Shown here: in pieces, positions 1 to 64,000 of the stretch | Layout: each line of letters begins with the position of its first letter | Numbering within the stretch: the first letter of the stretch is position 1 | Origin: a virus | Virus genome (UHGV): UHGV-0033085 | Direction: 5' to 3' (one strand) | DNA length: 64,000 nt | The notes under the pieces: generated by a model | Told to the model about the DNA's origin: nothing | What the model saw: the letters and a program-made list of their open reading frames with translations, nothing else | The model's database searches: none | Made by a program: the position numbers and the translations under genes

Positions 1-2
1 AT

Positions 3-131
3 GCGTCAGATCGTGTTGCAGAAACCATAAAAAACATCATCAAAGAGCAGGCTATTAACACCGGTAATGAAATGGAGAACGCTGGTGAGGCTCTGGTGTG
101 GCTGGTCGACTACTACAAGGAGCGTATGTAA
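3..131 (+). CDS. 3' end of an upstream ORF (partial, function unknown)
   Basis: Open frame from window edge ending at TAA 129-131, overlapping next start (TAATG). Confidence 0.3.
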   Translation, partial: ASDRVAETIKNIIKEQAINTGNEMENAGEALVWLVDYYKERM

Positions 132-799
132 TGACCAAAAAGTTTGAAATCGTATATCGCGACCCGGCAGATCTTATTCCCTATGAGATGAATGCCAAAA
201 AGCATGATGAACAGCAGATCAGAGATCTGGCCGCAGCCATTAAAAAGCGTGGATTTGACCAGCCAATTACGGTCGATAAGAACGACGTAATTATTACTGG
301 CCACGGCCGCCGTGAGGCTGCAATTTTTGCTGGACTTGAGCGCGTACCGGTTATTGTTCGCGATGATCTCAGTGATGACGAGGTTCGTGCGAAGCGCCTT
401 GAAGATAACCGACTTGCCAGCATTGATTACGATGCAATTAAGCTACAGAAAGAGCTTGAGTCGCTTGTTCTGGACGATATCGAGGTTTTCGGCTTTGAAG
501 AGCGTGAGTTGAATGTTCTCGTTGGCAGTATGACAGAAGAAATGGACACCGACTCGCTAGTTATCGATCTTGGCGAAGAAACTAAACGACAGAAGGATGA
601 ACACACCGAGATCAGTCGTGAAGTTGCAGCGGAAGAAGTACGTGTTGTCGACGTATTGGGCTTTAAAACGCTCCCTGCTGGCTCTGCCATTGTTGTTGGT
701 GATTTGCTTGCCCACATGGAAGAAATGACAGGAGAAAGCGGGGTAGACGCATTTGTGGCATATGCGGAGAAGATCTCTTCCGGGGAGATGGCTGCATGA
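131..799 (+). CDS. ParB-like N-terminal (nuclease) domain protein
   Basis: ATG 131 with AAGGAG 8 nt upstream; motif VIITGHGRREAAIFAG resembles ParB GxRRxxA box; listed ORF 98..799 is an in-frame upstream extension. Confidence 0.6.
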   Translation: MTKKFEIVYRDPADLIPYEMNAKKHDEQQIRDLAAAIKKRGFDQPITVDKNDVIITGHGRREAAIFAGLERVPVIVRDDLSDDEVRAKRLEDNRLASIDYDAIKLQKELESLVLDDIEVFGFEERELNVLVGSMTEEMDTDSLVIDLGEETKRQKDEHTEISREVAAEEVRVVDVLGFKTLPAGSAIVVGDLLAHMEEMTGESGVDAFVAYAEKISSGEMAA

Positions 800-1434
800 G
801 CAAATACATCATCAACGTATCGTTTCAGACACGCGTAAATAAAACCACGCGCACGTTGGAAATCGCTGAGTCGTTCGGGCTTGGCCTGGACGAAAAAGAG
901 TGGACGCTTTACGACAATCTGGAGCTGGAAGTGAAGCAGGGCGATGTGGTGTACATCACCGGCCAATCCGGTTCCGGCAAATCCGTTGTGCTGCGCGAGT
1001 TGCAACGACAGATGAAGGATGAAGGGCTGTCTGTAGCCTCCATCGATGATTTTACCTTCGATAATGAGGTTAACGTCATCGATCAGTTGGGCAAAACGAC
1101 CAGTGATGCGCTTGGGTTGTTATCTATGGCTGGTCTGAACGATGCATATCTGTTTGTTCGCAAGCCTTCTGAAATGTCAGACGGTCAGAAATATCGTCTC
1201 AAGATTGCCAAACTGATTGAGTCAGGCGCTAAAGTGTGGGCTGCTGACGAGTTCGGTGCTGTTCTAGACCGTGTAACCGCTCAGGTTGTGGCATCTAACC
1301 TCCAGCGTGCCGCTCGAAAGGTTGGTGCGACGGTAATGGTGGCGACGACTCACGAAGACCTGAAGAACGCGCTGCGCCCGGATATGCAGATCACCAAGCA
1401 CTACAAAGAACGCGTGAAGGTGGAATATGCCTGA
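796..1434 (+). CDS. P-loop NTPase (ABC-like ATPase fold)
   Basis: Walker A GQSGSGKS, signature-like SDGQKYR, Walker B-like VWAADE; ATGA start/stop overlap with previous gene. Confidence 0.5.
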   Translation: MSKYIINVSFQTRVNKTTRTLEIAESFGLGLDEKEWTLYDNLELEVKQGDVVYITGQSGSGKSVVLRELQRQMKDEGLSVASIDDFTFDNEVNVIDQLGKTTSDALGLLSMAGLNDAYLFVRKPSEMSDGQKYRLKIAKLIESGAKVWAADEFGAVLDRVTAQVVASNLQRAARKVGATVMVATTHEDLKNALRPDMQITKHYKERVKVEYA

Positions 1435-1681
1435 TTTGAAAATTGTAGAGCTGAAGCCATCGAAAGAGGATGACAATAACAATGTTGAGGTCATCCGCTT
1501 GCTGGAAGAAGCACTCCAGTACGCCAGAGAAGGCAAATCCCAGAGTCTGGCGCTGCTGATGATCAATAGCGACGGCAGTGTTATGGATTGCTGGCATAAC
1601 GGTGGGCGTCCATACGTCATGGTTGGGGCGATGGAATCGCTTCGCCTGGACTTCATCAATGCCAATATAGAGCGCAGGTGA
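1427..1681 (+). CDS. hypothetical protein
   Basis: 84-aa ORF translationally coupled to flanking genes. Confidence 0.35.
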   Translation: MPDLKIVELKPSKEDDNNNVEVIRLLEEALQYAREGKSQSLALLMINSDGSVMDCWHNGGRPYVMVGAMESLRLDFINANIERR

Positions 1682-2577
1682 TCGACATGACAGACATCAT
1701 CATCAAACGCTACCGCCCGGAAGAGTTCCCGCGTCATCTGGACTTTCTGGAGCGTATGACCGTTGCCAAAGGTACGGTTGAAGACTGGCACGCTCTTAAG
1801 TCTCTTCACTACAAAACAGACGGCAAACCTTTCGCACCAACTTATTATCGCTGCGAACTGGATGGCCGTCTGGTGGGCGTCGTGGTAATGGCTTACCCGA
1901 AACTTTTGCTGGCACCTCGCCATCGCATGTTTCCTAAGTTGAAACCAACCACCAACACCACCGTGGCGAACCAGTACTGGGGGCGATACGTGAATAACAA
2001 CTTCGCGGTGATCAGTCGATCAGTTGTGGATACCCAGTACCGTGGCGTAGGCGTCTCTTATCGAATGATTAACCTGGTTAGCAGGATGCATGACCGGCCA
2101 ATCATTGAGATCCAGTCCTCGATGAGCAAATACAACCCCTTCGCCATGAAAGCAGGGTTCAGGTTCATCCGCCCTGAGCGACCGAAGAGCTATGAAAGTG
2201 CACTGCGTGTGTTCCAGCGCCATTTCCGCTCCGACCCGGGTGATAACGAAGCGATCGTCAAAGAGTTGTTCGCTATGAGCGATGCTCGTCGTCGCCGTGC
2301 ACTGCGTGATCTGGTGGCGGACTACCACAAGAACAGTTCTCTGGCAAAAGCTGGGCGGAATCGTGGCACGACGATTCAGGACATTGCCGACAGTCTGGTG
2401 GACGAGGCCAGCATTGTGAAGCTGCTCAAGGACATTCACAACCTGAGCTTTACGTCTCCGTTGTATGGCGTGTACCGAAACCCTGACTTTGGTCGTCGAC
2501 TGCCTGACACGCTGCCACTGCTGGCATTCGACAAACAACCTTTGGATAAACCGTTAGAAATTGCTTTACCGGCATAA
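1678..2577 (+). CDS. hypothetical protein (possible acetyltransferase-like motif)
   Basis: 299-aa ORF; segment VVDTQYRGVGVSYRMINL resembles GNAT motif A; weak. Confidence 0.35.
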   Translation: MIDMTDIIIKRYRPEEFPRHLDFLERMTVAKGTVEDWHALKSLHYKTDGKPFAPTYYRCELDGRLVGVVVMAYPKLLLAPRHRMFPKLKPTTNTTVANQYWGRYVNNNFAVISRSVVDTQYRGVGVSYRMINLVSRMHDRPIIEIQSSMSKYNPFAMKAGFRFIRPERPKSYESALRVFQRHFRSDPGDNEAIVKELFAMSDARRRRALRDLVADYHKNSSLAKAGRNRGTTIQDIADSLVDEASIVKLLKDIHNLSFTSPLYGVYRNPDFGRRLPDTLPLLAFDKQPLDKPLEIALPA

Positions 2578-2586
2578 GGATTTGCC

Positions 2587-2853
2587 ATGACGTTAACCGA
2601 TAAACAAAAGGACATCATCAAAACGCTCAATCTCGGTTATGAGCGAGGTCATCTACTTGATCTGGACGAATTGCTTGAAGTTTTGCCGTACAAGACAACC
2701 AAGCAAAGTATCCAGTTCTCAATTCGTGCTCTGATAAAAAAGGGGCTGGTGGAGAAAGGGCATACGCGCCAACGCAGTGACAATCGCTATCACCGCCGAA
2801 CTCTTGGGTTAACCACTTTAGGTCGAGCCAAAGCGAAGTTACTGGTGATGTAA
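2587..2853 (+). CDS. hypothetical small basic protein (possible DNA-binding)
   Basis: 88-aa ORF, lysine/arginine rich. Confidence 0.3.
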   Translation: MTLTDKQKDIIKTLNLGYERGHLLDLDELLEVLPYKTTKQSIQFSIRALIKKGLVEKGHTRQRSDNRYHRRTLGLTTLGRAKAKLLVM

Positions 2854-2877
2854 TCGGTCTGGGAGCTTATTTAAAGA

Positions 2878-2933
2878 CCTGCTTCTGTATATATAAATAA
2901 TAAGTAATTTATTAAATATATACGGAAGCAGGC
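2878..2933. repeat. 55-bp AT-rich palindromic element, copy 1 (near-identical copy at 35075-35129)
   Basis: CCTGCTTCTGTATATAT...ATATATACGGAAGCAGG inverted arms; 54/55 identical to second copy. Confidence 0.8.
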
Positions 2934-3049
2934 TTAATAAGACATGCCCAGACCTAATTAAACACCCCAGAAAACAAGTTGGTTAGCAGATGCAGTAAAC
3001 AAGTTGTTTTAGAGCGCATGGACGCGCTCTGTGTGTTTTAGAGGGATCT

Positions 3050-3682
3050 ATGACGGTCGAAAAAGACGAGGTAAAAACTCGCCTGACACCAGCGGAGTGG
3101 GCCGAAGCTGAAGCCAAATGGACGTCAGGCGAATATACACTCTCAAAGCTGGAGGAAGAGTACGGCATTCGTCGTGAAACACTCTCCAGACATTTCAAAA
3201 AGCGAGGATTAGAGAAAGGCGCGGACTCTGTTGGGAAGATGGTTCGTGAGTCTCTTAAATCTGACGCAGAGCTTCGCGCTAAAGCCCGTGCGGAAAAGAT
3301 AGAAGAACGTCGTACACGTTATGACGGCTGGGCGTATGCGTTGGGGCAGATGGTGATGGTCGAAGTCACTACGGCCAAACGTGATGGTAAGCCTTTAGGG
3401 GCGATTGAGGATTCTCTCAAGAGCTTACAGAGAGCCAGTAATACCCTTGCAAAATGCTTTGAAGTTTCGTCCAAAGCATTGGGCATGGATCATGCGGAAA
3501 ATGACGAGGAAGAAATTCCGAACCTGGTATTTGGTGAGCTTACGCCTTCCCAGGTGGCGAAATTACGTCAGGAAGACGACGAGCCTGAAATCATCGATGA
3601 CGAATTGCTTGAGACGTTGGAAGAAGAAGCTCTAAGCGAATTTGATGCGACAGATGATGGAAGTGAAGGGGAGGACGAATAA
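3050..3682 (+). CDS. terminase small subunit (putative)
   Basis: Immediately upstream of TerL with ATGA-type coupling; N-terminal helix-rich region, strongly acidic C-terminal tail. Confidence 0.55.
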   Translation: MTVEKDEVKTRLTPAEWAEAEAKWTSGEYTLSKLEEEYGIRRETLSRHFKKRGLEKGADSVGKMVRESLKSDAELRAKARAEKIEERRTRYDGWAYALGQMVMVEVTTAKRDGKPLGAIEDSLKSLQRASNTLAKCFEVSSKALGMDHAENDEEEIPNLVFGELTPSQVAKLRQEDDEPEIIDDELLETLEEEALSEFDATDDGSEGEDE

Positions 3683-4938
3683 TGGCAATCCCGTCCTCGC
3701 TCAGTCTTGTGCAACTGCATTCTGGACAGATGAAAGTCTTCCAGTCTCCGCATCGATTTAAAGTTGTTTGTGCTGGTCGACGCTGGGGAAAATCCCGGTT
3801 GTCGATCTCCACTATTATTCGTGCGGCGGCAAAGGAAAAAAAGCAAAGGGTCTGGTATGTCGCTCCTACTTACCAGATGGCTCGCCAGATTTTGTGGGAC
3901 GATCTACAGGAAGTTCTGCCTCGTAAGTGGGTTAGGAAAAAGAACGACACCACGATGACAATCGTGTTGAAGAACGGTTCGGAGATCGCCCTCAAAGGTG
4001 CTGATAAGCCTGACACTCTGCGCGGCGTAGCGTTGCATTTTGTAGTGCTTGATGAATTTCAGGATATGAAGGCTGACACCTGGTACAAGGTGTTACGACC
4101 TACTCTTTCATCGACACGCGGCGGTGCACTGATCATTGGTACGCCAAAAGGCTTCTCGGAATTTCACAAACTGTGGACTATAGGCCAGAACGTAGAGCTG
4201 CAAAGAAAGGGACAGTGGAAGAGCTGGCAGTTTGTAACTGCCGATTCTCCGTTTGTGCCTACGGCGGAAATTGAAGCTGCTAAGAACGATATGGACCCGA
4301 AATCGTTCGCTCAGGAGTACCTGGCGAGCTTTGAGAACATGTCCGGGCGCGTTTACTACCCGTTCGATCGTAACGTGCATGTAAAACCGCTTCAGTTCAA
4401 CCCTCGGTTGCCTATATGGGTAGGGCAGGACTTCAACATTGACCCGATGTCTTCAGTAATTTTGCAACCTCAGCCAAATGGTGAGCTATGGGCAATTGAT
4501 GAATTGGTGCTCTTTTCCTCTAACACGGCAGAGGTTTGTGATGAGCTTGAGAGACGCTTCTGGCGCTGGAAATCACAGATAACGGTATTTCCAGATCCGG
4601 CAGGTGCTTATCGCCAACATGCTCGCGGGGAGTCTGACGTCGACATTTTCAAAGAGAAGGGATTCTTACGTGTCGATTATTCGAAAAAGCACCCGCCAAT
4701 TGCGGATCGTGTTAATGCTGTTAACCGAATGCTGATGACCGCATCTGGAGATATCCGGTTGTATATCGATCCGAAGTGCAAGCATTTGATTGATTCACTG
4801 GAAAAAGTCATCTACAAGCCTGGAACACGAGATATGGATAAGACAGGTGGCATTGAGCATAGTGCAGACGCATTGGGCTATCCAGTACATCGTAGGTATC
4901 CAGTCAAAAACCGTGTTATTCTTGGTGGTTCTCGATAG
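3682..4938 (+). CDS. terminase large subunit
   Basis: Walker A CAGRRWGKS, Walker B VVLDEFQD, C-terminal nuclease-like region. Confidence 0.85.
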   Translation: MAIPSSLSLVQLHSGQMKVFQSPHRFKVVCAGRRWGKSRLSISTIIRAAAKEKKQRVWYVAPTYQMARQILWDDLQEVLPRKWVRKKNDTTMTIVLKNGSEIALKGADKPDTLRGVALHFVVLDEFQDMKADTWYKVLRPTLSSTRGGALIIGTPKGFSEFHKLWTIGQNVELQRKGQWKSWQFVTADSPFVPTAEIEAAKNDMDPKSFAQEYLASFENMSGRVYYPFDRNVHVKPLQFNPRLPIWVGQDFNIDPMSSVILQPQPNGELWAIDELVLFSSNTAEVCDELERRFWRWKSQITVFPDPAGAYRQHARGESDVDIFKEKGFLRVDYSKKHPPIADRVNAVNRMLMTASGDIRLYIDPKCKHLIDSLEKVIYKPGTRDMDKTGGIEHSADALGYPVHRRYPVKNRVILGGSR

Positions 4939-4964
4939 GTAGGTAATTATCTAAGGTTATTCAA

Positions 4965-6539
4965 ATGGAATTGAACGATAAACAAATTAAGGATCTGGTG
5001 GCGCGACGCCACCCGGAATACGAAAAGAAAAAAGAACATTGGGACTTCCTCGCCAGCACTTATGCTGGCGGGCGTGGTTGGTTTACAGACAATATCTTTC
5101 GTTACTTTAAAGAGGGAGATCAGGAGTTTAAGGAGCGAGTTGAGCGTGCTTATCGTTTCAACCACACTCGTGAGGTGGTAAACCTCATCAACAAATATCT
5201 CTTTAAAGAAGACATTCATAGAAATATCGAAGAGGCACCAGAGCAGATCCGCAATTTCTGGAAACGTGCGACTCGCCAGAATGCCTCTATTGACTCATTT
5301 ATGGCCGCTATTGATTTGCAGTCGTCTATTTACGGTCGCATATGGGTTGTTGTCGATAGCACGATGAGTGGTGATGTTGAGTCAGTAGCTGACGAGAAAA
5401 AGAAAGATGCTCGCGCCTACGCCTACTGGATTTCACCTCAGCAAATGCTGGATGTGGCATGGGACGACGACGGGAATATGTTGTGGGCGTTAATTGTGGA
5501 AGTCGCTCGTGATGACGCAGATCCTTTTACTTCTACAGGTCAGGAATACCAACGTTATCGTCTGTGGACACAAAACGAGTGGTATCTGTTCCGTGAGGAA
5601 GTGAAGAAGGGCGCTGGTGGAGCAGGTCGCCGTCAGGCAAAAGTTATTTTAGAGGATAGCGGTGAGCATAATCTCGGCGTAGTTCCTGTGTTTCCTGTTG
5701 ATTGTATTGGAGAAAGTGAATCACCGTATTTCAGCCCATCGTTGATCGATGATATCGCTTATCTTGATCGTGCGGTTGCAAACTATCTGTCAAACCTTGA
5801 TGCCATTATTCAGGATCAGACATTTAGCCAGTTGGCTATACCGGTACAGTCGCTTTTACCTGGTGATGAAAACCACACTAAAGTGCTTGAAATGGGCACA
5901 AAGCGAGTCTTCACCTACGATTCTGAAGGTGGAAACCAGCCGTTTTATCTGTCACCAGACCCGAAACAAGCTCAGATGATCATCACTACAATTAAGACGG
6001 TGATTAACGAAATCTACCATTCAGTTGGTGTAGCTGGTGAGCGAACGAAGCAGGACAACGCACAGGGAATCGATAATTCATCTGGTGCCGCAAAAATGTA
6101 TGACTTCCAGCGTGTAAATAGCTTGCTTGTCACAAAAGCAGAGCGTCTGGAAAGGGCTGAACGCCAAATCATGCTACTGGTTGCGAAATGGATGGGGGTA
6201 GATCTGGACGAAGACCACTCTTTAATTGCGTATCCAGAAAGTTTCGATATTCGTGGCCTTACTGATGAATTTTCTGTTGCCGAGAAACTGTCATTACTTC
6301 AGGCACCGGACTCTGTACGTCGTCACCAGATGGAAATGCTTATTGAGAAGATTTTCCCGAACATTACTGAGGCGATGAAAAAGGAATTTGATAAAGATCT
6401 CTTGAATTTTCCTCCAAAAAATGATCTAAATACCCTTGAAAATAAGTCAGTACTTACTTATGATCGTGGTGCAGCCCAAGAAAGCGGGCAAGATCAACCC
6501 CGAGGGAATGGGGACTCATCTACTCAAGAGAACGAGTGA
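4965..6539 (+). CDS. portal protein (putative)
   Basis: 524-aa ORF directly after TerL; position and size typical of portal. Confidence 0.6.
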   Translation: MELNDKQIKDLVARRHPEYEKKKEHWDFLASTYAGGRGWFTDNIFRYFKEGDQEFKERVERAYRFNHTREVVNLINKYLFKEDIHRNIEEAPEQIRNFWKRATRQNASIDSFMAAIDLQSSIYGRIWVVVDSTMSGDVESVADEKKKDARAYAYWISPQQMLDVAWDDDGNMLWALIVEVARDDADPFTSTGQEYQRYRLWTQNEWYLFREEVKKGAGGAGRRQAKVILEDSGEHNLGVVPVFPVDCIGESESPYFSPSLIDDIAYLDRAVANYLSNLDAIIQDQTFSQLAIPVQSLLPGDENHTKVLEMGTKRVFTYDSEGGNQPFYLSPDPKQAQMIITTIKTVINEIYHSVGVAGERTKQDNAQGIDNSSGAAKMYDFQRVNSLLVTKAERLERAERQIMLLVAKWMGVDLDEDHSLIAYPESFDIRGLTDEFSVAEKLSLLQAPDSVRRHQMEMLIEKIFPNITEAMKKEFDKDLLNFPPKNDLNTLENKSVLTYDRGAAQESGQDQPRGNGDSSTQENE

Positions 6540-6560
6540 TAAGTAACAAAAGGAATTTTT

Positions 6561-7448
6561 ATGAATCTGTGGCAAATGCTTTTGGCCCGTCGTGGTCTGA
6601 TGGATGTCGCTGAAGCGCATGAGCGTGGAGGCGCTGGCGGTGTAGCTGCTGATGATGAGCAGAGTACACAAGATCCTGACAAACAGGGTGAACAAAAAGA
6701 GCAGCCGAAGGGCGATGACGAATACGCTGGCATGACTCAGGAAGAGTTACTGGCCGAACTTCGTAAAACCAAGAAAGCTGGTGCTGAACTGCTGAAGGAG
6801 AACATGAAGCGCAAAGAGAAAGAGCGCACATTGGCCGATCAGCTTGCTCAGTACGGTGAAATCGACCCGGCGCGTGCTCGCCAGCTTTTAGAAGCTGAAC
6901 AGGCCGCAGAAAACGCACGTCGTGAGGCGGAGCAAGCTGAACTGGAGCGTCGTGGTGAGTTCGATGCTGTTAAAAAACAGATGATCGAAGCACACCAGGC
7001 AGAGCTGGCACAGCGTGACGAACGTTATGCAGCACTGGAAAGTGAAAACGCATCACTGAAATCTCAATTAGTCGAGATGACCGTGGGCGCTTCCTTCAGT
7101 AACTCTCTCTTCCTACGTGACAAAGTTCTGATGACTCCGGCAAAAGCCCGCGTGATCTACGGTTCTCATTTTGAAGTGGGTGAAGACGGTAGCGTAGTGG
7201 GTTATGACAAACCGGCAGGTCATAAAGAACGAGCTGTTCTGGTTGACGGTGAAGGTAAGCCGTTGCCGTTTGAATCCGCGATTGAACGCATTGTGCGGGC
7301 AGATCCGGAAGCTGACGCATTGATGCGTAGCGAAGCCAAGCAGGGTGTAGGCTCACATTCCAAATCGACCTACACAATATCCCGACCGAAGAACAAGTCG
7401 ACTATGGATAAGTTGGCCTCCGGTCTGGGGAAAATTGGACTTAAGTAA
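6561..7448 (+). CDS. scaffolding protein (putative)
   Basis: E/A/R/Q-rich predicted coiled coil between portal and capsid genes. Confidence 0.5.
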   Translation: MNLWQMLLARRGLMDVAEAHERGGAGGVAADDEQSTQDPDKQGEQKEQPKGDDEYAGMTQEELLAELRKTKKAGAELLKENMKRKEKERTLADQLAQYGEIDPARARQLLEAEQAAENARREAEQAELERRGEFDAVKKQMIEAHQAELAQRDERYAALESENASLKSQLVEMTVGASFSNSLFLRDKVLMTPAKARVIYGSHFEVGEDGSVVGYDKPAGHKERAVLVDGEGKPLPFESAIERIVRADPEADALMRSEAKQGVGSHSKSTYTISRPKNKSTMDKLASGLGKIGLK

Positions 7449-7473
7449 CATCTAAATCAAAGGGAATTGATAG

Positions 7474-8352
7474 ATGCCATTACTGCGTGAAGAAGCTGAA
7501 AAGCTGTCTAACAACGAACTCGAACAGGGTGTGATCGAAACCATCATTGATCGCGATGACCTGTTTGCCATCCTGCCTTTCATGAAGATCAATTCGAAGG
7601 CATATCTTTATAACCGCGAAAAAACCCTGAGCGAAGCTACTTTCATTGATGTGAACGACACCATCACCGAAGGTGCAGCAACCTTCGAAGAGAAAGTTGC
7701 GAAGCTGCGCATTCTGGCTGGCGACGTTGACGTCGACAAATTCCTGGCTACCACTATGGCTGATACCAACAACCAGCTGGCTATCCAGGTTCGTCAGAAA
7801 GTCAAAGGTCTGGCTCGTGCCTTCCGTCGCAATCTGATTGTTGGCGACTCCACCACTAACAACAAAGCCTTCGACGGTATTCCGAAGCTGATGCATGACG
7901 ATCAGAAGATCGACATCTCCGGCGCATCCATGACTTTCTCTATGTTCGACGAACTGGTCGACGCAGTTAAAGATCTGGGCGCAGACTGCATCATGATGCG
8001 TTCTGAGCATCTTCGCGCATATCGTGCGCTGCTGCGAACTGTAAACGTAGGCCCGTCCGAAATCATGATGGAAAACTTCGGTCGACCAATGCTGTGCCAT
8101 AACGGCGTTCCGTTTATCGTAAACGACTTCATTCCGGTTGCGGACTCCACCAAAGCGGATATCTACTGTCTGCACCTTTCTGAAGAAAACGGTGTAACTG
8201 GTCTGTACGGCGGCGAAAACGCCGGTATCGTTGTGGAAAACATCGGCACTGTTCAGAACAAAGACGCAGTACGTACTCGTGTGAAGTGGTACTGCTCTCT
8301 GGCCAATAAGCACGATAAGGCTATCGCTGCACTGACCAATGTAAAAATTTAA
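7474..8352 (+). CDS. major capsid protein (putative)
   Basis: 292-aa ORF after scaffold, followed by strong terminator; position and composition. Confidence 0.6.
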   Translation: MPLLREEAEKLSNNELEQGVIETIIDRDDLFAILPFMKINSKAYLYNREKTLSEATFIDVNDTITEGAATFEEKVAKLRILAGDVDVDKFLATTMADTNNQLAIQVRQKVKGLARAFRRNLIVGDSTTNNKAFDGIPKLMHDDQKIDISGASMTFSMFDELVDAVKDLGADCIMMRSEHLRAYRALLRTVNVGPSEIMMENFGRPMLCHNGVPFIVNDFIPVADSTKADIYCLHLSEENGVTGLYGGENAGIVVENIGTVQNKDAVRTRVKWYCSLANKHDKAIAALTNVKI

Positions 8353-8383
8353 TCAGTGCAGTAGATAAGTAATTATCTATGTT

Positions 8384-8414
8384 AAAGGGTGGGCTATACG
8401 CCCACCCTTTTTGT
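8384..8414 (+). terminator. rho-independent terminator after capsid gene
   Basis: AAAGGGTGGGC-loop-GCCCACCCTTT followed by TTTTG. Confidence 0.65.
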
Positions 8415-8425
8415 AGGAGCGAGAA

Positions 8426-9346
8426 ATGCCAGAACAAAAGATGAAGATTACGGAAGAGGCATTTTCGGATTTTACGGGGCATATGTGCCGTGCCGGATTT
8501 ACCAATTCTATCTCCGATGAACCTTTAACCGAGCGACAACAAAGTCAGCTATCTGCTTGTTTGCAGGCGGTTCCCTTCTCCCAATCCGTAAACATAACCC
8601 CGGCTTCACCGTCAGTTTTGGTTGGGAAAACTGTTCAACTTAGTGCAGGTATTACTATGGGTAAGAGTGCCAGTTCATTCACCTGGAAGTCAGCCAATGA
8701 TCAAATTGCAACCGTCAACGGCACTGGATTAGTAACTGGCGTAGCACCAGGCAAAGTGGAAATTACCGCAACTGATCAGGAAACCCAGCTTTCCGCATCA
8801 GTGGAAGTCACCGTAAATCCGGTAGCCGTTCAATCCGTAACGGTAACGCCAGACTCAACCTCTGTTGAGAAAGGGAAATCAGTCAGTCTGAAAGCGAATG
8901 TTCAGCCGTCAAATGCGACGAATAAGGCAGTTACCTGGTCTTCCAAAAATGAAGACAAGGCAACGGTAGACCAGAGCGGGAACGTTACTGGTGTAGAAGT
9001 TGGCACTGCGACGATTGAGATCGTTTCCCAAGATGGCAGCAAAAAGGCAACTGCAACGGTGGAAGTAACTGCGCCTGTTGTGGCTGTTACCGGCGTCGAA
9101 ATCGACCCAAATAGCACAACCGTTGAGGCAAACAAAACTGTTCAGCTGACCGCAAATGTCGAGCCGGCAGGAGCCACAAATAAAACCGTTACTTGGGAAT
9201 CCAAAAATACCGAGTTTGCAACGGTTGACAGCGAAACCGGTGTTGTAACTGGTGTTGCGGCTGGTACTGCCACAATCGAGGTTACTACCCAAGATGGTAG
9301 CCACAAAGCGACAGCAACTGTAGAAGTAACTGCCGCACAGGAATAA
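8426..9346 (+). CDS. Ig-like (Big_2-type) repeat protein, likely capsid decoration protein
   Basis: Three tandem repeats of the pattern VTxxP.S..V..GK.VQL.A.V.P..ATNK.VTW.S.N...ATVD..G.VTGV..G.ATI. Confidence 0.65.
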   Translation: MPEQKMKITEEAFSDFTGHMCRAGFTNSISDEPLTERQQSQLSACLQAVPFSQSVNITPASPSVLVGKTVQLSAGITMGKSASSFTWKSANDQIATVNGTGLVTGVAPGKVEITATDQETQLSASVEVTVNPVAVQSVTVTPDSTSVEKGKSVSLKANVQPSNATNKAVTWSSKNEDKATVDQSGNVTGVEVGTATIEIVSQDGSKKATATVEVTAPVVAVTGVEIDPNSTTVEANKTVQLTANVEPAGATNKTVTWESKNTEFATVDSETGVVTGVAAGTATIEVTTQDGSHKATATVEVTAAQE

Positions 9347-9390
9347 CCGATATTGGGCGGCTTTCGCCGCCCAAGTGGAGAGAAAGCGTT

Positions 9391-9825
9391 ATGAAACCAG
9401 CAAAAATTGTTTTATTAGAACCGCAATTTTCCGGTTATTCGGGAATGTTGTGCGGCGTTCAGTTCGAGAACGGGGTGTCCGTAGCGGAGTTGCCTTTTAT
9501 CGATCAGCAAAGGATTTGTGCCTCAATGCGAGCATCAACAGTCGAGGGCAAAAATGTTTCTCCGTCTGCCGCATACAGTGATCGTGGCGAGTTGACCGCA
9601 GACCTGATTACCGAGCCAGCAGCACCTAACATTGTACCAATGAAACGTGGGACACCAGATGAACCGGCCAAACAGATCCAGACTTTCACACGAGAAGAGC
9701 TGGAGTCAATTGCAGACAACGAAGGTATTGCCGGTCTACGAGTTATTGGTAATCAGGTTGGTGTCAAAGCGAAAGGAATTGTCGAAATGATTGACGGCAT
9801 CCTGAAAGCACAAGGCGGTGAGTAA
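9391..9825 (+). CDS. hypothetical protein (head module)
   Basis: 144-aa ORF with RBS. Confidence 0.35.
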   Translation: MKPAKIVLLEPQFSGYSGMLCGVQFENGVSVAELPFIDQQRICASMRASTVEGKNVSPSAAYSDRGELTADLITEPAAPNIVPMKRGTPDEPAKQIQTFTREELESIADNEGIAGLRVIGNQVGVKAKGIVEMIDGILKAQGGE

Positions 9826-10658
9826 TGGCGCAGATCGACTCGTATCGTAGCGGTGAAGCTGTTTCCCTTTCATTTGCCTTCAACGTGCTGGATATCGAAT
9901 CTGCTACCTACACAGTAAAGGACAGCACCGGGGCTATTCTCGTTGATGGCGAGCCGCTAGAAATTACCAGCGGTCAAATGTCGATTCCGGTTGTCGTGTC
10001 GGCTGAATATAACCAGCTCTCTGAGAAAGAACGCGATCTGCGGTACGTCATTGTGAAGGCTGTTGCATCGGGTCTGACGCATGAAGAGCGGCAAATGTAT
10101 GTTCTGCTGAATAGTTTTGAACTGTCGATACCAGAACAGTCGTTTGCAACTGTCGCTGATGCTCAAATGCAGGCGATCGATATGCTGAATGGGGACACTT
10201 TGCTGTCGGATGGTGAAGGCTTAATGCGCAAGCGTCTCATTGAGGCTACCAGACGAATTAAAACTTTACCGTTCTCAATCCGCAAAATTCTACGTATCGA
10301 CTTTGACCGATACGATCGCCCTCAAAATATGCTGAATGTGTATGACATTCCGTGGGGAGCAGATGGAGCGTACCGGCATGATTTAGTCGATTGGGAAAAG
10401 ATGACGCAGGAGAAGTTTGAAGAGTTCCCTGACTACTTCAAAGAAGCGTTGATGCTTGCCGTTGTCAACGAAGCGTGTGAGATCGCAAATGGCAATGATG
10501 TAGCCGCAGCACGAGAGGATGGCATTTTGTCAGAGTCCATCGGTGAAACAACCAACATGTACCGTACCGGTAAAGCTGCAAACGTGCATGTGGCTCGTAG
10601 TACCTGGCGCTTGCTGGTCAGTTACATCAACAACCGTATGATTGTTCGCCGTGCGTAA
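9825..10658 (+). CDS. hypothetical structural protein (head-tail region)
   Basis: 277-aa ORF, ATGA coupling to previous gene. Confidence 0.35.
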   Translation: MAQIDSYRSGEAVSLSFAFNVLDIESATYTVKDSTGAILVDGEPLEITSGQMSIPVVVSAEYNQLSEKERDLRYVIVKAVASGLTHEERQMYVLLNSFELSIPEQSFATVADAQMQAIDMLNGDTLLSDGEGLMRKRLIEATRRIKTLPFSIRKILRIDFDRYDRPQNMLNVYDIPWGADGAYRHDLVDWEKMTQEKFEEFPDYFKEALMLAVVNEACEIANGNDVAAAREDGILSESIGETTNMYRTGKAANVHVARSTWRLLVSYINNRMIVRRA

Positions 10659-10737
10659 CGCCAGTCGCATTATTTACTTTTGGTCTAAAGGGTTTTTGGC
10701 CAGTAATGAGAGCGACCGACAACAACAGGGAGAGAGC

Positions 10738-11082
10738 ATGAATATTTCATGGCAAACAGAAATTGCGATCTACCGCTTTGGCGCAAAGAATGTTTACGGC
10801 GAGGCGCAATTGCAATTCGTCAGGAAGACGAATGTCGGCGTGGTTAAGTTCGAACAGAGTAATGAGAAATCGTCAGTTCGTGCTGATAGCTCTGGTAGTC
10901 GTGGTAAGGCGAGCCTGGAACTGTTTGATGCTGTGTTAGTTGTCCCTTTGGAAGCGGCTGTACAACTTGATGATGTACTGATCCTTGAAGGTCAAAAATT
11001 AAAGGTGTCCAGTGTTCATCGCCGCTGGGGGCTACGAGGAAGACCAGGGCATCTTGAAGTGGGGGCGAATATATGGGTCTGA
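10738..11082 (+). CDS. hypothetical head-tail joining protein
   Basis: ATG 10738 after AGGGAGAGAG; listed ORF 10642 start would overlap previous gene. Confidence 0.35.
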   Translation: MNISWQTEIAIYRFGAKNVYGEAQLQFVRKTNVGVVKFEQSNEKSSVRADSSGSRGKASLELFDAVLVVPLEAAVQLDDVLILEGQKLKVSSVHRRWGLRGRPGHLEVGANIWV

Positions 11083-11546
11083 AATACGATGCGCATCAGT
11101 TCAAACGTGCGGGGAATAGACTCAACAACAGCCAGAAAGCATTTAAGCGATATCTTATTCGGGACATGGAAAAGCTGGCGCGTTTGGTTGAGCGCCTCAG
11201 CCGTGCAATGGCCCCGCTGGAAACCGGATCTCTGGAGACAGCCATCTTTGCCAGGGTGATTAAAGAAGGTTATTCAGGGCTGCGCATTGAGCTTTCTGTG
11301 TCTGGAGCAAAACCACGTCAGGGGCATCCGGGCGTAGAAGTAGGTGACTATGCTAAGTACATGGAGCTGGGTAAATACCGACTCGGTTATCTTTCTCGAA
11401 TGAAGAACGTGACAAACCCACCAATTGCCGGTGTTAAACCTCGTGTTGGGCCGCACTTTCTGGAAAGAGCGGTGGAAATTAGCGAGAAGCAGTTCTCAGA
11501 AGCGATTCTTGAGGCTGCAAGAAAAGCCGGTTTTACGAGAGGTTAA
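11073..11546 (+). CDS. hypothetical head/tail completion protein
   Basis: 157-aa ORF in conserved position before major tail gene. Confidence 0.35.
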   Translation: MGLKYDAHQFKRAGNRLNNSQKAFKRYLIRDMEKLARLVERLSRAMAPLETGSLETAIFARVIKEGYSGLRIELSVSGAKPRQGHPGVEVGDYAKYMELGKYRLGYLSRMKNVTNPPIAGVKPRVGPHFLERAVEISEKQFSEAILEAARKAGFTRG

Positions 11547-11547
11547 T

Positions 11548-11931
11548 GTGTTTATTGAAGCGTTTGCAAGTTTGATGCAGAAGGCAAAGATTGGCACGGT
11601 CGGGACTGACATTTTCTGTCACTACTTGCCTGCCAATGTGAAATCTGGCGTCCTGCTTATTAACCCAAATACCGGTATCAGCATCGATCATGAGCTACAG
11701 GGCTTTTACCACGAATCATTCACAATAATTGTGCGTGGTTCGTCAATTACTACGACGGTTGAGAAAGCCAATAAAATCATTGAGATGTTTCCAGTAGAGG
11801 AAACGGAATCTGGTGGTGTTTATTTTCGACTGGTACGACCGATTGCGATGCCAATCATTTATCCCAAAAATGATGGAGCATTAATAGAAGCAGGCATTCC
11901 TGTTGAATTTGCTGGCTATTTATTGAATTAA
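11548..11931 (+). CDS. hypothetical tail completion protein
   Basis: GTG 11548 directly after previous stop; listed ORF start 11425 is an overlap artefact. Confidence 0.35.
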   Translation: MFIEAFASLMQKAKIGTVGTDIFCHYLPANVKSGVLLINPNTGISIDHELQGFYHESFTIIVRGSSITTTVEKANKIIEMFPVEETESGGVYFRLVRPIAMPIIYPKNDGALIEAGIPVEFAGYLLN

Positions 11932-11939
11932 GTTAATTG

Positions 11940-11955
11940 GTAAGTATATACTTAC
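11940..11955. promoter_or_regulatory. perfect 16-bp palindrome GTAAGTATATACTTAC (member of dispersed motif family)
   Basis: Self-complementary 16-mer 50 bp upstream of major tail gene. Confidence 0.45.
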
Positions 11956-12005
11956 TATTAGCGCAATGAATGCGTAGAATTAACGGAAAAAGGAGTTTTC
12001 CATCA

Positions 12006-12752
12006 ATGTCTAATACCCATGTAAAAAACATCAAACTTGGTGCCTGTAAGGTGTCGTTTGGTGGTGTGGATTTGGGTTACACCAAAGGTGGTGTTCAGGT
12101 TGAAGTAGCCACTGAAACGCTGAAAGTCACTGTCGACCAGCACGGCCAGACAATTATGTCCGAGCTGGTGCAGGGTCGTAACATTACCATTACTGCGCCG
12201 CTGGCCGAGTCTGTGTTGAAAAATATGGTTGATCTGATGCCGGGGTCTACTCTGAACGAAGACGACAACGCTGTGACCATCACTTCCGCACAGGGTGTCA
12301 ACCTGATCGACGTAGCCAAAGAGCTGGTTCTGACTCCGCAGGACACTACCGACTACGTTCTGACCATCCCGAAAGCTGCGACCGCAGGTAACTTCACCAT
12401 GACTTACCAGTCTGATGATGTTCGTGTGTTCTCTGTTCAGTTCAGTGCGTACCCTGATGACGAAGGCGTTCTGGGAAGAATGAGCGGCCCTAAACCGGTA
12501 AAAACCGTGTCGATCAAACCGGAATCTCCAACTGTAAAAGCAGGGGAGACTGTGCAACTGACAGCAGAAATCACTCCAGATGATGCCGCAGATAAAACCG
12601 GTGTTTGGGAATCCGAAGACCAGGAAAAGGCCACGGTAGATCAAACGGGTCTGGTACGTGGTGTGGCGCAGGGTACTGCAAACATCTCCTTCACCAGCAA
12701 TAGCGGCGCTAAGAAGGCAACTAAGTCAGTAACGATTAACTCCGCAGATTAA
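12006..12752 (+). CDS. major tail protein with C-terminal Ig-like (Big_2) domain
   Basis: ATG 12006 after AAAAGGAG; C-terminal Big_2-like segment as in lambda gpV; position before chaperone/tape-measure genes. Confidence 0.6.
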   Translation: MSNTHVKNIKLGACKVSFGGVDLGYTKGGVQVEVATETLKVTVDQHGQTIMSELVQGRNITITAPLAESVLKNMVDLMPGSTLNEDDNAVTITSAQGVNLIDVAKELVLTPQDTTDYVLTIPKAATAGNFTMTYQSDDVRVFSVQFSAYPDDEGVLGRMSGPKPVKTVSIKPESPTVKAGETVQLTAEITPDDAADKTGVWESEDQEKATVDQTGLVRGVAQGTANISFTSNSGAKKATKSVTINSAD

Positions 12753-12764
12753 TCAGTAACTAAG

Positions 12765-12795
12765 CAGAGGCTCAGGATGAGCCTCTCTTTTAAAA
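12765..12795 (+). terminator. rho-independent terminator after major tail gene
   Basis: CAGAGGCTC-AGGA-TGAGCCTCT followed by CTTTTAAAA. Confidence 0.55.
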
Positions 12796-12807
12796 GGATT
12801 TAAACCA

Positions 12808-13125
12808 ATGACCAAATTACTCGATCTCGACTCCATTCTGCCGCCGAAAAAAAGCATCAAATTTGGCGGTCAGGAATATCCCATCGTTGAAATGACGGTA
12901 GGTTTGTTCGTTTCCATCAAGCAGATGGAAGGCAAAGATCTCATGAACATGTCTCCTGTTGAGCAAGTGACAGCTTATGCAGATCTGGTTCGTAAGGTTA
13001 TCCCTTCAGTACCTGACGAAGTTCTTGAAAAACTGACTGTTCCGCAACTCCAGCAGATCTTCACCTTCGCTATGGAAGTGATTGATGAAGAAAACGAAAA
13101 AGCGGCTGGCGAAGGGGCAAAGTAA
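12808..13125 (+). CDS. tail assembly chaperone (gpG-like)
   Basis: 105-aa acidic ORF between major tail and tape-measure genes. Confidence 0.5.
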   Translation: MTKLLDLDSILPPKKSIKFGGQEYPIVEMTVGLFVSIKQMEGKDLMNMSPVEQVTAYADLVRKVIPSVPDEVLEKLTVPQLQQIFTFAMEVIDEENEKAAGEGAK

Positions 13126-13205
13126 TTTCCCGCGATGAATCCGGGACAAGGACCGTCTCAATAGATCTCGGATTCTATTTCAGTCGTGTAGTTGCTCACT
13201 ACGCC

Positions 13206-13475
13206 GTGTCGCCATTAGAGCTACTGAACGTTCCTCTCACGATGTTCTGGATGCTCAGTCGCAATATAGACCGTCTGCGTGCGGAAGAGGATGTCCGCAA
13301 CTTACAAGTCGCTCGTGCGTCCCAGGCGGATGGCGAGGCTGTGAAGGCGTTCATGGAGGGTTTGCAACTCAGGATTGGAAGACCAGTCGTAACAGATAAA
13401 GTCTACGATCCAAGCCAGGATAAGGCAGACCCTGACGCCAAAGAGCAACTGATGCAAATATTTGGCAGAGGATGA
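13206..13475 (+). CDS. tail assembly chaperone frameshift-extension segment (gpGT-like, putative)
   Basis: -1 frame relative to G ORF is open from 13089 to 13475, overlapping the 3' end of the G ORF. Confidence 0.4.
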   Translation: MSPLELLNVPLTMFWMLSRNIDRLRAEEDVRNLQVARASQADGEAVKAFMEGLQLRIGRPVVTDKVYDPSQDKADPDAKEQLMQIFGRG

Positions 13476-13482
13476 CAAGGGA

Positions 13483-16400
13483 ATGTCACAAAACGTAGAG
13501 TTTATCCTGTCGCTGGAAGACAAACAGTTTACAGCGTCAATCGATCGTGCGGGGAAACTGCTTACTCGATTTGGTGAGCAGGTAACAAAGCCTGCTCAAA
13601 AAATCCAAACCTTTGAACGCTCTTTGGGTTCGGTCGCCCGTATCATTGGCGTTCTGGAAAGCAAGCTCGATTCTACGGCAGATAAACTACAGGATGTAGC
13701 TGCCGGTTTTGAGCTTGCTTCAGATGCTACGCGTAAAATGCGTGGCAACATCACCAGCCTCAATTCTGGTCTTAAAGCCCTGATTGAGCGCGTCGATACG
13801 ACAACTTCTTCAGTAGATAAACTCACCGCGTCATTACGTAAAGTGCAATCAGAGCTAAATGATTTCTCTGATTGGGCGACCTATGCAAGCAAAAGCGCAA
13901 GCCGCTTTGGTACGGAGGTCAAAGAAGCCTCTGCGTCCGTGAGTGGCATGAATACGCGCCTTAATACCACGACGAAGCGACTCAGTAATTGGGGTGTCAC
14001 AACGAGTCAGGCTGCCGAGGGACTGAAAAAGGTTCGTGAGCAGATGGACGAAGTTATCGGACGTCAGCAACTGATTAGCAAGCCGGTACGCGTTCGTACA
14101 TCTGGAAGTGGCGATGGTGGCAGCGGGCGGCGTAGCGGCTCTGGCCATAGCGGTAAAAGTAACGAAGGAGGTATGTTCTCTGGCCTTCGTGGCAACATTT
14201 TCCTGCTTGGCGAGATCGGAGATGCAGCCAGAACGGTTACTGACATCATGTTTGGGTGGCAGAAGCCTATTGTTGAAGCTGCGGCCGAAATGGAACGTAT
14301 GCGGGTGATGCTTCGAGGGTTGAATAAGGAGAAGTCCAACCCGGGCCAGGCTGCCGCTGATGATATGAAGTACATCGTGGATATGGCTAAGAGCGCCCCA
14401 TTTGCGATGAAAGCTCTAACCGATTCGTTCGTTAAATTCCGCTCAGCAGGATTAGATCCAACAGATGGCTCTTTAAAGACTCTTGTCGATTCCGTTGCTC
14501 GTTTTGGTGGGGATAGCGAACTTCTGAAGCGTGCATCCATTGCTGTTCAGCAGATGTCTGGTAAGGGTGTTGTATCGATGGAAGAGCTTCGCCAGCAATT
14601 AGGTGAAGCCGTTCCTAACGCGATGCAGGCAATGGCAGACGCCGCAGGCATCACTATGGGGGAACTGACTAAAGCCGTTACCAGCGGTACGGTTGAGGCA
14701 AAACAGGCGTTGTCTCTGATGTTTGTTGGTCTGCGTGCGGAGAATGAGAACGCAGCGAAAGACATGATGCAAACCTACACAGGTGCGCTGGCGCAACTTC
14801 AGACGTCATTCACGTTATTTGCTGATCGGGTTGGTCAGGCCGGATATCTGGATTCTCTATCGAAGGGGATGAAAGAACTGGCTTCAATCATGAATAGCGC
14901 CGAAGGGATTTCGTTTGCCAATTCTTTAGGTTCGGGGTTAACAACGGCAATCGATGGGTTGCGTCAGCTTGCTCAATGGTTAGCAAAGAACCAAGAGCTG
15001 GTAATTAATCTCGGTAAGGTCGTGGCCGCGATGGTTGCGTTCAAACTGATGCGAGCAGGGATCATGGGGGTAGTTGGCGCTGGGAGCCAGATGGTTAGCA
15101 CCTTTGCCACGATGGCGACCGCCATACAGACTCCATTTAACCTCGGCGCTACAGCAGTAACTCGATTCAATCGTGCGGCACGTATGGGGCTGGCTCCGAT
15201 CCCCTCTCTTATTTTCGCCATCCGTGGGGCGATTACGGGGCTTAAAGGCGCTTTTGCTGGCCTGACTGCGTTTATTGCGGCGAATCCGATAGGTTTTGTT
15301 TTCACTGCTGCAATGACCGCTGTTGCTGGCTTAATCACGTATATGACCATGCTTCGTAGCGAAACTTCAAAGGTCGTTGACGAGATTAGGAAAATACCAG
15401 AAGCGATGACGGCGGCTAAACGTGCACAGATGGCCGAGTATAAAGCGCGTCTTGAGCAACAAATCACGCAAAAGGAACAAGAGTTAAAATCTGGCGAAAA
15501 GGTGGTTTATGGGCCGGGTATGGCCGGAACTACAGTAAAGATTAATCAGGATGAACGTAAGCGTATAGAAAATGAGCTAAATGACCTTCGTAAGAAACGC
15601 GATAAAACTACTGGGGCAATTGAACGCGGAGACATTGCTGTAGCCAAACGTCTTGCAAAAGATGCGGCAGAATCACAGATAGAGAAAATACTCGAAGAGA
15701 ATAGAGACTTTGCGGCAACGTTCGTGAAAGCTCGTCAGGAGGCTCTGGAGAAAATCCAGAAAATCAAGGATGACGGTTCACTTTCGGATGACGAAAAGAA
15801 CAAGCTATTGGCACCGTTACGTGAAACGGTAAACAAAAGCTATCTGGAGCCTGCGCAAAAACTGGTTGATTCACTTTCTTCTCGTAAGAATGCGACCGAG
15901 AAGCAAATCGCGACTCTTAATGATCAGCTTGAAAAAGCGAAAAAGGAAGGAAATACCGAGCAGATTCAGAAACTGCAAGGAAGTATTCGTGGCTATCAGG
16001 AGCATTTGGAAGTCGTTGCTCAGGAACTGACTCAGGCAGAGTTTAAGAGGGATAACGCGGCCAAAAGTGGTAATGGCTTAGTGTCAATCAATGGAGATGT
16101 TCTTGGGTTAGGTACAACTGATAAAGCTGCTCAGAAGGCGCTGGCGCAATATATGCGAAACCAGATGGATTCTGCGACTTATCAGCGTACTCTGCCTGAC
16201 GGCACTCCGATGATGGACTTCGAAGGTAAGCCGATTATTGGGCCTAAACAACTCAAGACGCAGCTTAATTTGCAGAAAGCATCCAGCGCCAGCTCTCTGG
16301 AGAAAATGAGCGATGAAGAGCGTGCCGCAGCCATTGCTGCACTAACTAAAGCTCGTGAACAGGATGCAGCAGCTGCCGAGAAAGCAGCCCAACGATCAGC

Positions 16401-18039
16401 TAACGCCTCGCAGCGTGCGGCCAAGAAGGAACAGGCAGCGCAACAGAAACTGGCAGCCGGATACCAGAAGGCTCTGGACAAAGCCGATCAGCTTATGGGG
16501 CAAATGGGTGAAAGCTCTAAGGCTACGGTATCGTTTGATCAGTCTCTTCGCGATACAACGAAATCGCTGTCAGATTTGGCTAATGCGGTTCCTAACGAGT
16601 TCATCACTCAAGAGATGATCGACAAGGCGAAAAAACGTCTTGAAGACCTCAAAAATGCGACACCTGAATATCGCGAGATGTTTAATCGCCGCAATGTTGA
16701 GCAGATGATCTCCACTTGGGCACCGGAGGCGGATTCCATTATTAGTGCTGGCTATACGCCGTCTCGCGAAGAGAAAGTTGCTGATTTCGAAGACACCTAC
16801 AACCGCAATCTCAAAGCGTTGATAGAACTTCGTGATAAGGCGTCTGATCCTAAAGTTGTGGCGCTTTATACAAAGAAAATCAATCAACTGATTGCTGCTG
16901 GCAATACCGCGCTCATTAAAGAGACGGGGACTGCGACGCAGAAGTTGGCACTGGAATACGAAAACTTGGCAGAGCAGATCGAAAGCACCTGGACTGATTT
17001 GTTTAGTGGCTTAACTGATGTCCTGACTGATTTCGTTATTAACGGGAAGATGAGCTTCTCCAGCCTATCTCAGTCCATTTTGAAAGATATCACCAATATG
17101 GTCGTGAAGTCGCAGATCACGCTGCCTCTAATGAACATGTTGGGGATGGGAACCACCGCAGCTGGTAGTTCACAGAGTGGTAATTTGCTGACCGGGGTTG
17201 CTTCCGCCGTTGCCAATCAAGGGGTACGAATGGGCAACACTGTTAACGGCGACAAGTCGGTAGGAGAAGCCACGAAGGAGACGTCCAGTTCGGTAACTGG
17301 ATTGGGGCAAACAACACAGCAGACCACCAGCGCAATTGGCACTGCAACAAATGCGATTGGTAGCTGGGTATCAGGGCTATTTGATAGCACTGAAGCCAAA
17401 GATGCCGAGACAAAAGCCGTGAAGGACTCCATCTTTTCGATGCAGAACCTCAGCTCTGTTACCGGCGCGTTGTCTGCCGCGTTTGCAATGCTTGGAGCTA
17501 ATGCTTCTGGCTCTGGTAATAAGTGGTTGAGTTTTGGAGCAACGGTTGCATCTGGTCTTGTTTCAGCTTGGGCTGGCGGTGGTTTCGACAGCGTGACATC
17601 AAGCTCTGCTAAAACCGCAACCAGCAGTGTGGCTGACGGAACTAAAGGCATTCCTGCAATCCCGAAGTTTGCAAATGGAGGAATATTCGGAAAAGACGGC
17701 GTGATCCCACTCCGGGCATACCAGAAAGGCGGTATTGCTAACTCGCCTCAATTAGCGTTATTTGGGGAAGGTTCTATGAATGAGGCGTATGTTCCATTGC
17801 CTGATGGTCGAACAATCCCTGTAACGCTCAGTACCGATGGTATGAGTGGAGGAGGAAATGTTCTTTCTCCGGTATCAATTGAGATCAACGTCCATAGTGA
17901 CGGTAGCACAACTGAATCCGGCGATACAGAAAGCATATGGAACAATGCCGCTCAACGGATGAAAGCAATCGTGCTTGAGACTATCGCTCAAGAAAAACGC
18001 CCTGGCGGATCACTCAACCCAAACACTCAACGTAACTAA
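13483..18039 (+). CDS. tail tape measure protein
   Basis: about 1520 aa, coiled-coil and Gly-rich transmembrane-like segments, position in tail module. Confidence 0.85.
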   Translation: MSQNVEFILSLEDKQFTASIDRAGKLLTRFGEQVTKPAQKIQTFERSLGSVARIIGVLESKLDSTADKLQDVAAGFELASDATRKMRGNITSLNSGLKALIERVDTTTSSVDKLTASLRKVQSELNDFSDWATYASKSASRFGTEVKEASASVSGMNTRLNTTTKRLSNWGVTTSQAAEGLKKVREQMDEVIGRQQLISKPVRVRTSGSGDGGSGRRSGSGHSGKSNEGGMFSGLRGNIFLLGEIGDAARTVTDIMFGWQKPIVEAAAEMERMRVMLRGLNKEKSNPGQAAADDMKYIVDMAKSAPFAMKALTDSFVKFRSAGLDPTDGSLKTLVDSVARFGGDSELLKRASIAVQQMSGKGVVSMEELRQQLGEAVPNAMQAMADAAGITMGELTKAVTSGTVEAKQALSLMFVGLRAENENAAKDMMQTYTGALAQLQTSFTLFADRVGQAGYLDSLSKGMKELASIMNSAEGISFANSLGSGLTTAIDGLRQLAQWLAKNQELVINLGKVVAAMVAFKLMRAGIMGVVGAGSQMVSTFATMATAIQTPFNLGATAVTRFNRAARMGLAPIPSLIFAIRGAITGLKGAFAGLTAFIAANPIGFVFTAAMTAVAGLITYMTMLRSETSKVVDEIRKIPEAMTAAKRAQMAEYKARLEQQITQKEQELKSGEKVVYGPGMAGTTVKINQDERKRIENELNDLRKKRDKTTGAIERGDIAVAKRLAKDAAESQIEKILEENRDFAATFVKARQEALEKIQKIKDDGSLSDDEKNKLLAPLRETVNKSYLEPAQKLVDSLSSRKNATEKQIATLNDQLEKAKKEGNTEQIQKLQGSIRGYQEHLEVVAQELTQAEFKRDNAAKSGNGLVSINGDVLGLGTTDKAAQKALAQYMRNQMDSATYQRTLPDGTPMMDFEGKPIIGPKQLKTQLNLQKASSASSLEKMSDEERAAAIAALTKAREQDAAAAEKAAQRSANASQRAAKKEQAAQQKLAAGYQKALDKADQLMGQMGESSKATVSFDQSLRDTTKSLSDLANAVPNEFITQEMIDKAKKRLEDLKNATPEYREMFNRRNVEQMISTWAPEADSIISAGYTPSREEKVADFEDTYNRNLKALIELRDKASDPKVVALYTKKINQLIAAGNTALIKETGTATQKLALEYENLAEQIESTWTDLFSGLTDVLTDFVINGKMSFSSLSQSILKDITNMVVKSQITLPLMNMLGMGTTAAGSSQSGNLLTGVASAVANQGVRMGNTVNGDKSVGEATKETSSSVTGLGQTTQQTTSAIGTATNAIGSWVSGLFDSTEAKDAETKAVKDSIFSMQNLSSVTGALSAAFAMLGANASGSGNKWLSFGATVASGLVSAWAGGGFDSVTSSSAKTATSSVADGTKGIPAIPKFANGGIFGKDGVIPLRAYQKGGIANSPQLALFGEGSMNEAYVPLPDGRTIPVTLSTDGMSGGGNVLSPVSIEINVHSDGSTTESGDTESIWNNAAQRMKAIVLETIAQEKRPGGSLNPNTQRN

Positions 18040-18081
18040 CTATCGACTGCCCCGGTCGGGGCAGTCTCACAAGGATGTGAG

Positions 18082-18417
18082 ATGGAAAGACAAACGTTTA
18101 ATTGGTATCCAGATTACGAATCTGAGAAAAGCGTAAAACCGAATGTAACGGTACTTAATTTTGGTGATGACTACGAGCAACGACAGGCTCAAGGTCTTAA
18201 TCGTATTAAAGAAGAATGGTCGTTAACCTTTACCAGATCATACAACGAAATTAATGCAATCGATGACTTCCTGACTGAGCGAGCAGGTGTTGAGTCGTTC
18301 TATTGGGTTAATCCAAGAGGAAAACGGATTGTAGTTGTATGCGACAGTCATACGGTCAAGCGATATCAAGGGTACGCAGTATTAACCGCTCCATTCAGAC
18401 AAGTATTTGAGGCTTAA
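18082..18417 (+). CDS. minor tail protein (lambda gpM-like)
   Basis: 111-aa ORF directly after tape measure. Confidence 0.55.
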   Translation: MERQTFNWYPDYESEKSVKPNVTVLNFGDDYEQRQAQGLNRIKEEWSLTFTRSYNEINAIDDFLTERAGVESFYWVNPRGKRIVVVCDSHTVKRYQGYAVLTAPFRQVFEA

Positions 18418-18499
18418 GCATCTGGATAAGTAAGTACTAATTTACTATTATTGTGGCGCTGACAGGATGTTAGCGCCTACTTATTTCAAGGATGAAACA

Positions 18500-19198
18500 A
18501 TGGGAATTAAAGCTGATATTCAGAGCTTATCTCCCTCTGCACTCATTGAGTTGTTCGTACTGGATATGTCGAACACAACTTCAGGGGGGAAGCTATTCTT
18601 CCACGCCGGAACAAACGAACTGATGCAACCGGTCGTCTGGCAAGGAGTGACATATGAGCCGTGGCCAATCAAAGCATCAGGTTTTGACAAAACGGGCCAG
18701 GGAACGTTGCCACGTCCAAAAATTCAGGTGTCGAACTTTGCCGGAACCGTCTCTGCGGAAGTTCAGGCAAACGACGATCTTGTTGGCTGCCGCATTATTC
18801 GCAAGATGACGCTGGCTCGCTTCCTCGATGCCGTTAATTTTAAAGACGGCAACCCAACAGCAGATCCAAACCAACATTTCCCGGATGAAATGTGGTTTAT
18901 CGAACAGAAAACTCTCGAAACTCATCAGGTTGTCGAGTTTGAATTGTCTAGTGTGTTCGATTTGATGGGGGTGCAACTGCCGTATCGTCAGATCATTAAA
19001 AACACCTGCCCGTGGAAATACCGAGGGCCAGAATGCGGCTATACCGGTCCATATTTCGACAAAAATAACCAGCAGACGTCTATGTCTGGTGCGGATTACT
19101 GCACAAAACGTTATGACGCCTGTAATGCGCGTCGGAATTATTTTGCCGACGGTGTGATCCATTTTGGCGGATTTATTGGAGCTACGCGGTATGGGTAA
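18500..19198 (+). CDS. minor tail protein (lambda gpL-like)
   Basis: ATG 18500; C-terminal Cys cluster CPWKYRGPECGY...C...C as in Fe-S containing gpL. Confidence 0.6.
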   Translation: MGIKADIQSLSPSALIELFVLDMSNTTSGGKLFFHAGTNELMQPVVWQGVTYEPWPIKASGFDKTGQGTLPRPKIQVSNFAGTVSAEVQANDDLVGCRIIRKMTLARFLDAVNFKDGNPTADPNQHFPDEMWFIEQKTLETHQVVEFELSSVFDLMGVQLPYRQIIKNTCPWKYRGPECGYTGPYFDKNNQQTSMSGADYCTKRYDACNARRNYFADGVIHFGGFIGATRYG

Positions 19199-19988
19199 TA
19201 AAGCAATCCCTGAGCTTGGCTCTGACGTTATGCAGCAAATCTATCTCTGCGCCATAAATCGCTACCCTAATGAAGCGTGTGGCTTTCTGGTGAGAACTAA
19301 TGGCGACAAATATCGCTTTATGGAAGCGCGAAATGTTTCGGAGAACCCGCAGAGCACTTTTGTAATGCATGTTGACGACATTATGGCGGCAGAGGATGCA
19401 GGTGACGTAATCGCAATCTGGCATTCACATACTGATGAATCAGCAGAAGCATCTGATGCCGATCGTGCAGGCTGTGAAGCGACGGAAGTTCCGTGGATGA
19501 TTCTGGCTATTCGCAAGAATGTTGAGGGAGATGCCCCTTTCCATTTTAGCGAGATGAATGTGATCACACCTGATGGTTTCGAAATGCCATACCTGGGCAG
19601 ACCGTATGTATTTGGCGTATTCGATTGCTGGATGTTGTGTCGGGACTATTTGAAGCGTGAGTTTAACGTCGAACTAAACTCGAACGCACACCTGCATATT
19701 CCATCGTGGTACACCGGCGATAACGACATTCTCGATCAGAACTACCGTAACGAGGGATTGGTGCGTCTTGCGCCCGGAACAGAGCCTCAACGTGGGGACG
19801 TATTCTTTATCCAATACGGGAAAATGCCTGACCACTGCGCGGTTTATATCGGCGATGGAATGATTCTTCATCACCAGATCGACCGCCTAAGTTGTCGTGC
19901 TTATTACGGCGGAATGTATCAGAAACATACGACGCATCACTTGCGTCACAGAGACTTGCTCAAGGGAGATGAGACGTGTCTGAGTTAG
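19191..19988 (+). CDS. tail assembly protein (lambda gpK-like; MPN/JAMM + NlpC/P60 domains)
   Basis: JAMM-like motif IWHSHTDESAEASDAD; Cys/His of NlpC/P60-like C-terminal half (FDCWMLCRDY ... H). Confidence 0.65.
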   Translation: MGNKAIPELGSDVMQQIYLCAINRYPNEACGFLVRTNGDKYRFMEARNVSENPQSTFVMHVDDIMAAEDAGDVIAIWHSHTDESAEASDADRAGCEATEVPWMILAIRKNVEGDAPFHFSEMNVITPDGFEMPYLGRPYVFGVFDCWMLCRDYLKREFNVELNSNAHLHIPSWYTGDNDILDQNYRNEGLVRLAPGTEPQRGDVFFIQYGKMPDHCAVYIGDGMILHHQIDRLSCRAYYGGMYQKHTTHHLRHRDLLKGDETCLS

Positions 19989-20569
19989 TTCATGTGCAGC
20001 TTGGCGGCCCTATGGCTAAACATTTTGGCCGCCACTGGCATCTAAAGGTGCGCAATACAAAACAGGCTCTGGATTTAATTGAGGCCAACAAGCCTGGGTT
20101 TAAAGCATGGATGAAGCGCAACATCAAAACCTATGACAGATACCACATCCAGATCACCAATAAACAGGGCCACAAGTGGTCTGTGGACGAGAGTGAATAT
20201 CAGATGATGGGGCAGTCTGACAACATAGCCAAAATCCGCATTACCCCTGTTCCGCGAGGAAGCGGCGGTTCTGCTTTTGGGTGGTTTCAGACGGTAGTAG
20301 GAGCCGCTTTGTTGGTTGTATCGGCGGTAATGATGCCCGCTCTTGCGCCTCTCGGTTTGTCACTGATGATGGGCGGTATAGCGCAAATCATATCTCCGCA
20401 AGCCACTAACGAAAGTGTGAGGCAGGCGGATAACTCGAACTCTTATTACTTTGATGGACCTCAAAACACAACAAACCAGGGGAACCCTGTACAGCTTATC
20501 TATGGCGAGGAAATTTTAGTTGGCTCACAGGTCGTGAGTTCTTCTATCACCATCGACCAGCTTATGTAA
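19976..20569 (+). CDS. tail assembly protein (lambda gpI-like)
   Basis: 197-aa ORF with hydrophobic C-terminal segment, position between K-like and J-like genes. Confidence 0.55.
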   Translation: MSELVHVQLGGPMAKHFGRHWHLKVRNTKQALDLIEANKPGFKAWMKRNIKTYDRYHIQITNKQGHKWSVDESEYQMMGQSDNIAKIRITPVPRGSGGSAFGWFQTVVGAALLVVSAVMMPALAPLGLSLMMGGIAQIISPQATNESVRQADNSNSYYFDGPQNTTNQGNPVQLIYGEEILVGSQVVSSSITIDQLM

Positions 20570-20586
20570 TCAAGGATTTTTTGGAC

Positions 20587-23500
20587 ATGGAACAGTTCAA
20601 GAAGAAAAAATTACCGCTTCTTATTGCCGGTGCTGGTGGCAAGAAAAGTAAAAGCTCCAGCCGTACCCCGGTTGAAGCTGATGATACTGTCAATTCTCGT
20701 GCTATGGCAGCCATCCTCGACCTTCTTGGCGAGGGGGTTATCGGTGGCCTGGTAAATGGCGCAAAGTCGATCTTCATCGACGATTTACCGATCTTGAATG
20801 AAGATGGCTCTTCCAACTTCAGCGGTATTACATGGGATTTTCGTGACGGCTCACAAGACCAGACGCCAATGGCTGGTTTTGATTTTGTTGAAACGCCTAA
20901 GTCCGTAAATATTCAGCTTAAAAAAACACACGACGTTACGGTTTCAATCGATAACGATGAATCTGATCGCGTTCGTGTCATCATGAAATTCCCCTCTTTA
21001 CGTAGCGTTGATAAAAGCTCTGGCGATACAAATGGCACTACGGTGAAGTACAAATTCCAGATCGCCAACGGAGACGCAACATTTTCTGATGTGGTTGCAG
21101 AAGGTGAGAAAAGCGTTGATATCACGCTAACGGCAAAGAAAACAGGCGTGTATTACCGTAGCTATGAGCTGAAACTACCTAAGCCTGGTCGTGCATACAA
21201 GGTTAGGGTGATTCGCCTTACAGATGATAACAGTAGCCAGTACCTCTACAACGACACATGGGTTGATTCCATCGGTGAGATTGTCGACACGCCAATGAAC
21301 TACCCTAACTCTGCTCTTGTTGGCTTGAAGGTCAATTCAGAGCAGTTTGGTAGCACAATGCCTTCCCGTTCGTATTTGGTGCGCGGTATCAAAATCCGAG
21401 TACCGTCAAACTACAACGAATACACCAATACTTATGTCGGCGTATGGGACGGTACTTTTAAGCTGTTGTCTTCTTCAAACCCTGCGTGGATTCTCTACGA
21501 TTTGCTTACCAATACTCGGTATGGTCTTGGGCAATTTGTGTCGGAATCCATGATTGACCTCGGCCAGCTCTACCAGATTGGTCGATATTGTGACGAAGAG
21601 GTCGATGATGGCTTTGGGGGTAAAGAGAAACGCTTTGCAATCAATACGCAGATCACCAGTCGACAAGACGCATACCGATTAATTCAGGATATTGCCGGTG
21701 CATTCCGCGGCATGGTGTTTTGGGCTGGTGGCATGGTTAACATCATGCAGGATAGCCCATCAGATCCGGTAATGATGTTTACCAACTCCAACGTCAAAGA
21801 TGGACTGTTTACCTATAAAGGTTCTGCGCGTAAAGATCGCCCATCCGTTGCGCTCGTAACCTACAACAACAAGGAGGACGGTTATAAGCAAAATATCGAG
21901 TACGTTGAAGATCAGGACGCAATGCGCCGTTATGGTGAGCGTAAAACAGAAGTCGTAGCATTTGGATGTACAAGCCGAGGCCAGGCTCACCGAGTTGGTT
22001 TGTGGCTTTTGTATACCGCCAGAATGGAGTCGGATGTAATTACATTTACTGCCGGCTTAGACGCCTCATTTCTGATGCCCGGTGAAACCGTTCTGATTCA
22101 GAACAAATATCGTGCAGGTAAACGTAACTCCGGTCGAATTGTGGAGTTTACCAAAAACAGCATCACTCTCGATGCGCCTGTGTCGTTAGCTAAAAGCGGC
22201 AGCTTTATTCGGATATTGAATCAGGAAGGCAAAATCGTTGAACGCGATGTTCTTGAAACTGGCGAAAACATAACAAAGGTTACGTTTTCAAAAGCCCTGT
22301 CGTCAGCGGAAACGCCTGTTTTGAACGGTGTCTGGACAATTACAGAACCAGATCTCGAACCTATGCGCGTTCGCATCGTTAACATCGCGCAGGGGGAAAC
22401 GCCGGGTAGCTTTGACATCACCGCTGTTGAGAACAATCCGTCTAAATATGAGGCAATCGACAATGGTGCAACGCTGATCCCGCAGAATACGACGGTATTG
22501 GACCCAACTTACTCCAAGCCATCTAATCTGCAAATCACTGAAGGGACTTATCTCTCAAGCCCGGGCAACCTGTCAGTAAAACTGACTGCAACATGGGAAG
22601 GAAAATCTCCAGAGTATTGGATCAGTTGGCGACGTTCTGATGAAAACAATGTATCGAACTGGCAATCGGCGCGTGTAACCGAAGAGCAATACGAAATCGT
22701 TAATGTCGCGGAGAATGGACGCTACGACTTCCAGCTGTATGCGGTTTCATTCAACGGTAAAAAAACAGAGATTATCAGTACCGTTTATCAGGTGTTGGGC
22801 ACAATGACACCGCCGGATGCCCCAACGTCATTAACGGCCGTTGGAGACTATCGTAATGTGATACTGAATTGGGTTAATCCAGATTCGGTAGACCTTGATC
22901 ACATTAATGTTTACGCATCCCAGACCAACAATCTGGATACGGCGAAACTGATCGCAGAGTCTGCAAGCACCACCTTTACACATGCTGGTCTTGGGGATAG
23001 CGAAACGTGGTATTACTGGGTTCGAGCATCGAACAAGCGAGGTATGTTAAGCCCTCCGAACTCAAACTTGGGTACAGAGGCGACAACTCGCGATGTACTG
23101 TCGTTCCTGGCTGGCAAAATTACATCTTCCGAGCTTGGTCAGGCTCTGCTTGAGGACATCAACAGTAAAGCCTCTCAAGAAGCAGTTGACGAGTTAAATG
23201 AGCATATCAACCAGAGCGTCGAATCTTTGGAGGGGTCGGTAAACGACGTTAAGGAAGATATAGCTGAATTAGATAAGCAGTTCAGCGATAACCTCGCGAA
23301 TTTTGAAATAAAATTCAACGAGCGTAGCGATGCTTTGGAGAACGCACAAACCGAGCTTAAAGGTGAGGTTTCGGCAACGATCGACAAGGTCAATGAAGCG
23401 TTTGAAAAAATTGATGCTACTGATGCTGCAATTGTTGAAATCGAAAACACCGTATCTGAACACGATAAAGCTCTCGCTAATACAGTCGAGGCAATAAAGG

Positions 23501-25311
23501 CTGCAAGAGATGAAGCGGCGGCTCTTATTGCTAAGGAAAGCGAGGCTCGTGTAGAAGGTGATGCCGCAAACGCTAAACAACTGGAAGTGTTGCAGTCGAC
23601 GGTAGAGGAAAGTTCCGCAGCTGTTGAAGAAATGAAAAAGACGGTTGCAGAGGTCGATCGTGCCAGTGCAGAACTGACTACGAACATTGAGGCGTTAGCC
23701 AAAACAAATATTGACCTGGCTCTTCGTCAAGATGAAGACCAGCACAAGCAGATGGTCAATAACGCGAAGATCGCAACAACACAGAAAACCTTTGCTGATG
23801 ATATGTCTGCAATGGCCACGAAGGTTGAGGAAATTCGCGTAGAAATTGGCGAAGACATTAAGGCCAGTATTCTGGAAGAGTCCACCGCTCGTGCCGATGG
23901 CGATGAAGCGTTGGCAAAGCGTGTCACTCAGCTGCAATCTAAGTTTGAAGGAGATATCAGCGCGGCGATTAGTACAGAACAGGAGGCTCGTACATCTGCC
24001 GATGAAGCTTTGACGAAACAAATAACTCAGCTTGAGTCGAAAGTAAGCAACGATATTGTCGCAGCCATTAAGGAAGAGCAAGAAGCCCGAGCAACGGAAG
24101 ATTCGGCTCTGGCAAGCCAGATCACCCAACTTCAGGCAAAAGTTGATGATGATATTTCTGCTGCAATACGCAGTGAGCAGGAGGCGCGTGCGAGCGGAGA
24201 CTCTGCGTTAGCTAAACAAATAAACCAGCTTCAAGCAAAAGTTGACGGTGATATATCCGCCGCCATCACTCAGGAGCAGGAGGCCAGAGCAAGTGCTGAC
24301 GAGGCGCTCTCACGAGAAATTAACAGCCTGCGAGCACAGACCGGAACTGATATTGCCGCAGCGGTTGCTGTAGAGACAAAGGCAAGGACTGATGCCGATA
24401 GTGCATTGTCCACTCAGATTACGTCTCTTACAGCAAAAGCTAATGATCTCGAGGCATCTCTTGCCAGAGAAACAACGGCTCGTGCTGATGGTGATACCGC
24501 TTTAACAAAAGAGGTTTCAAGTTTAAAAGCACAGACTGCGAAAGATATTAGTGCGGCCGTTGCAGTTGAAACGCAGGCTCGAACTGATGCTGACTCGGCG
24601 TTATCATCTCAGATCACCAAACTGACCTCTCAATACAAAGAGGATATTAAAGCGGCTGTAGCAACCGAAACGAAAACGCGTACAGAGCAAGATGCGGCAC
24701 TGGCGACTCAAATCACAAACTTAGAGTCTCAAACAGCAGCCAACATTTCTGCGGCGGTCACAACTGAAACGACAGCGAGAACGCAGGCAGATAATGCTCT
24801 AAGTGGGCGAATCGACACTCTGAAAGCAGAGGTGGATGGAAATACCGCGACAATTCAACAGCAGGCAACAGCTATTGCTGATACCAACAAAAAAGTGTCA
24901 ACCGCGTGGACGTTGAAAATGGAGACTTCAACGAGCGGAGGGCAGAAGTATGTTGCTGGTATTGCGCTTGGTATCGACACCACTGGCCTTTCTCAGTTTT
25001 TGGTGCAGGCTGACAGGTTTGGTTTGGTCAACTCTGTTAACGGGAAGATCACCACGCCATTTGTTATCGAAAACAGTATCGCCTATATGAATGGTGCGTA
25101 TATCAAGGATGGCACAATCACCAATGCAAAAGTAGGCGATCTGCAATCTACCAATTTTGTTAGCGGTAGATCTGGATGGCGGTTCGGCAAAAATGGAACG
25201 CTTGAGATCAACGGTAATAGCGGGGGTAATGGGCGACTGGTCATAAATGGTCAGCGGATTGACGTTTATGACGATAACAACGTCCTACGAGTAAGAATTG
25301 GCCTTCTGTAA
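20587..25311 (+). CDS. central tail fibre / host specificity protein (lambda gpJ-like)
   Basis: about 1575 aa; conserved tip-attachment order; internal tandem repeats. Confidence 0.8.
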   Translation: MEQFKKKKLPLLIAGAGGKKSKSSSRTPVEADDTVNSRAMAAILDLLGEGVIGGLVNGAKSIFIDDLPILNEDGSSNFSGITWDFRDGSQDQTPMAGFDFVETPKSVNIQLKKTHDVTVSIDNDESDRVRVIMKFPSLRSVDKSSGDTNGTTVKYKFQIANGDATFSDVVAEGEKSVDITLTAKKTGVYYRSYELKLPKPGRAYKVRVIRLTDDNSSQYLYNDTWVDSIGEIVDTPMNYPNSALVGLKVNSEQFGSTMPSRSYLVRGIKIRVPSNYNEYTNTYVGVWDGTFKLLSSSNPAWILYDLLTNTRYGLGQFVSESMIDLGQLYQIGRYCDEEVDDGFGGKEKRFAINTQITSRQDAYRLIQDIAGAFRGMVFWAGGMVNIMQDSPSDPVMMFTNSNVKDGLFTYKGSARKDRPSVALVTYNNKEDGYKQNIEYVEDQDAMRRYGERKTEVVAFGCTSRGQAHRVGLWLLYTARMESDVITFTAGLDASFLMPGETVLIQNKYRAGKRNSGRIVEFTKNSITLDAPVSLAKSGSFIRILNQEGKIVERDVLETGENITKVTFSKALSSAETPVLNGVWTITEPDLEPMRVRIVNIAQGETPGSFDITAVENNPSKYEAIDNGATLIPQNTTVLDPTYSKPSNLQITEGTYLSSPGNLSVKLTATWEGKSPEYWISWRRSDENNVSNWQSARVTEEQYEIVNVAENGRYDFQLYAVSFNGKKTEIISTVYQVLGTMTPPDAPTSLTAVGDYRNVILNWVNPDSVDLDHINVYASQTNNLDTAKLIAESASTTFTHAGLGDSETWYYWVRASNKRGMLSPPNSNLGTEATTRDVLSFLAGKITSSELGQALLEDINSKASQEAVDELNEHINQSVESLEGSVNDVKEDIAELDKQFSDNLANFEIKFNERSDALENAQTELKGEVSATIDKVNEAFEKIDATDAAIVEIENTVSEHDKALANTVEAIKAARDEAAALIAKESEARVEGDAANAKQLEVLQSTVEESSAAVEEMKKTVAEVDRASAELTTNIEALAKTNIDLALRQDEDQHKQMVNNAKIATTQKTFADDMSAMATKVEEIRVEIGEDIKASILEESTARADGDEALAKRVTQLQSKFEGDISAAISTEQEARTSADEALTKQITQLESKVSNDIVAAIKEEQEARATEDSALASQITQLQAKVDDDISAAIRSEQEARASGDSALAKQINQLQAKVDGDISAAITQEQEARASADEALSREINSLRAQTGTDIAAAVAVETKARTDADSALSTQITSLTAKANDLEASLARETTARADGDTALTKEVSSLKAQTAKDISAAVAVETQARTDADSALSSQITKLTSQYKEDIKAAVATETKTRTEQDAALATQITNLESQTAANISAAVTTETTARTQADNALSGRIDTLKAEVDGNTATIQQQATAIADTNKKVSTAWTLKMETSTSGGQKYVAGIALGIDTTGLSQFLVQADRFGLVNSVNGKITTPFVIENSIAYMNGAYIKDGTITNAKVGDLQSTNFVSGRSGWRFGKNGTLEINGNSGGNGRLVINGQRIDVYDDNNVLRVRIGLL
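23860..24860 (+). repeat. degenerate tandem coding repeats (about 78 bp / 26 aa) inside J-like gene
   Basis: About 12 consecutive units of pattern D.AL..QIT.L..K...DI.AA...EQEAR. Confidence 0.6.
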
Positions 25312-25403
25312 TGTAGAAAAAAATATTTATATCGGTAAAAATAAGTAGGTACATACTTAATGGTGGGCAAGGATAGCCCACCAAATCAAGGAGCATATTC
25401 AAC

Positions 25404-28400
25404 ATGTGGTACAGGGAAGGTACTATCACATTTACACAGGGCAGCAATACTCTGGTTGGGGCAGGGACAGCCTGGAACGTAACAGCTAATGGTGTGTTGC
25501 CGGGGATGATCGTCATTGGCCCCGACAACAAGCTGTATGAGATCAAGCGCGTAACCAGTGATACGAACATTGTTCTCTCAGAACCTTATACCGGCGAAAC
25601 TCAGTCTGAAGTTCCGTGCCGAATCATTACGACCTATGAAGGCGACTTAACACAGTTTAGCGCGCGCTTTACTGCACTAATGTCGCGTATGTCGGCTGAT
25701 TCAAAGTCCATGCGCAGTTGGTTGACTGCTCTGGATGAGGTGACAATCGAGCGTGAAGACGGTACAGAAGTGACCGTTAAGCCGCTAATGCAGATCGTCA
25801 ACGAGCACAACGAAAACGTTGAGTGGTATAAAAATAACACTGACGCGATTAATGCTGCTGGCGACAAAGCTCGTGAGGCGGCGGCCAGTGCTGCCGCAGC
25901 AGCCGAAAGCGCCAATACCGCTGGAGAAAAAGCCTCTCAAGCGTCTCAAAGTGCATCCGCTGCGGCATCTTCACAAAGTGCTGCAAGTGCGAGTGCAACT
26001 GCTGCGAAAAAATCTGAAACGAACGCAGAATCAGCACATCTAGCGGCAGCAGAATCAGCGTCTGTAGCGTCGACCAAAGCATCGGAGGCAGCAACATCTG
26101 CGTCCAGTGCCTCTGCATCTAAGGATGCAGCCAAAGCATCAGAGACTAACGCTTCATCGAGTGCAAACGCGGCTGCATCATTTGCAACAGAAGCTGAAAA
26201 TTCGTCTAAGGCAGCAAAAGCGTCAGAGACAAACGCAAAAGCATCTGAAACGGCAGCCGGGCAGAGTGCATCGTCTGCAAACAGTTCGAAATCTGCGGCA
26301 GAAGCGTCAGCAAGCGCAGCCTCAGCAAGTGCGGATAGTGCTTCATCAAGTGCAACTGCGGCAGGAAAATCTGCGGATAGTGCATCGTCATCAGCGACAA
26401 TAGCTACCACAAAAGCGACAGAGGCGACAAGTCAGGCTACAGCTGCTAAAAATTCAGCATCGGCAGCAAAAACCTCTGAAACAAATGCAAAGGTCTCAGA
26501 AGACAATGCGGCTTCCTCTAAGGCGGCAGCTGCTGAATCTGCAAGTTCTGCGTCTGCATCAGCCACCTCAGCATCCGCTTCAAAAGATGAGGCGACCAAG
26601 CAGGCATCAGCAGCGAAGGGTAGTGCTTCAACGGCATCCACGAAAGCAACAGAGGCGGCAGGTAGTGCGACGGCTGCATCTCAGAGCAAAGCTGCTGCTG
26701 AATCCGCTGCGACCCGTGCAGAAGCTGCCGCTGATCGTGCTGAAGAGATCGCCGGTGCAGTTGCGATGGAAGACGCAAGCCTTACCACCAAAGGTGTTGT
26801 GAAACTTAGCAGTGCTGTCGATAGCACCAGTGAATCGCTGGCCGCAACGCCAAAGGCAGTTAAAGCAGTCAATGACAATGCGAACAGCAGGGTGCCATCT
26901 AACCGAAAAATTAACGGGAAAGCACTGACTGCGGATATCACATTAACGCCGAAAGATATTGGTACTTTAAATTCAATAACGATGTCTTTCTCTGGCGGGG
27001 CCGGGTGGTTCAAACTGGCTACTGTTACAATGCCACAAGCGAGTTCCATCGTTTACATCGCATTGATTGGTGGCGCTGGTTACAACGTCGGCTCCCCACA
27101 TCAGGCAGGCATTTCAGAACTGGTTCTACGAGCAGGCAATGGAAACCCCAAAGGGATTACAGGTGCTTTGTGGAAGCGTACAGCTGTCGGATTAACGAAT
27201 TTCGCCTGGATCAACACATCCGGCGATACATATGATATTTACGTTGAAATTGGCAATTATGCGACGAGTGTAAATATCCATTGGGATTGTACTGCAGATG
27301 CGTCAGTTTCTATTTATACATCGCCAACATATTCAGCGAGTAAGCCTTCCAGCGTTACCGATGGTGTTGTTTATACGATGTATAGCACACATCAGAAACC
27401 TACACCATCAGATATTGGAGCACTGCCAACAACCGGAGGAACAGTTTCAGGTCCGTTGTCTGTTACAGGTGGATTAACTGGTTCATTGAATGGTAATGCA
27501 AGTACAGCCACGAAATTGCAGACGGCAAGATCTATCGGTGGAGTTGTTTTCGACGGTTCTGCAAATATTAACCTTCCAGGTGTAAACACTACGGGTAATC
27601 AGAACACTACTGGTAATGCTGCAACTGCTACAAAACTTCAGACTGCAAGAAAAATATCCGGTGTTCCATTTGATGGTTCTACTGATATCACTTTAACCGC
27701 TGCGCATGTTGCCGCTTTCGCAAGAAGGGCAACAGGGTCATATGCGGATGCTGATGGTGGCGTTCCCTGGAATGCCGAATCAGGCGCTTACAATGTCACC
27801 AGCTCTGGCGAAAGCTATATTCTGGTTAACTTCTATACCGGAGTCGGAAGTTGCCGCACCCTGCAGATGAAGGCACATTACAGAAATAGAGGTCTGTTCT
27901 ACCGTTCTTCAAGAGACGGTTATGGTTTTGAAAGTGGTTGGGAGCAGGTTTACACGACTGGATTTATGCCTCAGCCGGCTGATATAAACGCACCAACCGC
28001 TGCCGCTGGATGGTTAAATAGTGGTAACGGAACGGCATTTACGACTGCTCAATTTATAACTTGGCTAAATAATCAGGGGGCATTTACAAACAAACATTGG
28101 ATCGCACGGTGCTCATGGACTTACGCCAACAATAATTATATAGACGACACTGGTTGCGGTAGGATCGATCTATCTGGTTCCGTGATTGAGGTGTTTAGTA
28201 ATAAGGCAACAAGCCACTACACTATTCGTGTTACAACGACAACAACATCAGGTCATGGTGGTGTTAATAATGCGGAATTTATTTATGTGTACAATGGGAG
28301 TGATTATGCGCCAGGCTGGCGTCGTTCTTATAACACTAGAAACAAACCAACAGCTTCTGATGTAGGAGCATTACCGCTTTCAGGTGGCACATTATCTGGA

Positions 28401-29303
28401 GGGTTGACGTCTTCTGGTGAGATCGTTTCAAAATATGCAAATGGTTTCCGCATTGCTTACGGTAACTATGGGTTCTTTATCCGTAATGACGGCGGAAGCA
28501 CATATTTCATGCTAACAGCATCAGGAGACACATTAGGTTCATGGAACGGTTTGCGACCTATTACAATTAATAATACCAGCGGTGCTGTATCAATTGGTAA
28601 TGGACTAAATGTTACTGGTGGCGTAAATGGTAGTTTGAACGGTAATGCTTCAACAGCCACAAAATTGCAGACAGCAAGGAAAATTGCTGGTGTGGCGTTT
28701 GATGGCTCTGCCGATATTACTTTGACTGCGGCTAACCTTAATGCTTATACGAAAACAGAGGTAACAAACCTTCTAAGTTCCTATGCAAGCAGATCATCAC
28801 TGACAGGCTATAGTGGCAACCTGGATATTATTGCTGAAACACTGGTTGTCAAATCAGGCGGTAGTGGAGGGTTTGCTATATGGGATATTGGCACAACTAC
28901 TAGCGGTGCCAATATGTACATTGATCCAAACCCAGGTATCAATACAGTTTGGCGTTCAACATCTTCAAGGCGCTATAAAAAGGAAATTGAAACATTACAA
29001 GATCGATATGCTGATGAACTTTTGTCATTAAGACCTGTTTGGTATCGTTCAATTTGTCGAGGTGACCGAAAGGATTGGGGGTATTACGGCCTTATTGCTG
29101 AAGAGGTTGGTGAGATTGCCCCGCAATATGTCCATTGGCGTGAACCAACAAATAATGATTCTCCAGAAGATATTTCCTCAAATGGTATGGTCGCTGAAGG
29201 GGTGATGTATGAGCGTTTGGTTGTACCACTCATTCATCATATTCAGCAATTGACCAAAAGGGTTGAGGAGCTTGAAACGAAGTTAAATTCACCTAAAGAA
29301 TAA
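25404..29303 (+). CDS. long tail fibre protein with C-terminal intramolecular chaperone (S74-like) domain
   Basis: Ala/Ser-rich low-complexity shaft; three copies of NGNASTATKLQTAR-type motif; C-terminal YGLIAEEV...P auto-chaperone-like block. Confidence 0.75.
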   Translation: MWYREGTITFTQGSNTLVGAGTAWNVTANGVLPGMIVIGPDNKLYEIKRVTSDTNIVLSEPYTGETQSEVPCRIITTYEGDLTQFSARFTALMSRMSADSKSMRSWLTALDEVTIEREDGTEVTVKPLMQIVNEHNENVEWYKNNTDAINAAGDKAREAAASAAAAAESANTAGEKASQASQSASAAASSQSAASASATAAKKSETNAESAHLAAAESASVASTKASEAATSASSASASKDAAKASETNASSSANAAASFATEAENSSKAAKASETNAKASETAAGQSASSANSSKSAAEASASAASASADSASSSATAAGKSADSASSSATIATTKATEATSQATAAKNSASAAKTSETNAKVSEDNAASSKAAAAESASSASASATSASASKDEATKQASAAKGSASTASTKATEAAGSATAASQSKAAAESAATRAEAAADRAEEIAGAVAMEDASLTTKGVVKLSSAVDSTSESLAATPKAVKAVNDNANSRVPSNRKINGKALTADITLTPKDIGTLNSITMSFSGGAGWFKLATVTMPQASSIVYIALIGGAGYNVGSPHQAGISELVLRAGNGNPKGITGALWKRTAVGLTNFAWINTSGDTYDIYVEIGNYATSVNIHWDCTADASVSIYTSPTYSASKPSSVTDGVVYTMYSTHQKPTPSDIGALPTTGGTVSGPLSVTGGLTGSLNGNASTATKLQTARSIGGVVFDGSANINLPGVNTTGNQNTTGNAATATKLQTARKISGVPFDGSTDITLTAAHVAAFARRATGSYADADGGVPWNAESGAYNVTSSGESYILVNFYTGVGSCRTLQMKAHYRNRGLFYRSSRDGYGFESGWEQVYTTGFMPQPADINAPTAAAGWLNSGNGTAFTTAQFITWLNNQGAFTNKHWIARCSWTYANNNYIDDTGCGRIDLSGSVIEVFSNKATSHYTIRVTTTTTSGHGGVNNAEFIYVYNGSDYAPGWRRSYNTRNKPTASDVGALPLSGGTLSGGLTSSGEIVSKYANGFRIAYGNYGFFIRNDGGSTYFMLTASGDTLGSWNGLRPITINNTSGAVSIGNGLNVTGGVNGSLNGNASTATKLQTARKIAGVAFDGSADITLTAANLNAYTKTEVTNLLSSYASRSSLTGYSGNLDIIAETLVVKSGGSGGFAIWDIGTTTSGANMYIDPNPGINTVWRSTSSRRYKKEIETLQDRYADELLSLRPVWYRSICRGDRKDWGYYGLIAEEVGEIAPQYVHWREPTNNDSPEDISSNGMVAEGVMYERLVVPLIHHIQQLTKRVEELETKLNSPKE

Positions 29304-29363
29304 ACAACTTCAATCGGGGCTGGAACTAAACCAGCCCCTGCTTAAAAGTATAAGGATATATTT

Positions 29364-29618
29364 ATGAGCTATGGTGCACAGGTATGGTCGCCATCAAGAC
29401 AGGAGATGGTCGATGCGTTGGCCCCTGTTTATTACCTCGATTATTTTACTCCCTCTGGTTCTGGAAGTAGAACATATGAGGTTGAGGCGGGATTGGGAAT
29501 CGACTATTACATAATGGACGTAACCAATGGGAAATACACAAGTCTTACGGTTTCTGGAAATACCATTTCATGGTCTGGAGCTAGTGGCAATTTAAACATA
29601 TTGGTTTTTCAAAAATAA
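29364..29618 (+). CDS. hypothetical protein (tail fibre-associated cluster)
   Basis: 84-aa ORF with RBS, TAATG-coupled to next ORF. Confidence 0.35.
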   Translation: MSYGAQVWSPSRQEMVDALAPVYYLDYFTPSGSGSRTYEVEAGLGIDYYIMDVTNGKYTSLTVSGNTISWSGASGNLNILVFQK

Positions 29619-29920
29619 TGTACGGAAGCAAGATATATCGATCTGACGGGAAGGTCTGGATGTCTCCTTCTTTGTCTCCTATCGTTTTTCAGAGAAAGCA
29701 GGTTGTTTCTTTGTCTGGCGGGACAGAGTTTAACACCCAAATATCTCCAGATCGTTCACCGATGATTTTTGTTGCCTATTCGAAAGCTGTTTCATTAATA
29801 GCCAACAGAATAGTGCGTAACAACCAGGTGATTTACAGTTTCGGAGGTCAGGGTAGCGACTCTAGTGCCACGATATACGTATTTTCGAAAGGTATAGCCA
29901 AAAAGAAACTTGGGGCATGA
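29618..29920 (+). CDS. hypothetical protein (tail fibre-associated cluster)
   Basis: 100-aa ORF, translationally coupled. Confidence 0.35.
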   Translation: MYGSKIYRSDGKVWMSPSLSPIVFQRKQVVSLSGGTEFNTQISPDRSPMIFVAYSKAVSLIANRIVRNNQVIYSFGGQGSDSSATIYVFSKGIAKKKLGA

Positions 29921-30225
29921 GTTTTTTCAATGCGCGAGGAGAGGAGATCTATAATACGGCAAATATCCCACTTTCATTTACCTTTCTTAATAATACGGAG
30001 TGGAACAGTTCTGGAGGGCATGTTTTTGATTACCCGCCAGCGATAATCCCAACATATGCAAATGTGTTCGCGGTTCCAGTACCGGGCGGGGCCATGACAA
30101 TGGTTTATGGATATGCGGCATATGGAAATACTGTTAGTTCCATATTCGTAAACCAACTTAATGGCGGCCATAGTTTTAGCGTAAATGGCAGAGTACCGGT
30201 AATAAATAGAAATCTGTATAACTGA
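29917..30225 (+). CDS. hypothetical protein (tail fibre-associated cluster)
   Basis: 102-aa ORF, ATGA-coupled. Confidence 0.35.
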   Translation: MSFFNARGEEIYNTANIPLSFTFLNNTEWNSSGGHVFDYPPAIIPTYANVFAVPVPGGAMTMVYGYAAYGNTVSSIFVNQLNGGHSFSVNGRVPVINRNLYN

Positions 30226-30235
30226 TGAGTAAACG

Positions 30236-30466
30236 ATGAAAAGATTATTTCTAACAATAGCTGTTGTTCTCTCTCTTACTGGCTGTCAGAAATTGCCGAC
30301 ACCCATATGTTATGGTGAGGCTATCATTGGTGGACAGGAGACAGTCATACCTATATATGCTGTTAAAAAGGTTAACGGCTATACCTTATACAAAGCGGGT
30401 AGCATCTATAACTGGCGATGGGTTGGAGTAGGTGCTTTCTCATCAGTGCGTTGCAATGCTGAATGA
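30236..30466 (+). CDS. small lipoprotein
   Basis: Signal peptide MKRLFLTIAVVLSLTGC with lipobox LTGC. Confidence 0.5.
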   Translation: MKRLFLTIAVVLSLTGCQKLPTPICYGEAIIGGQETVIPIYAVKKVNGYTLYKAGSIYNWRWVGVGAFSSVRCNAE

Positions 30467-30547
30467 TAAGTAAGTACACACCTACAACAAAAGGGTGAAA
30501 TGTGATATAAATCCGCCATCCCGATTTGACTTTTCATGGAGGAAAAC

Positions 30548-30871
30548 ATGTCGAACGAGATGGCGGGCGTTACAACAGAGCAAGTTGAGCGTATTGCCGC
30601 GATCGTTGCTCGGGAGGTTGTTGGCAAATTAGGTAAAGAGCTACGTGAAGAAATTGGCCAGGAGGTCAACGACCAGCTCAAAACCTACTTTGGCGATATG
30701 ACGCCTTCGCAACACAGCATTCAGCACTCCAACCTGGACAAACTACTTAATCGGCTAGACGCCATCTCCAGCGGGTTCTTTGGCGGCATTATCTCAAAGA
30801 TAACGTCGTTCCTGATTACCGCGCTGCTGCTGGGTCTGGCCGCTTATGGCGTGAAGAATGGACTGCAATAA
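30548..30871 (+). CDS. holin-like membrane protein (putative)
   Basis: ATG 30548 after GGAGGA; single C-terminal TM segment; first gene of lysis cassette. Confidence 0.4.
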   Translation: MSNEMAGVTTEQVERIAAIVAREVVGKLGKELREEIGQEVNDQLKTYFGDMTPSQHSIQHSNLDKLLNRLDAISSGFFGGIISKITSFLITALLLGLAAYGVKNGLQ

Positions 30872-30884
30872 CAGGAGATCAAGG

Positions 30885-31577
30885 ATGAAAACTCCGAGAG
30901 GCATTCGTAATAACAACCCTGGCAACCTCGACAAAGGTTCGCCGTGGCAGGGGCTAATCGACAACCCTGCCGAACCGCGCTTTTGCACGTTTAAAGACCC
31001 TGTTTGGGGGATTCGTGCGCTGGCGGTGACTCTAATTACCTACCACGATAAACGTCGCGCAAAAGACGGCACAAGTATCGATACCATTCGTGAAGTTATT
31101 GAACGCTGGGCACCGCCGAATGAAAACAATACTGACGCCTACATTAATGAGGTGTCTAAAGCCGTTGGTGTAACCGCAGACATGATCATCGATCTGCATG
31201 ATTACGACATCCTTCGACCTTTGGTTGAGGCAATCATTCGCCACGAGAATGGCCGAGGCCCGCTAAAAACGCTGAACACCTGGTATGCGGCAGAAGTTAT
31301 TGAGGAAGGTCTGCGTCGAGCTGGCGTTGTTAAGCCGGTGAAAACCGTGAAGGCTGTTCCTGTAACTAAAGAAACCGCAGGCGCAACTGTTACAGCAGGT
31401 ATTGGTCTGGCGCAGCTGGCCGATGTTATGCCGCAGGTTTCCGCTGCTATGGATAAAGCACAAGGTCATATCTCTAGCGGGGATACAGTACGCATCATCT
31501 TCGGTATTGCCACTATTGTTGTGGCAGGATTCATTGCCTGGTCGCAGGTAAGAAAACACCAGAAAGGGATGGTCTAA
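30885..31577 (+). CDS. endolysin candidate (positional) with C-terminal hydrophobic segment
   Basis: Lies between holin-like gene and spanin pair; no catalytic motif recognised. Confidence 0.35.
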   Translation: MKTPRGIRNNNPGNLDKGSPWQGLIDNPAEPRFCTFKDPVWGIRALAVTLITYHDKRRAKDGTSIDTIREVIERWAPPNENNTDAYINEVSKAVGVTADMIIDLHDYDILRPLVEAIIRHENGRGPLKTLNTWYAAEVIEEGLRRAGVVKPVKTVKAVPVTKETAGATVTAGIGLAQLADVMPQVSAAMDKAQGHISSGDTVRIIFGIATIVVAGFIAWSQVRKHQKGMV

Positions 31578-31578
31578 T

Positions 31579-31830
31579 ATGCTAGGCAGCCTGATGACAA
31601 AGCTAAAAGTTGCTTTGATTACGCTGGCTGCCGTTCTTTTCGTTCTTGTCGGCGCTTACACGATGGGCGGGAATGCGGCGCGACGAGCAATGGAAGAGAA
31701 GGCAAAACAGGAAGACAGAAAACGACTTCAAAGCACAGTGGAAGTGGTGAATGAGACGAGCAATAAAATACGTCAGAAAGATGCTTCTGCCGTTCATCGT
31801 GAGTTGTATGATAAGTGGGTGCGTCATTAA
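31579..31830 (+). CDS. i-spanin (Rz-like)
   Basis: N-terminal TM segment then charged helical region; o-spanin ORF embedded in its 3' end. Confidence 0.5.
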   Translation: MLGSLMTKLKVALITLAAVLFVLVGAYTMGGNAARRAMEEKAKQEDRKRLQSTVEVVNETSNKIRQKDASAVHRELYDKWVRH

Positions 31831-31966
31831 ACCACAAACAGCCAGCGTGTTGTTCTGCGATGGGGCTGAGCCTATCTATATCAGCAATAATGATGTAATG
31901 ACTGAAGAAACCGAACGCCAAATCCTTTTTCACAATACGATGGGAGAGAGGGTTTGTGGTTGGTGA
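31751..31966 (+). CDS. o-spanin (Rz1-like lipoprotein)
   Basis: Starts inside i-spanin in a different frame; lipobox-like ISGC after hydrophobic signal. Confidence 0.5.
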   Translation: MRRAIKYVRKMLLPFIVSCMISGCVIKPQTASVLFCDGAEPIYISNNDVMTEETERQILFHNTMGERVCGW

Positions 31967-31998
31967 TGTCGAAGTTCCCCTCAAATGAGGGGAACACA

Positions 31999-32520
31999 TT
32001 ATTCTTCGAACAATTTTTCGATAGATTTTGTAGGATAGAACAAAGAACGCTCGTTGTTACCAACCAGCTGGATAAAGTCTAAACTTTTATAAAACGCCTT
32101 GGCTTTGTCATTTAACGCCTCAACGAAAAGTCCATGAATGCCTACAGCAAGAGATGCATTGTACACAACGCGCATTGCATGTGTTACAAGCATTGAGCCA
32201 AATCCTTGACCTTGAAGGGACTTGTCCAAAGCCAGCCTACCCAAAGTAACACTTGGAACATTCCGATAAGGTACCTTCTTTTGCTGGCTTCTTGAAGGTA
32301 AGGACTCCTTTTCAAAGCAGCTACCTGACAAAGTGTAATACCCTAACACTTTTGGTCTGCCTTCTTTCGTGCAGAGCACATAAGCGCGAAGAATTTTTCC
32401 CTCATGCTGCCTTTTTAAGTGGTTGGTTAAAAAGGCATTTAGTGATTCTTCACCGCAATCAAAACCATTCAAATCATAATCTTTCTCTCCAGAGAAAATT
32501 TCTATCTTTATATTATCCAC
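31999..32520 (-). CDS. GNAT-family acetyltransferase toxin (TacT/AtaT-like)
   Basis: GNAT motif LQGQGFGSMLV; GTG start 8 nt after antitoxin stop. Confidence 0.7.
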   Translation of the reverse strand: MDNIKIEIFSGEKDYDLNGFDCGEESLNAFLTNHLKRQHEGKILRAYVLCTKEGRPKVLGYYTLSGSCFEKESLPSRSQQKKVPYRNVPSVTLGRLALDKSLQGQGFGSMLVTHAMRVVYNASLAVGIHGLFVEALNDKAKAFYKSLDFIQLVGNNERSLFYPTKSIEKLFEE

Positions 32521-32527
32521 GAGTAAA

Positions 32528-32797
32528 CTACTCCATGCTTTTCAGACGATCAGCAGCTCGTTTCAGCTTGTCGTTCGGTGCCGGAGGATTGCTTATAGCG
32601 TCCATAACCAGATTCCAGGATTCTTCATTCAGAACTAGTCTACGGTGTTGCTCTATAACTTTCACGGCACGTTCAGATGCACTGCTAACCATAAACTGAG
32701 TAATGCTCTGGTTAGACATTGCGGCAGCTTCCTCGATGATGCTTTTATCGTCATCGGTTAATCTCAAATCGATGCGCTGCTTTTTTAGTGCTGACAT
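32528..32797 (-). CDS. DUF1778/RHH-type antitoxin (TacA/AtaR-like)
   Basis: Start MSALKKQRIDLRLTDDDK with AGGAGG 6 nt upstream; listed ORF has 13-aa spurious N-extension. Confidence 0.65.
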   Translation of the reverse strand: MSALKKQRIDLRLTDDDKSIIEEAAAMSNQSITQFMVSSASERAVKVIEQHRRLVLNEESWNLVMDAISNPPAPNDKLKRAADRLKSME

Positions 32798-33115
32798 GTA
32801 TTCCTCCTGATGGCCGTGATGTAGGAAGGCCATCAATCTCCTCTGTTCAAACTGAGTTTTCGACTCAAAAATTACTTTAAAAGGCTATAGCCCATTACGT
32901 GTGCATTATCAAATTGTGTACGGCATATCACCGTACTTGTAATATAGAGGTCATTGTTACTTTTTTCAACAGACAAATACAAGCTATGTTTGCCAATTGT
33001 TAATCACAACCTACCATTTAACCTTTACACCGCAGCCGTAGGCATTTAGGCTATATCACATATAAGAAAACAAATTGTTTCAGACGATAATTATATACGC
33101 AAAGGGAACTCTCCA

Positions 33116-33784
33116 ATGACCAAGATCTTTGTGGTTGGCGGCACAAAGGGCGGGCCTGGCAAATCCACCGTTGCCCAGCAAATTGCCGTTTGCCTGAAAG
33201 TCAAAAAGAAGAAGAAGGTTTATATCACTGATATAGATATTCAGCGCACGACAACGAGCTGGTGTGAAGACCGTCGACAGAACGAATACCTTGAGCTGAT
33301 TCCTTTTGCATACGTTCAGGATGACATCATTAAGCACCTAAAATCGCTTCAGGGTAGAGCTGAGTTTGTAGTGGTAGATGCTGGTGGCTTCGACTCCGAA
33401 ATTCAGCGACAAGCGATGCTGATGGCCGACGTTATCATTATCCCGCTTCGTCCTAAGCGTCGTGATTTGAAATCTCTGCGTGACATCGATCCTATTATCG
33501 ACAATGTTCGCAATGTAAACGATAAAGTGAAGGTCCGCGCGGTCATGAACCAGTGCCCGGCTTTGCCATCACAAGTGTCTCGCATTCTGGCGGCTAAAGA
33601 GATTGTTGAGACGTTTGGAATCGAGTCTGCGCCAGTCAATCTATATAACCGCAACGTCTATGATGATGCGGAAGAGTCTGGTCGTTCTATCTTTGAAATG
33701 ACCGGTAGCGAGCGCGACAAAAAGGCGGAAGCCGAGTTTGAAGAATTTGTAGATTATCTGTTGAGTCTGGAGGAAGAAGAATAA
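33116..33784 (+). CDS. parA: ParA-type partition ATPase
   Basis: Deviant Walker A GGTKGGPGKST; TAATG coupling to downstream gene. Confidence 0.8.
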   Translation: MTKIFVVGGTKGGPGKSTVAQQIAVCLKVKKKKKVYITDIDIQRTTTSWCEDRRQNEYLELIPFAYVQDDIIKHLKSLQGRAEFVVVDAGGFDSEIQRQAMLMADVIIIPLRPKRRDLKSLRDIDPIIDNVRNVNDKVKVRAVMNQCPALPSQVSRILAAKEIVETFGIESAPVNLYNRNVYDDAEESGRSIFEMTGSERDKKAEAEFEEFVDYLLSLEEEE

Positions 33785-34143
33785 TGTCCATGAAAATGGG
33801 TGACCTAGCAAAGCGCAAAGAGCCTGATGCACCGGCTAAGAACACAACTCCTTTGCGCCAACCAGTCAGACCACAGGGACGCCCGACTCGTGGCAAAGAG
33901 AAAATTAAAAGCCGCACAATGTCACTGGAGGACGAATACTTCGAACTGCTGGAGATGATGAAGTTCATCCCTCGCTTCGAGAAGTTCACTCGTTCTGACG
34001 TGATTCGAGCAGCCATTTTCCATCTGGCAGAGAAGTCACCGCAGGAAATCGAGGACATCGTGAAATTGAATGAGGCGATCACCGCTGCCGATGTCACGAT
34101 GCGTACCGATGAAATCAAACGAGAGTTGATGAAGAAAGGTTAA
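33784..34143 (+). CDS. small partition/centromere-binding protein (ParG/ParB-like, putative)
   Basis: 119-aa ORF coupled to parA, basic N-terminus. Confidence 0.45.
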   Translation: MSMKMGDLAKRKEPDAPAKNTTPLRQPVRPQGRPTRGKEKIKSRTMSLEDEYFELLEMMKFIPRFEKFTRSDVIRAAIFHLAEKSPQEIEDIVKLNEAITAADVTMRTDEIKRELMKKG

Positions 34144-34147
34144 AAAT

Positions 34148-34180
34148 TATGCATTGGCGCAATGTACGCGCCAATGCATA
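34148..34180. terminator. perfect 13-bp inverted repeat between convergent genes (bidirectional terminator candidate)
   Basis: TATGCATTGGCGC-AATGTAC-GCGCCAATGCATA. Confidence 0.45.
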
Positions 34181-34195
34181 ACTACAGTGTCAGCT

Positions 34196-34963
34196 TTATG
34201 CCGCGCTAACACTATGTTCAGTCCTAACCACCCCAACCTTCACAAAAGGGCTACCGTAGCTTGGTGGCTTCTTGATTAATTTGCCTACATACAGTTTTCT
34301 AATATGCTCATCGGCTATTCTGCCAACAAATTCATAACGTTTTGTGTCGGGGCCAAGAGCTATATCCCTTGTAAAGTACTGCTGAGAACCGGCTTTGACC
34401 CAGCATTCAATCTGATAAACTTCCATTATCAGCCCACCATATGTAGCGTAGGCATATTTGAGATTCTCGTCTCTTGGAACCTTTGCCCATACGCCACGCG
34501 TAGCTTCATATAATGCCAGAGCGGACATTCCTGACTTGTAGGTGCTGTTTAGCAGGAAGGCAAGACCGGCGTGCTCAGGAGCAATTTCAGTTTCCTCTTG
34601 CAGCACTAAGTGATGGTAGGCGTCCAGTGATATTCTGCCCATCATGGAACCACTTCCTCGTACCTTATTCGTAAGCTCTCCGACCCCCATAAGGTCGATG
34701 CATGTCGCCTCAACAAGTTTGGCTGTGGTTTCATCCATACCATGACGAAGTATATCTATGCCTAATTTTTTATTAGCCAAAAGTTCTTTGATCCGCATGG
34801 ATTTGGGAGAGTCATCGGGATACTTGATGTGATCGAGACAACGAGTCGATTTGCCTTTTCCTATGTAAAACGGTCTTTTCATCTTGTCTTCTGTATCATA
34901 GAGACAGTAAACATAGTATTTAGCCTTATCCAATGATCTCGCGTATACCGATAAATCGTCCAT
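34196..34963 (-). CDS. GIY-YIG nuclease domain protein (possible freestanding homing endonuclease)
   Basis: N-terminal YYVYCLYD...KRPFYIGKGK...R...H pattern typical of GIY-YIG. Confidence 0.55.
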   Translation of the reverse strand: MDDLSVYARSLDKAKYYVYCLYDTEDKMKRPFYIGKGKSTRCLDHIKYPDDSPKSMRIKELLANKKLGIDILRHGMDETTAKLVEATCIDLMGVGELTNKVRGSGSMMGRISLDAYHHLVLQEETEIAPEHAGLAFLLNSTYKSGMSALALYEATRGVWAKVPRDENLKYAYATYGGLIMEVYQIECWVKAGSQQYFTRDIALGPDTKRYEFVGRIADEHIRKLYVGKLIKKPPSYGSPFVKVGVVRTEHSVSAA

Positions 34964-35074
34964 TATTGCATCTCTTAGCTACTGACTAATGCGTTCTATT
35001 TTACACATAAGTTTTTAATCAATTTAACAGGCTCAAAGTGTAGAGCTTCTGGGCGTCTAAGACGACAAGTTATG

Positions 35075-35129
35075 CCTGCTTCTGTATATATAAATAATAA
35101 GTAACTTATTAAATATATACGGAAGCAGG
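35075..35129. repeat. 55-bp AT-rich palindromic element, copy 2
   Basis: 54/55 identical to 2878-2933; inner palindrome TAATAAGT-A-ACTTATTA. Confidence 0.8.
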
Positions 35130-35245
35130 TCTTTTAAAAGACACCACCAGAACAACTCCCTTCCGTTTCCACTTCCAAAAACTGCCACCAGTCGCTATCA
35201 TCCGCTCATTGTGATAAGTAAGTAACTACCTACTAGGTGAGCCAC

Positions 35246-35986
35246 ATGAGCCAAATCTTTTTCGATACCATCGACAACGACCAGTACGACTTCATGACAG
35301 AGTGGAATACCGCTGTTATGGACAAGTGGGTCGCTGAAAACATTGGTTTGTCGCGCTGTAAAGACGAGGCTGAACTCTTCGAGACGAAGTGGTTTGATTA
35401 CCGCGACATGCATCCTCTCATGGCCACCTGTCTTTTTACGGAGGCATACAAACGTCAGTACTCAAATATCATGCTGACGCACGGTCGCGAACACTTTGAA
35501 ACAGCTCCGTTCACCACCGGGTTAAAACGCCTGCCTTATCAGGAGTTGTCGACTGCCAATAAAACGTCGCTATGGAAAGCACGCCAGTTTGCGGATCGCT
35601 ATTGCTGCTCATACGACTACTTTATCTCCACCGTTCTTTCCGCAGCTGCACGACGGCTGTGGGACAAGCTGCCGCGCCCACAGCATTTGTGGCAGCCAGA
35701 ACTGATTGAGATATTTGAAGAGAAATTAGCCAGACGCGCAACAACCCGTCTGGATGACTCTCTTGTTAGCTTTAAGCATATGGGAGACATGCAGTTCAAC
35801 CCGATTCAGGAAAGCTATTTTGAGTGGATTCTGGAGCGTTTGCGCACCATCCCTCGCAGCAAGCGCATACGCGCAATTTTCTCCGCTATCTGGCTAATGG
35901 AAATCGTTCCAGAGCGCCTTATTTCCGCCCACTTTCCAGAAGAACTGGAAGAAGCACGGCGGTTTATTGATCCCCTATCTAATTAA
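35246..35986 (+). CDS. hypothetical protein
   Basis: ATG 35246 in CACATG context; 246 aa. Confidence 0.35.
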   Translation: MSQIFFDTIDNDQYDFMTEWNTAVMDKWVAENIGLSRCKDEAELFETKWFDYRDMHPLMATCLFTEAYKRQYSNIMLTHGREHFETAPFTTGLKRLPYQELSTANKTSLWKARQFADRYCCSYDYFISTVLSAAARRLWDKLPRPQHLWQPELIEIFEEKLARRATTRLDDSLVSFKHMGDMQFNPIQESYFEWILERLRTIPRSKRIRAIFSAIWLMEIVPERLISAHFPEELEEARRFIDPLSN

Positions 35987-36029
35987 CTAATACTAGAAAA
36001 CAATTTGTTTAAAAAACAAAGGAAAGCAC

Positions 36030-37370
36030 ATGACCGAACTTTGCCATACAGGACGCGGGCTGTCCGAAGAGTTTGATGAAGATTTCCAGAACAGACTGAC
36101 GGCATATTTTTGTCGTGATCACGAGTTTCTTACTCGTGCGGGAGATCTGGTTGTGCCTAGCCAATTTGCCAATGCGGCCAATGCCATATTGGTTAATATG
36201 GTTTCGGGCTATTACCGTATGTACAAGAGCGCGCCCTCTTCATCTGCAATTCTTGATATGCTTAAGCGTGCGAAACGCGATAAGACTATCCGTGAGGAAC
36301 TATTCGCCGATGTTGTTGCTGCGTTTAAGCGCATTCTTGCAGAAAAATTGTCCGATACCTCGTACATGGTTGACCAGGTATCAACCTTCGCAAAAAGTGT
36401 AGCGTTTGATGATGCTCTGATTAAGGCTGCTGAACTGAAAGAGAAAGGCGACTTTCAGGGGGCGATGGCAATCATGGCCAAGGTTCAGCAGATTGGATCG
36501 AACGAAGCGACCGGAATCTATGACTACTACACCTCCGCAAGTGAGCGATTGAAAGCGCGTGAATATGAGGCTTCAGAGGAGTATGTGCCAAACAGCATTA
36601 CAACTGGACTCCCTCTGCTCGATAGGTTGCTGTACCAAAAAGGCTGGGCGAAGCGTGAAATGGTGCTCTTCATGGGGTTCGCTAAATCCGGTAAATCGAC
36701 TGCAATGGGTGAATTTTCCATAAACGCAACGCTTGCTGGCTACAATGTTCTGTATCTCTCGCTGGAGGTTCACACCACCATTTTATCCGACCGTTTTGAT
36801 GCAAGATTGTCGGAGACAGAAATGTCCAAGCTGGTGGAACGGCGCGATGAGGTTCATCGTAAGTTGGCAGAGTTGGGAGCCACGAAGGGGATTGGTAGTT
36901 TGTGGGTGGTTGAGCGTCCGTCAGGAAGTATGTCACCGGCAGATCTGGACCGTATGCTTAACAGCATGAAAGCCAACGGCATGGTGCCTGACATGGTTGT
37001 TGTCGACTACGCAGATTTGATGCGTGCCAGTTATGACCTTCGTGATGATCGCGCCAACATTCGTAGTATCTACACCGATTTACGTGCTCTTTATGACAAG
37101 CATAACGTTGCTGGGATCACGGCATCGCAGACAAACCGTGAAGGTGGCGCGTCAGAAGTTGCCACAATGATGCACGCCGCCGACAACATCGAAAAAGTAC
37201 GTATTGCTGACCTGGTAATAACGATCAACAAAACCGAAGAAGAAGAAGCGAAAGGAGAGGCTCGTCTCTACTTTGCCGGTTCACGTAACCAGCAGGGAGG
37301 GATCAGCATTCGCGTTAAACAAAACCTCGAACAAATGCGCTTCATTGAGCGAATCTTAGACGTTACCTAA
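36030..37370 (+). CDS. DnaB-like replicative helicase
   Basis: C-terminal RecA-like domain with Walker A GFAKSGKST and Walker B VVVDYADL. Confidence 0.7.
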   Translation: MTELCHTGRGLSEEFDEDFQNRLTAYFCRDHEFLTRAGDLVVPSQFANAANAILVNMVSGYYRMYKSAPSSSAILDMLKRAKRDKTIREELFADVVAAFKRILAEKLSDTSYMVDQVSTFAKSVAFDDALIKAAELKEKGDFQGAMAIMAKVQQIGSNEATGIYDYYTSASERLKAREYEASEEYVPNSITTGLPLLDRLLYQKGWAKREMVLFMGFAKSGKSTAMGEFSINATLAGYNVLYLSLEVHTTILSDRFDARLSETEMSKLVERRDEVHRKLAELGATKGIGSLWVVERPSGSMSPADLDRMLNSMKANGMVPDMVVVDYADLMRASYDLRDDRANIRSIYTDLRALYDKHNVAGITASQTNREGGASEVATMMHAADNIEKVRIADLVITINKTEEEEAKGEARLYFAGSRNQQGGISIRVKQNLEQMRFIERILDVT

Positions 37371-37451
37371 AAAATAAGCGTGGAGAACACCTCCACGCTT
37401 GATTCATTGGTGAAACAACTTTTCTTTTGCCAAACCACAAAAGAAAAACAC

Positions 37452-38633
37452 ATGAGCCTTTATGTTATATCAACATTTAGGTTGGTCACAATATTGCCTG
37501 TTAAAAGTGGAATTATCGTGAGCGAGCTGAAAGAGCTAATTACCGAATTAGATTTTGAACAATGGTTGGATACTGAAGGTATCGTTTATCGACGTGGAGG
37601 CGTGAGTACTCGCGGTCGTGAAGTGAATATCAAGGAGTGTCCGGTATGCGGCAGCTCCAACTGGAAGGTATATTTCAATCTGACCAGTGGCGTCGGTAAA
37701 TGCTTCGCTGGTGATCATCCCGAAGAGATTCAGTTCAATAAGCTGGTCTTCCTCAAGCACTACAGCGGCAAATCACGACGACAGTTCGAGGAATATGTGC
37801 AGAACGCCCTTCTTTCCCAGGGGTGGGCACCAAAGAAAGAAGAGCTAGTGCTTGCAAGCACAGTCGAGTTAGAGGGGCCAGTTGCACTCCCTCGTCATTA
37901 CGAGCTTCCTATAGATGGCCGTCTTCCAGACTATCTGGTTGAACGAAACATATCGCCTGAAATGGCAAAGTATTTTGACCTACGATACTGCGTCGAAGGC
38001 AAGCACGCCTATGTAGATCCGTATACAGATCAGGTTAAAGGACAGATATTCGATATGCGAATACTGATACCGGTTTACGATCTGGATGGGGTAATGAAGA
38101 CATTTCAGGGACGAGACATTACCGGTACAGCTGAACGTCGCTACCTCTTTCCTATGCAGCTTCCAGCTTCAGGTAAGTTTCTCTACAACGGCCATAATGC
38201 GGTCGGCAAACAGACTGTAGTTGTCTGTGAGGGGGCGTTCGATGTTATGGGGGTTAAACGAGCTATTTTTGATGAAGAAACATTACGTGATTACGTGGAA
38301 CCGATAGGAACGTTCGGGATGCATCTATCTGGTAACACCACTCAGGATGCAGAAGATCAGTTAGGCGCGTTCCTGACGCTCAAGGCGCGTGGGTTACGTA
38401 ATGTGATCATGATGTGGGATAGTGAAAAGCAAGCTATACGCAACACTATGGCCGCAGCCAGGCGACTGACCAGTATCGGTCTTAATGTCAAAGTTGCGTG
38501 TTTGGGGGAGGAAGGACTCGACCCGGGCGGTGCAACGCCAGAACAAATTATCAAAGCCTATTATCGGGCAAAACCGTATACCAAACAGTTGGAGTTGCAA
38601 AGCAAGGTTTTGGGCATTAAGGCTATATCGTAA
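37452..38633 (+). CDS. DNA primase (zinc-finger + TOPRIM)
   Basis: CPVCGSSNW...GKCF zinc motif, TOPRIM-like VVVCEGAFDVMG; ATG 37452 in CACATG context; listed start 37380 lies inside a hairpin. Confidence 0.65.
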   Translation: MSLYVISTFRLVTILPVKSGIIVSELKELITELDFEQWLDTEGIVYRRGGVSTRGREVNIKECPVCGSSNWKVYFNLTSGVGKCFAGDHPEEIQFNKLVFLKHYSGKSRRQFEEYVQNALLSQGWAPKKEELVLASTVELEGPVALPRHYELPIDGRLPDYLVERNISPEMAKYFDLRYCVEGKHAYVDPYTDQVKGQIFDMRILIPVYDLDGVMKTFQGRDITGTAERRYLFPMQLPASGKFLYNGHNAVGKQTVVVCEGAFDVMGVKRAIFDEETLRDYVEPIGTFGMHLSGNTTQDAEDQLGAFLTLKARGLRNVIMMWDSEKQAIRNTMAAARRLTSIGLNVKVACLGEEGLDPGGATPEQIIKAYYRAKPYTKQLELQSKVLGIKAIS

Positions 38634-38708
38634 CAAGTGCCGCCAAAATAAGTAGATGATTACTTATCTTTCTGTAAGAATACTTTCATCTGTTAGCTAG
38701 GAGTTGGT

Positions 38709-39485
38709 ATGAAAGACGAAATTCACAAATTAGCCTGCGACATCATTGATAAAACTGGTTTAGAAATCAGCGAGAGCAATCGACTAGACATCATTGAAAA
38801 AGCGGTAAAAACAGCAATGGATCATATCGCCACTCGTTTGGTTGAGATCCCGCTACCAGGGCTACCTTATCTGAAAGTTGAGTTACACGTATGGGGTGAA
38901 CCTTCTTGTGCACGACGTTCTGCATTAGTTGTTTTTATTAGCAAAGAAAACCCGCTCAGTCTTAAAGTGCAGGTTGGAGCATGGCTTGATGGCAGAGTGA
39001 TCTACACAAATACCGTTTTTTGTCTTTCAAACGACGAAACTATTGAAGCGGCCATTCAAGAAGCAGTTCTAGCAATGCGCAGCAGCGGTTTGATGAAGAA
39101 TAACTACGAAGAGTACTTGCGTTCGATAAGTGGTGAAAAGACATTATCTCTGAAAGCAGATTTCGTTACCCCGAAAAATCTGTTGGAAGTCTTGCTTAAT
39201 AAAGGGGCTAATGATGCCGTAAATGTAATCAGAGAGAGTGAGTATGCGTCTCTTTGCGACATGTGCAAAAGCCAGTTGGATCTGGTGCATATCGTTATTG
39301 ATGCTGGGAAGGCATGTGATGGCGTAATGGCGGAATTTGCTTGGAAGGTGGTCAGGATTGCTAACGAATTACCGATGATAGAGCAAGAGGCTAAATCATA
39401 CGCCACCAATCATATCACAGAGCTTCTTGCCCCCTATCGCTTAGAAAGCAATCAGCGCAAGATGATTAGCTGGGGAAGTTGGTAA
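38709..39485 (+). CDS. hypothetical protein
   Basis: 258-aa ORF with RBS. Confidence 0.35.
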   Translation: MKDEIHKLACDIIDKTGLEISESNRLDIIEKAVKTAMDHIATRLVEIPLPGLPYLKVELHVWGEPSCARRSALVVFISKENPLSLKVQVGAWLDGRVIYTNTVFCLSNDETIEAAIQEAVLAMRSSGLMKNNYEEYLRSISGEKTLSLKADFVTPKNLLEVLLNKGANDAVNVIRESEYASLCDMCKSQLDLVHIVIDAGKACDGVMAEFAWKVVRIANELPMIEQEAKSYATNHITELLAPYRLESNQRKMISWGSW

Positions 39486-39540
39486 TCTCTCCGCGCGTCG
39501 TTTTTTACGCAAATAACGATAGGTAAGTACAAGATTATTT

Positions 39541-40023
39541 ATGGCGGTAGTTGTGAAAGCTGATTTGTCAAAAATCCCCTCTATTTCAGGAAATAATGGT
39601 TATTCACTTCGTTGTGAGGAAGTAAAGATAAACGGTGAGTCGGCATATTGCAGCTACTCCGTTTGCCAGCACACCATTCTTGCCTTCAAAGAAAACCGTC
39701 TTCCTCGAACTTCATTCCAGTCGTGCGCAACCGCTATCAAAGCAGGCAAATGCAAGGCGTTAAAAATGATGGTTGAAGAGATTCGTAAAGGAGAATCTCT
39801 GTATTTCGAAGATATGACCGCGCTCATTAAGGAGGTTGAAGAACAGAATAAACAAGCCAGAACTTTAAAACGAAAACGTGACAGTGTAACGATTAATAGC
39901 ATGGTTAAGAAGAGCACCACATCACAAACAGCGATCACTGACGTGTATGCGGCGTTGCTTGAAGAAACAACAAAAGAAACACATGAGCAAATCGATCAAC
40001 ATATGGAGGTAAAACAACAATGA
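39541..40023 (+). CDS. hypothetical protein
   Basis: 160-aa ORF. Confidence 0.35.
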   Translation: MAVVVKADLSKIPSISGNNGYSLRCEEVKINGESAYCSYSVCQHTILAFKENRLPRTSFQSCATAIKAGKCKALKMMVEEIRKGESLYFEDMTALIKEVEEQNKQARTLKRKRDSVTINSMVKKSTTSQTAITDVYAALLEETTKETHEQIDQHMEVKQQ

Positions 40024-41342
40024 AAAAGTTGATCGCACTTAAGCATAAGCTGGACGAAATGAAAGCTATGGGCACCAATGCAAAAAAAGAGGCATTGGCC
40101 AACATGGATGACTTTGAACAAAGCATGGTTTCATTGATGCTCAACCCTTTCATCCGTTTTGGGGTAAAGAAATACAAAGTGGCAGAGCCGCTTAGTGAGT
40201 CCATCCCAAGTGACGAAAAAGCCATTGATGTACTGAATAAGCTGGCCTCTCGCGAGCTAACGGGGAACGCAGCAATAGCAGCTGTTGAGTCTATCGTGGC
40301 GTCAATGTGCGCCGATGGGCAGGACGTGTTCCGTCGTTTCCTCTTAAAAGACCCGAAAGCTGGCGTTGGGATTAGCCTATGCAACAAGGTTTTTGAAAAT
40401 CCCATTCCGAAATTCGAGGTGCAGCTGGCGTCACCGTATAAAGAAAAAGGCGACAAATACCCCTTCAAGCCAAATCCTAAAGCAAAATGGCCGATGATTG
40501 GCAGTCTTAAGCTCGATGGTTTGCGAGTAATTTGCGAGGTTATTGTTGACGAGGAAGAGGTTAACTTCCTTTCTCGTACTGGTAATCCAATCACGTCTCT
40601 CGATCACCTAAAGCCAGCCATGCTCGAATTAGGCAAACTTTCAGGCCACAAACACATCTTCTTCGATGGTGAAGGAACTGCCGGTTCATTTAACCAGTCC
40701 GTATCTGCATTGCGCAAAAAGAACGTGCAGGCAATTGGCGCTATTTATCATGTTTTCGACTTCTTCCTACCGGAATGGCGAGCACAGGCTAAATCCAAAG
40801 AGTATGCAAAGACAGGTATGAAGCTGAAAGAGCGCCTGGCTATGCTGGTGGCGTTGTTCAAAAACGATCGCAGTGAAGGCTACACACAAGACATTCACCT
40901 GCATCCGTTCTATATCATCCATAGCCACGAAGACTTCATCGAACGCTTCATGAAACGCCTGGACGATAACGAAGAAGGGGAGATGGGCAAAGATCCGAAC
41001 TCTGTTTACGAGTTTAAACGTACCCGCAGCTGGTGGAAGTTAAAAGACGAAGATTCAGAAGATGGTGAAATTATCGACTTTGAGCCGGGCGACCCGGACT
41101 CTGGTTTTGCCAACACACTTGGAAAAATTGTTATTCGTCTTGAAAACGGCGTCATCGTTCGTGCGAGCGGCATTAAGCATAAATATCTGGATGAGATCTG
41201 GAACAACAAAGAGAAGTACCGTGGTCGTATTGTCGAGGTTCATTGTCACGAGAAAACACCGGACGGCAGCTTACGCCACCCACGACTGAAATGGCCGCGT
41301 TGCTTACGCGATACAGAAGATCGAATCGGAGATAAAGAATGA
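40020..41342 (+). CDS. ATP-dependent DNA ligase
   Basis: Adenylation motif I KLDGLR. Confidence 0.65.
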   Translation: MKKLIALKHKLDEMKAMGTNAKKEALANMDDFEQSMVSLMLNPFIRFGVKKYKVAEPLSESIPSDEKAIDVLNKLASRELTGNAAIAAVESIVASMCADGQDVFRRFLLKDPKAGVGISLCNKVFENPIPKFEVQLASPYKEKGDKYPFKPNPKAKWPMIGSLKLDGLRVICEVIVDEEEVNFLSRTGNPITSLDHLKPAMLELGKLSGHKHIFFDGEGTAGSFNQSVSALRKKNVQAIGAIYHVFDFFLPEWRAQAKSKEYAKTGMKLKERLAMLVALFKNDRSEGYTQDIHLHPFYIIHSHEDFIERFMKRLDDNEEGEMGKDPNSVYEFKRTRSWWKLKDEDSEDGEIIDFEPGDPDSGFANTLGKIVIRLENGVIVRASGIKHKYLDEIWNNKEKYRGRIVEVHCHEKTPDGSLRHPRLKWPRCLRDTEDRIGDKE

Positions 41343-41518
41343 TGCTCGGCTGGATGATTGCATTTTTAGCAGTTGGTTTTTTCATAGGTATTGTGGTGAT
41401 GTCCAGTTGCATCAATGACTACATTAAAAGCGGTGTTATAGAAAGACGCGGTCGTATTTATCGCATTGTAGAAATAACCAACACCCTGAAGGAGATTAAG
41501 GATGATCGTATTAAGTAA
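41339..41518 (+). CDS. small membrane protein (59 aa, not in ORF track)
   Basis: ATGA-coupled to ligase stop; hydrophobic N-terminus. Confidence 0.3.
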   Translation: MMLGWMIAFLAVGFFIGIVVMSSCINDYIKSGVIERRGRIYRIVEITNTLKEIKDDRIK

Positions 41519-41717
41519 ACGGGAGAAGGAAACGCTTCATGAAATCAGTAAGTGGCCGGAGTTCCCTGAGTACTGGAAGCCTAAAACGCGAGCTAAGTTA
41601 GAGCGTTTAGGGTTGGTTGCAAACGTTTCTGAAACGTGGTGTTCGGCCAACTACCAGTTAACTGATAAAGGGAAAGTATTGCTACAGCAATTAGTAGAAT
41701 CAGGAGCGTTAAAATGA
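41502..41717 (+). CDS. hypothetical protein
   Basis: 71-aa ORF. Confidence 0.3.
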   Translation: MIVLSKREKETLHEISKWPEFPEYWKPKTRAKLERLGLVANVSETWCSANYQLTDKGKVLLQQLVESGALK

Positions 41718-41866
41718 TTCCATACATCTCATTAGCTTTTATGGGTGGCTTCCTTATCGGCTTCGGCATCTGTCGTGATTTAATTAAGCAGGAACTTAAA
41801 ACCAAAACACTGTGCATCGGAAAGCGTGTGTATCGGGTAGTTCATGAAACAAAGGTGAAAAAATGA
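41714..41866 (+). CDS. small membrane protein (50 aa, not in ORF track)
   Basis: ATGA-coupled on both sides; start is a copy of the ATGATTCCATAC half-site. Confidence 0.3.
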   Translation: MIPYISLAFMGGFLIGFGICRDLIKQELKTKTLCIGKRVYRVVHETKVKK

Positions 41867-42153
41867 GCAATTTAACTTCTTGGGAATGGTGGTTGGCCAC
41901 CTATTTCTTAGCGGCCGGAGTCGCATTCGCCTTTTACGTAGGTCAGTTAGTCGTAAAACTGTTGCTGATTAAATTTGCTAGTCATAAACGTATCGATGAT
42001 GGTCTGTGGCGTCTTGGCACCCTGGTGGAAACTCGCTACGGGCAACTTAAGGAGAACGAAACCATTACTATCCAAGCGAAACGATTCACTGCCACCATTA
42101 CAAGAACACCTAGTCGTAGAGTGGCCTTGATCAAAAAAGTCACAACCGAATAA
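41863..42153 (+). CDS. hypothetical membrane protein
   Basis: 96-aa ORF, N-terminal TM segment. Confidence 0.35.
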   Translation: MSNLTSWEWWLATYFLAAGVAFAFYVGQLVVKLLLIKFASHKRIDDGLWRLGTLVETRYGQLKENETITIQAKRFTATITRTPSRRVALIKKVTTE

Positions 42154-42163
42154 AAACATATTG

Positions 42164-42185
42164 ATAAGTATTTACTTACTTATCT
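42164..42185. promoter_or_regulatory. palindromic motif GATAAGTATTTACTTACTTATC (dispersed motif family)
   Basis: Arms GATAAGTA / TACTTATC at start of tRNA/noncoding island. Confidence 0.4.
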
Positions 42186-42931
42186 TTTGTGTATAAGATG
42201 ACTTTGTTTTCGTTGAGACGCGACTGTTTGAACTTAAATACAAGTGCAAACGAAGAAGTCTATCTGGCAGTAGCCTAATAAGCCAAACACCAGCGAGGTC
42301 AGTTTCCAGCCTCGTTACCGAAATGGGACACACTGAGCGAGTGTGATTGCAGAACGCAGGAGGGAACATTCATGTTCCCTCCGATGAAGTAACAGAATGG
42401 GCGGTTGGTATATTTTCAACTCCATATGACTCCCGGATTCTTAGCCACTGACCGCCCATCCTGTTACGTCATTTTGTTCAATTATGTCGTTTATACTGGG
42501 TTAAAAAGCGGCGACGTAGCCCGGCTGGTATGGTTAGCCAGCACACAACGTTGAGGCCATTACATTTTTATCAATTCTAAGGTTCTATTCACAGAGATAC
42601 CGGCGAGCGTTGATATGTAACATGTTGGGCAAACATTCAATCGGAGTAGTGGCCTCAACGTTGTGAAGACAGGATTGTTGTGTAGGTTTAACCACTGTTG
42701 CCATTGGTGCCTGTTTTCACAACAAATGATTCCATACATCACATTGTATAAATTACAAAGTAGGTGCTGTCCTCAGAAACATCATCTACTTAAAGATTTT
42801 GCCTTCTACTATTGAGCGAAGTCGAAAGCGTCTGGCACTAACGAAAAGTGCAAGTAGCGGTGCGTTTCCTGGCAGAAACTAAACCGTCGCGATTGGCACT
42901 GTTGAGTAATAAATACTGGCAGTGCTGAATT

Positions 42932-43006
42932 GATGGTGTAGCTCAGCGGTAGAGCAGTTGGCTGTTAACCAACTGGTCGGTGGTTCGAATCCACCCACCA
43001 TCGCCA
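42932..43006 (+). tRNA. tRNA-Asn (anticodon GTT)
   Basis: Cloverleaf by hand: acceptor GATGGTG/CACCATC, anticodon loop CTGTTAA, T-loop GGTTCGAATCC, encoded CCA. Confidence 0.8.
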
Positions 43007-43011
43007 ATTTA

Positions 43012-43098
43012 GGGGAGTTAGTCCGTAGAGGTAGCGGTGTAGACTGTAAATCTACTGTCATGGCGACTCGGGTGGTTCGACTCCATCACTCCCCACCA
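43012..43098 (+). tRNA. tRNA-Tyr (anticodon GTA), long variable arm
   Basis: Acceptor GGGGAGT/ACTCCCC, anticodon arm GTAGA-CTGTAAA-TCTAC, T-loop GGTTCGACTCC, CCA. Confidence 0.75.
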
Positions 43099-43102
43099 AA
43101 TT

Positions 43103-43178
43103 GCCGGTTTAGCTCAGTTGGTAGAGCGCCTGCCTTGTAAGCAGGATGTCAGCGGTTCGAGTCCGTTAACCGGCACCA
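43103..43178 (+). tRNA. tRNA-Thr (anticodon TGT)
   Basis: Acceptor GCCGGTT/AACCGGC, anticodon arm CCTGC-CTTGTAA-GCAGG, T-loop GGTTCGAGTCC, CCA. Confidence 0.8.
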
Positions 43179-43541
43179 ACACAACAGGTAAGTGCATTGG
43201 GCGAATCGGCGATACTGACCCACAAGCCCGTAAATCGATAGAGTCAGACCAGTGCTCTTACCGTTGTGAGGAAGTGCAGCTCTTTGAGGCAACCAGAAGA
43301 TAAGCATCTGGCTTCACAACACAACGATAAGATCATTACGGTTAATCGTCGTTCATGTGCACAATGACTGGTCGAAAGGTAGTGATCTTACCGTTGTGGT
43401 GGATTCGCAGACTGATGCGATAGCTTTCTTGGATGTTAGGGAAATGCGGCCGCAAATCTTCCCTTTCGCGAGCGGTGATCGTCCGTAGTCCTAATTGGCT
43501 GCACCGTATGCCGGAGATTCAGTACCGGCCACCACAACGGC

Positions 43542-43628
43542 CGGAGAGTAGGGAGCATGGTGCTCAAGCGGTCTTGAAAACCGTCCCATTGCGCAAGCGA
43601 TGATGGTTCGATTCCATTACTCTCCGCC
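43542..43628 (+). tRNA. tRNA-Ser (anticodon TGA), long variable arm
   Basis: Acceptor GGAGAGT/ACTCTCC, anticodon arm GCGGT-CTTGAAA-ACCGT, T-loop GGTTCGATTCC, CCA. Confidence 0.7.
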
Positions 43629-43851
43629 AGACACAGCGTTGAGCGGTTTGGCCTTTTAATCACCCAGATTAAGACTCCGCTAACATAAACCAGACCGCTC
43701 AACGCTGTGATAGACAATTACGGCAGACGTTCTTAACCATAGCTTGCTAACATCCTAGCAACACTTTTTTTCAGCGCAAAATTCAAAGGGGCTTCGGCCA
43801 CTTTTTTTGCAACTGAAAGAGTCAAGTCTACGAACTTTGTAGGAAGAAATA

Positions 43852-44202
43852 ATGACCAGCAAAGAGAACACACCACTAAAAGTCACCCCTGAACACATTG
43901 AACAACTCATTCAAAGTGAACATTATTTCACTGCATATGATGCCAGCCACGGGGATAACTTCATCTCTGTTTACAATTCAAAAACAGATATCGACAAAGG
44001 TCATGAGTCGTTAAAACTCTTAACGTTCTGCGTTATGGTTCTCAAAAATGGATATACCGTAACGGGAAAATCTGCGTGCGTAAGACCAGAAATCTTCAAT
44101 TTTGATGTTGGTCGCGAGTACGCTCGAAAAGATGCTATCGATCAAATCTGGCCCCTGGAAGGCTATCTCCTGAAGCAAAAGTGGCATGAGGCAAAGCAAT
44201 GA
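43852..44202 (+). CDS. hypothetical protein
   Basis: 116-aa ORF, ATGA-coupled to downstream glutaredoxin-like frame. Confidence 0.4.
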   Translation: MTSKENTPLKVTPEHIEQLIQSEHYFTAYDASHGDNFISVYNSKTDIDKGHESLKLLTFCVMVLKNGYTVTGKSACVRPEIFNFDVGREYARKDAIDQIWPLEGYLLKQKWHEAKQ

Positions 44203-44444
44203 CGATCACTATCTACGGATGAGATAACTGCTCATACTGCAAACGTGCGGTCGAGCTGGCGAAGCAACTAAAGGGACATGGCTACGGTGATTATGAGTAC
44301 ATCGACATCACCACTGCCGGTATCAACAAGGAAAAACTAAGTGAAATTGTTGGTAAACCGGTAGAGACTATCCCCCAAGTGCTGATCGATGGCCAACCGA
44401 TTGGCGGATACACAGAACTGGCTGCATACGTCAGCACCCTCTGA
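44199..44444 (+). pseudogene. glutaredoxin-like gene (T4 NrdC-type CxxC) with in-frame TGA at codon 8
   Basis: Frame reads MTITIYG-TGA-DNCSYCKRAVELAK...IDGQPIGGYTELAAY; TGA at 44220-44222; no ATG downstream. Confidence 0.5.
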
Positions 44445-44448
44445 TTTT

Positions 44449-44475
44449 AACGGCTCACAGGAGCCGTTTTTATTC
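44449..44475 (+). terminator. rho-independent terminator
   Basis: CGGCTC-ACAG-GAGCCG followed by TTTTTATT. Confidence 0.6.
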
Positions 44476-44524
44476 CCACCAAACTCACTCCCGTTTCCCT
44501 TAAAATTCAAAAAACAACGTCAAA

Positions 44525-44555
44525 ATGATTCCATACCTACTATGTATGGAATCAT
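44525..44555. other. 31-bp perfect inverted-repeat site (12-7-12), candidate recombinase target
   Basis: ATGATTCCATAC-CTACTAT-GTATGGAATCAT, 100 bp upstream of tyrosine recombinase gene. Confidence 0.45.
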
Positions 44556-44654
44556 TACTGAAAATGAGTTACTTTTACTCTTGATCCTATAAGAATCTAT
44601 GCCTAATATACTGTTTACTTATACAGTGCATCGGCGTAACTCGGTGATTGTCAT

Positions 44655-45758
44655 ATGAAAAATAGCTTTGACAGAGCACGCGCTGCGGAGAACACCTCAA
44701 AAGAGGCGATTGAGTATCTCGAAAGAGCATCTCAAATGCAGGCCGTTATGATCTCCCAGGTCAGCAATGACATGAGATTCTCGGACGCATTCATGTTATT
44801 CACTCGCTTATCTCTGCTGATAACAAGACGTCGGCCAGAGATCGCTGTTCATTGTATTTTGATACATGTTTTGCCGCACATTGCCGATGTAAAAGTAAGT
44901 GACATTAATAGGTTCATGGTGAACCAACTGGTCAACCCACTAATACTGGATGGCAAAATTGTTATGGGCCGCCGCGTTTTCTCTCTGATGAAGCAGTTCC
45001 TTAGCTGGTGCGCCTTCCAGGGGATGATAGACGTGTCACCGTTAAACGATATGTCACTTAACAAAGTTGCCGGTGGCGCAAAGCCCACACCTCGCGAGCG
45101 GAAGCTGACCGACGCAGAGGTATGGGTGTTCTGGAATATATGGGACTACTTCAATGTGTGCGCTGGTACAAAATGGGCGGCCAGGCTGTGTCTTGTATCC
45201 GCAAGACGACCTGACGAAGTACTGCGTGCTAAAAAAAGTGAGTTCAATCTTAAGCGTGGGGTTTGGAATCAAGGCAAGAGGAACAAATCTGCCCGTGAGC
45301 ATTCGCTGCCTTTAAGCACATTAATGCGCACATGTATTGAAGAGTTGTTCGAATACGGTAAAGGCAGCCAGTGGCTCGTGCCTTCGAATAAAAAAATCGG
45401 GAAAGACCTTCCTATGTCTAAAGTGGCAATAGCCCAGGCATTACGTCGTATTCTGGAACGACCAGAACTGATGGAGCTTGAGCCATTTACACCCCGAGAC
45501 TTGCGCCGTACTGCGCGTAGTTACTTCCCAGCATTAGACATAAGCCAGGAGGTATCACGCAAAATCATGAACCACAGTCTTGAGGGGATAGATCGAGTCT
45601 ACGACCGGCACGATTATATGGACGAGATGCGAGACGCCTTAGAAAGTTTCTCGACGTACATCGCATCAATCGTAGAGCAACCGGATTTAGACGAAATTGA
45701 CCACAAATTCAAGGGAGATCGTCTATCAACAGAGCTTATTCGTGTAAATTTTTCATAG
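44655..45758 (+). CDS. tyrosine site-specific recombinase (integrase/resolvase family)
   Basis: C-terminal catalytic pattern: R in LRRTARSY, H in MNHS, Y in RVYDRHDY. Confidence 0.75.
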   Translation: MKNSFDRARAAENTSKEAIEYLERASQMQAVMISQVSNDMRFSDAFMLFTRLSLLITRRRPEIAVHCILIHVLPHIADVKVSDINRFMVNQLVNPLILDGKIVMGRRVFSLMKQFLSWCAFQGMIDVSPLNDMSLNKVAGGAKPTPRERKLTDAEVWVFWNIWDYFNVCAGTKWAARLCLVSARRPDEVLRAKKSEFNLKRGVWNQGKRNKSAREHSLPLSTLMRTCIEELFEYGKGSQWLVPSNKKIGKDLPMSKVAIAQALRRILERPELMELEPFTPRDLRRTARSYFPALDISQEVSRKIMNHSLEGIDRVYDRHDYMDEMRDALESFSTYIASIVEQPDLDEIDHKFKGDRLSTELIRVNFS

Positions 45759-46139
45759 AGACTTTATGGCCTCAACAACCTTTTGTGATGCGCCTTTCTC
45801 TTTACCGAATCGCTCGTTATATGCAGCAAGAACCTGTTTTTCGTCCTCGTTAAGAGGAGCGGTGCCTTCTTTGTATAAAAATGCTGCGAGTTCAGGTTGG
45901 CGTTCTTCCAGCACCATCATCATAAGACGACTTGGCTCAATACCCAGCGCCAGCGCCAACGGACGAACCTTATCGATAGGCAAAGGAATTTTGCCACTTT
46001 TAATTAAAGAAAGGTTGTTGGCATTTTTATAACCAATAAGTCTGGCTATTTGGGCCTGACTCATAGGTGAGGATTCAATCAGCCCTGCGATAAAAGCAGC
46101 ATAGCGACTTTCTATAAATTCAATCTTGTTGTCAGACAT
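45753..46139 (-). CDS. XRE-family HTH transcriptional regulator (candidate repressor)
   Basis: HTH segment MSQAQIARLIGYKNANNLSLIKSGK; convergent with recombinase. Confidence 0.6.
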   Translation of the reverse strand: MSDNKIEFIESRYAAFIAGLIESSPMSQAQIARLIGYKNANNLSLIKSGKIPLPIDKVRPLALALGIEPSRLMMMVLEERQPELAAFLYKEGTAPLNEDEKQVLAAYNERFGKEKGASQKVVEAIKSL

Positions 46140-46170
46140 TGTTACAACCTTTGCGCGTTCAATTCTCTCT

Positions 46171-46184
46171 GGTAAGTGCTTACC
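46171..46184. promoter_or_regulatory. palindrome GGTAAGTGCTTACC in regulator upstream region
   Basis: Perfect 6-bp arms; same core as dispersed GTAAGTA motif family. Confidence 0.4.
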
Positions 46185-46389
46185 GATATTACATCAAAGG
46201 TTAGGGTTGTAAAGCTATTATCATTTTTTCGATAGGCACTTAAAAGACCGGTTAAAGGCCATTGCACGGAGAAAAATTAGCCCAAAACAGGTAAGAAAAT
46301 TAACTTGCATATGATATGAATGTATTCAGTATTGATATAAATTTTAGTAGTATTCCTTACCATAGTATAAGTTAGAATGGATTGATTGA

Positions 46390-46602
46390 ATGAACACCAC
46401 TATTTCCAGCCTAATCGCTCTTGAGATCGGACACGTACAGAAATTAGCTGATGAGTGTGTAGCTGACATCCTCACCGATCTACCGAATGAGCAGATTCAG
46501 GTTGGTGTGAATGACACAACTGGCTTTATATTCGAACTTAACAACAAACGCTTCACGCTTCTCAATATCGGCTCCGGGTCTTTAGCCGTCAGAATCTGTT
46601 AA
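46390..46602 (+). CDS. hypothetical protein
   Basis: 70-aa ORF followed by 9-bp stem hairpin CTGCGCGAA...TTCGCGCAG. Confidence 0.3.
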   Translation: MNTTISSLIALEIGHVQKLADECVADILTDLPNEQIQVGVNDTTGFIFELNNKRFTLLNIGSGSLAVRIC

Positions 46603-46700
46603 CCCCTCTTCTCCCTGCGCGAATGGCTTAGTTCCCTGTTCGCGCAGTGCTACATTAAACACAGTAGTAAATAATTTGTTTTCATAACAAAGGATTAGCC

Positions 46701-48809
46701 ATGTCTAAAAAACGTTCCATCAAAGAGGTTCAGGACTTCCGTGACAGTGTAAAACGAGTAGTCGCTCTCCTTTCAGGTAAAAACATCCCTGTTGCAGAAC
46801 GAGGGGACGACGCTTATGTACGCTATAACGATGATGGAGAGCCAATTCTCGTAAACATCCCATCAATCCCGGATAACGCAACACCGGCATTGATGAATGC
46901 TGTGCGCGGATTTCTCGATCATGAGGTTGCTCACATTTTGTTTACCGATATTCGTGTGTCCAACAAAATGAGAGAAAAAGGACGCGTTCCTTCCTGGTCG
47001 CTATGGAATGCCTTAGAAGACGTGTTCATCGAGCGAAAAATGGGTCAGGTCTTTAACGGAACAAGACGTAATCTGATGGCAACTCAGCGCCTTATAATCG
47101 AAAAAGTCTTTAAACCAAAGGCTTCAGAGGCTATTGCTTATTGTGGCAAAGATCAGCGCGCGCTTTTTCTAAACTTCTTTCTCTGTCCGGTTGTAAGAGC
47201 CTGGGATGGCCAAGCACCGTTCGTAGATTTCATGGATGAACATTGGCCTGTCATTGAGAAACCAATTTCATTATTAAAAGAACATGGTATCGATGTGGCC
47301 GTGCGTAACATGTCTTGCACCGAGGATTGTGTAAAGGTGGCTGCGACCATAGCTAAGATCCTCAAAGACACTGAAAGTGAAAGCAAAGGTAAGGAGTCAG
47401 CTCCGGGAAAAACTTCCGATCCTTCAGACGCTGACCAGACGGATGCCTCTGGAGAAAACAATGAAGACAACGAAGATCATGAGACACCCTCAGCGTTAGA
47501 TAATCACAAATCTATCAAATCAGAATCACATAGTAAGTACAAACATGATAATAACGACAGTGATGATTCAGATAATTCTGAATCATCAGAAACAATATTC
47601 GATGATACAGAAAATGATAAAGAGGTATCAGATTCTGATGCTTCTGATAACGCGGCGTCAGAATCATTAACCGCTGACCACGAAAAAAGAAAAACGACAG
47701 AAGACGGCTCTTCAGATATCCCAACTCCGTCAAAAATGAGTCTGGAAGAGGCTTTAGAGGAGTTGGATAGCATGGAAGATGAAGTCGGAGGCATGACAGA
47801 AGATGCGCTATCCGAAACGATTAAAAGCGAGTTAACAGAAAGCTCGAAAAGCGAATACAGGCCATACAATCGCTCATACGACTTCATCGGCTCGATTGAT
47901 CAGGCAGAAGCCCATATCAAACGGCTTATTAAAACATTCTCCGATATTGATTTGGGAGGATATCCAATCAGCCGCTATCGCATCGTTCCTGAAGGCAACC
48001 AGCTCTTCGACAAATATATTGAAAAGCATCTTTCGTCAGGTGTTTCGTCGACGCTGGCAAAAGACCTGGAGCGAGCAATAGCAAGCAGAAACAGAGTTCA
48101 GTTTATACCGGGCCAGCGTCGGGGGCGCATTCATGGTTCTAGTATCTACAGATTAGCAATGAATGATGCTCGCGTGTTTCGTAAAAAAGAAGAATCTAAA
48201 GCCGTTAACGCCTGTGTTCAACAAGTGATTGATTTATCAGGTTCAATGAGTGGTATAACGATTAAACTGGCTCTTGCAAGTGCATATACCATCGCCGATG
48301 CCCTTGATCGAATAAATGTTCCCAACATTATCACCGGCTTCACTACATTTGGTAGTCATATGGCGGCAGGAGAACTTAAGGCTGTCAAGTATGAGTTCTC
48401 TCGCTTTGAATCTTTAATGCTACCTATCATCAAAAATTGGAATGAAAAGGTAAATTCTCGCGAAGTTCGCTCACGTATGGGGTGCGTAGGCTACACATTC
48501 CCACTTCTTAATAACGTGGATGGTGAAAGCATAGCCAGCCTTGCATCGTTATTTTCCGGTCGCTTGGAGGACAGGAAGATCATGCTTGTTCTGAGTGATG
48601 GCGCGCCGTGGGCTGTTGGGAGAGGTTTTGACGCTCATTTGCGTTCAGTTGCGAAGCAAATTGAAACGCAGACTGATATTGATTTGATGGCAATTGGCAT
48701 CATGACTGACGCACCGGAGAGATTTTACTCAAATCATGCCCTGGTAACGAGCGTTGATAGTCTTGGTTCATCTGTAGTTACTGAACTATCTCGTATCATT
48801 TTAAAGTGA
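46701..48809 (+). CDS. CobT-like protein with C-terminal vWA domain
   Basis: MIDAS motif DLSGSMSG; long Asp/Ser/Glu-rich acidic middle region; adjacent to AAA+ partner. Confidence 0.6.
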   Translation: MSKKRSIKEVQDFRDSVKRVVALLSGKNIPVAERGDDAYVRYNDDGEPILVNIPSIPDNATPALMNAVRGFLDHEVAHILFTDIRVSNKMREKGRVPSWSLWNALEDVFIERKMGQVFNGTRRNLMATQRLIIEKVFKPKASEAIAYCGKDQRALFLNFFLCPVVRAWDGQAPFVDFMDEHWPVIEKPISLLKEHGIDVAVRNMSCTEDCVKVAATIAKILKDTESESKGKESAPGKTSDPSDADQTDASGENNEDNEDHETPSALDNHKSIKSESHSKYKHDNNDSDDSDNSESSETIFDDTENDKEVSDSDASDNAASESLTADHEKRKTTEDGSSDIPTPSKMSLEEALEELDSMEDEVGGMTEDALSETIKSELTESSKSEYRPYNRSYDFIGSIDQAEAHIKRLIKTFSDIDLGGYPISRYRIVPEGNQLFDKYIEKHLSSGVSSTLAKDLERAIASRNRVQFIPGQRRGRIHGSSIYRLAMNDARVFRKKEESKAVNACVQQVIDLSGSMSGITIKLALASAYTIADALDRINVPNIITGFTTFGSHMAAGELKAVKYEFSRFESLMLPIIKNWNEKVNSREVRSRMGCVGYTFPLLNNVDGESIASLASLFSGRLEDRKIMLVLSDGAPWAVGRGFDAHLRSVAKQIETQTDIDLMAIGIMTDAPERFYSNHALVTSVDSLGSSVVTELSRIILK

Positions 48810-48904
48810 ACAAAACAGCCTTAACGATAAGTAACCACTTACGATATATAATGATATATTTATATAAGAAGTTGAACGCTCATTAGAGAACAAAGGAAAA
48901 ACGC

Positions 48905-50140
48905 ATGACGACTACTGCACTGCAAAATGAAAAAAATCCTTCTGATTACCTTGTTTGCAAGTGGTGCGGCAAATCATTTCACTATTTTAAGTCCCATGTA
49001 GCCAATGGTAATTGCGAGGGCATTCCTGAGTCAGTAAAAGATGCCGATCCTGACACCGTACTGAAAATGTACACAACGCAGTTTCCAGATGAACCAACGC
49101 TATCGAAAAAGGCACTTGATGCAATTCAAGCTAAACGTGCCGAGCAAAAAAGCGAAATGGCCAAATCTTCTGGCTTGACCAGTAGCCCTGGCTACACAGG
49201 CACAGTTGAGTACAAGACAGATCTGGTCGCAGCTCACGAACTGCTAAACGTAACAGTGGAAGAACTCGGAACAAAACGTGGGACGCCGCTCATGGTTAGC
49301 GTCAACGTCAATACGCCGTATCCAGAGTTCGTTCCCGAAGTGAAGAAAGGCTACGTATATGGCGACTTCGAACTGATCAAAGATATTTTCATGATGCTTG
49401 AACTTGGCATACCTGGCTATTTGTGGGGTCATGCAGGAACAGGCAAATCGTCATTGCCTACACAGCTATGTGCTTTGCTCAATCGTCCGTTGATCCGTGC
49501 CCAACATACAGCATCAATGGAAGAGGCACATGTTACGGGGCAAATTCTGGCGCGTGATGGCTCTACGTATTTCGAACCTGGCTTGCTTGCGCTCGCAATG
49601 AAGCATGGCTGGGTTTACCTCGCGGATGAATACGACTTTGCGTTTCCACAAATTCTTGGCGTGTATCAGCCAGTGCTGGAAGGTGAAGCGTTGGTCATCA
49701 AAGAGGCAACTCCAGAATGGCGTCGCATTACTCCGCATGAACGGTTTGCTTTCATTGGCACTGGCAACACGAACGGATCTGGTGATGAAACCGGCTTGTA
49801 CCAGGGTACAAACATCCAGAACGCCGCGAACTTTTCGCGTTTTGGCATCGTTTCGAATGTGAAATACATGAGCAAAGACGCAGAGATCAACATGTTGACA
49901 AATGCAGGCATCGTGGATGAATACGCTGAAAAGATGGTTAAGTTTGCCGGTATCGTTCGCGATGGATACGAAGAACACCTCATTAGTCAGCCAATTGGCC
50001 CTCGTGAACTTTTGTTGTCGGCCAAGATTGGAATGATGCGAGGCGACTTTGTGACAGGTATTGAGCGTTCTTTCATTAACAAACTCCCTTCAGCTTCTGC
50101 ACAAGCGGCTCGTGAAGTTGTTCAAAAAATATTTGGTTAA
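48905..50140 (+). CDS. CobS/MoxR-like AAA+ ATPase
   Basis: Walker A GHAGTGKSS, Walker B YLADEYD; N-terminal Cys/His cluster CKWCGKSFHYFKSH. Confidence 0.6.
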   Translation: MTTTALQNEKNPSDYLVCKWCGKSFHYFKSHVANGNCEGIPESVKDADPDTVLKMYTTQFPDEPTLSKKALDAIQAKRAEQKSEMAKSSGLTSSPGYTGTVEYKTDLVAAHELLNVTVEELGTKRGTPLMVSVNVNTPYPEFVPEVKKGYVYGDFELIKDIFMMLELGIPGYLWGHAGTGKSSLPTQLCALLNRPLIRAQHTASMEEAHVTGQILARDGSTYFEPGLLALAMKHGWVYLADEYDFAFPQILGVYQPVLEGEALVIKEATPEWRRITPHERFAFIGTGNTNGSGDETGLYQGTNIQNAANFSRFGIVSNVKYMSKDAEINMLTNAGIVDEYAEKMVKFAGIVRDGYEEHLISQPIGPRELLLSAKIGMMRGDFVTGIERSFINKLPSASAQAAREVVQKIFG

Positions 50141-50192
50141 TCGTGCGTAAAGGATGTTTCGGCTCTCTTATCGCTGCTTCTGAAACTGGTAA

Positions 50193-50219
50193 GGCTTGTC
50201 TGGTGTGTCCAGACAAGCC
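50193..50219. promoter_or_regulatory. perfect 11-bp stem hairpin in gap before polymerase gene
   Basis: GGCTTGTCTGG-TGTGT-CCAGACAAGCC, no U-tract. Confidence 0.35.
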
Positions 50220-50320
50220 CGATTGTCACCAATCAGCAAAAGAAGTTGCGATTTCGATGCATGGGAAGTTCGTAGGCTTCCACAATGACAAAATCAAAAA
50301 AACCAGAAAGGTAAAAACAC

Positions 50321-52684
50321 ATGAAGGCACTGATGGTTCGAACTGACTTCTCACTTGGGGAGTCGGCTCTAAAAGCAGAAAACGCGGTGAAGATTGCCAG
50401 AGAAGCTGGCTACACCGCTGTAATTTCAGCAGATAGCATGAATATTGCGAGCGTTATTCCACTACAACGTGCCGCTGGTGACGACATGGCGGTTATTTGT
50501 GGTGTGAAACTAAACATTGTTGATGATCCCACATACGAGCACCGGGCTAAACTTGCTAAAGAATCTATGAGATGTATGGAATCATTAGAGCGAGGACGTA
50601 ACTACTCGTTTACCGCTCTAATTAAAAATGAGAAAGGATATCGCGACATCTGCGAACTAATGACGGCGGCCAACACACGAGAACAGTTCTACTTTGTACC
50701 GCGTCTCTCGCTCGAACAGTTGGTTTCTACATATGCCAAAGGCAACATCATCCTGCTTACTTCCGACATCGGTAGCGTGTTCCAACGCAACGATTTTGCA
50801 AAAATCATAAGCACACTGATTACAGCGGGTGGAAAAGACAACTTCTATAGTGTGGTTTATCCGCACCCTACCCCATTCTACGACCAGATTAACGTCCGGG
50901 CGATGAAAGTCGCCAGCGCATTGAAAATAGAGCCAGTGGCGTTCTATCCCGCTTATTACGAATCGATCGACGATGCAGACATTAAAGACATTGCGCACAT
51001 GGTTACGAACAACATCAAAATCGACCAGCCGCATCGTCTGCGTATCCCCCACCAGCGAGATAACGCCGTCAATGGTCGCCGCCATCTCCTTGAGGCGCTT
51101 AAAGCCTTCTCCGTTCGCATGGATGTGCCGGTAACAGCTGCAATGGCCTCAACAACGCAGGATACCATTATCGATGCCTGCACATGGCGCTGGCATGAAT
51201 TGCCGCCAGCACTGCCAAAGATGGCAGACGACGAGCCTGCAACGCTGATGAAACTGGCTGTTGCAGGGCTGCGTAAACGTCTTACCACAAAAGAGTTTGG
51301 CTACACACCACCTGCTTCTGAGAACAGGGTTTATGTTGAGCGGCTAAAGTACGAAATGGACACGCTGACTCGCCTGGGATTCTGTGGTTACTTCCTGATG
51401 GTGCGCGATCTGATGAATCATAGTCGTGAAACTGGCATTCCCGTTGGGCCTGGTCGTGGTTCCTCTGCCGGTTCTCTGGTGGCGTGGTGCATAGGCATAA
51501 CCAACGTCGACCCAATCCGTCACGGTCTTCTGTTTGAGCGTTTCATCAACCCTGAGCGTCTCGACTTGCCGGATGCGGACTTGGACTTCAGCCAGGCACG
51601 TCGCCATGAGGTGATCGAGTATCTGAATGAACGCTACGGCGAAGATTACGTTGCAGGCATTCCGAACTTCACCTACCTGGGCGCAGCCTCTGCACTACGT
51701 GATACCGCTCGTATTTATGGTGTGGAGTCCGCAGATATGGCGGTATCAAAAGAGCTGAAGAACGTCGAGGATGATAGCCTTCCATTGGAGGAGCTGCGCG
51801 AACAACTGGCAAGTCTCGACAAATACGCAACAAAATATCCTGATGCATTCAATGCAGCCTGCAAGTTACAAAGCCTTATGCGTGGCTTTGGTAGACATGC
51901 GGCAGGGATGATCGTAGCAGGTGTTCCTCTGACAGAACGTACACCGGTTGAACGCCGTGGTGACGCGCGTTGTATCGCATTTGACAAGCGTTACTGCGAG
52001 GCTATGGGCCTAATTAAGCTGGACGTACTCGGTCTGGCAACTCTCGATTTGCTCGATAGTGCAAAACGCTACATAAAAGAGAACACAGGTGAAGATATCA
52101 ATCTTGATGCCATTTCTCTTGAAGATCGCAAGGTGCTGGATGGTTTTGCTGCAGGGTATACACAGGGCGTATTCCAGCTTGAATCAGGCCCAATGCGCAA
52201 GCTGCTTAAAGATTTAGGTGGTGGAATTGAGCCAATGAGCTTTAAAACGGTCGTCGCTACAACTGCGCTCTTCCGACCTGGCCCGATTCAATCCGGCATG
52301 TTGGACGATTATGTGTCCGTGGCCAAAGGCTTCATGGCCCCACATTCCTTACACCCAATGCTGGACGACATCTCTCGCGACACAAACGGAGTTCTGATTT
52401 ATCAGGAACAGATCATGGCTGCTACGCGAATCTTGGCGGGGTTCTCAATGGCGGAAGCAGACTCGGTCAGGAAAGCGATCGGGAAAAAAGATATGGAGAA
52501 AATGAAATCCATTGGCGGCGACTTCATTAAGCGAGCGGAGGAAGGCTGGGTGACAGTGTCACTGGATGATGGTTCTACGAGAAAAATCCATAAAGCAGCA
52601 CGCCTACTTTGTGCTGATGGTGAGCGTCGCACTTATGCCGAAGCAATGGCAATAAATGCCGACATAACGAGCTTCGATATTTGA
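50321..52684 (+). CDS. dnaE: DNA polymerase III alpha (DnaE-type), N-terminal fragment; last about 45 codons non-homologous
   Basis: PHP-like N-terminus; core motif GPGRGSSAGSLVAWCIGITNVDP, LLFERFINPER, DADLDF; homology ends near 52546. Confidence 0.8.
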   Translation: MKALMVRTDFSLGESALKAENAVKIAREAGYTAVISADSMNIASVIPLQRAAGDDMAVICGVKLNIVDDPTYEHRAKLAKESMRCMESLERGRNYSFTALIKNEKGYRDICELMTAANTREQFYFVPRLSLEQLVSTYAKGNIILLTSDIGSVFQRNDFAKIISTLITAGGKDNFYSVVYPHPTPFYDQINVRAMKVASALKIEPVAFYPAYYESIDDADIKDIAHMVTNNIKIDQPHRLRIPHQRDNAVNGRRHLLEALKAFSVRMDVPVTAAMASTTQDTIIDACTWRWHELPPALPKMADDEPATLMKLAVAGLRKRLTTKEFGYTPPASENRVYVERLKYEMDTLTRLGFCGYFLMVRDLMNHSRETGIPVGPGRGSSAGSLVAWCIGITNVDPIRHGLLFERFINPERLDLPDADLDFSQARRHEVIEYLNERYGEDYVAGIPNFTYLGAASALRDTARIYGVESADMAVSKELKNVEDDSLPLEELREQLASLDKYATKYPDAFNAACKLQSLMRGFGRHAAGMIVAGVPLTERTPVERRGDARCIAFDKRYCEAMGLIKLDVLGLATLDLLDSAKRYIKENTGEDINLDAISLEDRKVLDGFAAGYTQGVFQLESGPMRKLLKDLGGGIEPMSFKTVVATTALFRPGPIQSGMLDDYVSVAKGFMAPHSLHPMLDDISRDTNGVLIYQEQIMAATRILAGFSMAEADSVRKAIGKKDMEKMKSIGGDFIKRAEEGWVTVSLDDGSTRKIHKAARLLCADGERRTYAEAMAINADITSFDI

Positions 52685-52732
52685 GAATTAATTTATAAGA
52701 TAAGAAAACAATTTGTTTAGTGAGTCTTAGAA

Positions 52733-53467
52733 ATGCCGAGTACGAAGTACAAAATCACAGAAGAATGGTTACGTCAGCGTTACATGGTTGACCTGATGAG
52801 AAAAGAAGACATTGCCGCCGAAGCTGGTTGCAGCAAGGCAAATATTGACCGCTTATTAGCCAAATGGGGGATCAGGCGCGGAAGCGCGCGGATCTCCGCT
52901 ACCCCAGCCTGGAATCGTGGCAAAAACAAAAATAATGACGAACGTATGAAGCGTCTCTCCGAAGCCCGGACTGGCACTGGCAACCCTATGTATGGGAAAA
53001 CCTCGTGGAATGCCGGTCTGCGTGCTGATATCGATGAGCGAGTGGCCACCGTTTCGAAAAAGCTAACCGGCAGAACAATCCGCGCGGAGACGAAGGAAAA
53101 GCTGGCGGCTGCCAAACGTGGAAAGATCGGAGAAGAAGCGAACAACTACAAAGGTGGCATCATCGTAAAAACCAACGGCTACATGATGCAGCTGGTTGGT
53201 AACAATGGCGTTTCGCAATACGAATACGTTCATCGATTGATAGCGAAAGAACGTCTCGGTCGGGAGCTACGTGACGATGAACATGTCCACCATATTAACC
53301 GCGATACGATAGATAACGCCCCTGGGAATCTTGTAGCACTTCCAGAAGACGCCCACATTCGCCTGCATAGTGAAATGCGTGAAGAGATATGGAGCTGGGA
53401 GCGCCAACGGAACTGGCTGGCCTCCAATGGGTATGAGTTCGTGAAGATTGATGAGGTGACTGCATGA
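52733..53467 (+). CDS. HNH homing endonuclease (NUMOD-like repeats + HNH)
   Basis: HNH motif HHINRDTIDNAPGNLVALPEDAHIRLH; repeated GKxxWNxG / KRLSEARTG-type motifs. Confidence 0.8.
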   Translation: MPSTKYKITEEWLRQRYMVDLMRKEDIAAEAGCSKANIDRLLAKWGIRRGSARISATPAWNRGKNKNNDERMKRLSEARTGTGNPMYGKTSWNAGLRADIDERVATVSKKLTGRTIRAETKEKLAAAKRGKIGEEANNYKGGIIVKTNGYMMQLVGNNGVSQYEYVHRLIAKERLGRELRDDEHVHHINRDTIDNAPGNLVALPEDAHIRLHSEMREEIWSWERQRNWLASNGYEFVKIDEVTA

Positions 53468-54633
53468 AAATTACCGGTGTTGTCGAAGAGAGCAATGGCC
53501 TGACGCACGAACGAGCCGAAGAAATCTGGAATATGTTTGAGAAATCCGGCGCGTATGCCTTCAACAAATCACACTCTGTTGCTTACTCCTTAATCAGTTA
53601 TCAATCTATGTGGTTGAAAACTCATTATCCCGCGGAGTTCTTCGCTGCTGCTCTCACTATTCTTGGCGAAGATAAACACCAGGGGCTGGTTAAAGATGCG
53701 CTGACCTATGGTATTCGCGTATTGCCACCAGACGTTAACGTGTCATCTAACCGAATCGAGATCCGCACGCTTGAAGATGGCAGCCAGGTGCTGTATGCGC
53801 CCTTCTCTGCTGTGAAAGGGTGTTCTGAGAATGGCTGCCAAGCCATCATGAGAGCGCGAGAAAAAGTTGGCGGCAAATTCGAGTCACTGGCGCAATTCGA
53901 AGAAGCTGTCGAGAAACGTGCCTGTAATAGTCGAGTGCGCGAATCGCTGCAAAAAGTAGGGGCGTTTGCATCCATCGAGCCAGGTAGTCTGCCAGCAACT
54001 GATCCAGAGCGCCTACGCGACCAGGCTGAATTGATGGGAAACCTTGTCATAGACGCAGTTAAAGCCTCACGTCCGTTTGAGATGAACCCCAAACGTTCGG
54101 CTGAGATTAACGTACTCATGACGCGGATGGCGGCTGAAATGGGCTTAGGTGATGAACTAATCCGCCCCAGCATTGGTATTAAGCCGAAAATCATGATCAT
54201 TCTGGACAATGCGAACGGCAATGATGCTCGAACCGGTTACTTTATGGAGAACGGATACGACGATTTTAAGGCCAAGCTGTTGACGGCTGGGGATTTGCGC
54301 ATGGGCGATCTCTATGTCACAGGCGTTTGCAAAAAGGTGAAAGACAAAGAAAAGGACTACACCAAAGACGAGATCGGCCAGTTCACCGACTTTATGCGTG
54401 AAGAGATCAATCTGGTGCGCCCGACCTATGTGCTGACGTGTGGTAGCCGGGCAACGGCATTGTTTAACAACAAAAACAAGCCATCCGATTTGGTCGGCAG
54501 GAAGGAGTATCTTCCAGACCTTGACGTTACTGTCTTTTACGGGTTTAACCCCAACATTCTTTACTTCAGACCTGAAGAGGGAGAACGACTAGAAGCGATA
54601 TTAGCCGACGTAGCAGAAACTATTAAGTCGTGA
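53464..54633 (+). CDS. dnaE: DNA polymerase III alpha (DnaE-type), C-terminal fragment
   Basis: Motif YAFNKSHSVAYSLISYQSMWLKTHYPAEFFAA; own ATG with GAGGTG upstream. Confidence 0.8.
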   Translation: MKITGVVEESNGLTHERAEEIWNMFEKSGAYAFNKSHSVAYSLISYQSMWLKTHYPAEFFAAALTILGEDKHQGLVKDALTYGIRVLPPDVNVSSNRIEIRTLEDGSQVLYAPFSAVKGCSENGCQAIMRAREKVGGKFESLAQFEEAVEKRACNSRVRESLQKVGAFASIEPGSLPATDPERLRDQAELMGNLVIDAVKASRPFEMNPKRSAEINVLMTRMAAEMGLGDELIRPSIGIKPKIMIILDNANGNDARTGYFMENGYDDFKAKLLTAGDLRMGDLYVTGVCKKVKDKEKDYTKDEIGQFTDFMREEINLVRPTYVLTCGSRATALFNNKNKPSDLVGRKEYLPDLDVTVFYGFNPNILYFRPEEGERLEAILADVAETIKS

Positions 54634-54640
54634 TCCAATA

Positions 54641-54670
54641 AACATGGCCTCTATGGCCATGTTTTCTCTT
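54641..54670 (+). terminator. rho-independent terminator after polymerase
   Basis: AACATGGCC-TCTA-TGGCCATGTT followed by TTCTCTT. Confidence 0.6.
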
Positions 54671-54758
54671 ATCCCCTCATATCCCCTATCCTCGAACTCC
54701 TTGCCTTATCATCACAATGATATAATCAATATAAGATGATAAGTAAAAAGGAAAGCAC

Positions 54759-55190
54759 ATGATCACCGATATTTACGAGAAAATAATGTCTGATCTCGAG
54801 TTTGACCGAGACAATCTGGAGGAAGTCTGGCGTAGACAACCCCGCCTTTTAATGGAGTATGGCTCAAAACTCGCTCATGCAGAAAGAAGTGTCGCAGAGG
54901 CAAAACTTAACCTTGAAGCTGTTGAAGCAAAGCTATACGACACAGAGCGTAAGAACTTGAGTATGAACGGCATTAAGTTCAACGAATCTGTACTGGACGC
55001 TAAGGTTAAAACAAACCCACAGTATCTGTCTAAAAGGCAGAAGTTGGATGAAGCACGGCACATCGCAGACATATACAAACATGCTGTCGCCGCCTTTTCG
55101 CATCGCCGAGACATGATCGTTCAGGCGTCAAAGATGGCCATCGTTGAATTAGAGCGATTAGGCTCTGAACGCTTTATTACTCCCCGTTGA
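54759..55190 (+). CDS. hypothetical protein (weak UvsY-like resemblance)
   Basis: 143-aa helical ORF between polymerase and SSB; CACATG start context. Confidence 0.35.
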   Translation: MITDIYEKIMSDLEFDRDNLEEVWRRQPRLLMEYGSKLAHAERSVAEAKLNLEAVEAKLYDTERKNLSMNGIKFNESVLDAKVKTNPQYLSKRQKLDEARHIADIYKHAVAAFSHRRDMIVQASKMAIVELERLGSERFITPR

Positions 55191-55307
55191 TTTTTGATAG
55201 ATAATAAGTAAGTACTGATCTATCATTTAACAGCTCGAAAGAGCCACGAATGAACGAAAGCCCAACGCGCATAGCGCCATCGGCCAAATCACAACAAGGA
55301 GAAACAC

Positions 55308-56336
55308 ATGTCTAAGACATTACTTGATTTGCTTAACAAAACTCGTGAAGACATTGCCGCCAAACGTGGTAACAACGTTGATCTGACTCGCTTAAAAGAC
55401 GGCGTCAACTATATCCGCATCTTCCCGAATAAAGACGACCCAAACGGTAAGTTCTTCCAGACTTTCGGTATGCACTACGTTAAGTATCAGAACGAGGAAG
55501 GTAAAGAAGCAACCAACGCTTATATTTGTGAGCAACATACTCACGGTCGCGCTTGTCAGCTATGCGAAATGGTGATGGAAGGTCGCGCTCGTCACAAGGG
55601 TAACAAAGCAATGGAAGAACGCATCGGTCAAATGCGTGCCACTCCTCGCTACCTGGTCAACGGCATTCTTTCTGCTCGTGAGGATTTCGCAGATGCTGAG
55701 AAATGCCAGTTAATCGAGCTGCCGTCTACTGTATTCGATGATATCTGCAAAGCAATCACCGAAGACATCGCTGATGATATCGGCAATCCACTGAGCAAAG
55801 AGGAAGGCTACGCATTCCTGATTAAACGTACTGGCTCTGGTCGCGATACCAAATATGACGTCTCGCCTAAGCGTAAAGTCTACAAAGGCGATATCGAAGA
55901 TAAATTCTGGAATACCCAGCATGATCTGATCGCATACGCAAATCAGGCTGATGAAACTCGTCTTCTGTCGACAGTTCGCACTATGGGTCGTCTGATTGGC
56001 ATCGCTGCACCAACTGCCGCAGCATCTGCACCAGCAATTTCCTCAACCGCGAAAACATCGGCTGCGGCACTACCTGGATTTGGCTCTGTCACTGGTCATA
56101 CGGAGGGTGCGACTGCTGTAGCTACCGCTCATACCCCAGCTTCTGAACCAACCAGTCTGGTTGATGAAGAAATCCTCCGTGCCGTTGAAACTGAATTTAA
56201 ACCAGAAGCAAGTTCCGCTGCCGTTGCAGTATCAGTCAAAGAGTCTGAAGCAGTCGCAGCGACATCTGTAGCAGCCGCATCTGCGACGGAAGATGAAGGT
56301 CTGGATGACCTACTGAGAGAGCTGGACTCTCTGTAA
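55308..56336 (+). CDS. ssDNA-binding protein (T4 gp32-like, putative)
   Basis: Zinc-type motif CEQHTHGRACQLC, segment YIRIFPNKDDPNG, Ala/Ser-rich linker, acidic C-terminus. Confidence 0.5.
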   Translation: MSKTLLDLLNKTREDIAAKRGNNVDLTRLKDGVNYIRIFPNKDDPNGKFFQTFGMHYVKYQNEEGKEATNAYICEQHTHGRACQLCEMVMEGRARHKGNKAMEERIGQMRATPRYLVNGILSAREDFADAEKCQLIELPSTVFDDICKAITEDIADDIGNPLSKEEGYAFLIKRTGSGRDTKYDVSPKRKVYKGDIEDKFWNTQHDLIAYANQADETRLLSTVRTMGRLIGIAAPTAAASAPAISSTAKTSAAALPGFGSVTGHTEGATAVATAHTPASEPTSLVDEEILRAVETEFKPEASSAAVAVSVKESEAVAATSVAAASATEDEGLDDLLRELDSL

Positions 56337-56352
56337 TCCCATTACGTGACCA

Positions 56353-56383
56353 GTAAGGCGTCTACGGACGCCTTACTTTTTGG
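56353..56383 (+). terminator. rho-independent terminator
   Basis: GTAAGGCGTC-TACG-GACGCCTTAC followed by TTTTTGG. Confidence 0.7.
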
Positions 56384-56396
56384 AAGGAATGTACCG

Positions 56397-57341
56397 GTGA
56401 ATTATCTCTTCGTAGATGGCAATAGCCTGGGTTATTACCACCAACAATCTGACAAATTGCACAACGGCGAAATGGAAGTACAGGCTGCTTTCGGCTTTGT
56501 TAAGAACGTCCGTCGTTATGCCTCCATCCTCCATGCCCGACCTATGATTCTTTGGGATGGATTTAGTGACAAGCGTCGCGACTTTTACCCGGACTACAAA
56601 GCAAATCGCGACGACGATCCTGATATGAAAAAGATGAAGGAAGGCTTTGCTATCCAGAAGCCATACATCCTCAAAATGATGACCGCGCTTGGAGTTACCC
56701 AACTCATTGCAAAAGATGCAGAAGCGGATGATCTGGCCGGGCTGCTGGTAGCCAGCATTGCACCGCAGCCAATCGTTGAACACATCTATCTGTTAACAGG
56801 CGATAGCGACTGGCTTCAGTTAGTTCGCGAAAACGTAAGCTGGGTAAGCCTGCGCGAAGACGCCAAAAACAAGCAGGTTAATTTTGAGCAATTTGCGGAG
56901 CTGACAGGATTCGCTACTCCTCGCGCATTTTTGGAAGCAAAAGCATTACAAGGCGATAAATCGGACAACATTAGCGGTGTTGGTGGCATTGGTGCTGGCG
57001 GTGCGAAAGAGCTGCTGCATGAATGGGGAAGTGTCGCAACGATGGTGCGCGGCATCAACGACGGCTCAATCGTGGTTGACAAAGGACGCCATAAGACCGC
57101 CTTCAACAAACTAGCGAAGAATGCCTTCAACGAGAAAACAGGCTGTCGAATGCTCGAAGCGTTCAAGAGAAACATCACGCTAATGAACCTGATTGAGACG
57201 AAGTTTCCGCCTACCGAAATCGAAACAATCAAAGGCAATCGTGACGTGAAAGCATTCGAGCAACTGTGCTACGAGCTGAATTTCCGTTCGTTCCTTGAAG
57301 ACCTTGAAGTGTTTGTTCTTCCATTCGAAAGGTATTGCTAA
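56397..57341 (+). CDS. 5'-3' exonuclease / flap endonuclease (FEN family)
   Basis: GTG 56397 after GGAAGGA; motifs YLFVDGNSLGYY and AEADDLAG. Confidence 0.65.
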   Translation: MNYLFVDGNSLGYYHQQSDKLHNGEMEVQAAFGFVKNVRRYASILHARPMILWDGFSDKRRDFYPDYKANRDDDPDMKKMKEGFAIQKPYILKMMTALGVTQLIAKDAEADDLAGLLVASIAPQPIVEHIYLLTGDSDWLQLVRENVSWVSLREDAKNKQVNFEQFAELTGFATPRAFLEAKALQGDKSDNISGVGGIGAGGAKELLHEWGSVATMVRGINDGSIVVDKGRHKTAFNKLAKNAFNEKTGCRMLEAFKRNITLMNLIETKFPPTEIETIKGNRDVKAFEQLCYELNFRSFLEDLEVFVLPFERYC

Positions 57342-57607
57342 TGCTTAAATCGATTATTAATGGCGCTACAACCACCCCTGCCCAACTGGCAAAAGAGATT
57401 GTCTTTTATCACGGTGAGTACGCTGTCATCGCACTGCCGTCAATTCTAGGCGCTGCCGGAATGAAAGCGACAGATCGCGAGTTTGGATTAGTCAGCGAGC
57501 AGGTCGTAAAAATCCTCGCTCGTGTATCCAGACTCCTTAACCACGATGCGATTGTATTCGACGAATCCGCCGCTTTAAAACGAATCAACGAAACAAAAGG
57601 AGCCTGA
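57335..57607 (+). CDS. hypothetical protein
   Basis: 90-aa ORF coupled to flanking genes. Confidence 0.3.
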   Translation: MLMLKSIINGATTTPAQLAKEIVFYHGEYAVIALPSILGAAGMKATDREFGLVSEQVVKILARVSRLLNHDAIVFDESAALKRINETKGA

Positions 57608-57609
57608 TC

Positions 57610-58683
57610 ATGGCAAAAGGAAAATCCGCACTGGCACTTGCTCTGAAAAAGAAAATCGGTAGCAACGACGAAATTCAGAAAGTAACTCATTGGATTGACA
57701 CAGGCTTTCCTCCGTTAAACAAAGCGATTTCCGGTCGTTACGATGGCGGTTTCCCATGTGGTCGTATCGTAGAAGTATTCGGGCCACCAAGCGCGGGGAA
57801 AACCTTTTTGGCAACGGCAGCAATGATCTCCGCACAGAAACAAGATGGTCTGGCGGTATTCCTCGATCATGAGAACAGTTTTGACGTTGGCCTGGCTGTA
57901 GCCAATGGTTTGAATGCAGATGAGGATGACGGTCAGTGGGTATACAAGCAGCCTGATACCTTCGAAGACTCTGTAGAGTTGATCGGCACAATTCTTAAAT
58001 TGGTACGTGATGAAGAGCTTATTCCTGAATCAGCACCTATCTGTATCGTGGCTGACTCACTTGCGTCTATGGTTCCGAACTCCAAAGCCGAGAAGTTCGA
58101 AAAGATGGCTGAAGGCACTGCCAAAGACAAAGATCAGCTAAACATGAACGACAATACGGCACTGGCTCGTGCGACAAGTGCGAACTTCCCTACTCTGGCT
58201 TTGTGGGCACGCAAATACAACGCCTGCATCATCTTCTTGAATCAGGTTCGCACAAAAATCGGTGTAATGTTTGGCGACCCTACTACGTCTCCAGGTGGAG
58301 ATTCACCGAAGTTCTACGCTTCTGTACGTATCCGTCTTGGTGCATCGGTGATGAAGGATGGTAAAGAGAAGATCGGCCAGGACGTAGGCGCAGAATGCAT
58401 CAAAAACAAAGTTGCACCACCGTATGGCAAATGCACCTGGAAATTCTACTTCGATCCTACTCGTGGCCTCGACGTTATCGAATCGCTCGTCGAGTACATG
58501 CTGGAAGAAGGATACCTGCCAAAGAACGCCAGCGGGCGAGTTGAAATTGGTGACAAGAAATACACCAAATCGCAGATCGTCGAGATGTATCGGGAGAAGC
58601 CACTGGCTGAAATCATTGCGGCTTTGCAGGCAATCGACGACCGAAGAGCAAAAGACAACCCCACCGAGTCAGTAGAAGAGTAA
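57610..58683 (+). CDS. RecA/UvsX-family recombinase
   Basis: Walker A GPPSAGKT; RecA-like core. Confidence 0.7.
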   Translation: MAKGKSALALALKKKIGSNDEIQKVTHWIDTGFPPLNKAISGRYDGGFPCGRIVEVFGPPSAGKTFLATAAMISAQKQDGLAVFLDHENSFDVGLAVANGLNADEDDGQWVYKQPDTFEDSVELIGTILKLVRDEELIPESAPICIVADSLASMVPNSKAEKFEKMAEGTAKDKDQLNMNDNTALARATSANFPTLALWARKYNACIIFLNQVRTKIGVMFGDPTTSPGGDSPKFYASVRIRLGASVMKDGKEKIGQDVGAECIKNKVAPPYGKCTWKFYFDPTRGLDVIESLVEYMLEEGYLPKNASGRVEIGDKKYTKSQIVEMYREKPLAEIIAALQAIDDRRAKDNPTESVEE

Positions 58684-58687
58684 ACAC

Positions 58688-58714
58688 AAGGCGTCCACAG
58701 GACGCCTTTTTTAT
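58688..58714 (+). terminator. rho-independent terminator
   Basis: AAGGCGTCC-ACAG-GACGCCTT followed by TTTTTATC. Confidence 0.7.
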
Positions 58715-58775
58715 CTCTTGAAAATATATAAGTACTTACTTATTATTTTCGCATAACAACCACATAGGAAAACAC

Positions 58776-58976
58776 ATGATCAAAATCTATCTATTGGCAG
58801 TAGCCACAGGCGTTTCAGTGGCTCTCATCTACGGTTTACTGGTTCCGTCGCTGATTTCTACCAAGAGTGATTTAGCCGTCATGTTTGGAGTTATCGTTGG
58901 TTTTGGTGCTCCTGTAATCGGTCTTATTGCTGGTCGTAAGTTTATCAACTCATTAATCAAAGCAAAGGGGAAATAA
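58776..58976 (+). CDS. small two-TM membrane protein
   Basis: 66 aa, two hydrophobic helices; precedes SPFH gene by 3 nt. Confidence 0.4.
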   Translation: MIKIYLLAVATGVSVALIYGLLVPSLISTKSDLAVMFGVIVGFGAPVIGLIAGRKFINSLIKAKGK

Positions 58977-58979
58977 GTA

Positions 58980-59810
58980 ATGAAGAAAGGTTTACTTGCA
59001 GTTGCTCTGGCGGCTATTTGCACAATGGGTCTTACTGGCTGTGATCGCGTGGAGCCTGGATACGTTGGCATCAAAGTAAACAAATTAGGTGAAGACAAAG
59101 GGATCGGTGAAGTGGTTGGCGTTGGTCGCCAATGGACAGGTCTTAACACCGAACTTTACGTATTCCCGACCTTCAAACAAATGAAGACCTACGACGAGCC
59201 GTTCACATTCCAGATGAGTGACGGTACTGCTATTGGTCACAAAATTGGCGTTGCGTATCTGGTTAATCGTGACAAGGTAACGACGGTGTTCCAGACCTAT
59301 CGCAAAGGCGTAGACGATATCACCGAATCAGATCTGCGTCAGAAAATTGCCGACTCTCTAAACCGTTTGGCCAGCCGTATGACCACTGACTCATTTATCG
59401 ACGGTGGTAAGGCGCAATTGCTGGACAACGCACTGAAAGATATTCAGAAAGAGATGTCTCCGGTTGGTATTGAGGTACTGAGCCTGTCATGGGTTGGAAA
59501 GCCTGATTACCCAAAAACCGTCATTGAATCTATCAACGCCAAAGTAACGGCTAACCAGCGTACTCTGCAACGTCAGCAGGAAGTTGAACAGCGTAAAGCT
59601 GAGGCGAATATGCTACGTGAACAGGCTAATGGTGAAGCTGATGCTATCCGTGCTCGTGCGCAAGCAGAAGCCGACGCCATTCGTCTGCGCGGTGAAGCTC
59701 TGCGTCAAAACCCGAACGTTATGGAGCTGGAAGTCATCAATAAATGGAATGGCCAGTTACCGCAGTACATGACTCAAGGGGCTAACACTCCTTTCATTAC
59801 AGTGAAATAA
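58980..59810 (+). CDS. SPFH/band-7 domain lipoprotein
   Basis: Lipobox LTGC after signal peptide; SPFH-like core; C-terminal Ala/Glu/Arg-rich coiled coil. Confidence 0.6.
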   Translation: MKKGLLAVALAAICTMGLTGCDRVEPGYVGIKVNKLGEDKGIGEVVGVGRQWTGLNTELYVFPTFKQMKTYDEPFTFQMSDGTAIGHKIGVAYLVNRDKVTTVFQTYRKGVDDITESDLRQKIADSLNRLASRMTTDSFIDGGKAQLLDNALKDIQKEMSPVGIEVLSLSWVGKPDYPKTVIESINAKVTANQRTLQRQQEVEQRKAEANMLREQANGEADAIRARAQAEADAIRLRGEALRQNPNVMELEVINKWNGQLPQYMTQGANTPFITVK

Positions 59811-59825
59811 CTCCCCTAAAAAGTT

Positions 59826-59853
59826 CAGGCGTCCAGTTGGACGCCTTTTTTAT
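59826..59853 (+). terminator. rho-independent terminator
   Basis: AGGCGTCC-AGTT-GGACGCCT followed by TTTTTATC. Confidence 0.7.
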
Positions 59854-59901
59854 CGCAATTATCTTATTAAGAAAACAATTTGTTTAAAAGGATAAGAAAA
59901 C

Positions 59902-60327
59902 ATGACAGTTATTAAGAAACTCTACGATGCCGCAAACGTGGCTCTGGATGTTATTGATGATGAAGTAGCAAAAGGCTTTCCTGAACCTGATTGGGCGCAT
60001 CAGCTACGAAACGCTATCGCCGAAATGAATCCACCAGATCCGACCACCGACGAGACAGACTGGCAGCGATTTATCCGTATGTACGCTCAGGAAATAGGTC
60101 CAACGCCAACGGCAGAGCAAGCAATGCTGCTGAAATACTTCAAAGAGGCGGGAGAGGATTTACCAATTGATGACTCAGCATATTGGTTCCACTGCACATG
60201 GCGTAAGTATGACGTGATATTCACACAAGGCATGGGGAGCAAAGATATGGTTGTGTGGCATCTACTCCATATAGACACAGCCGTTGACAGAGTTATTGAA
60301 CAGTTTTTCCCTAAACAAGAAGATTGA
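59902..60327 (+). CDS. hypothetical protein
   Basis: 141-aa ORF. Confidence 0.35.
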   Translation: MTVIKKLYDAANVALDVIDDEVAKGFPEPDWAHQLRNAIAEMNPPDPTTDETDWQRFIRMYAQEIGPTPTAEQAMLLKYFKEAGEDLPIDDSAYWFHCTWRKYDVIFTQGMGSKDMVVWHLLHIDTAVDRVIEQFFPKQED

Positions 60328-60382
60328 TCGCCTATTCATAACTAACAAAATAAGTAAACACTAACCACAAAAGGAAAAACAC

Positions 60383-60658
60383 ATGAGAGTTTTAGTTCGA
60401 ATCGTTACCAGCACTGTCTATGACGTGTTTCCGCTTTTTATGGTCAAAGCCGATGGCCTTAACGACGAAGAAACTGACGCGCTGATCCAGCGTATTCTCG
60501 TTGAATATACAGGTCATGACGCTGATTCAGTGATGGTTGATGATGATGGTGTTTGTTGGCATAACGGCAACTGTTGGTACGTAGAAGAGACTCAACAAAT
60601 CAGTGATGAAGATGCCGCACATCTTGAGCGTATTTTAAGCATCAGCACTTTTGAGTGA
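60383..60658 (+). CDS. hypothetical protein
   Basis: 91-aa ORF, CACATG start context. Confidence 0.35.
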   Translation: MRVLVRIVTSTVYDVFPLFMVKADGLNDEETDALIQRILVEYTGHDADSVMVDDDGVCWHNGNCWYVEETQQISDEDAAHLERILSISTFE

Positions 60659-60697
60659 GTTTACAGTAAAATTTATATAAGTTAGTATCTACCTATC

Positions 60698-60877
60698 ATG
60701 AAGATTTTTATTGAATACTTGTTACTCATCGTTTCAATAGCTTTTGTCATCGACTGCATTTTCACCGGTGTCATTCGTAAAGTCTTTTCCCCGGTGAACG
60801 ACGTAGTCATAAACGCTTTGGCTATCGTGCTCGTATTTAATTCAGCATTTGATGTAATCAAAGAGGTGGCAGCATGA
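60698..60877 (+). CDS. small membrane protein (59 aa, not in ORF track)
   Basis: Two hydrophobic segments; ATGA-coupled to next ORF. Confidence 0.3.
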   Translation: MKIFIEYLLLIVSIAFVIDCIFTGVIRKVFSPVNDVVINALAIVLVFNSAFDVIKEVAA

Positions 60878-61209
60878 AGGCCATCCCATTCGCGCTGTTG
60901 TTCCTTTCTTCGATCGTTGTGGCCGACACCACTGTTTATCAGTGTGAAATGTCTGTAGCCGACGTTAAGAATGGCGCTCTTACCGACGTCATAAAAGCAC
61001 CATATGGAGCGATGGTCGTAGACAGCGGCGACCAGTTCTATGTTGTGCGTGACGATCGAGTGTTGTCATCCCCATATCTCACAAATCGTAATGGCAAATT
61101 AACCGGCGTCGGAGAAGACCACTTCGTATACAACAAATACAAGGGCTTCTATGGTGTTCACGCTTCTCAGCAAAGCTACCTTTTCGATGACTGCAAGGAG
61201 GTTGGATAA
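60874..61209 (+). CDS. secreted/periplasmic hypothetical protein
   Basis: N-terminal signal peptide MKAIPFALLFLSSIVVA. Confidence 0.4.
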   Translation: MKAIPFALLFLSSIVVADTTVYQCEMSVADVKNGALTDVIKAPYGAMVVDSGDQFYVVRDDRVLSSPYLTNRNGKLTGVGEDHFVYNKYKGFYGVHASQQSYLFDDCKEVG

Positions 61210-61421
61210 TGGCATTAACACTGGCAGGTCTGGAAATCGAGAAAACAAGCGGCTACTGGCGTGCTAAGGGTTTCAAGCAGCCTGGCATTCTTGAGCGTCT
61301 GGAACGTGAAGATGGGTATATCGTCCACCAGCGGCGTGAATGGCGTATGTACGATCCAGAAACAGGAAAACTGACTACAAAAGCCGGAACACTTTGGGGT
61401 CTGTTAAAGAAAATACACTAA
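61209..61421 (+). CDS. hypothetical protein
   Basis: 70-aa ORF. Confidence 0.3.
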   Translation: MALTLAGLEIEKTSGYWRAKGFKQPGILERLEREDGYIVHQRREWRMYDPETGKLTTKAGTLWGLLKKIH

Positions 61422-61466
61422 ATGCAAACTGACTGCGGCACGTTCCGCAGTCATATTTCATAGTCG

Positions 61467-61951
61467 TCACCGCTGACAGCATACACAATCAACTACCGCT
61501 GATAGCATATCGAGAGTCTATCTCACCGCTCACAGCATACTTTACTCGATTTTTTACCGCTGACAGCATACTTAAGACATTGCATGAATAATGTGTACCG
61601 GTATGGGTATAACCAGAACAAAATTACCGCTGGCAGCATACGAAGGTCTGACATATACCATTAATTACCGCTGATAGCATATCCAAACAAAAATTCCTCA
61701 ATAAAACACCGCTGACAGCATACGTTCTATCAGGGAGCAGCAGGCAATAAATGCCTTTCACTACAAGCAATCAGCGCAATAGCAATAGAATGTTAGTGAG
61801 CGCAAACCTATATGGAATGCACTCTTCGAGGTTAGTAACCACTGGGGAGGTATGACAGAGCATTGAGTGGTGATAGATGATTTACCGCCCACAGCATACG
61901 TTCATCTCACTATACCGCTGGTAGCATACATTTCACCGCTGACAGCATATC
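61467..61951. repeat. iteron array downstream of repA (about 10 copies of YACCGCTGACAGCATAC; incA-like)
   Basis: Direct repeats at about 61467, 61493, 61521, 61554, 61624, 61674, 61707, 61882, 61912, 61932. Confidence 0.8.
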
Positions 61952-63044
61952 AAAGCAGTTTGAGACTATTGGAAAGGATCTCAATCATCTTGATATTTTC
62001 AGGCGTCAAATTCTGCGAAAGTTCGGTTATCTTGTTGATAATGTTCTGTTTGGCATCAATTTCCCCAGCTTTCTCATCTAGTTTTTTGGGTTCGATGTCT
62101 TCAGGTTTTGGCGGTGCGACTTTGAGTTTTGGATTGCGGCTGTGAATCTGGATATAGATCGACCGCCCTCGCTTAATCTCGCTGTATTCGAGATAACCCA
62201 AATCTTGGAGAGCTTTTAAGCCGTTGCGTATAGTCTGATTCTGCGAGCTGACATTCCTGCTACTCAAATTGAGTCGCGCACGCAATCGAGCAAGCGATAC
62301 CGGCGCAGGCTTGGTTGGAAGACTTTCGATGAAGGTGTACAGAGCCTGTGCTGTTTCTTTGCGTGGTAGCTTATTGATAACCTTTAACTGCAAAAGAACC
62401 TTATGGTCAAAGCGATATAGTTCGGCCAGCTTCGGTTCTGCATAGAACACCACCGTATCTTTCTGCTCGTTGTAGTCCACGCTATTGATGAGGTGCACCA
62501 TCAGAAGCGAGATCTTGTTAGAGCCGTCGACGTTCTTTTCTTCATACGTTCTCTGGAAAGACAGAGTTGTACGCATGATCTTCAAAAGACTGTTTGTAAG
62601 CCGGTCGCGGAGTGTTTTGCGGATCTGTGACGATGGATAGCCACAAAACTTCGCAAATTTCGTGATGCTTAACTCGACACGACCGTTAGGTTCGCCGTAT
62701 TCTGCCAGCGAACGCACAACGCCCACCCACGTTTTGAAATCATGATCCATGTCGAGACGAGGACCGGTTATCTTGATATCGGAATAGCCTTCAGAACGGG
62801 CTACTTCGAGCTGAACAAGCTCCTTTGAAGCATCGATCTCATTTGGCTTGTTACGCTTGCTGTATTTTGTCCCCTTGAGCGTGGGCACGAACAATCCCAG
62901 CCGCATCAACGCAATTGGTTGGACTGTATTGTTGCTATTAGGGACAAGTTCCCCTGTGTACAATTCAAGGGAACCTTCTTCAAAGTTGTCGATGTTATCT
63001 TCTACTTCTTTGTTATTTTTACCTTTTTTATTTTTTGTGGACAT
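61950..63044 (-). CDS. repA: RepA plasmid replication initiator (P1 RepA-like)
   Basis: Segments NSNNTVQPIALMRLG and DIKITGPRLDMDHDFKTW match P1 RepA from memory; ATG 63044 with AAGGTG upstream; listed N-extension lies over iterons. Confidence 0.75.
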   Translation of the reverse strand: MSTKNKKGKNNKEVEDNIDNFEEGSLELYTGELVPNSNNTVQPIALMRLGLFVPTLKGTKYSKRNKPNEIDASKELVQLEVARSEGYSDIKITGPRLDMDHDFKTWVGVVRSLAEYGEPNGRVELSITKFAKFCGYPSSQIRKTLRDRLTNSLLKIMRTTLSFQRTYEEKNVDGSNKISLLMVHLINSVDYNEQKDTVVFYAEPKLAELYRFDHKVLLQLKVINKLPRKETAQALYTFIESLPTKPAPVSLARLRARLNLSSRNVSSQNQTIRNGLKALQDLGYLEYSEIKRGRSIYIQIHSRNPKLKVAPPKPEDIEPKKLDEKAGEIDAKQNIINKITELSQNLTPENIKMIEILSNSLKLL

Positions 63045-63063
63045 GTGGACACCTTTGTCATTC

Positions 63064-63168
63064 AACCGCTGACAGCATACTTGATTTGCCGCTGACAGAA
63101 TACCAAAAACAGTTGGCAGCATACGGTGAACCGCTGACAGACTATCAATTACCGCTGACAGCATACAT
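63064..63168. repeat. iteron array upstream of repA (4-5 copies; incC/origin-like)
   Basis: ACCGCTGACAGCATAC-type repeats at 63064, 63087, 63129, 63149 plus partial at 63112. Confidence 0.75.
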
Positions 63169-63206
63169 GAACATGACTTCAGACCAGTCGTGGCGCGGCT
63201 TACAGC

Positions 63207-63280
63207 GATCGGGGATCTTATTTGATCTATATAAGGATCTATCTATGGATCTCTTTATTAGGATCTATCCTGTGGATATG
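63207..63280. other. origin-like region: GATC cluster plus DnaA-box-like site
   Basis: Six GATC within 60 bp (63207-63266) and TGTGGATAT (8/9 match to DnaA box complement) at 63271. Confidence 0.55.
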
Positions 63281-63365
63281 TGAATAATTAAAACAGGCAT
63301 TTACTACCTTCGGCGCACCTGGTGGGTTATCGTTGCCTCGGCTAACAATCACAGAAAAATGACAT

Positions 63366-63965
63366 ATGGATCTAAAACGCACGCGCTGGGTTCGTCGTCT
63401 TGAAGACGGCTCCTACACTATCGAATCAAATTCCAACCTGAATAAGCAGAAGTTGCTTTGTGACATCTGCGGTATAGCGGCGAAGTGCCCGATCTACGAA
63501 ACCAGAATTAAACTTGATAAGGCTGGTGTGAATTTTCATTTAAACAGTTGCATCAGGTACGTTCCATTACTCGCATTTCGTAAACCGATCATCGGATTGG
63601 ATGCTCCCTACTTCAACACACTCCGTTCAGGTGTGACGTGGCGAGATCGTTTATCACCAGACAAGCTGATTTGCCTCGTATCCGCAGACACAGGGAAAAT
63701 CATCCGTTTTGGGAAAGTAGACAAGGTTTACTCAGGCCCAGTAGACGAAATGTTGCGGAAACACAGCCGGTTTAATCATCTCTGTATGGGTGGTGAGAAA
63801 ATCGAGAAGGTAGAAGAAGTGATCCGCAAATCCTACGGACACTTTCTGACCAAAGATAGCCTGCTCACCGCAATCTACATCAGACATGTAAAACGTGAGT
63901 TCGACCTCGAATACCACAGCGAAGAAGAGCCTGGCTTTTCGCAGATCGTATACAGAAGGTCGTAA
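63366..63965 (+). CDS. hypothetical protein
   Basis: 199-aa ORF adjacent to origin. Confidence 0.35.
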   Translation: MDLKRTRWVRRLEDGSYTIESNSNLNKQKLLCDICGIAAKCPIYETRIKLDKAGVNFHLNSCIRYVPLLAFRKPIIGLDAPYFNTLRSGVTWRDRLSPDKLICLVSADTGKIIRFGKVDKVYSGPVDEMLRKHSRFNHLCMGGEKIEKVEEVIRKSYGHFLTKDSLLTAIYIRHVKREFDLEYHSEEEPGFSQIVYRRS

Positions 63966-64000
63966 TGGATTACCGGATTGGGATCACTGGTGCTCAGGGC

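What the first reader, a model, noticed from the sequence alone, without database searches (positions are those of the whole stretch)
25404..29303. Modular long tail fibre: low-complexity Ala/Ser shaft, triplicated NGNA(S/A)TATKLQTAR motif and C-terminal auto-chaperone
The 1299-aa fibre has an Ala/Ser/Thr-rich low-complexity region (about 25850-26760). It carries three copies of a conserved fibre motif (around 27480, 27600 and 28620). Its C-terminal block (NPGINTVWRSTSSRRYKK...YGLIAEEVGEIAP) resembles the intramolecular chaperone/S74 self-cleaving domain of endosialidase-type fibres. The distal domains between the motif copies (about 27700-28600) are the likely receptor-binding or enzymatic part.
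Basis: partly seen in the sequence, partly recalled or inferred. Interest (0 to 1): 0.45.

Follow-up and report, generated by a model that had tools for sequence, protein, structure and literature searches.

The report
Mosaic phage-plasmid side tail fibre
This is the side tail fibre gene of an SSU5-like phage-plasmid of E. coli, assembled from well-known fibre modules and ending in a self-cleaving folding domain; it is a tidy example of module shuffling but an ordinary kind of gene.

Summary
ORF 25404-29303 (+) encodes a 1299-aa protein directly after a J-like central tail fibre, in a window about 96% identical to 110-kb SSU5-like E. coli phage-plasmids.

- **Ala/Ser/Thr-rich stretch (aa 151-450):** it is an unbroken heptad repeat, with Ala at one position in 43 of 43 heptads. 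This implies a coiled-coil rod of about 45 nm.
- **Motif:** GNA(S/A)TATKLQTAR occurs exactly three times.
- **C-terminus:** it is a Peptidase_S74 intramolecular chaperone. It scores above the Pfam threshold, and its predicted fold matches the MyRF, GA-1 and endoNF chaperone domains. It has an invariant Ser1187/Lys1192 dyad. This predicts cleavage after Thr1186, giving a 120.6-kDa mature fibre and a 13.3-kDa released domain.

The region between the motif copies is not enzymatic. It consists of Mu S'-like, gp37_C-like and T4 gp34-like knobs. Upstream lies a predicted jelly-roll domain.

Close relatives carry the same modules in different numbers and orders, each flanked by the motif. The window's third motif copy is a DNA chimera of two copies in a 1432-aa relative. 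The B knob and the tip cassette are the parts that vary, so the receptor-binding site is unresolved.

Verdict: a new member of a known kind, of low interest.

The parts
25404..29303 (+). Side tail fibre gene, 1299 aa (134.0 kDa precursor)
   Evidence: ORF list and translation. PHROG tail-fibre families. It lies directly after the J-like central fibre gene at 20581-25311. It is syntenic with the annotated tail fibre genes of E. coli SSU5-like plasmids and of phage Cyrano.
25388..25393 (+). Shine-Dalgarno sequence AAGGAG, 10 nt before the ATG
   Evidence: Read directly from the sequence.
25404..25853 (+). N-terminal anchor domain, aa 1-150; inferred to attach the fibre to the tail tip
   Evidence: 99% identical in four relatives whose distal parts differ. 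It is the only part that still matches phage SSU5 at the DNA level (nt 1-515 of the ORF, 78%). The attachment function is inferred from this conservation pattern.
25854..26753 (+). Heptad coiled-coil shaft, aa 151-450: 43 uninterrupted heptads with consensus x-A-x-x-S-A-(T/S), and a higher-order repeat of 77 aa (231 nt)
   Evidence: Ala occupies register 1 in 43/43 heptads, Ser register 4 in 31/43 and Ala register 5 in 29/43. Fourier power at period 3.5 is 6.56, against a maximum of 2.43 in shuffles. The longest Ala i,i+7 run in 2000 shuffles is 14. Direct repeats are spaced 231 nt apart (families D4 and D6).
26778..26900 (+). Phage_fiber_2 (PF03406) 'collar' motif, aa 459-499
   Evidence: Pfam E 1.1e-19, 70.1 bits against a cut-off of 22, on the sub-sequence. 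It aligns to residues 105-156 of Mu S and S'.
26970..27383 (+). Predicted jelly-roll beta-sandwich domain, aa ~523-660
27492..27575 (+). Junction motif copy 1 (M1), aa 697-724
   Evidence: Regex hit and alignment.
27612..27695 (+). Junction motif copy 2 (M2), aa 737-764
27714..28007 (+). Module A: gp37_C-like knob, aa 771-868
   Evidence: PF12604 E 1.3e-6, 28.8 bits against a cut-off of 22.5. It aligns to Mu S' 8ju3 residues 324-421. In relatives it is absent or sits at a different position.
27981..28361 (+). Module B: Mu S'-like knob, aa 860-986
   Evidence: Aligns to 8ju3 residues 201-326 with stretch E-value 5.7e-35. It is only 63-65% identical in three relatives whose flanking modules are 92-98% identical. 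A B-like domain forms the C-terminal end of the Cyrano-type fibres.
28362..28628 (+). T4 gp34 / Mu S-type trimerisation knob, aa ~987-1075
   Evidence: PF21446 E 1.2e-29 over aa 956-1055. PDB hits 5yvq (Mu S residues 235-339) and 4uxe/5nxf (T4 gp34).
28641..28724 (+). Junction motif copy 3 (M3), aa 1080-1107; a recombinant copy
   Evidence: Its 5' half and the upstream 300 nt match motif copy 3 of plasmid pGMI17-003_2 (96%). Its 3' half and the downstream 300 nt match that plasmid's copy 4 (98%). The crossover lies in the codons for T-A of NAS-TA-TKLQTAR.
28725..28961 (+). Distal tip retained after cleavage, aa 1108-1186: junction stretch 1108-1127, variable stretch ~1128-1160, then a conserved pre-cleavage stretch 1161-1186
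   Evidence: Similarity to Cyrano-type fibres ends at nt 28785, aa 1127. Most of the distant homologues among the 150 listed begin to match at query residues ~40-60, which is aa ~1145-1165. T1165, R1184, S1185 and T1186 are nearly invariant.
28962..29300 (+). Peptidase_S74 intramolecular chaperone, aa 1187-1299 (13.3 kDa). Predicted nucleophile Ser1187 (codon 28962-28964) and base Lys1192 (codon 28977-28979). Predicted scissile bond Thr1186|Ser1187.
   Evidence: PF13884 at 24.8-30.0 bits against a cut-off of 22, with profile position 1 on S1187. S1187, S1188, Y1191, K1192 and GxIAEE are invariant in 29 homologues. The AF2 model has pLDDT 86-97 here. Foldseek finds MyRF ICA 7dc3 at E 3.7e-5 with probability 1.0, then 3gud and 3gw6.

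Best explanation
This is the side (lateral) tail fibre of an SSU5-like siphovirus phage-plasmid of E. coli. It is a homotrimeric adhesin built from interchangeable modules.

Inferred working order:
1. The conserved N-terminal 150 aa dock the fibre on the tail tip next to the J-like central fibre.
2. A 43-heptad coiled coil with a small-residue (Ala) core forms a thin rod of about 45 nm.
3. A beta-structured distal half follows: collar motif, jelly-roll sandwich, two junction motifs, gp37_C-like knob A, Mu S'-like knob B, gp34-like knob, a third junction motif and a short tip.
4. The C-terminal 113-aa S74 domain trimerises first and templates folding of the preceding trimeric beta structure. 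Ser1187, activated by Lys1192, then cuts the Thr1186-Ser1187 bond and the chaperone leaves. No separate tail-fibre assembly protein is needed, and none is encoded downstream.
5. The mature 1186-aa fibre makes the first, reversible contact with a surface structure of the host. The central fibre then makes the irreversible contact.

Host specificity is set by the exchangeable distal modules, with the tip cassette and knob B as the candidates.

The 28-aa GNA(S/A)TATKLQTAR...FDGS..I.L motif is a short trimeric connector that brackets each module. It is also the point at which modules are gained, lost or moved in frame.

Shown here: the gene, its module homologies, the S74 fold and dyad, the heptad periodicity, and a recombination junction inside the motif. 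Inferred: trimer formation, cleavage, attachment site and receptor contact.
For: - **Identity and context:**. The gene order is tail assembly protein, J-like fibre, this gene, small accessory (moron) genes and cor, then holin, endolysin and Rz.
- **S74 domain:** Pfam above threshold. The dyad and the GLIAEE motif are invariant in 29 homologues. Profile alignment puts S1187..K1192 on the SDERLK of 8jov, although that hit is weak (E 0.23). The fold search's ten best hits are all MyRF, GA-1 or endoNF chaperone domains. In nearly all of the 150 best homologues listed, out of 4267 homologous cluster representatives, the match ends at or near the protein's C-terminus. The S-x4-K dyad and cleavage N-terminal to the Ser were established experimentally for endoNF and MyRF (PMC8326128).
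- **No Tfa:** the downstream ORFs match phrog_557, phrog_425, Cor, phrog_5093 (a family of unknown function, at the position where Cyrano's holin is annotated), endolysin and Rz.
- **Coiled coil:**
- **Modules:**
- **Motif as connector:** a profile of the copies hits the C-terminal stretch of phage L Dec (6e3c residues 98-134, E 1e-4) and a tail fibre (8vbx, E 3e-3).
- **Module shuffling at the motif:** four relatives read M-M-A-B-gp34-M-S74, M-M-A-B-gp34-M-A'-M-S74, M-M-M-B-gp34-M-A'-M-S74 and M-M-M-B-gp34-M-A-M-B'. The window's M3 is a chimera of two copies.
- **Exchange of the tip:** 48 E. coli plasmids carry this cassette, while about 87 share only its first 70 nt and then diverge.
- **Variation map:** anchor 99%, jelly-roll 93-98% and gp34-like 92-96% identical, against knob B 63-65% and tip 15-24% in the alternative type.
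Against: - Cleavage, trimer formation and receptor binding were not and could not be tested here.
- Both structure models are monomers. The tip aa 1105-1165 is poorly modelled (pLDDT 40-62).
- The stretch of the tip specific to this cassette is only about 33 residues (aa 1128-1160). The 26 residues before the cut are shared with the close cassette relatives, and several of them are nearly invariant in more distant homologues. That leaves little room for a dedicated receptor-binding domain of the T5 pb1 kind.
- Fold search did not return T5 pb1.
- The module comparison rests on four relatives only.
- The exact 1299-aa arrangement is on record from a single metagenome contig.
- Absence of a Tfa gene also holds for Cyrano-type fibres that lack S74, so it does not discriminate.
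Confidence: 0.8

Rival explanations
1. One reading: receptor recognition resides in the internal knobs between the motif copies (modules A and B, aa 771-986, perhaps together with the jelly-roll domain). On this view the S74 cassette is only a folding cap that leaves a generic stub.
For: - Knob B is the most divergent retained module among close relatives: 63-65% identical, against 92-98% for its neighbours.
- A B-like domain is the C-terminal end of Cyrano-type fibres.
- Module A belongs to the gp37_C family.
- Only about 33 residues of the mature tip are cassette-specific.
- Fibres with more than one receptor-binding domain have been described (PMC11990801).
Against: - In the solved Mu fibres, the homologous domains lie proximal to a further C-terminal stretch (8ju3 residues 422-488; 5yvq residues 340-504). 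From my own recollection of the Mu fibre work, not checked here, the chaperone-bound receptor-binding tip lies in that stretch.
- The tip cassette is itself exchanged among otherwise near-identical plasmids.
- The cassette exists as a separate gene in T1-like and lambdoid phages. That would be odd for a pure folding cap.
Confidence: 0.35
2. The S74 domain is retained and not cleaved, because it is inactive or serves only as a permanent trimerisation domain.
For: No cleavage data exist for this protein. The Pfam score is only modestly above threshold (24.8-30 bits against 22).
Against: Ser1187, Lys1192 and Tyr1191 are invariant, and Tyr1214 is nearly invariant, across 29 homologues down to about 27% identity. 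The fold is confidently that of cleaving chaperone domains.
Confidence: 0.1
3. The 1299-aa arrangement is an assembly artefact or a defective deletion derivative of the common 1432-aa fibre.
For: The exact protein is recorded on one ENA metagenome contig only. It equals the 1432-aa form minus one 133-aa module. A neighbouring gene carries a frameshift.
Against: - The two parental motif copies share only short exact matches (8 nt or fewer around the junction), too short for an assembler to collapse them.
- The deletion is exactly in frame and regenerates an intact motif.
- Relatives with 3 to 5 motif copies exist in complete isolate genomes.
Confidence: 0.05
4. The fibre is an enzymatic depolymerase or tailspike-type protein, as the resemblance to endosialidase might suggest.
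For: The S74 domain was first described in endosialidases. The jelly-roll domain's best structural match is a domain of the tailspike-like hydrolase WceF.
Against: No beta-helix, sialidase, lyase or other catalytic family was found at E up to 10 in any segment or in NCBIfam. The WceF match most probably corresponds to its non-catalytic sandwich domain (inferred from aligned length and fold; PMC7949094).
Confidence: 0.03

Closest known systems
Tail fibre of E. coli SSU5-like phage-plasmids, e.g. pGMI17-003_2 (WP_412101495.1, 'tail fiber domain-containing protein', full ORF 1432 aa) and p4_0.2 (WP_245394457.1, 1383 aa)
   Same: Same locus, same N-terminal anchor, same 43-heptad coil, same collar and jelly-roll, same gp34-like knob, and the same S74 tip at 97-100% identity.
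   Different: The window lacks the extra gp37_C-like module and the fourth motif copy of pGMI. Compared with p4_0.2, it has module A where p4_0.2 has a third motif copy, and it carries a different knob-B allele (65% identical).
Phage Cyrano tail fibre CYRAN_21 (1341 aa) and pG749_2-type fibres
   Same: Identical anchor and proximal half. The same junction stretch runs up to aa 1127.
   Different: These fibres end in a B-like knob without any S74 domain. They also lack the accessory-gene block (the phrog_557 and phrog_425 genes and cor) that follows the fibre gene in the window.
Phage Mu tail fibres S (PDB 5YVQ) and S' (PDB 8JU3)
   Same: The collar motif, knobs A and B, and the gp34-like domain are homologous, with E 1e-63 and 2.5e-34.
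   Different: Modules A and B are in the opposite order here. From general knowledge of Mu, not tested here, its fibres are about 500 aa, lie in the invertible G segment, and need the separate Tfa chaperones U and U'. This fibre is 1299 aa, ends in an intramolecular chaperone, and has no Tfa gene.
Peptidase S74 / ICA domains: K1F endosialidase (3GW6), GA-1 gp12 (3GUD), T5 pb1, MyRF (7DC3)
   Same: Domain family, fold, S-x4-K dyad, C-terminal position and long terminal helix.
   Different: The passenger is a long composite fibre rather than a sialidase or the T5 receptor-binding domain. There is no detectable similarity to T5 pb1 outside the chaperone. Cleavage is untested.
Drexlerviridae tail fibre gp28 of Cronobacter phages CRES7/CRES9 (gp34-type trimerisation region followed by an ICA domain)
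   Same: The same pairing of IPR048388/PF21446 with a C-terminal ICA domain, and a predicted coiled coil followed by intertwined beta structure (PMC12090712).
   Different: That protein is much shorter and belongs to a different phage family. No direct sequence comparison was made here.
Free-standing ~230-aa S74 proteins of T1-like phages (e.g. KarlJaspers bas06_0035, 'putative lateral tail fiber chaperone') and lambdoid prophages (PhiR49_1)
   Same: 47-57% identical over aa ~1115-1298, covering both the tip and the chaperone.
   Different: They are separate genes with their own short N-terminal coiled coil, placed after Stf and a ~93-aa ORF. Here the cassette is fused in frame to the fibre.

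Membership tests
Peptidase_S74 / intramolecular chaperone auto-processing domain (PF13884, MEROPS S74) | Profile-HMM match above the curated threshold | tested here: met
   24.8 bits on the whole protein and 30.0 bits on aa 1187-1299, against a cut-off of 22. Profile positions 1-57 of 58 are matched.
Peptidase_S74 / intramolecular chaperone auto-processing domain (PF13884, MEROPS S74) | Ser-Lys catalytic dyad spaced S-x4-K at the start of the domain (endoNF S911/K916; MyRF S587/K592) | tested here: met
   S1187 sits at profile position 1 and K1192 is five residues later. Both are invariant in 29 homologues. They align to the SDERLK of 8jov, though that hit is weak (E 0.23). The definition of the dyad is taken from PMC8326128.
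Peptidase_S74 / intramolecular chaperone auto-processing domain (PF13884, MEROPS S74) | Characteristic fold ending in a long C-terminal helix | tested here: met
   The AF2 model has pLDDT 86-97 over the domain and a helix at aa 1269-1295. Foldseek finds 7dc3 at E 3.7e-5 with probability 1.0, followed by 3gud and 3gw6.
Peptidase_S74 / intramolecular chaperone auto-processing domain (PF13884, MEROPS S74) | Located at the extreme C-terminus of a trimeric fibre or spike | tested here: met
   The domain ends at the stop codon. The same position is seen in nearly all of the 150 best homologues listed.
Peptidase_S74 / intramolecular chaperone auto-processing domain (PF13884, MEROPS S74) | Autocatalytic release after trimer assembly | not testable with these tools
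   This needs expression of wild type against S1187A and K1192A, or mass spectrometry of virions.
T4 gp34-type trimerisation domain (PF21446) | Profile-HMM match above threshold and similarity to solved gp34 and Mu S structures | tested here: met
   103.6 bits against a cut-off of 27 over aa 956-1055. PDB hits 4uxe, 5nxf and 5yvq with E 4e-22 to 2.5e-34.
Phage_fiber_2 repeat (PF03406) | Profile-HMM match above threshold | tested here: met
   70.1 bits against a cut-off of 22 at aa 459-499 when the segment is scanned alone. It was not listed in the whole-protein scan. This family is the collar motif, not the triplicated motif.
gp37_C (PF12604) | Profile-HMM match above threshold | tested here: met
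   28.8 bits against a cut-off of 22.5 at aa 783-874, on the segment scan.
Tfa-dependent fibres (Mu S/U, P2 H/G, lambda Stf/Tfa type) | A tail-fibre assembly (Tfa) gene immediately downstream | tested here: not met
   The seven ORFs downstream match phrog_557, phrog_425 (two ORFs), Cor, phrog_5093 (a family of unknown function; Cyrano annotates the gene at this position as holin), endolysin and Rz-like spanin. None is a tail-fibre assembly family.
T5 pb1-type L-shaped fibre | A pb1-like receptor-binding domain preceding the chaperone | tested here: inconclusive
   No pb1 entry appears among the PDB sequence or fold hits. However, the tip is poorly modelled as a monomer.
Endosialidase / tailspike depolymerases | A catalytic beta-propeller or beta-helix domain | tested here: not met
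   No such Pfam or NCBIfam family was found in any segment at E up to 10.

The most novel reading that the evidence does not exclude
The fibre is multivalent, with several modules that each bind a different surface structure: the jelly-roll sandwich, knob A, knob B and the chaperone-folded tip. The 28-aa GNA(S/A)TATKLQTAR motif would then be a dedicated in-frame splice point. It would let phage-plasmids add, drop or reorder these binding modules, and so tune host range combinatorially within one gene.
Probability: 0.2. Interest if true: 0.45.

Novelty: new member of a known kind. Interest (0 to 1): 0.2.

Why it matters
SSU5-like phage-plasmids are common in clinical Enterobacteriaceae, and some carry resistance genes (PMC9600943). 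Their host range therefore bears on how such elements spread.

This gene and its relatives give a clean small-scale picture of how one fibre gene is rebuilt from a fixed set of modules. A recombination junction is caught inside a 28-aa connector motif.

None of the components is new. The practical value lies in three things:
- better annotation, namely the module map, the predicted cleavage site, and RefSeq start codons that omit the anchor domain;
- a defined set of swap experiments;
- little more than that.

Tried and rejected
- **NCBIfam scan of the whole protein:** no family.
- **Homologue search with the N-terminal 150 aa:** it returned only truncated fragments of 254 aa or less, so it gave no view of full-length architectures. 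All three homologue searches listed only proteins shorter than about 340 aa.
- **phmmer of the motif region against PDB:** only chance-level hits. A profile of ten copies was needed to reach Dec and gp47.
- **Literature search for the motif strings:** nothing relevant.
- **Tandem Repeats Finder on the gene:** only a trivial 9-nt array. The coil repeats are too diverged at the DNA level.
- **blastp of the protein against itself at E 1e-3:** it did not report the motif copies.
- **Promoter and terminator scan around the gene:** no more sites than in shuffled sequence.
- **GC profile:** the higher GC of the coil region reflects Ala codons and is not evidence of foreign origin.
- **Downstream small ORFs as part of the S74 cassette:** considered and dropped. 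They show no similarity to the genes flanking the free-standing cassette in T1-like or lambdoid phages.
- **Recent duplication as the origin of the three motif copies:** considered and rejected. They are only 62-78% identical at the DNA level, with many synonymous differences.

Full report
**1. The observation**

The ORF 25404-29303 (+) exists exactly as described, with an ATG start and 1299 codons. An AAGGAG ribosome-binding site lies 10 nt upstream.

The Ala/Ser/Thr-rich stretch is aa 151-450, nt 25854-26753. A+S+T make up 0.68-0.80 of each 50-aa block there.

The motif GN[AS][AS]TATKLQTAR starts at aa 697, 737 and 1080, which is nt 27492, 27612 and 28641. No 9-mer recurs in 200 shuffles of the protein.

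The quoted C-terminal strings are present at aa 1176-1193 and 1228-1240.

**2. Context**

A 24-kb stretch of the window around the gene (nt 17000-41000) is about 96% identical to ~110-kb non-mobilisable E. coli plasmids. The fibre gene matches fibre genes on such plasmids and in the phages CMS-2020a and Cyrano, and its first 515 nt match Salmonella phage SSU5. The element is therefore an SSU5-like phage-plasmid.

The gene order is: tail assembly protein (19976-20569), a 1576-aa J-like central fibre (20581-25311), this gene, then three small ORFs (phrog_557 and a split phrog_425). After these come cor, a phrog_5093 ORF (a family of unknown function; Cyrano annotates the gene at this position as holin), endolysin and Rz (compare). 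The gene occupies the side-tail-fibre position of a lambda-like tail module.

The exact 1299-aa sequence is on record only from one 78.5-kb ENA metagenome contig. Its 90%-identity cluster has 546 members, which NCBI names tail fibre proteins.

**3. Anatomy**

- **aa 1-150, anchor.** This part is 99% identical in four relatives whose distal parts differ. It is the only part still similar to SSU5 at the DNA level. An anchor role is inferred from that pattern.
- **aa 151-450, coiled coil.** This is not loose low complexity. Ala occupies one heptad position in 43 of 43 consecutive heptads (aa 152 to 446), Ser the position three residues later in 31 of 43, and Ala the next in 29 of 43.
  - Fourier power at period 3.5 is 6.56, against a shuffle maximum of 2.43.
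  - The longest such Ala run in 2000 shuffles is 14.
  - There is also a 77-aa (11-heptad) super-repeat.
  - Relatives that are only 72% identical in the middle of this region keep all 43 heptads. A T1-like fibre has 13 and a lambdoid Stf has 19.
  - I infer a parallel alpha-helical coiled coil with a small-residue core, about 45 nm long (300 residues at about 0.15 nm each).
- **aa 459-499, collar.** This is the Pfam Phage_fiber_2 motif shared with Mu S and S'.
- **Junction motif copies M1 and M2.**
- **aa 771-868, knob A.** It belongs to the gp37_C family and matches Mu S' residues 324-421.
- **aa 860-986, knob B.** It matches Mu S' residues 201-326. A and B are thus in the opposite order to Mu S'.
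- **aa ~987-1075, gp34-like knob.** This is the T4 gp34 / Mu S trimerisation knob (PF21446, E 1e-29).
- **Junction motif copy M3.**
- **aa 1108-1186, tip.**
- **aa 1187-1299, S74 domain.**

**4. The C-terminal domain**

- PF13884 scores above its gathering cut-off, with profile position 1 on Ser1187.
- In an alignment of 29 homologues down to about 27% identity, S1187, S1188, Y1191, K1192 and the G-x-IAEE motif are invariant.
- The S-x4-K spacing equals that of the experimentally proven dyads S911/K916 in endoNF and S587/K592 in MyRF. In both, the cut is N-terminal to the Ser (PMC8326128).
- An AF2 model is confident over the domain (pLDDT 86-97). Its ten best PDB fold matches are all intramolecular-chaperone domains: MyRF 7dc3 (E 3.7e-5), GA-1 3gud and endoNF 3gw6.
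- A library-wide search finds 4267 homologous cluster representatives. In nearly all of the 150 best listed, the match lies at or near the C-terminus of proteins 167-1284 aa long.

Membership in S74 is therefore met on every feature that can be tested in silico. Only cleavage itself remains untested. The prediction is a cut at Thr1186|Ser1187, giving a 120.6-kDa mature fibre and a 13.3-kDa released fragment.

No tail-fibre assembly gene follows the fibre. That fits a self-chaperoned fibre, although Cyrano-type fibres without S74 lack one too.

**5. The motif and module shuffling**

The three copies are only 62-78% identical at the DNA level, with many synonymous changes. They are therefore old and kept by selection on the protein.

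The motif has no Pfam family. A profile of ten copies does reach two PDB entries: the C-terminal stretch of phage L Dec (6e3c, E 1e-4) and a tail fibre (8vbx). Both carry a longer version of the motif with a 7-residue insert. I take this, as an inference, to mean that the motif is a short trimeric connector.

Four close relatives carry the same modules in different arrangements:

| Fibre | Module order |
|---|---|
| Window (1299 aa) | M-M-A-B-gp34-M-S74 |
| pGMI17-003_2 (1432 aa) | M-M-A-B-gp34-M-A'-M-S74 |
| p4_0.2 (1383 aa) | M-M-M-B-gp34-M-A'-M-S74 |
| Cyrano and pG749_2 (1341-1342 aa) | M-M-M-B-gp34-M-A-M-B', no S74 |

Each of the movable knob modules (A, A', the B-gp34 unit and the tip) is bracketed by the motif. 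The window's M3 is a DNA chimera. Its 5' half and upstream flank match pGMI copy 3 (96%), and its 3' half and downstream flank match pGMI copy 4 (98%). The switch lies within the codons for T-A of NAS-TA-TKLQTAR.

This is direct evidence for an in-frame module loss or gain inside the motif. The two parental copies share too little exact identity for an assembler to have collapsed them.

**6. Where is the receptor bound?**

Per-module identities to the relatives:

| Module | Identity to relatives |
|---|---|
| Anchor | 99% |
| Collar | 96-98% |
| Jelly-roll | 93-98% |
| gp34-like knob | 92-96% |
| Knob A | present, absent or moved |
| Knob B | 63-65% in three of four relatives |
| Tip and chaperone | 97-100% (S74 type) or unrelated (Cyrano type) |

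In complete E. coli genomes, the tip cassette DNA is found on 135 plasmids and on no chromosome. Of these, 48 hold most of it, and about 87 share only its first 70 nt and then diverge. The left edge of the exchange is at nt 28785 and the right edge at about 30466. The alternative type therefore also lacks the three small ORFs and cor.

The cassette also occurs as a free-standing ~230-aa gene after Stf in T1-like and lambdoid phages.

On the other side, the cassette-specific part of the mature tip is only about 33 residues (aa 1128-1160). The last 26 residues before the cut are shared with the close cassette relatives, and several of them are nearly invariant in more distant homologues.

Both the tip and knob B are therefore candidates, and I cannot decide between them.

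**7. Comparison with what is known, and verdict**

All components belong to described families. The pairing of a gp34-type trimerisation region with a C-terminal ICA domain has been reported for Drexlerviridae fibres (PMC12090712). Fibres with several binding domains and T5-like chaperone-bearing tips have been described in the BASEL collection (PMC11990801).

The gene is a new arrangement within a known kind. The points worth recording are the perfect 43-heptad Ala register, the recombination junction caught inside the motif, and the reversed A/B order relative to Mu S'. Interest is low.

**8. Limits**

- Both structure models are monomers built from shallow alignments.
- The module comparison uses four relatives.
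- Trimerisation, cleavage, attachment and receptor binding are all inferences.

Noticed in passing
window 25854-26753: The 'low-complexity' region has Ala at one heptad position in 43 of 43 consecutive heptads with no stutter, plus a 231-nt (11-heptad) super-repeat. Relatives only 72% identical here keep all 43 heptads. I found no description of this strict Ala register in tail fibres in the paper library.
   Followed up: yes
window 28641-28724; L001 (pGMI17-003_2) motif copies at aa 1080 and 1213: The window's third motif copy is a chimera of two copies of the 1432-aa relative. This equals an exact in-frame loss or gain of a 133-aa gp37_C-like module, with the crossover inside the motif.
   Followed up: yes
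window 27714-28361: Knobs A and B are in the opposite order to their homologues in Mu S' (8ju3: B at residues 201-326, A at 324-421). In p4_0.2 and Cyrano, module A lies after the gp34-like knob instead.
   Followed up: partly
window 29618-30225 (junction at 29891-29921): The two ORFs of 100 and 102 aa, both phrog_425, are one 188-aa gene in relatives. The window has an A5 run where L001 and L005 have A6, which produces a frameshift. It may be a real mutation or a sequencing error in a homopolymer.
   Followed up: yes
window 30236-30466: A cor gene (phrog_1119, Cor superinfection exclusion lipoprotein) lies downstream. From general knowledge, Cor blocks FhuA, which would suggest that the J-like central fibre uses FhuA and that the side fibre is only the primary, reversible adhesin. 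This was not tested.
   Followed up: no
window 28786-30466 versus L006 (pG749_2) and L002 (Cyrano): The S74 tip is linked to the accessory-gene block (the phrog_557 and phrog_425 genes and cor). Cyrano-type elements replace the whole 1.7-kb stretch with a ~0.6-kb B-like tip that is followed directly by the holin-position gene.
   Followed up: partly
L001 8001-8384; L006 931-1314: RefSeq annotates the fibre genes of pGMI17-003_2 and pG749_2 as starting 128 codons downstream of the conserved MWYREG start. The frame is open throughout (confirmed for both records), so the annotation leaves out most of the anchor domain.
   Followed up: partly
L003 4881-5558 (KarlJaspers); L004 4854-5558 (PhiR49_1): Homologues of the tip-plus-S74 cassette are separate ~230-aa genes placed after Stf and a ~93-aa ORF. 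In BASEL phages they are annotated 'putative lateral tail fiber chaperone'. The conserved dyad suggests they are small self-cleaving fibre or tip proteins rather than chaperones acting in trans.
   Followed up: partly
window 25362-25382: A perfect 7-bp hairpin (GGTGGGC, 7-nt loop, GCCCACC) lies between the J-like gene and the fibre's ribosome-binding site. It has no T-run and its function is unknown.
   Followed up: no
window 25634-27049, both strands: About a dozen ORFs of 64-154 aa overlap the coil region in other frames and on the minus strand. They are by-products of the GCN/AGC-rich repeat and are not genes.
   Followed up: no

Follow-up and report, generated by a model that had tools for sequence, protein, structure and literature searches.

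A three-gene cor cassette with a frameshifted gene in an SSU5-like phage-plasmid: a probable tail-tip receptor-binding module and its receptor-blocking lipoprotein

Introduction

What is encoded by the four small, closely packed ORFs that lie between a side tail fibre gene and the lysis genes of a phage genome? The question is raised by a stretch of 64,000 nucleotides (UHGV virus genome UHGV-0033085), referred to here as the window. In an earlier note on this DNA, the last of the four ORFs was read as a lipoprotein that might block the phage receptor, and the other three as possible fibre assembly factors.

A three-gene arrangement of this kind is not new. The 'cor cassette' has been recognised since the genome papers of N15, T1 and Rtp, is now used for the prediction of phage receptors, and is treated, together with its link to FhuA, in published reviews. 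In N15, phi80, HK022 and T1, Cor inactivates the receptor FhuA and keeps out phages that depend on it, a logic shared with Llp of T5; the exclusion phenotype against such phages (T1, phi80, N15) is known for Cor of N15, phi80, HK022, mEp167 and T1. SSU5-like phage-plasmids, which can carry resistance genes, are frequent in both E. coli and Salmonella. From the analysis described below, the locus is read as a host-recognition and self-exclusion module, not as four mystery ORFs.

Results

Three genes in an SSU5-like phage-plasmid

The stretch that carries the cassette is 95-99% identical in 79 PLSDB plasmids, nearly all of them non-mobilizable Escherichia plasmids of about 100-115 kb, and 68% identical to Salmonella phage SSU5. 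Based on these matches, the window is assigned to the SSU5-like phage-plasmids of E. coli. Apart from a difference in an A-run, the DNA around that run is 99.4% identical to plasmid pTLYA-2. The features of the locus are collected in Table 1.

Table 1. Features of the cassette and its surroundings (positions in the window).
Feature	Position	Strand	Remarks
J-like central fibre gene	20581-25311	+	upstream of side fibre gene
Phage_Tail_Tip domain (PF09327), C-terminus of J-like central fibre	24850..25254	+	Pfam E 1e-41, residues 1424-1558
Side tail fibre gene, 1299 aa	25404-29303	+	directly upstream of cassette
Peptidase_S74 domain, C-terminus of side fibre	28962-29132	+	Pfam 24.8 bits, cut-off 22
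ORF1, 84 aa	29364-29618	+	gene 1, gp22-like, PHROG 557; coordinates as first given
ORF2, 100 aa	29618-29920	+	N-terminal half of split gene 2
ORF3, 102 aa	29917-30225	+	C-terminal half of split gene 2
Gene 2, gp23-like 202-aa protein, PHROG 425	29618..30225	+	probable receptor-binding protein; ORF2 + ORF3 here
Frameshift site	29900..29904	+	A5 run, A6 in relatives (DNA alignment)
ORF4 = gene 3 = cor, 76 aa	30236-30466	+	superinfection-exclusion outer-membrane lipoprotein, by homology
Holin-like gene, endolysin, Rz/Rz1	30536-31966		downstream of cassette

All four ORFs described earlier are present with exact boundaries and couplings: ORF1 and ORF2 are joined by TAATG and ORF2 and ORF3 by ATGA, and a gap of 10 nt separates ORF3 from ORF4. 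Their location between the fibre gene and the lysis genes was likewise borne out. The count of four had to be revised, because one family, phrog_425, accounts for both ORF2 and ORF3, each of which matches one half of it; judged by sequence, the locus comprises three genes, one of them frameshifted, rather than four. They are no chance ORFs, as their matches to PHROG profiles range from E 1e-18 to 8e-30. The statement that no recognisable motifs are present proved wrong: all four ORFs match named phage families, and ORF4 passes the curated NCBI model for Cor. In a Pfam search ORF1-3 were without match and ORF4 gave a sub-threshold lipoprotein signal only. Promoter and terminator scans of 29100-30700 returned no more sites than were found in shuffled sequence, and no structured element was found 3' of cor.

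Gene 2 is interrupted by a 1-bp deletion

ORF2 aligns to positions 3-102 and ORF3 to positions 107-223 of the 224-position phrog_425 profile (E 1e-22 and 3e-18), and together they cover the family at full length. A single ORF of 202 aa occupies the equivalent site in pTLYA-2, SP15_P2 and SSU5; gene 024 of SSU5 is intact, its RefSeq start being late and the full 202-aa ORF open. The window sequence at the site reads CCAAAAAG, with 5 A where relatives have 6, and the run of SSU5 is A7 in an equivalent in-frame context. ORF2 and ORF3 are identified by these comparisons as the halves of one gene, whose frame is broken by a 1-bp deletion in the window. The cor cassettes of the FhuA-dependent phages differ from the window in this respect.

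A 45-nt probe with the 5-A allele had no match in PLSDB or among 5,426 complete E. coli genomes. Its 6-A counterpart gave 67 matches in plasmids and complete E. coli genomes, each 100% identical, and the 6-base run was also seen in all PLSDB plasmids checked and in 18 of the 18 IMG/VR contigs that matched a variable-gap pattern. By these searches the 5-A allele is private to the window.

Such a private allele could also be attributed to a homopolymer error of the assembly, the element itself then holding an intact 202-aa gene. Uniqueness against 67 complete genomes, 79 plasmids and 18 viral contigs, the location of the deletion in a homopolymer and the otherwise near-identical pTLYA-2 flanks all speak for an error. 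Over ~45 kb aligned to pTLYA-2, however, the A-run deletion is the sole isolated 1-bp indel within a coding region, two further ones (at 2949 and 35146) lying outside the ORFs checked; the assembly is thus not generally error-prone. Plasmid prophages, moreover, gather inactivating mutations in tail genes. We regard an assembly error as quite possible, at a little short of an even chance.

The structural model, made for the intact homologue rather than for the split products, consists of two beta domains joined by a linker (residues 92-101). The deletion falls in this linker and leads to the loss of E97-G100, including G100, one of only seven residues that are invariant in a 16-member alignment of the family. 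The window copy would be expected to yield two half-proteins without the invariant Gly. The private frameshift suggests that the element of the window may be adsorption-defective; if the missing base is no sequencing error, adsorption is probably impaired with this copy of the cassette.

The deletion also creates the heptamer C_AAA_AAG (GCC_AAA_AAG). A -1 ribosomal slip at AAG could, from the sequence, bring back the wild-type peptide AKKETWGM exactly, and traces of full-length protein may be made in the window copy if ribosomes slip here. Programmed frameshifting as the native design was rejected, since the gene is one uninterrupted ORF in all relatives, and so was phase variation at the A-run, no second allele being present in about 160 related sequences.

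ORF4 belongs to the Cor family

ORF4 matches phrog_1119 (E 7.8e-30) and passes the equivalog model NF047972 of NCBIfam, 'phage exclusion lipoprotein Cor', with 79.5 bits against a cut-off of 31 (E 1.3e-22), residues 1-74 being aligned to positions 1-77 of the 78 in the profile. Its full-length identities are 59% with SSU5_025, 58% with the protein of Stx2 phage 86, 47% with that of mEp235 (HK022-type), 42% with N15 gp24 and 28% with T1 Cor. Eight Cor proteins, including those of N15 and T1, share L14, C17, C25, C73, G33, A54-G55, V63 and F68 without exception. The lipobox LTGC noted previously is present as L14-T-G-C17, the signal peptide MKRLFLTIAVVLSLTG being followed by C17-Q, and the hydrophobic N-terminus was confirmed. 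With Gln and no Asp at +2, the established Lol sorting rule predicts sorting to the outer membrane. ORF4 has the small size of the family (~75 aa), the lipobox Cys and the mature Cys pair, and stands in the Cor gene order (J/fibre, gp22-like, gp23-like, cor) as in N15, mEp235, SSU5 and T1. ORF4 is thereby placed clearly, by homology, in the Cor family of superinfection-exclusion lipoproteins. It is an already-known type of protein, and its SSU5 orthologue is annotated 'Cor-like'.

The earlier proposal of a receptor-blocking lipoprotein with the logic of T5 Llp is supported in kind, through this family membership. A phmmer search of ORF4 against all PDB chains, with E up to 10, returned neither T5 Llp (PDB 8A60 chain) nor Rtp45, and ORF4 is not a member of the Llp family by sequence homology. 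Matches of ORF4 to designed 'Pizza' propellers in the PDB had no passing stretch and were discarded as spurious. In the KanT1 paper, T1-type Cor is modelled on the periplasmic face of FhuA with a predicted fold that is Llp-like.

The scan of 29100-30700 showed nothing promoter-like in front of cor, which begins just 10 nt past the end of gene 2, and this makes expression of cor in the prophage state uncertain.

Two probably soluble proteins from genes 1 and 2, one modelled with the fold of a validated receptor-binding protein

ORF1 matches phrog_557, and ORF1 and the 202-aa gene are homologues of gp22/gp23 of N15, p24/p25 of HK022 and gp32/gp31 of T1, where the pair stands directly before cor in the same order. 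In tblastn the 202-aa protein had matches in 279 phage records, and in 261 of these the alignment spanned 80% or more of its length. A word-indexed homologue search with the same query gave only 5 close relatives and an exhaustive profile search 22 matches; one match of the profile search, P0021 (1611 aa, 11 stretches), consists of low-complexity repeats and was set aside as spurious. Searching all PDB chains by sequence gave nothing meaningful for the 84-aa, 202-aa or Cor protein.

Structure prediction was informative for one of the two proteins. The model of the 202-aa homologue matches the fold of a small-siphovirus receptor-binding protein (RBP) that has been validated by experiment, that of Oekolampad. 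The gene of this RBP lies at the equivalent locus, 3' of gpJ, and binding of the protein to its receptor was shown by cryo-EM. ORF1 is modelled as a beta-sandwich (pLDDT 84.9) with weak and generic structural matches. By hhalign (probability 89.5%, E 2e-7) it is paralogous to the N-terminal domain of the 202-aa protein; a duplication within the 202-aa protein itself found no support apart from a short motif at the N-terminus (probability 1.9%). Both the BASEL work and a 2026 preprint trace the receptor specificity of small siphoviruses to the gp23-like locus. The T1 cryo-EM structure leaves the distal tip unresolved. The fold match provides structural support for naming PHROG 425 a receptor-binding protein; this strong link to a validated RBP, resting on a model, appears to be modestly new. 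The 202-aa protein is thus modelled as probably a receptor-binding protein, and the 84-aa protein is probably its adaptor or partner; taken alone, the 84-aa protein may have a chaperone or adaptor role.

A different role was proposed by the KanT1 authors for T1-like phages, in which genes 1 and 2 would be non-virion helpers of Cor in exclusion and would join the lipoprotein at the envelope. The labels of the PHROG families ('outer membrane protein' for 557, 'membrane associated protein' for 425) agree with this, as do the tight linkage and common orientation of the pair with cor. In Bas04 and tonijn the lipoprotein, small and large proteins also form one co-oriented block, convergent to J. However, no signal peptide, lipobox or TM/hydrophobic segment was found in the products of genes 1 and 2, which leaves them no route to the envelope; the name of PHROG 557 is misleading, and that of PHROG 425 is not supported by the sequence. 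The fold shared with a proven receptor-binding protein is a further point against helpers of Cor, and so is the occurrence of the pair described next.

The pair accompanies a type of J tip, with or without a lipoprotein

Over its last ~300 aa, the J of the window shows 29-37% identity to the extreme C-termini of the J proteins from T1, N15, mEp235, Bas04, Bas05, Bas17, tonijn and JenP1, and all eight of these phages encode a gp22/gp23-like pair. This type of J C-terminal domain is present in every pair-bearing phage. The partner J of the window thus carries a matching C-terminal tip domain, and its Phage_Tail_Tip domain is presumed to be the docking platform for a receptor-binding module. A scan for tandem repeats in the J and fibre genes found none.

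In N15, T1, mEp235, Bas04, Bas05 and Bas17 the pair is found beside J, not beside a side fibre gene, and in JenP1 between J and the lateral tail genes. T1, Bas05 and Bas17 have the pair co-oriented with J and cor convergent to it, and therefore separately transcribed. This arrangement fits, by analogy, late structural genes accompanied by a separately expressed exclusion gene, and it argues against a helper role, as does the presence of the pair without cor or any other lipoprotein in JenP1, Stx phages and Cyrano. Taken together, we consider helpers of Cor improbable.

Genes 1 and 2 follow the side fibre gene immediately, and small genes 3' of fibre genes often encode chaperones. Assembly factors of the side fibre, missing from the finished particle, would agree with the uninformative fold of the 84-aa protein and with the behaviour of the fibre C-terminus: pTLYA-2 and SP15_P2, which both bear the cassette, match its last 233 aa at 95% identity, and the cassette-less Cyrano has another sequence there. 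The co-variation with the fibre tip that had been suggested as a check is thus seen among the E. coli elements, where presence of the cassette goes with the same C-terminus, but physical linkage can account for it. The fibre, which matches Gp34_trimer of Pfam at 1e-29, ends in its own intramolecular chaperone, Peptidase_S74, and separate assembly factors would therefore be unneeded. The position of the pair near J in the other phages, the RBP fold of the 202-aa protein and the situation in Cyrano are equally difficult to reconcile with chaperones. The J of Cyrano is 97.7% identical to that of the window; the cassette is missing at the equivalent locus, and a divergent pair lies between CYRAN_87 and CYRAN_90, far from any tail gene. 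Conversely, pTLYA-2 has the cassette, and no second pair of the Cyrano type was found in the 93.6 kb examined, so that both have one pair per genome as far as examined. The suggestion that the 'other three' ORFs are fibre assembly factors, which in any case concerns two genes only, is not supported by these comparisons; we hold it to be highly improbable.

The type of J tip, the pair without lipoprotein, the T1-type orientation, the single pair per genome and the S74 domain of the fibre together favour a tail-tip receptor-binding module over both of these alternative roles. With Cor, the cassette would then represent a receptor-binding module and its matching receptor-blocking lipoprotein, the form of the cor cassette in the SSU5 lineage, to which we give a probability of about 0.65. 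In the FhuA-dependent phages the cassette follows J; that of the window follows the side fibre gene rather than J directly, and this counts against the assignment.

The receptor-binding pair and Cor point to different clades

The closest relatives of genes 1 and 2 outside the SSU5 lineage are those of Bas04 (FritzSarasin) and tonijn, with full-length identities of 36-38% and 29-32% for genes 1 and 2 (E to 1e-21) and proteins of the same sizes. JenP1, Cyrano and the Stx phages come next, the range for the Bas04/tonijn and JenP1/Stx clades being 24-38%. Genes 1 and 2 are more distant from the FhuA clade (T1, N15, Bas05, Bas17), with only 21-28% identity (E 1e-4 to 0.2). The 2026 preprint takes >30% identity at >99% coverage to indicate an FhuA-specific RBP allele; against N15, mEp235, T1, Bas05 and Bas17, partial alignments of 21-26% identity (E 6e-5 to 0.23) were obtained, which fall short of this. 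The receptor of Bas04 is BtuB. For SSU5, the LPS outer core is the only receptor reported, bound through the fibre adhesin gp22.

Cor, on its part, is of the type associated with FhuA. To our knowledge, FhuA is the only receptor on which the action of Cor has been shown. By analogy with this type of Cor, FhuA serves as the default guess for the receptor; the assignment is uncertain, because the RBP pair belongs with the BtuB and Stx-type clades. The combination of this RBP clade with this Cor clade appears from the sequences to be unusual, and the mixed affinities may be a modestly new point.

A bolder interpretation is that the cassette is a hybrid, in which an RBP pair of the BtuB (Bas04)/Stx/9g-like type has been combined with a Cor otherwise tied to FhuA. 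We consider it speculative and rather unlikely. If it were true and both parts acted on one receptor, either this type of Cor would block a transporter other than FhuA or the RBP clade would have switched to FhuA. The locus-encoded RBP families of the FhuA/BtuB type and of the LptD type, supposedly unrelated, would then have a common fold and origin, and SSU5-like phage-plasmids would use a protein receptor in addition to the LPS core.

Discussion

The cassette as a receptor-binding module with its exclusion gene can be described as follows. Genes 1 and 2 would encode soluble all-beta proteins of the virion. The two-domain 202-aa protein would be the receptor-binding protein, and the 84-aa protein its probable partner or adaptor on the trimeric tip of J. 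Cor would inactivate the receptor of the 202-aa protein, most simply FhuA, from the periplasmic side, and infected or lysogenic cells and cell debris would stop adsorbing the phage itself and other phages of the same receptor. The result predicts that SSU5-like phage-plasmids use, in addition to the LPS-core step, FhuA or some other TonB-dependent transporter as a protein receptor, and that they confer lysogenic conversion to resistance against phages of the same receptor.

As a cor cassette, the window copy in its SSU5-like phage-plasmid is ordinary. The three-gene order is that of N15 (22-23-24), HK022 (p24-p25-cor), mEp235 (gp22-24) and T1 (32-31-30). In the FhuA-dependent siphoviruses the products measure ~85-100, ~200-230 and ~75 aa and the J/fibre genes adjoin. 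They share with the window PHROG 557, 425 and 1119, Cor proteins of 28-47% identity with the same lipobox and Cys pair, and the same Pfam family at the C-terminus of J. The spacing of cor differs: N15 and mEp235 have a spacer of ~110 nt between gene 2 and cor, compared with 10 nt in the window, and cor of T1 is convergent.

SSU5 genes 023-024-025 are orthologues from the same lineage, in the same order and with the same neighbours (fibre; holin, endolysin, Rz), and are 69%, 75% and 59% identical to genes 1, 2 and 3. SSU5 infects Salmonella, reportedly through the LPS outer core, and has in addition a gp38-like adhesin gene between fibre and cassette.

Related logic is seen in systems that differ more widely. 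Oekolampad (Bas18) RBP and Rtp45 (PDB 9RPT, 9RPS) are an LptD-specific RBP and an exclusion lipoprotein of small siphoviruses. The RBP, which binds LptDE, is larger (309 aa) and only 13-14% identical in sequence to the 202-aa protein, and Rtp45 has no detectable sequence similarity to the window Cor. T5 likewise combines a dedicated RBP at the tip of the central fibre, pb5, with a small outer-membrane lipoprotein, Llp, that inactivates the same receptor periplasmically; the two genes are at another genomic position, and pb5 is much larger and unrelated. The lipoprotein of Bas04 and tonijn (89-91 aa) has nothing in common with Cor except the signal peptide.

A separate feature was seen between the fibre gene and gene 1. 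It is a GC-rich hairpin at 29316..29338 (+) with an 8-bp stem and a 7-nt loop; it has no U-tract and was not called by the terminator scan. Its RNA fold has an energy of -19.1 kcal/mol (z -3.7), and 0 of 200 shuffled sequences were as stable.

Location of the gp22/gp23-like pair and of cor in related elements

In the SSU5-like element Cyrano, a divergent gp22/gp23-like pair (CYRAN_88/89) is located a long way from the tail genes. The two genes that flank it there, one of 189 aa and the other of the DUF4942 type, directly adjoin each other in the plasmid pTLYA-2, with no pair between them. SSU5-like elements whose J proteins are almost identical therefore carry the module at alternative loci.

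Outside the SSU5 lineage, the closest Cor was found in Stx2-converting phage 86 (58% identical to that of the window). Its cor is preceded by an unrelated ORF of 181 aa and, before that, by a long-tail-fibre gene, and a gp22/gp23-like pair is placed after the tail-tip fibre gene of the same phage. The tail-tip fibre ends in a C-terminal motif, IEVYDENGRLAVRIGRL, as does the J protein of the window. At the BtuB-type locus of tonijn and Bas04, an unrelated lipoprotein of 89-91 aa is followed by the small and then the large protein, and the entire block is convergent to J. T1, Bas05 and Bas17 have FhuA-type loci, in which gene order and orientation are different.

Coordinates of the features described
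Feature	Sequence	Position	Strand
gp22/gp23-like pair	Cyrano (L006)	4717-5615	
189-aa and DUF4942 genes	pTLYA-2 (L018)	22498-24891	
cor position	pTLYA-2 (L017)	18525-18846	
cor locus	phage 86 (L009)	3428-4213	
BtuB-type locus	tonijn (L004)	4452-5615	
BtuB-type locus	Bas04 (L016)	10882-12046	
J gene	window	20581-25311	
Endolysin (phrog_873, E 2e-87)	window	30858-31577	
GNAT-toxin/antitoxin pair	window	31999-32836	minus

The RefSeq gene tables of pTLYA-2 hold no gene at the cor position, and this small lipoprotein gene may therefore have been left out of the annotation. The annotation of the plasmid SP15_P2 lists cor only as hypothetical and gives the large gene a late start (567 nt vs 609). Besides the frameshift in gene 2, the only isolated single-base homopolymer differences between the window and pTLYA-2 are at 2949, between ORFs, and at 35146 (CCC vs CC and CC vs CCC, respectively).

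Repeats in J and genes of the lysis region

In the distal half of J, diverged peptide repeats that resemble coiled coils follow one another over a very long stretch (residues ~870-1400), with the pattern DISAAI..EQEARA.AD.AL..QI..L.AKV. By BLAST, the C-terminal part aligned with earlier J segments at 31-43% identity; DNA tandem-repeat finding did not reveal these diverged peptide repeats.

The endolysin has a hydrophobic segment, IIFGIATIVVAGFIAWSQV, at its C-terminal side, which is unusual because the signal-anchor of SAR endolysins is at the N-terminus. The preceding 111-aa gene, presumed to be the holin, matches phrog_5093 ('unknown function'). Directly adjoining the end of the lysis genes is a GNAT-toxin/antitoxin pair, the 173-aa ORF of which matches Acetyltransf_1/7 and the 102-aa ORF the antitoxin TacA (E 8e-26). 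The same arrangement in Cyrano is annotated as a KacT-type toxin and its antitoxin.

Follow-up and report, generated by a model that had tools for sequence, protein, structure and literature searches.

The closest described relatives of the gene pair analysed here are two toxin-antitoxin systems with solved structures, the chromosomal AtaR-AtaT of Escherichia coli O157:H7 (PDB 6GTS, 6AJM, 7CHD), which lies between livJ and panM, and KacA-KacT of Klebsiella pneumoniae (PDB 5ZGN, 5XUN). The clade A toxins AtaT, KacT and AcaT acetylate Gly- and hydrophobic aminoacyl-tRNAs (PMC9177977, PMC7595197), a broader range than that of the clade D toxins, which are nearly specific for Gly-tRNA (PMC9177977). 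The KacAT and AtaRT complexes recognise a palindromic site that extends across the transcription start, and conditional cooperativity governs the regulation of KacAT (PMC6698736). In TacA-TacT of Salmonella (clade D) and GmvA-GmvT of Shigella pINV, as in the pair here, a DUF1778/TacA1 antitoxin is encoded upstream of an aminoacyl-tRNA-acetylating GNAT toxin; GmvAT increases the stability of pINV and of a test vector (pSTAB) in a Lon-dependent manner, and its plasmid stabilisation was significant only at 21 C (PMC6519299).

In the 64,000-nucleotide stretch of viral DNA analysed here (the window), a preliminary description had placed a GNAT/DUF1778 pair on the minus strand, and both open reading frames were confirmed in the sequence at the positions claimed:

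32528..32797, minus strand: antitoxin gene, 89 aa, from ATG at 32797 to TAG at 32528, first residues MSALKKQRIDLRLTDDDK
31999..32520, minus strand: toxin gene, 173 aa, from GTG at 32520 to TAA at 31999, with QGQGFG as residues 103-108

The toxin gene lies downstream on the same strand, and 7 nt (32527..32521), rather than the 8 nt initially given, separate the stop codon of the antitoxin from the start codon of the toxin; the RefSeq annotation of a 99.9% identical plasmid has the 7-nt gap too. The antitoxin frame is preceded, as described, by AGGAGG at 32808..32803, with the ATG 5 nt further on, and its DUF1778-like N-terminus was borne out by a match to Pfam TacA1/PF08681 (formerly DUF1778; E = 5.7e-26, 90.7 bits, cut-off 21). 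The GNAT assignment of the 173-aa protein likewise stood, with the Pfam models Acetyltransf_1 and Acetyltransf_7 each above the gathering cut-off, and no specific NCBIfam model matched either protein, the only matches being weak, sub-threshold ones to RimI, MobA and RelB. A longer antitoxin of 101-102 aa, starting at TTG 32836 or ATG 32833 as in the annotation of phage Cyrano, was rejected: a 1-nt indel in ~90% identical alleles puts both codons out of frame, so that ATG 32797 is the antitoxin start, and the related loci (25/25) encode an 88- or 89-aa protein beginning M-[SP]-A.

The clade was assigned from bit scores and E-values against the solved GNAT toxins. The toxin aligned with AtaT without gaps over 172 residues (E = 8e-79, 267 bits, 69% identity) and with KacT at E = 4e-74 (252 bits), whereas all remaining solved GNAT toxins reached at most 77 bits. 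For the chains 5fvj, 7ak8, 7ak7 and 6g96, which we take to be TacT-type, the E-values against the toxin were 6e-11 to 2e-18, and their partners matched the antitoxin at 1e-13 to 1e-4 only. The best PDB match of the antitoxin was KacA (E = 7e-42, 80% identity); AtaR gave E = 1e-40, with 75% identity overall and 71% in the toxin-binding half. The matches to AtaT, KacT, KacA and AtaR extend over the full length of the proteins, and chance similarity can be dismissed. At the nucleotide level, identity to chromosomal ataRT is only about 65%. By sequence similarity, the toxin is thus nearer to AtaT and KacT than to the toxins of other clades (ItaT, TacT, AtaT2), and the original TacT-TacA-like label holds for the superfamily but not for the TacT branch, since the best similarity is to AtaRT of E. 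coli and KacAT of Klebsiella (clade A) and not to TacT/TacA (clade D). The lineage found here is separate, about equally far from KacT and AtaT, and differs from KacA-KacT in replicon and host genus; among species-representative genomes searched for closer relatives, amino-acid identity was at most 72%, and no donor was therefore identified.

The ungapped alignment also allowed the toxin to be read against the residue roles described for AtaT, namely acetyl-CoA binding (G108), catalysis (Y144) and tRNA contacts (PMC7595197). The acetyl-CoA loop Q-x-x-G-x-G with G108 and the catalytic Y144 were present, and L27, F30, H34, R37, S76, S78, K81, K82, Y85, R95 and L136 were kept as well; overall, most of the tRNA contacts described for AtaT are retained. 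Six residues of tRNA or aminoacyl recognition differ from AtaT (A26S, R40E, N41G, R71K, K77R, K79Q), and the substrate range may therefore depart from that of AtaT, which also differs in starting with ATG instead of GTG. We infer that the toxin is probably a GNAT aminoacyl-tRNA N-acetyltransferase of the AtaT/KacT type. The antitoxin has the AtaR/KacA layout of an N-terminal ribbon-helix-helix DNA-binding part and a C-terminal toxin-binding part; R8, D10 and R12, which mutational data identify as DNA contacts of KacA (PMC6698736), are identical here, and MSALKKQRIDLRL matches KacA and AtaR residue for residue. Given the 69-80% identity to the solved complexes, the pair would be expected to form a toxin2:antitoxin4 heterohexamer.

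Scans of the flanking sequence located the following elements:

32941..32969, minus strand: candidate sigma-70 promoter, with -35 TTGAAA at 32969..32964, a 17-nt spacer and -10 TATATT at 32946..32941
32918..32936, minus strand: putative operator palindrome GTACGG-TGATATG-CCGTAC, starting 4 nt past the -10 and predicted to lie over the transcription start
32798..32917, minus strand: leader of 120 nt, with the AGGAGG at 32808..32803 and a small hairpin (arms 32835..32828 and 32815..32808, from an inverted-repeat scan)
31974..31995, no strand assigned: likely terminator hairpin, G+C-rich, GTTCCCCTCAAATGAGGGGAAC, lying between the Rz1 and toxin genes, which converge here (the scan gave a stem of 9 bp, 6 of them G-C)

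The promoter was predicted from the consensus match alone (10 of 12 positions), and its hexamers are identical in alleles about 10% diverged, while the adjoining segment 33008-32970 is only 64% identical. GTACGG-N7-CCGTAC has a single match in the window, where 0.05 would be expected, and the GTACGG/CCGTAC half-sites are invariant upstream of the antitoxin gene in 25/25 related loci, which come from many enterobacterial genera; the spacer between the half-sites varies and is rich in A/T. Identical half-sites lie upstream of chromosomal ataR, and in KacA-KacT a palindromic operator also adjoins the promoter (PMC6698736). Downstream of the toxin gene, segment 31998-31940 is 95-100% conserved among the alleles. 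Collectively, the Pfam, PDB-sequence, residue-level and operator evidence upheld the description of the locus as a GNAT/DUF1778 type II toxin-antitoxin pair in the canonical order.

Some stretches of the leader are conserved between alleles. Its length from operator to start is 120 nt here and 26 nt in ataRT, and relatives span 21 to 122 nt. A structured regulatory RNA within the leader was considered and rejected: the predicted fold was no better than those of shuffled sequences (z = -0.57), the sole Rfam match was a chance microRNA (E = 0.35), and the length is unconserved among relatives.

From homologous systems that have been solved and tested, we infer a mechanism in which the single promoter (32969..32941) would give a bicistronic antitoxin-toxin mRNA. 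An excess of antitoxin would be favoured, because the toxin has a GTG start with a weak, distant GGAG and the antitoxin an ATG with a strong AGGAGG. With acetyl-CoA as donor, the toxin dimer would modify aminoacyl-tRNAs at the alpha-amino group, the likeliest targets being Gly-tRNA and tRNAs that bear hydrophobic or aromatic residues, and translation would stop. The C-terminal half of the antitoxin is predicted to wrap the toxin and block both acetyl-CoA binding and toxin dimerisation, and the toxin2:antitoxin4 complex would repress the operon by binding GTACGG-N7-CCGTAC through the ribbon-helix-helix domain, with toxin excess releasing repression (conditional cooperativity). If the low-copy plasmid prophage were lost, the antitoxin would be proteolysed and the cell killed or growth-arrested, which would complement ParAB.

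The location between the lysis cassette and parA on a plasmid-type replicon, also proposed initially, was confirmed, and comparison with the locus of phage SSU5 gave the borders of the inserted segment:

31959..33008, minus strand: toxin-antitoxin cassette, 1,050 bp, between Rz1 and the parA upstream region, without counterpart in phage SSU5
30536..31966, plus strand: lysis cassette (holin, endolysin, Rz, Rz1)
33116..33784, plus strand: parA, 318 bp from the toxin-antitoxin pair

With blastn, the window and the SSU5 locus aligned only over 30467-31958 (83%) and 33009-34141 (86%), and SSU5 carries SSU5_031/032 where the cassette sits. Other SSU5 relatives have unrelated cargo in the Rz1-parA slot, namely two PhiR41_1 genes or one pJN2-26 gene; none of these alternative cargo genes, SSU5_031/032 included, had Pfam or PADLOC matches. 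The Rz1-parA junction of SSU5-like phage-plasmids is thus an exchangeable cargo slot. Such a variable slot, together with a PD-T4-3-like defence gene 1.4 kb away at 34196..34963, would suit a pair that is mainly anti-phage, acting in abortive infection or superinfection defence: host shut-off would let the labile antitoxin decay, and translation would be halted before the phage finishes. Abortive infection is performed by some type II toxin-antitoxin systems, according to references given in PMC9177977, and the cassette is transcribed in lysogens (PMC9928086). However, neither protein matched a PADLOC-DB 2.0 family at E <= 0.01, no study in our literature searches described a GNAT/DUF1778 pair acting against phages, and the toxin lineage was found in just 3 of 50,697 phage records. 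The abortive-infection role suggested in the preliminary description was therefore left unsupported, and we regard it as unlikely.

The phage-plasmid also carries tRNA genes (Asn, Tyr, Thr, Ser) at 42932-43629. A link between this cluster and the toxin substrates was considered and dropped: the cluster is common to P1-, P7-, D6- and N4-like phages, in which a phage-wide toxin search found no homologue, so that no specific tRNA-toxin link is indicated.

The cassette was found in ~145 public plasmid records, nearly all from Escherichia and in the same Rz1-parA slot each time. The carriers are ~110-kb IncFIB, non-mobilizable SSU5-like phage-plasmids; a 62-kb derivative keeps the cassette together with the par and helix/replication-side genes. 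Within the SSU5 group, the cassette was found only in Escherichia/Shigella members and in one record labelled Enterobacter sp. The copy of phage Cyrano (pLF82) is 97.8% identical in nucleotides over the cassette region, with the antitoxin gene and its upstream sequence identical and the toxin gene at 94.8%, and its GenBank record already labels the toxin 'KacT'; RefSeq names the chromosomal copy AtaT/AtaR and gives the phage-plasmid copy generic names. According to one review, TADB 3.0 assigns no toxin-antitoxin systems to pLF82 (PMC11205521), which the cassette contradicts. In the published table for LF82 lysogens, values of 35 for the Cyrano toxin and 60 for the antitoxin, taken as multiples of the prophage background, indicate that the operon is transcribed (PMC9928086).

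These comparisons bear on whether the pair could be an inactive or decaying remnant hitch-hiking on the phage-plasmid, a reading that accords with the many relatives of the replicon lacking the pair and that we nevertheless consider very improbable. The open reading frames are intact in alleles about 10% diverged, and 6/6 copies examined were full length. Codon differences between alleles are mostly synonymous (13 synonymous and 2 non-synonymous in the antitoxin gene, 41 and 12 in the toxin gene), and neither the promoter hexamers nor the operator half-sites vary. No allele has lost the GTG start, Y144 or G108; the catalytic and cofactor residues of the window allele are intact, and Q105H and F107L occur in the cofactor loop of one allele. 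Transcription of the operon in Cyrano likewise speaks against decay. On this sequence evidence, we hold with good confidence that the type II toxin-antitoxin operon here belongs to GNAT-RHH clade A (AtaRT/KacAT type) and is functional, forming a discrete cassette beside parAB of an Escherichia SSU5-like phage-plasmid. The pair is intact but ordinary, and already annotated in the record of phage Cyrano. The outcome is largely one of annotation: the label was sharpened from TacAT to AtaRT/KacAT clade A, and the antitoxin start, cassette borders and operator are now fixed.

As to its biological role, the pair most likely helps the plasmid prophage avoid loss, by post-segregational stabilisation. 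The replicon is low-copy and extrachromosomal, Cyrano being present at ~5.5 copies per cell (PMC9928086), and the pair is linked to maintenance genes, with parA 318 bp away. An addiction role is plausible from this position and from the analogy with GmvAT (PMC6519299); because the GmvAT effect was significant only at 21 C, the pair cannot be assumed to stabilise the plasmid at 37 C. The cassette is absent from many SSU5-like phage-plasmids and is thus not needed for maintenance. Doc of phage-plasmid P1 is a Fic kinase that targets EF-Tu, and phd-doc and the pair here belong to unrelated protein families. The two are alike as type II pairs on a plasmid prophage, phd-doc being used as an addiction module (PMC7969092), but phd-doc is part of the persistent genome of P1-like elements whereas the cassette here is accessory. 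Clinical E. coli commonly carry SSU5-like phage-plasmids, and a working addiction module, if this role is true, would help explain their persistence.

The pair might instead serve lysogenic conversion as a moron, giving the host growth arrest or persistence under stress rather than retaining the plasmid. GNAT toxins promote non-growing Salmonella, TacT doing so inside macrophages (as cited in PMC11205521 and PMC5959882), and the Cyrano copy is listed with the morons that the AIEC strain LF82 expresses (PMC9928086). The latter study, however, ties no phenotype to this copy, and an addiction module would be expected to show just such tight linkage to parAB on a low-copy replicon; we therefore judge a moron function improbable, and plasmid retention is still the role that we favour.

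The sole biological question of some interest here is whether the phage-plasmid pair and chromosomal ataRT, which is present in ~30% of complete E. coli genomes, cross-talk. Because the operator half-sites and DNA-contact residues are identical, each antitoxin could repress the other operon, and because the antitoxins are 75% identical (71% in the toxin-binding half), chromosomal AtaR might neutralise the phage-plasmid toxin. Such cross-talk is conceivable, though we think it rather doubtful; given the frequency of ataRT, killing could be blunted if the antitoxins cross-neutralise, and chromosomal AtaR would then be an anti-addiction module deciding which hosts can lose the phage-plasmid. Co-residence occurs, and by rough counts at most 71 of the 299 genomes with a plasmid-borne copy have a second copy; the odds ratio against the remaining genomes was 0.72 (p = 0.016), a value that is uncorrected for phylogeny and for which other GNAT pairs on plasmids were counted among the plasmid-borne copies.

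Both minus-strand ORFs that the preliminary description had read as a GNAT/DUF1778 toxin-antitoxin pair were found where it had placed them, and the following features were assigned:

Window 32969..32941, minus strand: candidate sigma-70-like promoter, TTGAAA - 17 nt - TATATT, the best promoter match of the region
Window 32936..32918, minus strand: candidate operator GTACGGTGATATGCCGTAC, 4 bases downstream of the promoter
Window 32808..32803, minus strand: AGGAGG ribosome-binding site of the antitoxin, 5 bases before the ATG
Window 32797 (ATG) to 32528 (TAG), minus strand: antitoxin gene, 89 aa, beginning MSALKKQRIDLRLTDDDK
Window 32520 (GTG) to 31999 (TAA), minus strand: toxin gene, 173 aa, with QGQGFG at residues 103-108

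The antitoxin matched Pfam TacA1 (PF08681, formerly DUF1778; E = 5.7e-26) and the toxin matched GNAT families in Pfam with scores exceeding the gathering thresholds. The described AGGAGG site and the 173-aa GNAT ORF with its QGQGFG motif were both recovered. The intergenic gap, given earlier as 8 nt, is 7 nt, and the RefSeq annotation of the 99.9% identical plasmid pEC16-526_1 has the same coordinates and the same gap. The Cyrano GenBank record starts the antitoxin at an upstream ATG (window 32833; 101 aa). This start was rejected and ATG 32797, the choice of the preliminary description, was retained, because a 1-nt insertion puts the upstream ATG out of frame in ~90% diverged alleles and because the homologue in every relative is 88 or 89 aa long and starts M-[SP]-A-[LV]-KKQRIDLRL. 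The antitoxin has a strong ribosome-binding site and an ATG, the toxin a GTG and a distant GGAG, which would fit an excess of antitoxin.

Both proteins were compared with all PDB chain sequences. The toxin aligned with E. coli O157:H7 AtaT over 172 ungapped residues (69% identity, E = 8e-79) and with Klebsiella KacT (E = 4e-74), and the antitoxin with KacA (80% identity, E = 7e-42) and AtaR (75% identity, E = 1e-40), while the remaining solved GNAT toxins scored at most 77 bits each. Among these lower-scoring toxins are chains, presumably Salmonella TacT proteins, that match at E = 1e-11 to 1e-18. A published phylogeny places AtaT, KacT and AcaT in the basal clade A, which acetylates Gly-tRNA and tRNAs with hydrophobic residues, and assigns TacT, TacT2, TacT3, AtaT2 and GmvT to clade D, which is specific for Gly (PMC9177977). 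On these PDB scores and clades, the pair is by sequence of the AtaRT/KacAT type, and the earlier label "TacT-TacA-like" holds at the superfamily level but not as the closest type.

AtaT positions with mutagenesis data (PMC7595197) were then checked in the toxin. G108, which binds acetyl-CoA in AtaT, and Y144, which serves catalysis there (PMC7595197), are kept, as are L27, L136, F30, H34, R37, S76, S78, K81, K82, Y85 and R95, whereas A26S, R40E, N41G, R71K, K77R and K79Q are altered. The catalytic apparatus is thus predicted to be intact and the tRNA-recognition surface to be partly different from that of AtaT, which leaves the exact substrate range of the toxin uncertain. The antitoxin retains R8, D10 and R12, through which KacA reads its operator (PMC6698736). 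Pfam matches, PDB matches and residues together bear out the core interpretation as a GNAT/DUF1778 pair. From its homologues, the toxin is predicted to acetylate charged tRNAs at the alpha-amino group, which would stop translation (PMC7595197, PMC9177977); the C-terminal half of the antitoxin would block acetyl-CoA binding and toxin dimerisation (PMC6698736, PMC7595197, PMC9177977); and the complex would act as a conditionally cooperative repressor of its own promoter (PMC6698736).

The candidate operator has a counterpart, GTACGGTGACATACCGTAC, preceding chromosomal ataR. The 64-kb window has a single match to its pattern GTACGG-N7-CCGTAC, against 0.05 expected, and each of the 25 fetched loci whose clade A pair is full length (Escherichia, Enterobacter, Hafnia, Leclercia, Lelliottia, Silvania, Huaxiibacter, Cedecea, Phytobacter, Rahnella and others) has exactly one, upstream of the antitoxin; the pattern was not found in the fetched loci lacking the pair. 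The half-sites are invariant across the clade A loci (L011-L026 and L003) from many enterobacterial genera, with a variable, A/T-rich 7-nt spacer. In the KacAT-DNA and AtaRT-DNA complexes, a toxin2:antitoxin4 hexamer sits on a pseudo-palindrome spanning the transcription start (PMC6698736), and the palindrome would fit this operator role. The operator-to-start-codon distance ranges from 21 to 122 nt among relatives, giving short-leader and long-leader versions of clade A operons. The 120-nt leader in the window contains small hairpins, folds no better than shuffled sequences (z = -0.57) and has no credible match in Rfam.

Compared with ~10% diverged alleles, codon differences were 13 synonymous and 2 non-synonymous in the antitoxin and 41 synonymous and 12 non-synonymous in the toxin; promoter hexamers and operator half-sites were unchanged, with the adjacent 39 bases at 64% identity. 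All copies compared were full length with a GTG start. In lysogens the Cyrano copy has tabulated values of 35 for the toxin and 60 for the antitoxin, read as fold above prophage background (PMC9928086). That the pair is a decayed remnant is contradicted by both the constraint and this transcription, and is very improbable. Cyrano and pEC7518-111k match the window at 100% throughout the upstream region and the antitoxin, and differ at 27 positions in the toxin gene (8 amino-acid changes in total, including T32A, K52Q, G54E and Q79K); 26 of these lie in its first 250 nt (window 32271-32520), a clustering that indicates a recombination patch in the tRNA-binding (5') half.

The 1.3-kb region shares 97.7-98.5% identity with Escherichia phage Cyrano (pLF82) and two phage CMS-2020a records, and 98-99% with many E. 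coli plasmids of ~110 kb that are IncFIB and non-mobilizable. Salmonella phage SSU5 matches both flanks (window 30467-31958 at 83%, 33009-34141 at 86%) but has no counterpart of window 31959-33008 and carries two unrelated plus-strand genes, SSU5_031 and SSU5_032, at the same place; PhiR41_1 and Klebsiella phage pJN2-26 carry still other genes, of unknown function. None of these alternative genes matched Pfam or PADLOC. The contents thus differ among the four copies of the Rz1-parA slot:

Window 31959-33008
L002 (SSU5) 2575-4000
L005 (PhiR41_1) 2270-3445
L006 (pJN2-26) 2734-3291

Therefore, the pair is a self-contained cassette of 1,050 bp, made up of a likely terminator hairpin, the toxin and antitoxin genes, the leader and the candidate operator and promoter, and the Rz1-parA junction of SSU5-like phage-plasmids, between lysis genes and parA as first located, is an exchangeable cargo slot.

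Some part of the 1.3-kb query was matched in 597 records (Klebsiella, Escherichia, Enterobacter, Salmonella and others); among the matches listed, records without the cassette matched only in the parA-proximal flank. Searched alone, the coding region was present in 145 plasmid records, of which 131 are non-mobilizable; by source, 140 are Escherichia, 3 Shigella, 1 Enterobacter sp. and 1 uncultured. Among 5,426 complete E. coli genomes, 246 have a copy with query coverage of 80% or more, and ~1,600 carry chromosomal ataRT at ~65% nucleotide identity. Species-representative genomes held nothing closer than 72% amino-acid identity, and only 3 of 50,697 phage records contain the lineage. The cassette occupied the same slot in every context inspected, including a 146-kb conjugative cointegrate and the 62-kb E. 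albertii p3RM15115 (L030). In the latter, the pair, parAB and the neighbouring genes on the helicase side remain, whereas the phage genes on the lysis side are gone and other genes stand where holin, endolysin and tail fibre lie; it may be a phage-plasmid decaying into a plain plasmid.

The locus is real, intact and ordinary, belonging to a family well studied in structure and biochemistry and already present in public annotations and one paper. That paper, which found Cyrano to be inducible and present at ~5.5 plasmid copies per cell, re-annotated pLF82 with a KacT-like and a HicAB pair, and named the former without reporting a functional test (PMC9928086). According to a 2024 review, TADB 3.0 has pLF82 as devoid of toxin-antitoxin systems (PMC11205521); the KacT-like locus contradicts this listing, which is a database gap and not biology.

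The cassette belongs to a low-copy plasmid prophage and is separated from parA by 318 bp, and GmvAT, mainly at 21 C, gives Lon-dependent stabilisation of both pINV and a test vector (PMC6519299); from this position and precedent, we infer a probable role in post-segregational stabilisation. The abortive-infection role also raised in the preliminary description gained no support, since neither protein matches PADLOC and literature searches gave no such report for GNAT/DUF1778 pairs, and is improbable. A persistence or stress role, to which nothing in the present data points, is just as doubtful.

The pair has the same operator half-sites and DNA-contact residues as chromosomal ataRT, and the two antitoxins share 75% identity, so that cross-repression or cross-neutralisation between the systems is conceivable, if rather unlikely. 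Co-residence with chromosomal ataRT occurred in at most 71/299 genomes with a plasmid-borne copy, against 1,555/5,127 of the rest (odds ratio 0.72, p = 0.016), rough counts in which the plasmid figure of 299 includes other plasmid-borne GNAT pairs and for which the statistic ignores phylogeny; this suggests that co-residence is perhaps slightly depleted, as a lead only. The window also encodes a tRNA cluster:

Window 42932-43629, plus strand: four tRNA genes, Asn-GTT, Tyr-GTA, Thr-TGT and Ser-TGA

Tyr- and Asn-tRNA are in vivo AtaT substrates (PMC7595197). No specific link between cluster and toxin was found, as parts of the cluster are common to P1-, P7-, D6- and N4-like phages, in which a phage-wide search detected no toxin homologue.

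Directly after parA, a 119-aa ORF (window 33784-34143, plus strand) matched only phrog_5111 (function unknown) and no Pfam family. In the Cyrano record the homologue is named "RelE/ParE putative toxin", for which the Pfam and phrog results gave no support; by position it is more likely a ParA partner, ParB-like or centromere-binding. Just past parAB, a 255-aa protein (window 34196-34963, minus strand) matched PADLOC PD-T4-3 (E = 1.3e-23) and the Pfam LEM-3-like GIY-YIG family, making it a candidate anti-phage nuclease. In Cyrano and pEC7518-111k other genes occupy this position, which therefore looks like a second variable cargo slot.
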